Of a stretch of 3,400 bases of DNA, positions 1 to 3,400 are shown piece after piece (positions within the stretch are counted from its first letter, which is position 1; each line of letters starts with the position of its first letter). The stretch is from a phage. The position numbers and the translations under genes are program-made. Where the stretch lies: sequence record PZ195128.1; one strand, given 5' to 3'. Below the pieces are notes generated by a model that did no database searches, had not been told where the DNA came from, and saw only the letters and a program-made list of their open reading frames with translations.

Positions 1-82
1 TCATCCTTGAAGGCGCTAGGAATGTTTTGCATAAGCGACTCATTTCTGCAGTCTTTTCACCATGCCGTTAGGTTTAGGTGAC

Positions 83-98
83 GGTATTTCCAAATACC
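83..98 (+). promoter_or_regulatory. Candidate RNA stem-loop directly upstream of the maturation gene ribosome binding site
   Basis: Seen in sequence: GGTATTT (83-89) is the exact reverse complement of AAATACC (92-98), giving a 6-bp stem with a 4-nt loop once the innermost pair is opened. It directly abuts GGAGG at 99-103. Function is inferred only. Confidence 0.3.
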
Positions 99-103
99 GG
101 AGG
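99..103 (+). promoter_or_regulatory. Shine-Dalgarno-like GGAGG for the maturation protein
   Basis: GGAGG lies 4 nt upstream of ATG 108. Confidence 0.5.
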
Positions 104-107
104 ATCT

Positions 108-1280
108 ATGTTTCCGAAGTCAAATATCGATAGAAATTACAAGGTTAAACTTATCTCTTACGACAAGAAAGGGAAACTCGTTTCCGACGACTCTTTTGAG
201 CAAGTCGAAAACTATCTCTTTCAAAATCGTTCGAGTACGTATAAACCTGGTTATATCCGTCGCGACTTTCGAAGACCAACGAACTTTTGGAACGGCTATC
301 GCTGTTTCAATCAGCCAGTTGGTACCTTCACTCGGAAACTCTCTGATGGTGGGAGACAAGTTGCTGATTACGGTATCGTGAACCCTAATAAGTTCACTGC
401 CAATAGTCAGCACTTGGGGGACAACATGGTAATTTACCCTGGTCCCTTCTCTATAAATATTGATCAGCGTGCTTCTGTCGAAGTCCTTAATAAACTTTCG
501 CAATCAAACCTCAATATTGGGGTTGCAATTGCCGAAGCTAAGATGACTGCTTCATTACTCGCTAAACAATCTATAGCTCTCATCAGAGCCTACACTGCTG
601 CAAAGCGCGGTAATTGGCGAGAGGTGCTTTCCCAGCTCCTCATCTCCGAACACCGTTTCAGAGCTCCTGCTAAGGATCTCGGAGGTCGATGGCTCGAACT
701 GCAGTACGGTTGGTTACCCCTCATGAGCGACTTGAAAGCTGCATATGATTTGCTTACGCAAACCAAATTGCCTGCTTTCATGCCCTTGAGAGTTACCCGT
801 ACCGTTGGCGGAACGCATAATTATAAAGTGCGCAACGTCGAATCTGCAGGGGATACATGGTCCTATAGTGACCGCTTGTCGGTGAATTACCGAATATGGT
901 ACTTCATTTCCGATCCGCGGCTCGCATGGGCCAGTTCCCTCGGGTTACTTAACCCTCTAGAAATCTATTGGGAAAAGACGCCCTGGTCGTTCGTTGTTGA
1001 CTGGTTCTTACCTGTCGGTAATTTAATCGAAGCCATGAGTAACCCTCTTGGCCTTGATATTATTTCCGGCACGAAGACCTGGCAACTGGAGTCAAAACTT
1101 AATGCGTCGCTTACGGCTTCGGGTTGGTCCGGAACTGCAAAGTTAACTGCATACGCGAAAGCATATGACAGATCTACTTTCTATTCCTTTCCCACACCTC
1201 TACCGTATGTGAAATCCCCACTTAGTGGGCTTCACTTAGCGAATGCATTAGCCCTAATCAACCAACGCCTGAAAAGGTAA
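108..1280 (+). CDS. mat: Maturation protein (A protein, pilus attachment protein), 390 aa
   Basis: The ORF track gives 78..1280 from a GTG. I place the start at ATG 108, which has GGAGG upstream and gives 390 aa, the size I recall for the GA A protein. The translation contains stretches I recognise from the MS2 A protein: [52 protein letters not shown], and the C-terminal YVKSP...[11 protein letters not shown]. Stop TAA at 1278-1280. Confidence 0.9.
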
Positions 1281-1284
1281 TTAC

Positions 1285-1288
1285 GGAG
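1285..1288 (+). promoter_or_regulatory. Shine-Dalgarno (GGAG) for the coat gene
   Basis: GGAG lies 8 nt upstream of ATG 1297 in the 16-nt maturation-coat intergenic spacer. Confidence 0.6.
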
Positions 1289-1296
1289 TTAGCCAT

Positions 1297-1689
1297 ATGG
1301 CAACTTTACGCAGTTTCGTACTCGTCGATAATGGCGGTACGGGGAATGTTACTGTCGTTCCTGTTAGCAATGCCAACGGCGTCGCTGAGTGGCTTTCTAA
1401 TAACTCGCGCAGTCAAGCTTATCGCGTGACTGCCAGTTATCGTGCGTCAGGCGCGGATAAGCGCAAATACACCATCAAACTTGAAGTACCGAAAATCGTT
1501 ACTCAAGTTGTAAATGGTGTTGAGCTGCCTATCTCCGCATGGAAGGCTTATGCCTCCATTGACCTGACCATCCCTATCTTTGCGTCGACCGACGATGTGA
1601 CCGTTATTTCCAAGTCACTCGCTGGCCTGTTCAAGGTCGGGAACCCTGTAGCCGAGGCTATCTCTTCTCAGAGTGGCTTCTACGCTTAA
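1297..1689 (+). CDS. cp: Major coat (capsid) protein, 130 aa
   Basis: The translation MATLRSFVLVDNGGTGNVTVVPVSNANGVAEWLSNNSRSQAYRVT...RKYTIKLEVPKIVTQVVNGVELP...LTIPIFA...GNPVAEAISSQSGFYA carries the hallmark levivirus coat blocks (FVLVDNGGTG, NGVAEW, SRSQAY, RKYTIK, GVELP, LTIPIFA). From memory it is near-identical to the phage GA coat protein. Size is typical (about 130 aa). Stop TAA at 1687-1689. Confidence 0.97.
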   Translation: MATLRSFVLVDNGGTGNVTVVPVSNANGVAEWLSNNSRSQAYRVTASYRASGADKRKYTIKLEVPKIVTQVVNGVELPISAWKAYASIDLTIPIFASTDDVTVISKSLAGLFKVGNPVAEAISSQSGFYA

Positions 1690-1880
1690 TGGGTCTGAAA
1701 GCAAAACATAAGGAAAACCTATGTTCCGATTCACAGAGATCGAAAAGACTCTATGTATGGATCGCACTCGCGATTGTGCTGTCCGATTTCACGTCTATCT
1801 TCAGTCATTGGATTTGGGGTCTTCTGATCCTCATTCTCCGGACTTTGATGGACTTGCCTACCTTCGTGATGAGTGTTTAA
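1689..1880 (+). CDS. lys: Lysis protein (L-type single-gene lysis protein), 63 aa, overlapping the coat stop and the replicase 5' region
   Basis: ATG 1689-1691 shares its A with the coat stop codon (TAATG). The ORF is in a third frame and overlaps the first 160 nt of the replicase gene. The product has a basic, polar N-terminus (KAKHKENLCSDSQRSKR) followed by a hydrophobic segment LYVWIALAIVLSDFTSIFSHWIWGLLILIL containing an L-S dipeptide. This resembles the MS2 L protein core (LYVLIFLAIFLSKFT). Position, size and architecture match levivirus L proteins. Confidence 0.85.
   Translation: MGLKAKHKENLCSDSQRSKRLYVWIALAIVLSDFTSIFSHWIWGLLILILRTLMDLPTFVMSV
1705..1725 (+). promoter_or_regulatory. Translational operator-like hairpin enclosing the replicase start codon (candidate coat-protein binding site)
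   Basis: Seen in sequence: 5'-AACAU-A-AGG-AAAA-CCU-AUGUU-3'. Lower stem 1705-1709 pairs with 1721-1725, one A is bulged (1710 or 1711), upper stem 1711-1713 pairs with 1718-1720, and the loop is AAAA (1714-1717). The replicase AUG (1721-1723) lies in the 3' arm, and the replicase Shine-Dalgarno AAGGA (1710-1714) lies in the bulge, upper stem and loop. The architecture (bulged purine, 4-nt A-rich loop, AUG in the 3' arm) parallels the MS2 operator ACAUGAGGAUUACCCAUGU. Confidence 0.7.
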
Positions 1881-3319
1881 CTAAACATCCCTCACTTGGA
1901 GACAGTAATTCGGACGCACGCCGTAAGGAATTGGCATATGCCAAACTTATGGATAGTGATCAAAGATGCAAAATCCAAAACAGTAACGGATACGACTACT
2001 CTCATATCGAGAGTAGCGTACTGAACGGTATACTCAAGACCGCTCAGGCCCTTGTGGCGAACTTACTTACGGGTTTTGAATCTCACTTCCTGAACGATTG
2101 TTCATTCTCCAATGGAGCCTCACAAGGGTTCAAGTTGCGGGATGCAGCGCCGTTTAAGAAGATCGCTGGGCAAGCAACCGTTACAGCTCCTGCTTATGAC
2201 ATTGCCGTGGCCGCCGTTAAAACGTGCGCGCCGTGGTATGCTTATATGCAGGAAACGTATGGCGATGAGACCAAATGGTTTCGTCGGGTATACGGCAACG
2301 GTTTGTTTTCTGTTCCGAAGAACAATAAAATAGATCGGGCTGCCTGCAAGGAGCCTGATATGAATATGTACCTTCAGAAGGGTGCGGGATCTTTTATAAG
2401 AAAACGCCTCCGCTCTGTCGGTATAGATCTTAACGATCAAACGTGCAATCAGGAATTAGCCCGACTTGGCAGCATTGATGGATCGCTCGCTACTATTGAT
2501 CTTAGTAGCGCTAGCGATTCTATCTCTGACCGTCTTGTCTGGGATTTACTTCCACCGCACGTTTATTCATACCTCGCCCGTATCCGCTCATCTTTCACGA
2601 TGATTGATGGTCGGCTACACAAGTGGGGTCTATTTTCTACCATGGGTAATGGCTTCACATTCGAGCTCGAGTCCATGATTTTCTGGGCTCTGAGTAAGAG
2701 TGTTATGCTGTCCATGGGTGTTACTGGCTCATTAGGCATCTACGGGGATGATATAATTGTCCCTGTTGAGTGTGCTCCAACTCTCCTTAAGGTATTATCC
2801 GCTGTTAACTTTCTTCCTAATGAAAGGAAGACGTTTACTACGGGTTACTTTCGCGAAAGTTGCGGTGCTCACTTCTTTAAAGGTGCCGACATGAAACCTT
2901 TTTACTGCAAGCGGCCAATGGAAACCCTTCCCGATGTCATGTTGCTATGCAACAGGATAAGGGGTTGGCAGACCGTTGGTGGAATGTCAGATCCGCGGCT
3001 CTTTCCAATTTGGAGAGAATTCGCTGATATGATTCCGCCGAAGTTTAAGGGTGGATGCAACCTGGATCGCGACACTTACCTCGTTTCACCTGATAAACCC
3101 GGTGTCACATTGGTTCGTATCGCTAAGGTACGCTCTGGTTTTAACCACGCGTTCCCGTACGGTCATGAAAATGGCCGCTACGTCCACTGGTTGCATATGG
3201 GATCGGGAGAAGTTCTCGAGACCATATCCTCCGCCAGGTTTAGGTGTAAACCTAACTCGGAATGGAGAACACAGATCCCTCTATTTCCTCAGGAATTAGA
3301 GGCCTGCGTTCTCTCCTGA
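1721..3319 (+). CDS. rep: RNA-dependent RNA polymerase (replicase beta subunit), 532 aa
   Basis: Long ORF containing the catalytic YGDD motif (GIYGDDIIVP). Extensive blocks I recognise from the MS2 replicase: DPHS.DF...AYLRDE.LTKHP.LG, FSNGAS.G.KL.DAAP.KK, VPKNNKIDRAACKEPDMNMYLQKG, SVGIDLNDQ, GS.DGSLATIDLSSASDSISDRLVW, FSTMGNGFTFELESMIFWA, RKTF..G.FRESCGAHF, KPFY, GGMSDPRL, PQE. Stop TGA at 3317-3319 followed immediately by TAG. Confidence 0.97.
   Translation: MFRFTEIEKTLCMDRTRDCAVRFHVYLQSLDLGSSDPHSPDFDGLAYLRDECLTKHPSLGDSNSDARRKELAYAKLMDSDQRCKIQNSNGYDYSHIESSVLNGILKTAQALVANLLTGFESHFLNDCSFSNGASQGFKLRDAAPFKKIAGQATVTAPAYDIAVAAVKTCAPWYAYMQETYGDETKWFRRVYGNGLFSVPKNNKIDRAACKEPDMNMYLQKGAGSFIRKRLRSVGIDLNDQTCNQELARLGSIDGSLATIDLSSASDSISDRLVWDLLPPHVYSYLARIRSSFTMIDGRLHKWGLFSTMGNGFTFELESMIFWALSKSVMLSMGVTGSLGIYGDDIIVPVECAPTLLKVLSAVNFLPNERKTFTTGYFRESCGAHFFKGADMKPFYCKRPMETLPDVMLLCNRIRGWQTVGGMSDPRLFPIWREFADMIPPKFKGGCNLDRDTYLVSPDKPGVTLVRIAKVRSGFNHAFPYGHENGRYVHWLHMGSGEVLETISSARFRCKPNSEWRTQIPLFPQELEACVLS
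1749..1838 (+). other. Predicted transmembrane segment of the lysis protein (with L-S dipeptide at 1779-1784)
   Basis: Residues 21-50 of the 63-aa product are almost entirely hydrophobic or aromatic (LYVWIALAIVLSDFTSIFSHWIWGLLILIL). Codons CTG TCC at 1779-1784 encode L-S in the lysis frame. Confidence 0.6.
2741..2752 (+). other. YGDD catalytic motif (RdRp motif C) within the replicase
   Basis: The codons TAC GGG GAT GAT at 2741-2752 encode Y-G-D-D in the replicase frame, within GIYGDDIIVP. Confidence 0.9.
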
Positions 3320-3400
3320 TAGTATCAGGACCTCCCCGGATGGGGTGGGTGTGACCGAAAGGCCACTATGGAGGTGAACCCTCCACCGCCCAAAAGGCGG
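3320..3400 (+). other. 3' untranslated region with a series of stem-loops (probably truncated at the 3' end)
   Basis: Seen in sequence: hairpin 3315-3329 (CCUGAU/AUCAGG) enclosing the replicase stop codon; 3334-3345 (CCCC-GGAU-GGGG); 3351-3366 (GUGACC-GAAA-GGCCAC with a GNRA-type GAAA loop and one mismatch); 3369-3385 (UGGAGG-UGAAC-CCUCCA); 3386-3400 (CCGCC-CAAAA-GGCGG). The window does not show a terminal C-run ending in A. Confidence 0.65.

Follow-up and report, generated by a model that had tools for sequence, protein, structure and literature searches.

The stretch of phage DNA analysed here, 3,400 nucleotides long and hereafter called the window, raises two questions: which virus it comes from, and whether that virus is new. 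We conclude, with a probability of about 0.97, that the window is a cDNA or contig representing plus-strand genomic RNA from a natural Emesvirus japonicum strain, belonging to genogroup II and, within it, to the GA-like subcluster. Emesvirus japonicum corresponds to genogroup II of the F-specific RNA coliphages and used to be called Levivirus 'Escherichia virus BZ13'.

Gene content and species assignment

The whole window aligned by megablast to positions 29-3429 of phage GA (X03869), with 94.6% nucleotide identity, 100% coverage and one single-base gap, which sits in the 3' UTR. The two sequences differ at 183 nucleotides and, in their proteins, at 26 amino acids (five in the maturation protein, four each in the coat and lysis proteins and 13 in the replicase). 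Four intact genes, free of internal stops, lie on the plus strand in the order maturation, coat, lysis and replicase, and all four proteins score above the threshold of the matching Pfam levivirus family (Table 1). The window thus follows the Fiersviridae or classical Levivirus plan, in which maturation, coat and replicase genes with matching protein families share one strand in a genome of roughly 3.4-3.6 kb, and it carries a small overlapping lysis gene of the MS2 L type between coat and replicase. Gene by gene, nucleotide and amino acid identities to GA are 94.4% and 98.7% for maturation, 93.4% and 96.9% for coat, 96.9% and 93.7% for lysis, and 94.9% and 97.6% for replicase, and no gene differs from its GA counterpart by an indel.

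A preliminary description, made from the letters alone, had taken the window for a near-complete levivirus-type genome of group II within the Fiersviridae, with maturation, coat, overlapping lysis and replicase genes on one strand. The extent of the alignment to GA, the open reading frames, the four Pfam families and the GA-like protein identities of 93.7-98.7% all bear this out. It had also described the coat as near-identical to that of GA, which is true of 126 of 130 residues in the GA record and 127 of 130 in PDB 1GAV; the same 127 residues out of 130 are shared with DL10. Its proposed check, a per-gene comparison with Fiersviridae reference genomes including GA, gave for GA the values above, and the outcomes that it had named as contrary, namely no levivirus matches or a coat or replicase below 40% identity, were not seen, the values being far higher.

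RdRP amino acid identities of at least 80% and at least 50% delimit species and genera, respectively (PMC8743537; ICTV Leviviricetes taxonomy 2021). The window RdRP is 97.6% identical to that of GA, 97.9% to DL10, 98.5% to DL20, 90.0% to KU1 and 90.2% to T72, five strains that PMC3499819 places in genogroup II. Since the replicase shares 97.2-98.5% of its residues with eight GA-like strains and 90% with KU1 and T72, far more than 80%, the window belongs to Emesvirus japonicum. Its place in the genus Emesvirus follows from identities of 50.9% to MS2 and fr in global alignment and 52% to MS2 replicases in local BLASTP. We checked the window for frameshifts or stops in the four genes, for a replicase less than 80% identical to every E. 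japonicum member and for a segment with its nearest relative outside the GA-like cluster, and found none of these. Identities to GA-like strains of 96-98% in the coat and 97-99% in the maturation protein suggest that the phage is of serogroup II type and infects E. coli through the F pilus.

The window RdRP lies near the genus cut-off, as does that of GA, itself classified in Emesvirus.

Two kinds of alternative reading frame were discarded. A GTG at position 78 would extend the maturation frame to 400 amino acids; the ATG at 108 was preferred because it follows GGAGG (by 5 nt) and coincides with the start annotated in GA, DL10, DL20, KU1 and T72. Minus-strand frames, the longest of 127 amino acids at 120-503, were taken as chance because the conserved maturation gene covers every base there.

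Table 1. Genes, untranslated regions and predicted RNA structures of the window
Feature	Position	Strand	Evidence and remarks
5' UTR, 5'-shortened	1..107	+	Aligns to GA 29-135; about 28 nt including the terminal GGG... hairpin missing
7-bp hairpin with UCCA loop	82..99	+	Just before the maturation Shine-Dalgarno GGAGG (99-103), overlapping its first G
Maturation (A) protein gene, 390 aa	108..1280	+	Pfam PF03863 (Phage_mat-A), 9.8e-63; same place as GA CDS 136-1308
Hairpin with coat ATG (1297-1299) in loop and 3' arm	1285..1307	+	Predicted fold -8.1 kcal/mol, z = -2.65
Coat protein gene, 130 aa including Met	1297..1689	+	Pfam PF01819 (Levi_coat), 1.4e-37; PDB phmmer 1gav, E = 6.7e-79
Stem-loop at coat gene end	1654..1680	+	Corresponds to GA misc_feature 1683-1707; fold -12.5 kcal/mol, z = -3.15; conserved across group II
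Lysis (L) protein gene, 63 aa	1689..1880	+	Pfam PF11125 (Phage_MS2_lysis), 3.3e-07, 30.6 bits (cut-off 25)
Translational operator hairpin (putative coat-binding)	1705..1725	+	-4.9 kcal/mol, z = -2.8; holds replicase ATG 1721-1723
RNA replicase beta-subunit (RdRP) gene, 532 aa	1721..3319	+	Pfam PF03431 (RNA_replicase_B), 3.1e-219
3' UTR, 3'-shortened	3320..3400	+	Last 37 nt including terminal ...CCCA missing (end alignment with GA, DL10, DL20 and KU1)

Shortened ends and predicted RNA structures

All coding sequence is present, and what the window lacks are the extreme termini, corresponding to GA nucleotides 1-28 and 3430-3466 of 3466. In an end alignment, GA, KU1 and the metagenome contigs reach further 5' than the window, whose 5' UTR is GA-type, and the 3' end missing relative to GA, DL10, DL20 and KU1 reads ...GGUGACUAGUUUGCUUGGCUAGUCACCACCCA. 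A complete 5' end is expected to start with GG(G)U... and to form the CCCCUUUCGGGG hairpin. Both authentic levivirus termini, the 5' GG(G)... hairpin and the 3' ...ACCACCCA, are absent from the window, which is coding-complete without authentic ends; the natural molecule itself was presumably complete.

Near the shortened 5' end, positions 9-56 are predicted to form a stable hairpin (-18.7 kcal/mol, z = -3.3). In the smaller hairpin ahead of the maturation gene, all 63 of 63 cells pair across nine distinct group II sequences. Seven of them have A-U as the closing pair, 88:93, whereas GA has G-C and the window U-A; two private substitutions of the window thus compensate each other. In a 66-nt context the minimum free energy favours a competing helix, and this hairpin, supported by a single covarying pair, is one of several alternative folds. 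By analogy with MS2, the hairpin around the coat start codon may act as the coat initiator hairpin. The GA annotation gives the counterpart of the stem-loop at the coat gene end a potential role in control of the lysis gene.

Coat stop and lysis ATG have one A in common (UAAUG, 1687-1691), and the 3' part of the lysis gene runs 160 nt into the replicase gene in another frame. The coat-lysis junction is of the GA-like type: TAATGGG, without an 18-nt insert, is common to the window and the eight GA-like genomes. The encoded protein is basic at the N-terminus and hydrophobic over its C-terminal two-thirds, contains one LS dipeptide (residues 31-32), and matches DL10 and the annotated BZ13 DL20/JP34 protein at 62 of 63 residues each and GA at 59 of 63.

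At the replicase start, the putative operator has a bulged A between its 6-bp lower stem and a GG/CC upper stem, which is capped by an AAAA tetraloop. This GA-type element, ACAUA-A-GG-AAAA-CC-UAUGU, is identical in 11 of 11 aligned group II genomes and is predicted to bind coat protein; its counterpart in X03869 is annotated as misc_feature 1733-1753, 'pot. binding site coat protein'. It matches the Rfam MS2 operator family RF02359 weakly, with 18.1 bits under a gathering score of 40. The Rfam scan of the window returned no unexpected RNA families: besides this sub-threshold operator, there was a minus-strand snoRNA match (RF01128, 17.6 bits against a gathering score of 45), which we rejected as chance. 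The replicase downstream carries its catalytic YGDD at amino acid 341 (nucleotides 2741-2752).

Position within the GA-like cluster

In a pairwise matrix, the window shares 93.6-94.9% of its nucleotides with the eight GA-like genomes, which are all those assembled for comparison and include GA, DL10, DL20 and five metagenome contigs (L030, L031, L033, L034 and L037), and about 85% with KU1 and T72. The preliminary description had singled out GA as most similar. GA is indeed among the nearest genomes (94.6%), but it holds that place jointly with DL10 (94.7%) and one Logan contig (94.8%), with whole-genome identity reaching 94.8-94.9% at most. Megablast matches to DL10 and DL20 likewise span the full length, at 94.6-94.7%. 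The GA-like cluster looks star-shaped: its lineages differ pairwise by about 5%, and identity between known strains is 93-96%. Being about equidistant from all eight genomes, the window forms a lineage of its own in the cluster.

The window has 50 private nucleotide positions. Private amino acid changes are S43 in the maturation protein, I79, S97 and V118 in the coat, and N102, R369 and R432 in the replicase. Ser97 occurs in the window only among the named group II coats retrieved, and I79 is shared with no compared group II coat except that of phage SD. Codon position 3 holds about 80% of the differences from relatives (relative to GA, positions 1, 2 and 3 account for 9, 1 and 56 differences in the maturation gene and for 11, 6 and 58 in the replicase gene), a substitution pattern typical of purifying selection.

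We asked how these observations bear on other origins of the window. If it were an already sequenced or named group II strain (GA, BZ13, TL2, JP34, SD, TH1, DL10 or DL20), there would be no strain novelty. Species and subcluster are the same, and the identities fall within the range known between strains. Yet the coats of GA, DL10, DL20, T72, KU1, TL2/BZ13, SD, JP34, 1GAV and 1UNA each differ from that of the window by 3-7 residues, and whole-genome identity goes no higher than the value given above. Moreover, a search of about 15 billion protein sequences, NCBI nr among them, returned no exact copy of any of the four proteins, and no indexed contig carries the exact replicase. The window thus does not duplicate a catalogued record, and its identity with a named strain is unlikely.

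Recombination between the GA-like and the KU1/T72-like subcluster, or across genogroups as described for the JS strains, would have precedents: environmental leviviruses are reported to recombine (PMC3499819), and the reference record of DL20 has an MS2-like 5' end. However, a simple 300-nt sliding identity scan against ten genomes revealed no mosaic pattern: GA-like genomes are nearer than KU1 and T72 throughout, and all of them give parallel identity profiles. With the 5' UTR and the coat-lysis junction both GA-type, recombination is very improbable. Even less credible is a new Fiersviridae species or genogroup, for which nothing speaks beyond the nucleotide divergence of about 5% and against which stand RdRP identities of 90-98.5% to E. 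japonicum members, compared with a cut-off of 80%.

We consider it reasonably probable that the window represents a previously unsequenced natural lineage in the GA-like cluster, whose coat set I79, S97 and V118 may slightly shift antigenicity or particle stability. If so, the shift would be relative to the reference strains that serve as water-quality indicators. The novelty is at the strain level only, as the preliminary description had anticipated of a known or closely related virus; this is an ordinary new strain of a known species, with no new gene, architecture or regulatory element in the window.

Expected gene expression and relation to known leviviruses

Established knowledge of MS2 and GA from the literature suggests how such a genome would work. 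The genomic RNA would serve as polycistronic mRNA, with the coat gene translated first. Ribosomes ending at the coat stop would restart at the overlapping UAAUG and make lysis protein, and the replicase subunit, with its YGDD, would copy the RNA together with host factors. Coat dimers would later bind the operator and switch off replicase translation, the same contact nucleating packaging, and each virion would carry one maturation protein that attaches to both the RNA and the F pilus. F-specific RNA coliphages of genogroup II are used as standard indicators of human faecal pollution (PMC6963950). The window adds one coding-complete strain, a data point on within-genogroup diversity, and otherwise matters little.

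GA (X03869/NC_001426), of E. japonicum genogroup II, has the same gene order, protein lengths (390, 130, 63 and 532 amino acids) and intergenic spacing as the window, and its UAAUG junction and operator hairpin sequence are the same. The BZ13 strains DL10 (FJ483837) and DL20 (FJ483839) and the five ENA/Logan contigs also share this architecture, each being as distant from the window as from one another. KU1 (AF227250) and BZ13 T72 (FJ483838), of the same species by RdRP, make up a second genogroup II subcluster; they keep the gene order and an identical operator hairpin, but carry an 18-nt plus a 3-nt insertion between the coat stop and the lysis gene, which starts with TTG and encodes a 64-amino acid L protein. 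MS2 and fr (Emesvirus zinderi, genogroup I) share the genus and the four-gene plan, with protein identities to the window of 38-40% for maturation, 60% for coat, 29-33% for lysis and 51% for replicase. Their lysis gene starts inside the coat gene (in MS2 at 1678, the coat ending at 1727), whereas that of the window starts at the coat stop. Their operator is built to the same shape as that of the window, its bulged A and 2-bp upper stem leading to a tetraloop, but the loop of MS2 is AUUA where that of the window is AAAA.

Gene content and relationship to known coliphages

The plus strand of the window carries four uninterrupted ORFs, encoding the maturation, coat, lysis and replicase proteins, and no minus-strand ORF in the window exceeds 127 aa. 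All four products match the corresponding Pfam levivirus family above its curated threshold, in agreement with the preliminary description of a levivirus (Fiersviridae-type) genome with this gene order, including the overlapping lysis gene, on one strand. The maturation ATG lies 5 nt downstream of a GGAGG (99-103); an in-frame GTG at 78 was rejected, as it is the annotated start in none of the relatives. The lysis ATG and the coat stop share one A (UAAUG, 1687-1691), and the lysis and replicase genes overlap by 160 nt in different frames. The replicase contains YGDD at residue 341 (nt 2741-2752). In the lysis protein, the N-terminus is basic, the C-terminal part is hydrophobic, and the LS dipeptide occurs once. 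The 5' end lacks approximately 28 nt, the terminal hairpin region found in GA, KU1 and several contigs, and the 3' end lacks 37 nt (...GGUGACUAGUUUGCUUGGCUAGUCACCACCCA). All coding sequence is present, so that the genome, correctly described as near-complete, is coding-complete and not end-complete.

Coding and RNA features of the window
Feature	Position	Strand	Product	Properties
Hairpin 5' of maturation gene	82-99	+		adjoins maturation Shine-Dalgarno
Maturation protein	108-1280	+	390 aa	Phage_mat-A, 9.8e-63
Coat protein	1297-1689	+	130 aa	Levi_coat, 1.4e-37
Lysis-control stem-loop	1654-1680	+		matches GA annotated element; predicted fold -12.5 kcal/mol
Lysis protein	1689-1880	+	63 aa	Phage_MS2_lysis, 3.3e-07
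Operator hairpin	1705-1725	+		6-bp stem, bulged A, GG/CC upper stem, AAAA tetraloop; -4.9 kcal/mol, z = -2.8
Replicase	1721-3319	+	532 aa	RNA_replicase_B, 3.1e-219

Megablast against 50,697 phage records returned nine matching records, every one from an F-specific RNA coliphage. The top match is GA (X03869/NC_001426; 94.6% identity, 100% coverage, GA 29-3429 aligned to window 1-3400). The BZ13 strains DL10 and DL20 reach 94.7% and 94.6%, KU1 and the BZ13 strain T72 85.6% and 85.8%, and MS2 and fr match only in short replicase segments. Per-gene identities, computed with the gene annotation of the reference records themselves, gave levivirus matches throughout, with no indels in any gene relative to GA, DL10 and DL20. 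The coat and replicase are far above 40% identity to their GA counterparts.

Amino acid identity (%) of the window to reference phages (GA: nucleotide / amino acid)
Phage	Maturation	Coat	Lysis	Replicase
GA	94.4 / 98.7	93.4 / 96.9	96.9 / 93.7	94.9 / 97.6
DL10	96.7	97.7	98.4	97.9
DL20	98.5	96.2	98.4	98.5
KU1	90.3	94.6	93.8	90.0
T72	90.0	95.4	90.6	90.2
MS2	39.8	60.3	28.8	50.9
fr	38.0	60.3	32.9	50.9

Where the window differs from its relatives, approximately 80% of the substitutions are at the third position of a codon. Compared with GA, codon positions 1, 2 and 3 differ at 9, 1 and 56 sites in the maturation gene, 4, 1 and 21 in the coat gene, and 11, 6 and 58 in the non-overlapped part of the replicase gene. 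As judged from sequence, such an excess marks the genes as functional and subject to purifying selection.

A lineage within the GA-like cluster

The exact sequences of all four proteins are absent from approximately 15 billion proteins, a collection that includes NCBI nr, and the exact replicase was found on no indexed contig. Replicase homology search returned one 90% cluster of 19 members, containing GA, KU1, three BZ13 strains and metagenome sequences from ENA and Logan, from which we added five more near-full-length contigs to the comparison. When all were aligned jointly, the window shared 93.6-94.9% identity with each of eight GA-like genomes, which mostly share 93-96% with one another (a few pairs are closer, maximum 98.9%). 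Given these similar mutual distances, the cluster is star-like and the window forms its own lineage within it. This refines the earlier statement that the genome is most similar to GA, since several other relatives are as close as GA. In a 300-nt sliding identity scan, the profiles of the GA-like genomes all move up and down in parallel, KU1/T72 are the nearest relatives in no segment, and there is no sign of a mosaic pattern.

The window has 50 private nucleotide positions. Its coat differs by 3-7 residues from every named group II coat compared (GA, DL10, DL20, T72, KU1, TL2/BZ13, SD, JP34, PDB 1GAV and 1UNA); Ser97 (codon 1585-1587) is unique among 15 group II coat sequences, and Ile79 (1531-1533) is shared only with phage SD among the coats compared. 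A single residue separates the lysis protein from its DL10 counterpart, and likewise from that of DL20/JP34. In the replicase, Arg369 (codon 2825-2827) and Arg432 (3014-3016) are private, and Asn102 (2024-2026) occurs also in KU1/T72 and in no GA-like genome.

Two reference records are unusual. The 1986 GA record (X03869) encodes coat Ala59 and Gly79 (window codons 1471-1473 and 1531-1533), whereas 1GAV, the GA capsid crystal structure sequence, and all other group II coats have Thr59 and Val79, except for Ile79 in the window and SD. Its lysis protein also has several singular residues (E16, Y49). All these residues may stem from errors in sequencing the reference or be specific to the clone. 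The DL20 record (FJ483839) is almost identical to the MS2 5' UTR over its first ~80 nt (1-80), which lie upstream of window position ~59 and do not resemble the 5' UTR of GA, KU1, the window or any of five GA-like metagenome contigs; for this reason its megablast alignment starts only at window 59. Either natural recombination between groups or a laboratory or primer artefact would account for this 5' end.

Three IMG/VR partial metatranscriptome contigs (L008, L010, L015) share 88-90% identity with the window and 93-98% with T72, and hence belong to the KU1/T72 subcluster. This suggests that environmental datasets commonly include members of both subclusters.

RNA elements and proposed expression

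The predicted operator hairpin, whose 3' arm holds the replicase AUG, corresponds to the potential coat-protein binding site annotated in X03869 and is invariant in 11 out of 11 aligned group II genomes. The GA-type operator is a well-characterised element. The Rfam MS2-operator model RF02359 matches weakly at 1704-1724 (18.1 bits, gathering score 40), which fits a GA-type and not an MS2-type loop; being under threshold, GA-type operators in genogroup II genomes are overlooked by default Rfam annotation. Upstream of the maturation gene, two private substitutions of the window, U88 and A93, face each other in the closing pair of hairpin 82-99; this pair is U-A in the window, G-C in GA and A-U in most strains. 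They may represent a compensatory change beside the maturation ribosome binding site. In a longer context the minimum free energy fold is a competing helix (62-70 with 79-87), suggesting that the region could adopt alternative folds. With a single covarying pair and the competing helix preferred, support for the hairpin is modest.

By analogy with MS2 and GA, the plus-strand RNA would act as mRNA, with main ribosome entry at the coat gene. Ribosomes ending at the coat stop would restart at the overlapping lysis AUG, and replicase translation would be coupled to that of the coat. Later, coat dimers would bind the operator, repressing replicase translation and also starting encapsidation. The replicase subunit and host proteins would copy the RNA via a minus strand, the maturation protein, at one copy per virion, would bind RNA and F pilus, and the L protein would cause lysis.

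Classification and comparison with known strains

The 2021 Leviviricetes taxonomy sets RdRP amino acid identity cut-offs of 80% for species and 50% for genus, and places BZ13 in Emesvirus japonicum and MS2 in E. zinderi (PMC8743537). With an RdRP identity of 90-98.5% to KU1, GA and the BZ13 strains, and of 51-52% to MS2, sequence comparison assigns the window to E. japonicum (genogroup II), for which GA, KU1, DL10, DL20 and T72 are listed as sequenced strains (PMC3499819). The preliminary observation is confirmed and its interpretation supported, including the expectation of novelty at the strain level only. The genes of the window, their arrangement and its regulatory elements are all known already; judging by sequence, the sole novelty is a divergence of ~5% from the nearest relatives, inside the normal spread of the cluster. 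The significance is accordingly small, as this is one more strain-level sequence of a known species. KU1 and T72 carry 18-nt and 3-nt inserts at the coat-lysis junction and a TTG start, whereas the window has the UAAUG junction of GA.

Follow-up and report, generated by a model that had tools for sequence, protein, structure and literature searches.

A GA-type lysis gene at the junction of the coat and replicase genes in a strain-level variant of genogroup II RNA coliphages

Experiments have been published on relatives of the lysis protein considered here, from the RNA coliphages KU1 and MS2. Expressed by itself from pBAD24, the single-gene lysis protein (Sgl) of KU1 is sufficient to lyse E. 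coli (PMC10614894; PMC10229422). The incorporation of mDAP goes on until lysis, and the blebs that form are small and dispersed, which places the protein among the type II Sgls (PMC10614894). The KU1 and MS2 Sgls have a complex set of multicopy suppressors in common, and the suppressor profile of KU1 Sgl groups with those of MS2, PRR1 and Hgal1 and not with those of the MurJ inhibitors M and PP7 (PMC10229422). For MS2 L, insertion into membranes, oligomerization through the transmembrane/hydrophobic part and binding to DnaJ have been described, and the lesions that it causes begin in the outer membrane (PMC10688784). The part of MS2 L that binds DnaJ is its N-terminal domain, and other L-like proteins may not need DnaJ (PMC10229422). 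The four-part domain layout that we use below to describe L proteins is also taken from that study (PMC10229422).

The sequence analyzed here, which we refer to as the window, is a 3400-base stretch of DNA that contains almost the whole genome of a levivirus of genogroup II (GA/BZ13, Emesvirus japonicum). In a megablast search against 50,697 phage records, phage GA matched it at 94.6% identity across all 3400 nt, the BZ13 strains DL10 and DL20 at roughly 94.6-94.7%, and KU1 and T72 at about 86% (85.6% over the whole window in the case of KU1). All five are F-specific RNA coliphages of genogroup II assigned to the species Emesvirus japonicum. The window corresponds to GA positions 29-3429 and lacks 28 nt from the start of the GA genome and 37 nt from its end. 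An exact-sequence look-up in a collection of 15 billion proteins returned no entry identical to the L or coat proteins of the window, and on this basis we regard the window as a new strain-level variant; the look-up shows novelty of the strain only. Taken together with the missing genome ends, it points either to a group II strain that has yet to be deposited or to a truncated assembly.

Three large open reading frames (ORFs) lie on the same strand and encode a levivirus maturation protein (Pfam profile match, E 1e-62), the coat protein and the replicase beta subunit; the coordinates of the latter two, and of the features discussed below, are collected in Table 1. For the maturation gene, the program-made list of ORFs gives a start at GTG 78, and the relatives annotate an ATG that is equivalent to window position 108. 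In front of that ATG, GGAGG at 99-103 forms a Shine-Dalgarno match stronger than that of any other of the four genes in the window (-9.5 kcal/mol). A search of the entire window against Rfam at gathering thresholds returned no family matches; the replicase operator hairpin of group II phages and the terminal genome structures go undetected by the curated RNA families of the library searched.

The lysis gene L opens with an ATG at 1689, closes with a TAA at 1878-1880 and encodes the 63-residue product MGLKAKHKENLCSDSQRSKRLYVWIALAIVLSDFTSIFSHWIWGLLILILRTLMDLPTFVMSV. Its start codon shares one base with the stop codon of the coat gene in a UAAUG arrangement that is also found in GA, DL10 and DL20, and its overlap with the replicase gene extends over positions 1721-1880. 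Coat, lysis and replicase genes are read in three different frames, as their starts at 1297, 1689 and 1721 leave remainders of 1, 0 and 2 on division by 3. The frame of L is +1 relative to that of the replicase, meaning that L codons begin one base after replicase codons, as they do in MS2 and in the layout of the family. The original prediction, made from the letters of the sequence alone, had called for a 63-aa ORF at 1689-1880 in a third frame, overlapping the coat stop codon and 160 nt of the replicase gene, and each of these particulars is confirmed by the sequence. The length of the ORF would not be a sufficient argument, since alternative-frame ORFs of 61, 73 and 82 aa occur elsewhere in the window and the length of L alone is hence not beyond chance.

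Table 1. Positions of the lysis gene, its protein segments and the neighboring genes and signals in the window.
Feature	Position	Strand	Basis or remark
Coat protein gene	1297..1689	+	Pfam Levi_coat E 1.4e-37; annotated in GA, DL10, DL20, KU1, T72
Hairpin, 11 bp, one bulge, loop UCUC; 9 nt upstream of L start	1654..1680	+	Folding -12.5 kcal/mol, z = -2.7
UAAUG: coat stop (1687-1689) and L start (1689-1691), one base in common	1687..1691	+	Read from sequence
Lysis gene L (sgl), 63 codons plus stop	1689..1880	+	ORF; GA CDS 1717..1908 'put. lysis protein'; PF11125 above cut-off
L residues 1-20, basic N-terminal segment (domain 1), net charge about +4	1689..1748	+	
Replicase operator hairpin (putative coat-protein binding site), with replicase AUG 1721, inside the L frame	1705..1725	+	GA record feature 1733..1753 'pot. 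binding site coat protein'
Replicase beta-subunit gene	1721..3319	+	Pfam RNA_replicase_B E 3e-219; first 160 nt dual-coding with L
L residues 21-32, hydrophobic LYVWIALAIV followed by Leu-Ser (L31 S32, nt 1779-1784)	1749..1784	+	Aligns with MS2 L 38-49
L residues 33-63, hydrophobic C-terminal part	1785..1877	+	33-48 invariant; 49-63 hold most amino acid variation

The identity of the gene is given by its relatives. The L ORF coincides base for base with the lysis CDSs of GA (at an offset of 28), DL10 and DL20, and the lysis CDSs of KU1 and T72 match it except for an insertion at the start codon. These genomes are collinear with the window at nucleotide identities of at least about 85%, with their lysis CDSs at equivalent coordinates, and the predicted L protein is 94-98% identical to the lysis proteins of GA-type and KU1-type phages (97% for KU1). 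Such correspondence supports the reading of 1689-1880 as an ortholog of the lysis gene annotated in GA, in the BZ13 strains DL10, DL20 and T72, and in KU1. It also disposes of the suggestion that this was a gene hidden within other genes, because the public GA genome record already annotates a putative lysis protein at this place and the KU1 ortholog has been characterized experimentally. L is hence an already known gene of the GA type, found here in a new strain-level variant and carrying an allele that is identical to no public sequence. It may nonetheless serve as a reminder that gene callers that forbid overlaps will miss genes of this kind.

The relationship to MS2 L is more distant. The Pfam profile PF11125 (Phage_MS2_lysis) matches L with 30.6 bits, above its cut-off of 25 (E 3.3e-7), and the match runs from residue 6 to residue 53 of L on positions 2-46 of the 54 in the profile. 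The family phrog_8450 matches L with an E of 1.8e-32, and NCBIfam holds no model for L. L aligns with the lysis proteins of both GA and MS2, the BLASTP comparison with MS2 L giving 43% identity over 51 residues (E 1e-10) with the Leu-Ser pair in register. The core motif LYV.I.LAI.LS.FT, on which the original prediction had founded its claim of similarity to MS2 L, is present exactly in both proteins, as LYVWIALAIVLSDFT in the window and as LYVLIFLAIFLSKFT in MS2. At the nucleotide level, the MS2 and GA sequences are not alignable at L by megablast, and a tblastn search of all phage records with L (E <= 1e-3) returned group II genomes only, so that it is the Pfam profile and the pairwise comparison that connect L with MS2. 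Judged by these two comparisons, the L protein of the window is a true sequence homolog of MS2 L.

The protein displays the domain layout of the family, with a basic N-terminus, a hydrophobic segment, a Leu-Ser dipeptide and a variable C-terminus. Residues 1-20 include six K/R and one H against two D/E, and the LS dipeptide occurs only once, at residues 31-32, which bears out the basic N-terminus and L-S dipeptide that had been predicted. The single hydrophobic helix that was part of the same prediction calls for some qualification. An AlphaFold2 model computed from the single sequence shows one long helix that covers residues 5-55, with a break at P57 and mean pLDDT values of 90-96 in the 10-residue blocks spanning residues 21-50. 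However, the hydrophobic stretch is 43 residues long (21-63) and is interrupted by D33, H40, R51 and D55, and its insertion energy is marginal. On the translocon scale, insertion of L would cost +2.6 to +3.0 kcal/mol, about the same as MS2 L. Kyte-Doolittle means over 19 residues peak at 1.77 (residues 21-39) and 1.84 (residues 45-63), both above 1.6. When the hydrophobic segment was shuffled, 1051 of 5000 shuffles were equally good, the composition itself being hydrophobic, and the control is thus uninformative. Association of L with the membrane is plausible by analogy, and a classical transmembrane helix would be putative.

Conservation of the L frame provides a further line of evidence. 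No stop codon breaks the frame in any of the six complete group II genomes, nor in three metagenomic contigs, whereas alternative-frame ORFs of 73, 82 and 45 aa are interrupted in KU1 and T72. Across the six genomes, 9 of the 160 sites in the overlap between L and the replicase gene are variable; for the remainder of the replicase gene the figure is 321 of 1439 (Fisher p = 5e-8), making the overlap about four times less variable. The same is seen at the third codon positions of the replicase, where 4 of 53 vary in the overlap and 215 of 479 elsewhere (p = 1.6e-8, six genomes), and in the comparison of the window with KU1, in which a single replicase codon of 53 differs in the overlap and 179 of 479 differ downstream. 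Within L, residues 21-32 are invariant in nine group II sequences, amino acid changes cluster in residues 49-63, and codons 17-48 show just two substitutions, both of them silent in L and both changing the replicase (E8K in T72 and L32M in DL10). The overlap offers in this sense a clean example of dual-coding constraint.

These figures could also be read without a lysis protein, if the stretch were conserved for the N-terminus of the replicase and for RNA elements such as the operator hairpin and long-range pairings, with the L frame left open by chance. The window does contain alternative-frame ORFs of 61-82 aa that arise by chance, and 60-nt windows starting at 1321, 1381, 1921, 2101 and 2281, all of them outside L, are equally invariant in the six genomes. 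It follows that RNA structure or replicase constraints contribute to the pattern, and that low variability should not be credited to L alone. A 32-codon alternative-frame ORF with an ATG start inside the coat gene (1331-1429) likewise remains open in all six genomes merely because its region never varies; as it sits where almost no sites differ, its conservation is uninformative on coding. Yet a frame left open by accident would hardly score above the curated cut-off of PF11125, or find its counterpart in MS2 L in a protein comparison although the nucleotide sequences cannot be aligned by megablast. Nor would it be expected to stay unchanged at the very codons where two substitutions alter the replicase, or to have an ortholog in KU1 that is lytic by itself (PMC10614894). 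We consider it extremely improbable that the frame is a non-coding by-product; both the homology and the conservation of L are beyond chance.

The near-invariant islands outside L deserve a comment of their own. They cover 1321-1440, 1921-1980, 2101-2160 and 2281-2340, with 0-3 variable sites per 60 nt where 10-25 are usual, and the region of the last one (window 2294-2382) shows 92% identity to phage fr, a match between genogroups. RNA structure or essential replicase motifs probably account for these islands.

The signals around the start of L suggest how the gene may be expressed. The hairpin that lies just upstream corresponds to a feature in the GA record (1683..1707, 'pot. function in lysis gene control'), and its 3' arm contains the sole Shine-Dalgarno-like element, a weak GAGUGG at 1671-1676, 13-18 nt upstream of L. 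Pairing of the 22 nt upstream of the L AUG with the 3' end of 16S rRNA amounts to -3.2 kcal/mol, which is no better than 46% of all genome positions and hence at background level; the corresponding values are -9.5 kcal/mol for the maturation gene, -6.1 for the coat gene and -6.2 for the replicase gene. The inner stem of the hairpin is kept in seven genomes, and a consensus fold of these seven revealed no compensatory changes. The comparative data neither support nor contradict this hairpin beyond its stability in single sequences. The operator hairpin, located within the L frame itself, folds at -4.9 kcal/mol (z = -2.8) and is invariant in six genomes. A search for pairing over long distances, between the coat gene and the region where the replicase and L genes start, yielded just two short inverted repeats (1409-1418/1424-1433 and 1472-1479/1844-1851), and neither of them includes the start region. 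The second of these is a perfect 8-nt complement (CCATCAAA and TTTGATGG) with one arm in the coat gene and the other in the 3' portion of the overlap between L and the replicase gene, and it may be due to chance.

The UAAUG motif is the classical arrangement for translational coupling. In MS2, translation of L is reportedly activated by termination in the coat gene (Berkhout et al. 1987). The combination of a weak Shine-Dalgarno element, an upstream hairpin and UAAUG fits a restart by ribosomes that terminate on the coat gene, and we infer that translation of L is coupled to coat termination. Under this model, the lack of a useful Shine-Dalgarno sequence and the stable hairpin would keep expression of L low and tied to coat synthesis. 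Ribosomes completing the coat gene would open the hairpin and terminate at the UAA, and a fraction of them would then restart at the overlapping AUG of L.

It is also conceivable that ribosomes bind the start of L independently, whenever the local structure opens, and not after coat termination. In KU1 and T72, an 18-nt insertion separates the UAA from the UG, and L starts with UUG; with such a gap between coat stop and L start, direct overlap of the two codons cannot be essential. The upstream hairpin is weaker in DL10 (-10.2 kcal/mol) and in DL20 (-8.6 kcal/mol). Independent initiation would, however, have to make do with an anti-Shine-Dalgarno complementarity at background level, placed 13-18 nt upstream and enclosed in a hairpin, and it would leave aside both the classical coupling arrangement at this junction and what is reported for MS2. 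We regard independent initiation as unlikely, and termination-reinitiation as the reading that the start region favors. The KU1-type insertion has a structure of its own: it gives rise to CUACGCC-UAA-GGCGUAG, a perfect hairpin of 7 bp in which the coat stop codon forms the loop, and the UUG start of L follows 18 nt downstream. This stop-codon hairpin is found in KU1 (1708-1737), in T72 and in the sequence L009 (600-629), and is absent from the window and from GA-type strains.

Taking these observations together, we propose that 1689-1880 is almost certainly the single-gene lysis gene (L, sgl) of a GA/BZ13-type genogroup II coliphage, encoding a 63-residue peptide that would be targeted to the membrane, would act in the type II mode and would probably be expressed in coupling with the coat gene. 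In this peptide, a basic N-terminal segment is followed by a predicted hydrophobic helix with Leu-Ser at its end and then by the hydrophobic C-terminal part. Its homology to MS2 L and to the experimentally tested KU1 protein suggests that it would accumulate in the cell envelope late in infection and trigger autolysis while net peptidoglycan synthesis remains uninhibited, which is what is meant by a type II Sgl. Its 97% identity to KU1 Sgl suggests that the allele of the window should likewise be lytic and act as a type II protein.

A type I protein, blocking a specific step in the supply of peptidoglycan precursors such as the lipid II flippase MurJ, could in principle have the same appearance. 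The Sgl of PP7, at first counted among the L-like proteins for its architecture, later proved to be rescued by MurJ (PMC10229422), a case showing that architecture alone does not fix the mechanism. The protein of the window differs from PP7 Sgl in that its homology to MS2 L is real at the sequence level, and its 97%-identical relative in KU1 permits mDAP incorporation until lysis and produces type II blebs (PMC10614894), with a suppressor profile like that of MS2 and not like those of M or PP7 (PMC10229422). A type I mechanism thus appears very unlikely, and we retain the type II assignment. Dependence on DnaJ may differ from that of MS2 L, given that the N-terminal segment is shorter than in MS2 L (20 residues against 37) and poorly conserved with respect to it.

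Of more interest than the gene itself is what type II lysis proteins, MS2 L and the GA and KU1 L proteins among them, act on in the host, a question that the window makes no more testable than the strains already known do. The core of L (residues 17-48) nevertheless stays fixed even where the overlapping replicase frame accepts amino acid changes. It could mark a surface that contacts the host target, a tentative idea to which we give rather less than even credence. If it were true, the GA-type protein would become a compact probe for the host target of type II lysis proteins.

Among named systems, those closest to the gene of the window are the lysis genes of GA, DL10 and DL20, which occupy the same position and frame, have the same length of 63 codons and begin at the same UAAUG. 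As in the window, GA-type lysis genes have a hairpin upstream and the operator hairpin inside the ORF. The allele of the window is distinguished by the combination of Q16, I49, R51 and S62, where GA has E16, Y49, Q51 and N62. KU1 and T72 stand somewhat further away, with their UUG start behind the 18-nt insertion and one extra residue in the protein. MS2 L resembles the protein of the window in its homologous core, its basic N-terminus, its hydrophobic C-terminal half and its +1 ORF over the start of the replicase gene, and its L48 S49 align with L31 S32 of the window. It differs in having 75 residues, 37 of which precede the LYV core compared with 20 in the window, and in a gene that starts 50 nt inside the coat gene (1678, with the coat gene ending at 1727), whereas L of the window overlaps only the coat stop codon; the C-terminus of GA-type L is, in turn, five residues longer than that of MS2 L. 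The L-like proteins of PRR1, Hgal1, C-1 and AP205 are small and share the four-part layout (PMC10229422; PMC7693330). No sequence similarity to MS2 L can be detected in them (PMC7693330), in contrast to the L protein of the window.

Follow-up and report, generated by a model that had tools for sequence, protein, structure and literature searches.

The window analysed here, a stretch of 3,400 nt, is a near-complete genome of a group II ssRNA coliphage, Emesvirus japonicum (the classical group II F-specific RNA coliphages). In a megablast comparison with annotated phage records, phage GA (X03869 / NC_001426) aligns with 100% of the window at 94.6% nucleotide identity, the BZ13 strains DL10 and DL20 match it at 94.6–94.7%, and KU1 and BZ13 strain T72 at ~86%; all of these phages are Emesvirus japonicum. 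The window spans GA positions 29–3429 of 3466 and hence falls short of a full genome by ~28 nt on the 5′ side and ~37 nt on the 3′ side, which makes it a near-complete rather than a complete genome (its ends are 1–107 and 3,320–3,400). Judged from its sequence, it is a new strain-level, GA-like variant of a very well studied phage.

Four forward ORFs lie in the order typical of leviviruses, maturation–coat–lysis–replicase, and the Pfam matches of all four products exceed the curated cutoffs and fall in the expected families (window coordinates are given on the + strand throughout). The maturation gene occupies 108–1,280, its ATG at 108 lying within the listed ORF 78–1,280 (Phage_mat-A). The coat gene at 1,297–1,689, taken from the ORF list, comprises 130 codons and a TAA, matches Levi_coat (E = 1.4e-37), and aligns with the annotated GA coat CDS at 1325–1717. 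The lysis gene at 1,689–1,880, likewise from the ORF list, comprises 63 codons and a TAA; its product matches PF11125 (Phage_MS2_lysis) with 30.6 bits against a gathering cutoff of 25, and shares 94–98% identity with the lysis proteins annotated in GA, BZ13, and KU1. The replicase gene at 1,721–3,319 (RNA_replicase_B) overlaps the lysis gene from 1,721 on, in another frame. Minus-strand ORFs such as 1,615–1,767 (50 aa) are a mechanical output of the ORF listing that nothing supports, and we set them aside. A promoter and terminator scan of 1,500–1,900, irrelevant to an RNA phage, gave no promoter-like site. At 1,580–1,600, inside the coat gene, a terminator-like stem-loop is followed by a T-rich run; as a transcription terminator this is meaningless in an RNA phage, and the match probably reflects no more than local folding of the RNA.

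The coat and lysis genes meet in the pentamer UAAUG at 1,687–1,691, in which the coat stop UAA (1,687–1,689) and the lysis start AUG (1,689–1,691) have A1689 in common. An earlier note on this DNA had described the lysis ATG as overlapping the coat TAA by one nucleotide; the description is exact in all its coordinates, and the TAA lies in the coat frame. We aligned six genomes, namely the window, GA, DL10, DL20, KU1, and T72. UAAUG is identical in GA, DL10, and DL20, all three of which are annotated with the same one-base overlap, and in the GA record (Inokuchi et al. 1986; coat 1325–1717, lysis 1717–1908) this annotation dates from 1986. From UAAUG onward to beyond the replicase start, the junction alignment shows the window to be identical to GA. 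At 1,686, directly before the pentamer, the window has U (Ala GCU) where GA, DL10, and DL20 have G and the KU1 type has C; within 10 nt of the junction nothing else separates the window from GA, and the change is synonymous, Ala being retained.

With five copies in the window, the pentamer TAATG is not rare per se. The copy at the junction is non-random: it connects the coat stop with a conserved lysis ORF recognised by Pfam, and the junction is kept in GA, DL10, and DL20. From the previous in-frame stop (1,560) to 1,689, the lysis frame holds no ATG, GTG, TTG, CTG, or ATT, and the next standard in-frame start downstream is a GTG at 1,776, which is codon 30 and falls within the hydrophobic segment. 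Position 1,689 is therefore the only credible lysis start.

To gauge Shine-Dalgarno (SD) strength, the 3′ tail of 16S rRNA was paired with the 20 nt preceding each start codon, and the most stable duplex was scored. By this measure the lysis start reaches −2.7 kcal/mol, as against −9.5 for maturation, −6.1 for coat, and −6.2 for replicase. The lysis value stands at the 50th percentile (the median) of all 20-nt windows of the sequence, the other three genes at the 1st–9th percentiles. The earlier note had singled out GAGTGG as the sole purine-rich stretch upstream, weak and badly spaced, and the energies agree with it: GAGUGG (1,671–1,676) is the only such stretch, ends 12 nt before the A of the lysis ATG, and scores no better than the window median. 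It is predicted to be paired, within the 3′ arm of a hairpin at 1,654–1,680, and DL10 reads GAGCGG at the same site. GAGUGG is not a functional Shine-Dalgarno. At the lysis start of the UAAUG-type genomes (the window, GA, DL10, and DL20) the anti-SD energy is −2.5 to −2.7 kcal/mol, and in the KU1 type it is −4.0 kcal/mol and the match is poorly spaced; by these energies, no lysis start among the relatives examined has a meaningful SD.

In principle, a free 30S subunit might initiate de novo at the lysis AUG, either through the weak GAGUGG or through protein S1, so that coat translation would be unnecessary. GAGUGG is present, and the A-rich region 3′ of the lysis AUG (GAAAGCAAAACAUAAGGAAAA) could aid S1 binding, but an anti-SD energy at the median, a spacing of 12 nt, and the predicted pairing of GAGUGG in the hairpin all speak against such entry. 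So do reporter experiments in GA, in which loss of the upstream start codon abolished expression and no deletion or substitution freed it (PMC9955659). Independent initiation at this AUG is thus hardly credible.

We take these GA results, those of Inokuchi et al. 2000 (EMBO J 19:3788), from the same authors' 2023 summary (PMC9955659). In fusions of the GA coat-UAAUG region to lacZ, changing the AUG of the upstream ORF to AUU eliminated reporter expression, and an analysis by deletion and base substitution uncovered no sequence that allows expression independent of coat (PMC9955659). With AUA in place of the AUG of UAAUG, frame-0 reading, expressed relative to upstream reading, fell from 24.7% to 0.4% (PMC9955659). 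In the plasmid reporter, 24.7% of the ribosomes that read the upstream ORF start again in the AUG frame, a fraction of ~25% that may not hold on the folded genomic RNA in infection, because the reporters carried a truncated upstream ORF, giving no full-length coat protein, and a mutated operator hairpin and replicase AUG (PMC9955659). The proposal of the earlier note that lysis expression is coupled to coat termination and reinitiation is borne out by these reporters, whose junction region is near-identical to that of the window; the comparison that it called for, of a lysis reporter with and without coat translation, had already been made in GA, and expression was lost as predicted (PMC9955659).

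Minimum-free-energy folds of the region predict the imperfect hairpin at 1,654–1,680, which ends 8 nt before the lysis AUG. The GA record labels GA 1683–1707 (window 1,655–1,679) as 'pot. stem loop structure; pot. function in lysis gene control', and the sequence here folds as that annotation has it, at −13.9 kcal/mol, slightly weaker than the −15.5 kcal/mol of GA (z = −0.74, as against −1.95 for GA). Among the aligned relatives the hairpin shows no compensatory changes, and two of its pairs are broken; we retain it as a prediction only, with weak support. Folding further predicts an outer stem at 1,643–1,694, formed by ACCC (1,643–1,646) and GGGU (1,691–1,694), so that the coat stop would lie inside it and the G of the lysis AUG and lysis codon 2 would be paired. 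The fold of 1,640–1,735 (96 nt) has an energy of −27 kcal/mol and a z of −2.62, that is, it is modestly structured. The four outer-stem pairs are invariant in the six genomes, and covariation consequently says nothing either way about this stem. Farther 3′, at 1,705–1,725, the fold contains the replicase operator hairpin, the coat-protein binding site, with a bulged A and an AAAA loop; it starts 16 nt 3′ of the lysis AUG, holds the replicase AUG (1,721–1,723), does not vary in any of the relatives, and corresponds to GA 1733–1753, recorded there as 'pot. binding site coat protein'.

The predicted outer stem could be read in terms of the classical MS2 model of RNA unfolding, in which the terminating coat ribosome would melt the structure at 1,643–1,694 that hides the lysis AUG and a different, free ribosome would initiate. 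Consistent with this, the stem encloses the junction in a region with z = −2.62, its sequence is conserved in all relatives, its KU1 counterpart is predicted to be longer and to bury the UUG at which lysis starts in that phage, and MS2 lysis control has been explained in these terms (2025 review). Against it, a ribosome terminating at a −1 spacing covers the very start that it would expose (an argument of the 2025 review), the junction offers no SD to recruit a free 30S subunit, deletions and substitutions in GA gave no independent expression (PMC9955659), and the stem, its pairs being invariant, draws no covariation support. We therefore consider unfolding very improbable here. By the reasoning of the 2025 review, a second ribosome cannot occupy the start beside a terminating one at −1 spacing, and this spacing, together with the missing SD, favours restart by the same ribosome.

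The KU1-type relatives present a different junction. In KU1 and T72, an insertion of 18 nt splits the pentamer precisely between UAA and UG, and their annotated lysis start is a UUG lying 17 nt after the coat stop; a UUG start for KU1 is also given in a citation of Groeneveld et al. 1996. The invariant operator sequence, used to scan IMG/VR and the JGI metagenomes, retrieved six further contigs, one of which is GA itself and five of which are KU1-type, too few for covariation statistics. In KU1 (1700–1745) and in five further sequences, the insertion opens with GGCGUAG, the exact reverse complement of the coat-final CUACGCC, and this complementarity is predicted to place the coat stop UAA in the triloop of a new 7-bp hairpin in the KU1 type. 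The 3′ part of the KU1 insertion, UUCAGCAUUGGG, is predicted to pair with the upstream CCCGGUUGCUGA, so that the UUG start would be buried in an extended stem (−31.4 kcal/mol, z = −3.0). One of the contigs with the 18-nt insertion, OGVH01001890.1, reads CAGUAAUGG where the others have CAGCAUUGG (~385–400). With this change, its lysis gene starts at AUG and the coat frame gains a second UAA, re-creating UAAUG 18 nt past the real coat stop; the contig could stand midway between the GA-type and KU1-type junctions or be a reversion from one to the other.

These comparisons bear on why the coupling is tight. In GA reporters, spacings of −1, 0, +1, and +4 nt between the UAA and a downstream AUG gave about equal expression (PMC9955659). 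The earlier note had attributed a very tight coupling to the stop/start overlap; the tightness stands, whereas the overlap as its cause does not, given the equal expression at −1 to +4 nt in GA and the 17-nt gap in the KU1-type phages. Tightness instead follows from the missing SD, that is, from the lack of an independent ribosome entry site, and not from the one-base overlap.

Coupling through termination leaves more than one route by which the ribosome may reach the start. The 2025 review distinguishes two general coupling models, RNA unfolding and ribosome scanning, with MS2 (lysis start at −50 nt) first explained by unfolding, and with scanning to the closest start codon first supported by phage fr. 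The statement of the earlier note that lysis genes of 'MS2-type phages' depend on reinitiation holds as far as coupling to coat termination goes, but it merges these two mechanisms, which the literature keeps apart. At the junction studied here, the same coupling might proceed through an unreleased 70S or 30S that scans bidirectionally to the nearest start (Adhin and van Duin) rather than through release by ribosome recycling factor (RRF) and rebinding. Phage fr uses exclusively the start nearest to the coat stop, upstream or downstream (2025 review), and a KU1-type restart 17 nt downstream, at an SD-less UUG, is easier to picture by scanning than by release and rebinding. Set against this are the GA experiments with a temperature-sensitive RRF, in which only the AUG frame was read with active RRF and all three frames were read downstream once RRF was inactivated (PMC9955659). 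Inokuchi et al. read these data as release and rebinding (the Kaji/Inokuchi view), together with the asymmetric effect of distance, activity falling with distance when the AUG lies upstream of the stop (PMC9955659). The RRF data weigh against scanning, though not strictly so where it is short-range. We regard scanning as a real possibility for this sub-step, with somewhat less than an even chance.

Whichever sub-step applies, termination-reinitiation coupling at UAAUG with no independent ribosome entry very probably holds for this strain. The coat gene would act as the upstream ORF whose terminating ribosomes supply the lysis gene: a ribosome that has translated coat would terminate at the UAA at 1,687–1,689, and after peptide release a fraction of the post-termination ribosomes would re-engage the AUG that shares A1689, in a frame differing from that of coat, and translate the 63-residue lysis protein. 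Free ribosomes would be unable to start at this AUG. Our own analysis supplies the junction, the absence of an SD, the identity of both genes, and the near-identity to GA. Strict dependence on coat translation comes from the GA reporters, and the near-identical sequence suggests that it extends to this strain; nothing in the window contradicts the coupling reading.

Lysis protein would accordingly be made as a fixed fraction of coat translation and would rise only as coat synthesis accumulates. Lysis, its output tied to coat synthesis, would thereby be delayed until capsid protein is abundant, and the coupling may thus set lysis timing in this strain. That the junction sets the lysis-to-coat ratio, as the earlier note proposed, is a reasonable idea, for which the ~25% from plasmid reporters is the one figure available. 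The operator could add a further layer. Starting 16 nt 3′ of the lysis AUG, it lies where a ribosome on that codon would have its leading edge, and bound coat is a possible barrier: late in infection, an operator-bound coat dimer might confine post-termination ribosomes near UAAUG and raise the restart frequency, or it might block lysis elongation. We think this unlikely, though if it were true, lysis output would depend on the concentration of coat as well as on the rate of coat translation.

The feature itself is already known, having been annotated in 1986 and dissected since 2000 in a phage 94.6% identical to the window. It is a textbook-grade case of SD-less translational coupling, through which a 3.4-kb RNA phage ties a lethal lysis protein to cumulative capsid output without a dedicated regulator, and the GA junction has served for 25 years as a model for post-termination ribosomes, including the function of RRF. 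An intact junction in another strain adds one more natural sequence variant and no new principle.

Among known systems, GA is the closest. It shares with the window the UAAUG, the sequence from the junction through the operator, the anti-SD energy, the upstream hairpin, and a 63-residue lysis protein (94% identity), and differs from it by four lysis amino acids and, within the final 70 nt of the coat gene, by a few synonymous substitutions. The KU1 type (KU1, BZ13 T72, and the metagenomic sequences) has the same genes, an SD-less lysis start, the same lysis gene from codon 2 onward, and the operator hairpin; unlike the window, it has the 18-nt insertion, a UUG start 17 nt past the stop, and a stop in the loop of a 7-bp hairpin. 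MS2 and fr encode a homologous L-type lysis protein (PF11125), and there too the gene straddles the coat-replicase boundary and is coupled to coat termination. Their lysis starts, in contrast, lie within the coat gene, 50 and 38 nt before its stop, and are masked by a hairpin, the start of fr being a UUG (2025 review). In the window, the lysis start is at the coat stop itself, the overlap with coat is a single base, and the lysis frame contains no start candidate between 1,560 and 1,689.

Outside the phages, prokaryotic gene pairs that overlap by −1 nt (UAAUG) or −4 nt (AUGA) have the same stop/start geometry and the same termination-reinitiation logic. Most cellular overlap couplings keep an SD inside the upstream gene and pair the subunits of a complex at roughly 1:1. 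The junction in the window differs from them on both counts: it has no SD, and its coupling holds a toxic product to a fraction of a highly expressed one.

What the first reader, a model, noticed from the sequence alone, without database searches (positions are those of the whole stretch)
1705..1725. Operator-like hairpin sequestering the replicase AUG and Shine-Dalgarno, with an AAAA loop
An 8-bp stem with a single bulged A and a 4-nt loop places the replicase start codon in the 3' arm, the same architecture as the MS2 coat-protein operator but with loop AAAA rather than AUUA. This is the likely site where coat dimers repress replicase translation and nucleate packaging. The loop difference would tune coat-binding specificity.
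Basis: partly seen in the sequence, partly recalled or inferred. Interest (0 to 1): 0.55.

Follow-up and report, generated by a model that had tools for sequence, protein, structure and literature searches.

The report
Phage GA replicase operator hairpin
The hairpin is real, but it is the long-known coat-protein binding site (translational operator) at the replicase start codon of a GA-like group II RNA coliphage, so the finding is correct and ordinary.

Summary
The window is a near-complete genome of a group II F-specific ssRNA coliphage, 94.6% identical to phage GA (Emesvirus japonicum). It carries the maturation, coat, lysis and replicase genes.

The replicase AUG (1721-1723) lies in the 3' arm and the Shine-Dalgarno UAAGGA (1709-1714) in the 5' arm and loop. 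The hairpin survives in every folding context up to the whole 3400 nt.

It is base-for-base identical to GA 1733-1753, which the 1986 GenBank record X03869 annotates as "pot. binding site coat protein". It is invariant in all group II genomes examined. Across MS2, fr and uncultured relatives two stem pairs covary (G:C to A:U at -11:-1, G:C to U:A at -8:-3). The unpaired A-10, A-7 and A-4 stay fixed in nine of ten operator types, while -6 and -5 vary.

The window's coat keeps the MS2 RNA-contact residues and has the group II Ser at MS2 position 87. RNA binding by GA coat was studied biochemically by Gott, Wilhelm and Uhlenbeck (1991).

Verdict: observation confirmed, interpretation supported, already known. 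Caveats: the hairpin alone is weak (-4.2 kcal/mol), the eighth pair is group II-specific, and either of two adjacent A's can be the bulge.

The parts
1705..1725 (+). Translational operator (TR-type) hairpin. 5' arm 1705-1710, bulged A 1711 (or 1710), upper stem 1712-1713 with 1718-1719, loop AAAA 1714-1717, 3' arm 1720-1725.
   Evidence: MFE structure in all contexts. Identical to GA 1733-1753, annotated as coat-protein binding site. Covariation across relatives. Local hit of Rfam RF02359 at 1704-1724.
1709..1714 (+). Shine-Dalgarno UAAGGA of the replicase gene, lying in the 5' arm, the bulge and the first loop base.
   Evidence: Six-base complementarity to the 16S rRNA 3' end, 6 nt upstream of the AUG.
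1721..3319 (+). Replicase (RdRp beta subunit) gene, 532 aa. Its AUG 1721-1723 is in the 3' arm of the hairpin.
   Evidence: ORF list. Corresponds to the GA replicase CDS 1749-3347.
1297..1689 (+). Coat protein gene (130 codons), the trans-acting repressor that binds the hairpin as a dimer.
   Evidence: ORF. 97% identical to GA coat. PDB 1GAV and 1UNA are the closest single-copy coat chains, E about 1e-78. RNA-contact residues conserved.
1689..1880 (+). Lysis gene (63 aa). It overlaps the coat stop (UAAUG) and the replicase start. The whole hairpin lies inside it, as codons K6-S13.
   Evidence: ORF. GA annotation 1717-1908. Codon read-out KHKENLCS.
1697..1702 (+). GAAAGC just 5' of the operator. 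It is predicted to pair with 1392-1397 in the coat gene as a counterpart of the anti-Min Jou sequence.
   Evidence: Paired in the MFE of the 1000-nt and whole-window folds. Homologous segments in relatives stay complementary with different sequences.
1392..1397 (+). GCUUUC in the coat gene, within the W-L-S codons that follow the conserved Ala-Glu (AEW motif). Predicted long-range partner of 1697-1702 and counterpart of the Min Jou sequence.
   Evidence: The MS2 Min Jou interaction, 1427-1433 with 1738-1744, is described in PMC11339067.

Best explanation
Nucleotides 1705-1725 are the replicase translational operator of a GA-type (group II) levivirus.

The plus-strand RNA folds into a weak hairpin that holds the replicase Shine-Dalgarno and AUG. 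Three unpaired adenines are presented: the bulge at -10 (or -11), and loop positions -7 and -4. A coat-protein dimer recognises these on its beta-sheet surface. Once coat protein has accumulated, a dimer binds and stabilises the hairpin, which blocks 30S initiation on the replicase gene (late repression). The same complex serves as the highest-affinity packaging and assembly-nucleation site.

Early in infection, access to the same ribosome-binding site is probably gated by a long-range pairing between 1697-1702 and 1392-1397. Ribosomes translating the coat gene would open it, as in MS2 Min Jou coupling.

Shown here: the structure, its identity to the GA site, covariation, and conservation of the coat's contact residues. 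Inferred from homology and literature: coat binding, repression and packaging nucleation.
For: Hairpin in the MFE at every scale, with pair probabilities 0.7-0.99.

Window 94.6% identical to GA. The hairpin is identical to GA 1733-1753, annotated 'pot. binding site coat protein'.

Invariant in all group II sequences examined: 6 complete genomes plus 5 metagenomic contigs. This holds despite about 85% genome identity to KU1 and T72 and an 18+3-nt insertion just upstream.

Across 10 distinct operator sequences, -11:-1 switches G:C to A:U (4 of 10) and -8:-3 switches G:C to U:A. Cells paired are 90% against 21-50% for slid registers. None of 500 shuffles reaches the observed covariation score. 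RNAalifold recovers the same 7-bp consensus.

A-10, A-7 and A-4 are invariant in nine of ten types while -6 and -5 vary. That is the pattern expected for protein-contacted bases rather than structural ones.

The coat retains, in MS2 numbering, T45, S47, R49, K57, T59, K61, Y85 and T91.

Literature: operator function and the critical A-4 and unpaired purine in MS2, GA and PRR1 (PMC3561173, citing Gott et al. 1991). TR repression plus Min Jou coupling in MS2 (PMC11339067). TR as assembly initiation site (PMC4751978).
Against: No binding or repression experiment exists for this particular strain.

The hairpin is thermodynamically weak (-4.2 kcal/mol), and its z-score in longer local contexts is unremarkable.

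Within group II the entire 1703-1770 region is nearly invariant because the lysis and replicase frames overlap it. Within-group conservation alone therefore says little.

The Rfam MS2 model scores 18.1 bits, below its gathering score of 40.

In MS2, disrupting TR does not abolish virion formation (PMC4751978). The packaging-nucleation role is therefore not exclusive to this hairpin.
Confidence: 0.93

Rival explanations
1. The hairpin is a passive structure that damps replicase initiation by occluding the SD and AUG, and coat protein plays no specific part.
For: The SD and AUG are indeed base-paired in the hairpin. RNA structure at ribosome-binding sites is a general control device in leviviruses, as with the Min Jou interaction.
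Against: At -4.2 kcal/mol the hairpin is too weak to block initiation by itself. The bases conserved across the clade are the unpaired A's, which add nothing to stability, whereas stem pairs are free to covary. The coat's RNA-contact residues are conserved. GA coat-RNA binding is documented (Gott et al. 1991, cited).
Confidence: 0.03
2. The sequence is conserved only because it is read in two overlapping frames (lysis codons 6-13 and the replicase start). On this view the palindrome is incidental.
For: The hairpin lies wholly within the lysis ORF and overlaps the replicase start. The flanking region to about 1770 is equally invariant within group II.
Against: Outside group II the sequence changes yet pairing is kept through double compensatory changes. 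Chance expectation for this architecture is 0.05 per window, and it sits exactly on the AUG. The same register is present in MS2 and fr, where the lysis gene starts inside the coat gene (MS2 1678, fr 1691) rather than at the coat stop.
Confidence: 0.02
3. The element works mainly as one of many dispersed packaging signals for capsid assembly, and translational repression is secondary.
For: In MS2, many operator-like stem-loops contact the capsid, and TR disruption does not prevent virion formation (PMC4751978; PMC10610835).
Against: Its placement exactly over the replicase SD and AUG is kept in every relative examined. A pure packaging signal would not need that placement. The window shows no significant excess of further strict operator-like hairpins: 3 observed against 1.06 expected, P = 0.09, and no excess of the architecture itself. 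The two roles are not mutually exclusive.
Confidence: 0.02

Closest known systems
Translational operator of bacteriophage GA (group II; GenBank X03869.1 nt 1733-1753; Gott, Wilhelm & Uhlenbeck 1991, NAR 19:6499)
   Same: All 21 nucleotides are identical, in the same position relative to the coat stop, the lysis start and the replicase AUG. The cognate coat protein is 97% identical.
   Different: Nothing differs in the RNA. The coat differs from the GA reference at four residues (GA numbering A58T, G78I, A96S, I117V). One of them is MS2-numbering position 59, an RNA-contact position, where the window has Thr like MS2 and the other group II strains, while the GA reference has Ala.
MS2/R17 TR operator hairpin (Rfam RF02359)
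   Same: Same register and architecture: a 7-bp stem, bulged A-10 two pairs below a tetraloop, A at -7 and -4, the AUG in the 3' arm and the SD in the 5' arm.
   Different: The loop is AAAA instead of AUUA, so -6 and -5 are A rather than U. Pair -11:-1 is A:U instead of G:C. There is an extra A:U pair at -16:+5. The stem is weaker (-4.2 against -6.0 kcal/mol). Because -11 is also A, the bulge position is ambiguous. The coat has Ser, not Asn, at position 87. The Rfam score is 18.1 against a gathering score of 40.
Operators of phage fr and of uncultured MS2/GA-like leviviruses (L022, L023, L025, L014, L024)
   Same: Same hairpin at the replicase AUG. L023 (coat 71% identical) has the identical core ACAUAAGGAAAACCUAUGU. 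L025 (coat 60% identical) also has the AAAA loop.
   Different: fr and L022 have loop AAUA. L014, L027 and L034 have loop AUAA with a U:A closing pair. L024 and L029 have one extra loop nucleotide.
PRR1, Qbeta and PP7 coat-operator pairs
   Same: The general principle is shared: a hairpin at the replicase start, bound by a coat dimer, with an unpaired purine and a loop adenine as key contacts (PMC3561173).
   Different: Loop sizes, bulge positions and coat sequences differ. PRR1 coat (PDB 2VF9) matches the window's coat only at E = 2e-5. I did not compare the RNAs here.

Membership tests
Phage GA / group II levivirus (Emesvirus japonicum) replicase operator | Sequence identity with the annotated GA coat-protein binding site, in a genome of that species | tested here: met
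   Window 94.6% identical to GA over 3400 nt. 1705-1725 matches GA 1733-1753 at 21 of 21 bases, a site annotated 'pot. binding site coat protein'.
MS2-type levivirus translational operator (TR hairpin) | Hairpin containing the replicase start codon in its 3' arm and the SD in its 5' arm | tested here: met
   AUG 1721-1723 pairs with 1707-1709, and SD UAAGGA is at 1709-1714.
MS2-type levivirus translational operator (TR hairpin) | Single unpaired purine on the 5' side, two base pairs below a four-nucleotide loop | tested here: met
   A1711 (or A1710) is bulged, followed by G1712:C1719 and G1713:C1718, then loop 1714-1717.
MS2-type levivirus translational operator (TR hairpin) | Adenines at loop positions -7 and -4 | tested here: met
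   A1714 and A1717. These are invariant across nine of ten distinct operator types. The exception is L024, which has a 5-nt loop.
MS2-type levivirus translational operator (TR hairpin) | Pyrimidine at -5 (the group I preference, recalled from the MS2/R17 literature) | tested here: not met
   Position -5 is A1716. This is the known group II difference. It goes with Ser instead of Asn at coat position 87.
MS2-type levivirus translational operator (TR hairpin) | Stem supported by compensatory changes among relatives | tested here: met
   -11:-1 is G:C or A:U, and -8:-3 is G:C or U:A. None of 500 shuffles reaches the covariation score, and slid registers give 21-50% paired against 90%. RNAalifold gives the same consensus.
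MS2-type levivirus translational operator (TR hairpin) | Score at or above the gathering threshold of Rfam RF02359 | tested here: not met
   18.1 bits against 40, E = 0.49, as a local match to model positions 16-36 only. Model positions 1-15, 5' of the hairpin, did not align.
MS2-type levivirus translational operator (TR hairpin) | Cognate coat protein of the MS2/GA fold with conserved RNA-contact residues | tested here: met
   Coat is 60% identical to MS2 and 97% to GA. PDB 1GAV and 1UNA match at E about 1e-78. T45, S47, R49, K57, T59, K61, Y85 and T91 are conserved.
MS2-type levivirus translational operator (TR hairpin) | Specific binding by the coat dimer and coat-dependent repression of replicase translation | not testable with these tools
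   Known only from the literature on GA (Gott et al. 1991, cited in PMC3561173) and on MS2. The 1991 paper is not held in the library.

The most novel reading that the evidence does not exclude
The RNA element itself is not new. The least ordinary reading still open concerns the graded natural series recovered here. It runs through loops AUUA, AAUA, AAAA and AUAA and a 5-nt loop, paired with coat residue 87 as Asn, Ser or Asp and residue 85 as Tyr, Phe, Thr or Ile. This series may record step-by-step co-evolution of operator and coat specificity between group I and group II phages. This strain's Thr at MS2 position 59 (Ala in the GA reference) might also give it a measurably different operator affinity from the GA reference.
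Probability: 0.2. Interest if true: 0.25.

Novelty: already known. Interest (0 to 1): 0.08.

Why it matters
It matters little as a discovery. The GA operator has been annotated since the 1986 genome sequence and was dissected biochemically in 1991. The MS2-type coat-operator pair is one of the best-studied RNA-protein interactions. The result is useful as a positive control, because the first-stage reader recovered a genuine, functionally characterised regulatory RNA from raw sequence at exactly the published coordinates. There are two minor practical points. No solved structure of a GA-type coat bound to its own operator was found in the PDB copy searched. The metagenomic intermediates found here offer natural variants for engineering orthogonal coat/hairpin tethering pairs.

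Tried and rejected
- **Primary literature.** I tried to read Gott et al. 1991 (PMC329206), Helgstrand et al. 2002 (PMC117284) and Grahn et al. 2001 (PMC1370203). None is held. Quantitative statements about GA against MS2 operator discrimination therefore rest on secondary citation or on my own recollection, and are marked as such. Several full-text searches for GA-specific operator papers returned little or nothing.
- **Rfam.** Only a sub-threshold local hit to RF02359. The other hit, archaeal sR43 on the minus strand at 619-647 (E = 0.33), I reject as chance.
- **Additional operator-like packaging signals in the window.**
  - The strict architecture is not enriched: with G:U allowed, 6 observed against 10.4 expected.
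  - With the three A's required, 3 observed against 1.06 expected, P = 0.09.
  - I make no claim here.
- **Pattern scan of viral contigs (ACATAAGGANNACCTATGT).** The four hits in large dsDNA-phage contigs (L015-L018) are AAGGA...ATG contexts that look like ordinary ribosome-binding sites. I judge them chance matches unrelated to leviviruses.
- **Provenance.** The exact coat protein is not on record in the assembly index. No phage record is more than 94.7% identical.
- **First RNAduplex search for a long-range partner.** Searching the whole coat gene gave a different best duplex, 1442-1456 at -14.1 kcal/mol. That duplex is absent from the long-context MFE folds, which pair 1697-1702 with 1392-1397 instead. 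I set it aside.

Full report
**What the window is.** The six-frame ORF list shows the canonical levivirus layout on the + strand.
- Maturation protein: listed as 78-1280 from a GTG. The GA annotation corresponds to AUG 108.
- Coat: 1297-1689.
- Lysis: a 63-codon ORF at 1689-1880, overlapping the coat stop as UAAUG.
- Replicase: 1721-3319.

Megablast against phage records gives 94.6% identity over all 3400 nt to phage GA (X03869.1 / NC_001426), 94.6-94.7% to BZ13 strains DL10 and DL20, and about 85.7% to KU1 and BZ13 T72. All are Emesvirus japonicum, the group II F-specific RNA coliphages. The window corresponds to GA 29-3429, so it lacks the extreme ends. No record is identical, and the exact coat sequence is not on record in the assembly index. 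It is therefore another strain of a known species.

**Checking the observation.** Nucleotides 1705-1725 read AACAUAAGGAAAACCUAUGUU.
- RNAfold gives ((((((.((....)))))))) at -4.2 kcal/mol (z = -2.43; 5 of 200 shuffles fold as well).
- The hairpin is retained in the 41-, 51-, 91- and 141-nt contexts.
- It is in the MFE structures of the 250-, 600-, 1000- and 3400-nt folds, with pair probabilities 0.7-0.99.
- U1720 is shared almost equally between A1710 (0.51) and A1711 (0.48), so the single bulged A may be either -11 or -10.
- The replicase AUG (1721-1723) pairs with 1707-1709.
- UAAGGA (1709-1714) is complementary to the 16S rRNA 3' end, lies 6 nt upstream of the AUG, and occupies the 5' arm, the bulge and the first loop base.
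- A fully Watson-Crick hairpin of this architecture is expected 0.05 times per shuffled window. The only one present sits on the replicase start.

**What it is.** The GA GenBank record annotates 1733-1753 as 'pot. stem loop structure; pot. binding site coat protein'. With the 28-nt offset that is exactly window 1705-1725, and the 21 bases are identical. Rfam's 'Bacteriophage MS2 operator hairpin' (RF02359) aligns to 1704-1724 in the same structural register. It scores only 18.1 bits against a gathering score of 40, and only model positions 16-36 match.

**Comparative evidence.** The hairpin is invariant in the window, GA, DL10, DL20, KU1 and T72, and in five metagenomic group II contigs. This holds even though KU1-type genomes carry an 18+3-nt insertion immediately upstream. 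Within group II this says little by itself. The element lies inside the lysis ORF (codons K6-S13) and overlaps the replicase start, and the whole stretch to about 1770 is nearly invariant.

I therefore collected more distant relatives with a coat-protein alignment and located their replicase starts. The ten distinct operator sequences fall into six types:

| Source | Coat identity to window | Operator |
|---|---|---|
| Group II and L023 | L023 71% | ACAUA-A-GG-AAAA-CC-UAUGU |
| L025 | 60% | ACAUG-A-GG-AAAA-CC-CAUGU |
| MS2 | 60% | ACAUG-A-GG-AUUA-CC-CAUGU |
| fr and L022 | fr 60%, L022 73% | ACAUG-A-GG-AAUA-CC-CAUGU |
| L014, L027, L034 | 54-55% | ACAUG-A-GU-AUAA-AC-CAUG |
| L024, L029 | L024 69% | as the row above, with one extra loop base (GU-AAAAU-AC) |

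On the alignment of these ten:
- Pair -11:-1 is G:C in six and A:U in four.
- Pair -8:-3 is G:C in eight and U:A in one. L024 also forms U:A there once its extra loop base is allowed for.
- 90% of cells are paired, against 21-50% when the 3' partners are slid.
- None of 500 shuffles reaches the observed covariation score.
- RNAalifold recovers the same 7-bp consensus.
- The outermost pair 1705:1725 forms only in the three group II rows and in L025, and is unpaired in the other six, so it is not part of the conserved core.
- A-10, A-7 and A-4 are invariant in nine of ten types, whereas -6 and -5 vary between A and U.

Fixed unpaired bases beside covarying stem pairs are the signature of a protein-recognised hairpin.

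**The protein partner.** The window's coat is 97% identical to GA coat and 60% to MS2 coat. The solved GA capsid and dimer (1GAV, 1UNA) are the closest single-copy coat chains. In MS2 numbering the RNA-contact residues V29, T45, S47, R49, K57, T59, K61, Y85 and T91 are conserved. The group II-specific differences are K43R, N55K, R83K, N87S and E89D.

Across the relatives, Asn87 occurs only with U at -5 (MS2, fr). Ser87 occurs with A-5 (group II, L023, L025) and also with U-5 (L022). Asp87 occurs with A-5 (L014 group). This fits N87 and E89 being specificity determinants of MS2 coat (bioRxiv 10.1101/2025.04.02.646914). It also fits the existing structures of MS2 coat with an A-5 operator (2C50) and of N87S coat with RNA (2B2G, 1ZSE), listed in PMC10610835. 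My recollection, which I could not verify here, is that Gott et al. 1991 and Lim, Spingola and Peabody 1994 showed two things: GA coat tolerates A or U at -5 while MS2 coat disfavours A-5, and N87S shifts MS2 coat towards GA-like specificity.

**Mechanism.** By homology with MS2, a coat dimer binds the hairpin once coat has accumulated and blocks ribosome initiation on the replicase gene (PMC11339067; PMC3561173). The complex also acts as the assembly initiation site (PMC4751978).

The hairpin alone is weak (-4.2 kcal/mol), so 'sequestering' is effective only with protein bound.

In MS2 a second control operates. The Min Jou long-range pairing (1427-1433 with 1738-1744) hides the replicase ribosome-binding site until ribosomes translate the coat gene. 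In the window, folds of 1000 nt or more pair GAAAGC (1697-1702, just 5' of the operator) with GCUUUC (1392-1397, the coat W-L-S codons). This is a few nucleotides downstream of the site homologous to the MS2 Min Jou sequence.

The corresponding segments in relatives remain complementary with different sequences, read by eye from the sequences printed:
- MS2 and fr: CCAUUC with GAAUGG
- L023: AACCACU with AGUGGUU
- L025: GAAAUCCA with UGGAUUUC

This suggests the two-part control is conserved in this strain. I treat it as an inference.

**Rivals.**
- A purely passive occluding hairpin is unlikely, given its weakness and the conservation of unpaired rather than paired bases.
- Conservation through overlapping reading frames alone is contradicted by the compensatory changes outside group II. 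It is also contradicted by the same hairpin in MS2 and fr, whose lysis genes start inside the coat gene rather than at its stop.
- A mainly packaging role is not exclusive of repression, and does not explain the strict placement over the SD and AUG.
- I found no significant excess of further strict operator-like hairpins in the window.

**Verdict.** Refinements:
- The conserved core is 7 bp.
- The eighth pair is not conserved outside group II.
- The bulged A is positionally ambiguous.
- An AAAA loop is not unique to group II (L025 has it on an MS2-type stem).
- The hairpin needs bound coat protein, and probably a long-range partner interaction, to control translation.

Interest is low and the novelty class is 'already known'.

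Noticed in passing
window 1392-1397 and 1697-1702: A predicted long-range pairing, GCUUUC (coat W-L-S codons) with GAAAGC (just 5' of the operator), appears in MFE folds of 1000 nt or more. The homologous segments in MS2, fr, L023 and L025 are also complementary but with different sequences. This looks like the group II counterpart of the MS2 Min Jou translational-coupling interaction.
   Followed up: partly
L004 (KU1) 1718-1738; L005, L009-L011, L020, L021; compare window 1689-1704: KU1- and T72-type genomes carry an 18-nt insertion directly after the coat stop, where the window has the UAAUG overlap and lysis start. They also carry 3 extra nt before the operator. Their lysis CDS is annotated further downstream. 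L021 has AUG (CAGUAAUGGG) where KU1 has CAGCAUUGGG. The operator itself is unchanged.
   Followed up: partly
L024 about 1905-1930 and L029 (3' end of contig): An uncultured relative (coat 69% identical in L024) has the operator ACAUG-A-GU-AAAAU-AC-CAUG. It has one extra loop nucleotide, giving either a 5-nt loop with U at -4 or a 3-bp upper stem with an AAA triloop. Its coat has Thr85, Ser87 and Glu89. This departs from the otherwise invariant A-4.
   Followed up: no
L025 1260-1276; L022 1919-1935; L023 1799-1815: Uncultured intermediates mix group I and group II features. L025 has an MS2-type stem with the AAAA loop and coat Ser87. L022 has an fr-type AAUA loop with Ser87. L023 has the exact GA-type operator core with a coat only 71% identical.
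   Followed up: partly
window 98-116: A second hairpin with a similar outline, CGGAGGAUCUAUGUUUCCG, encloses the maturation-gene SD (GGAGGA) and its AUG at 108. It needs G:U pairs and has a bulged G. It may relate to control of maturation-protein translation. I did not analyse it.
   Followed up: no
window 1297-1689 (coat codons 59, 79, 97, 118): The coat differs from the GA reference at four residues (GA numbering A58T, G78I, A96S, I117V). At the first of these the GA reference is the outlier: most other group II coats examined and MS2 have Thr at MS2 position 59, an RNA-contact position (L020 has Ile). At the second the GA reference is also an outlier, with Gly where the others have Val or Ile.
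   Followed up: partly
L015-L018 (large dsDNA-phage contigs): The 19-nt pattern ACATAAGGANNACCTATGT also matches four large viral contigs. One is an exact ACATAAGGAAAACCTATGT in a 36.7-kb contig (L018). These are AAGGA-N6-ATG contexts that look like ordinary ribosome-binding sites, and are probably chance matches.
   Followed up: no
window 1-3400 versus GA 1-3466: The window lacks about 28 nt at the 5' end and 37 nt at the 3' end of the GA genome. The terminal replication hairpins are therefore incomplete.
   Followed up: no
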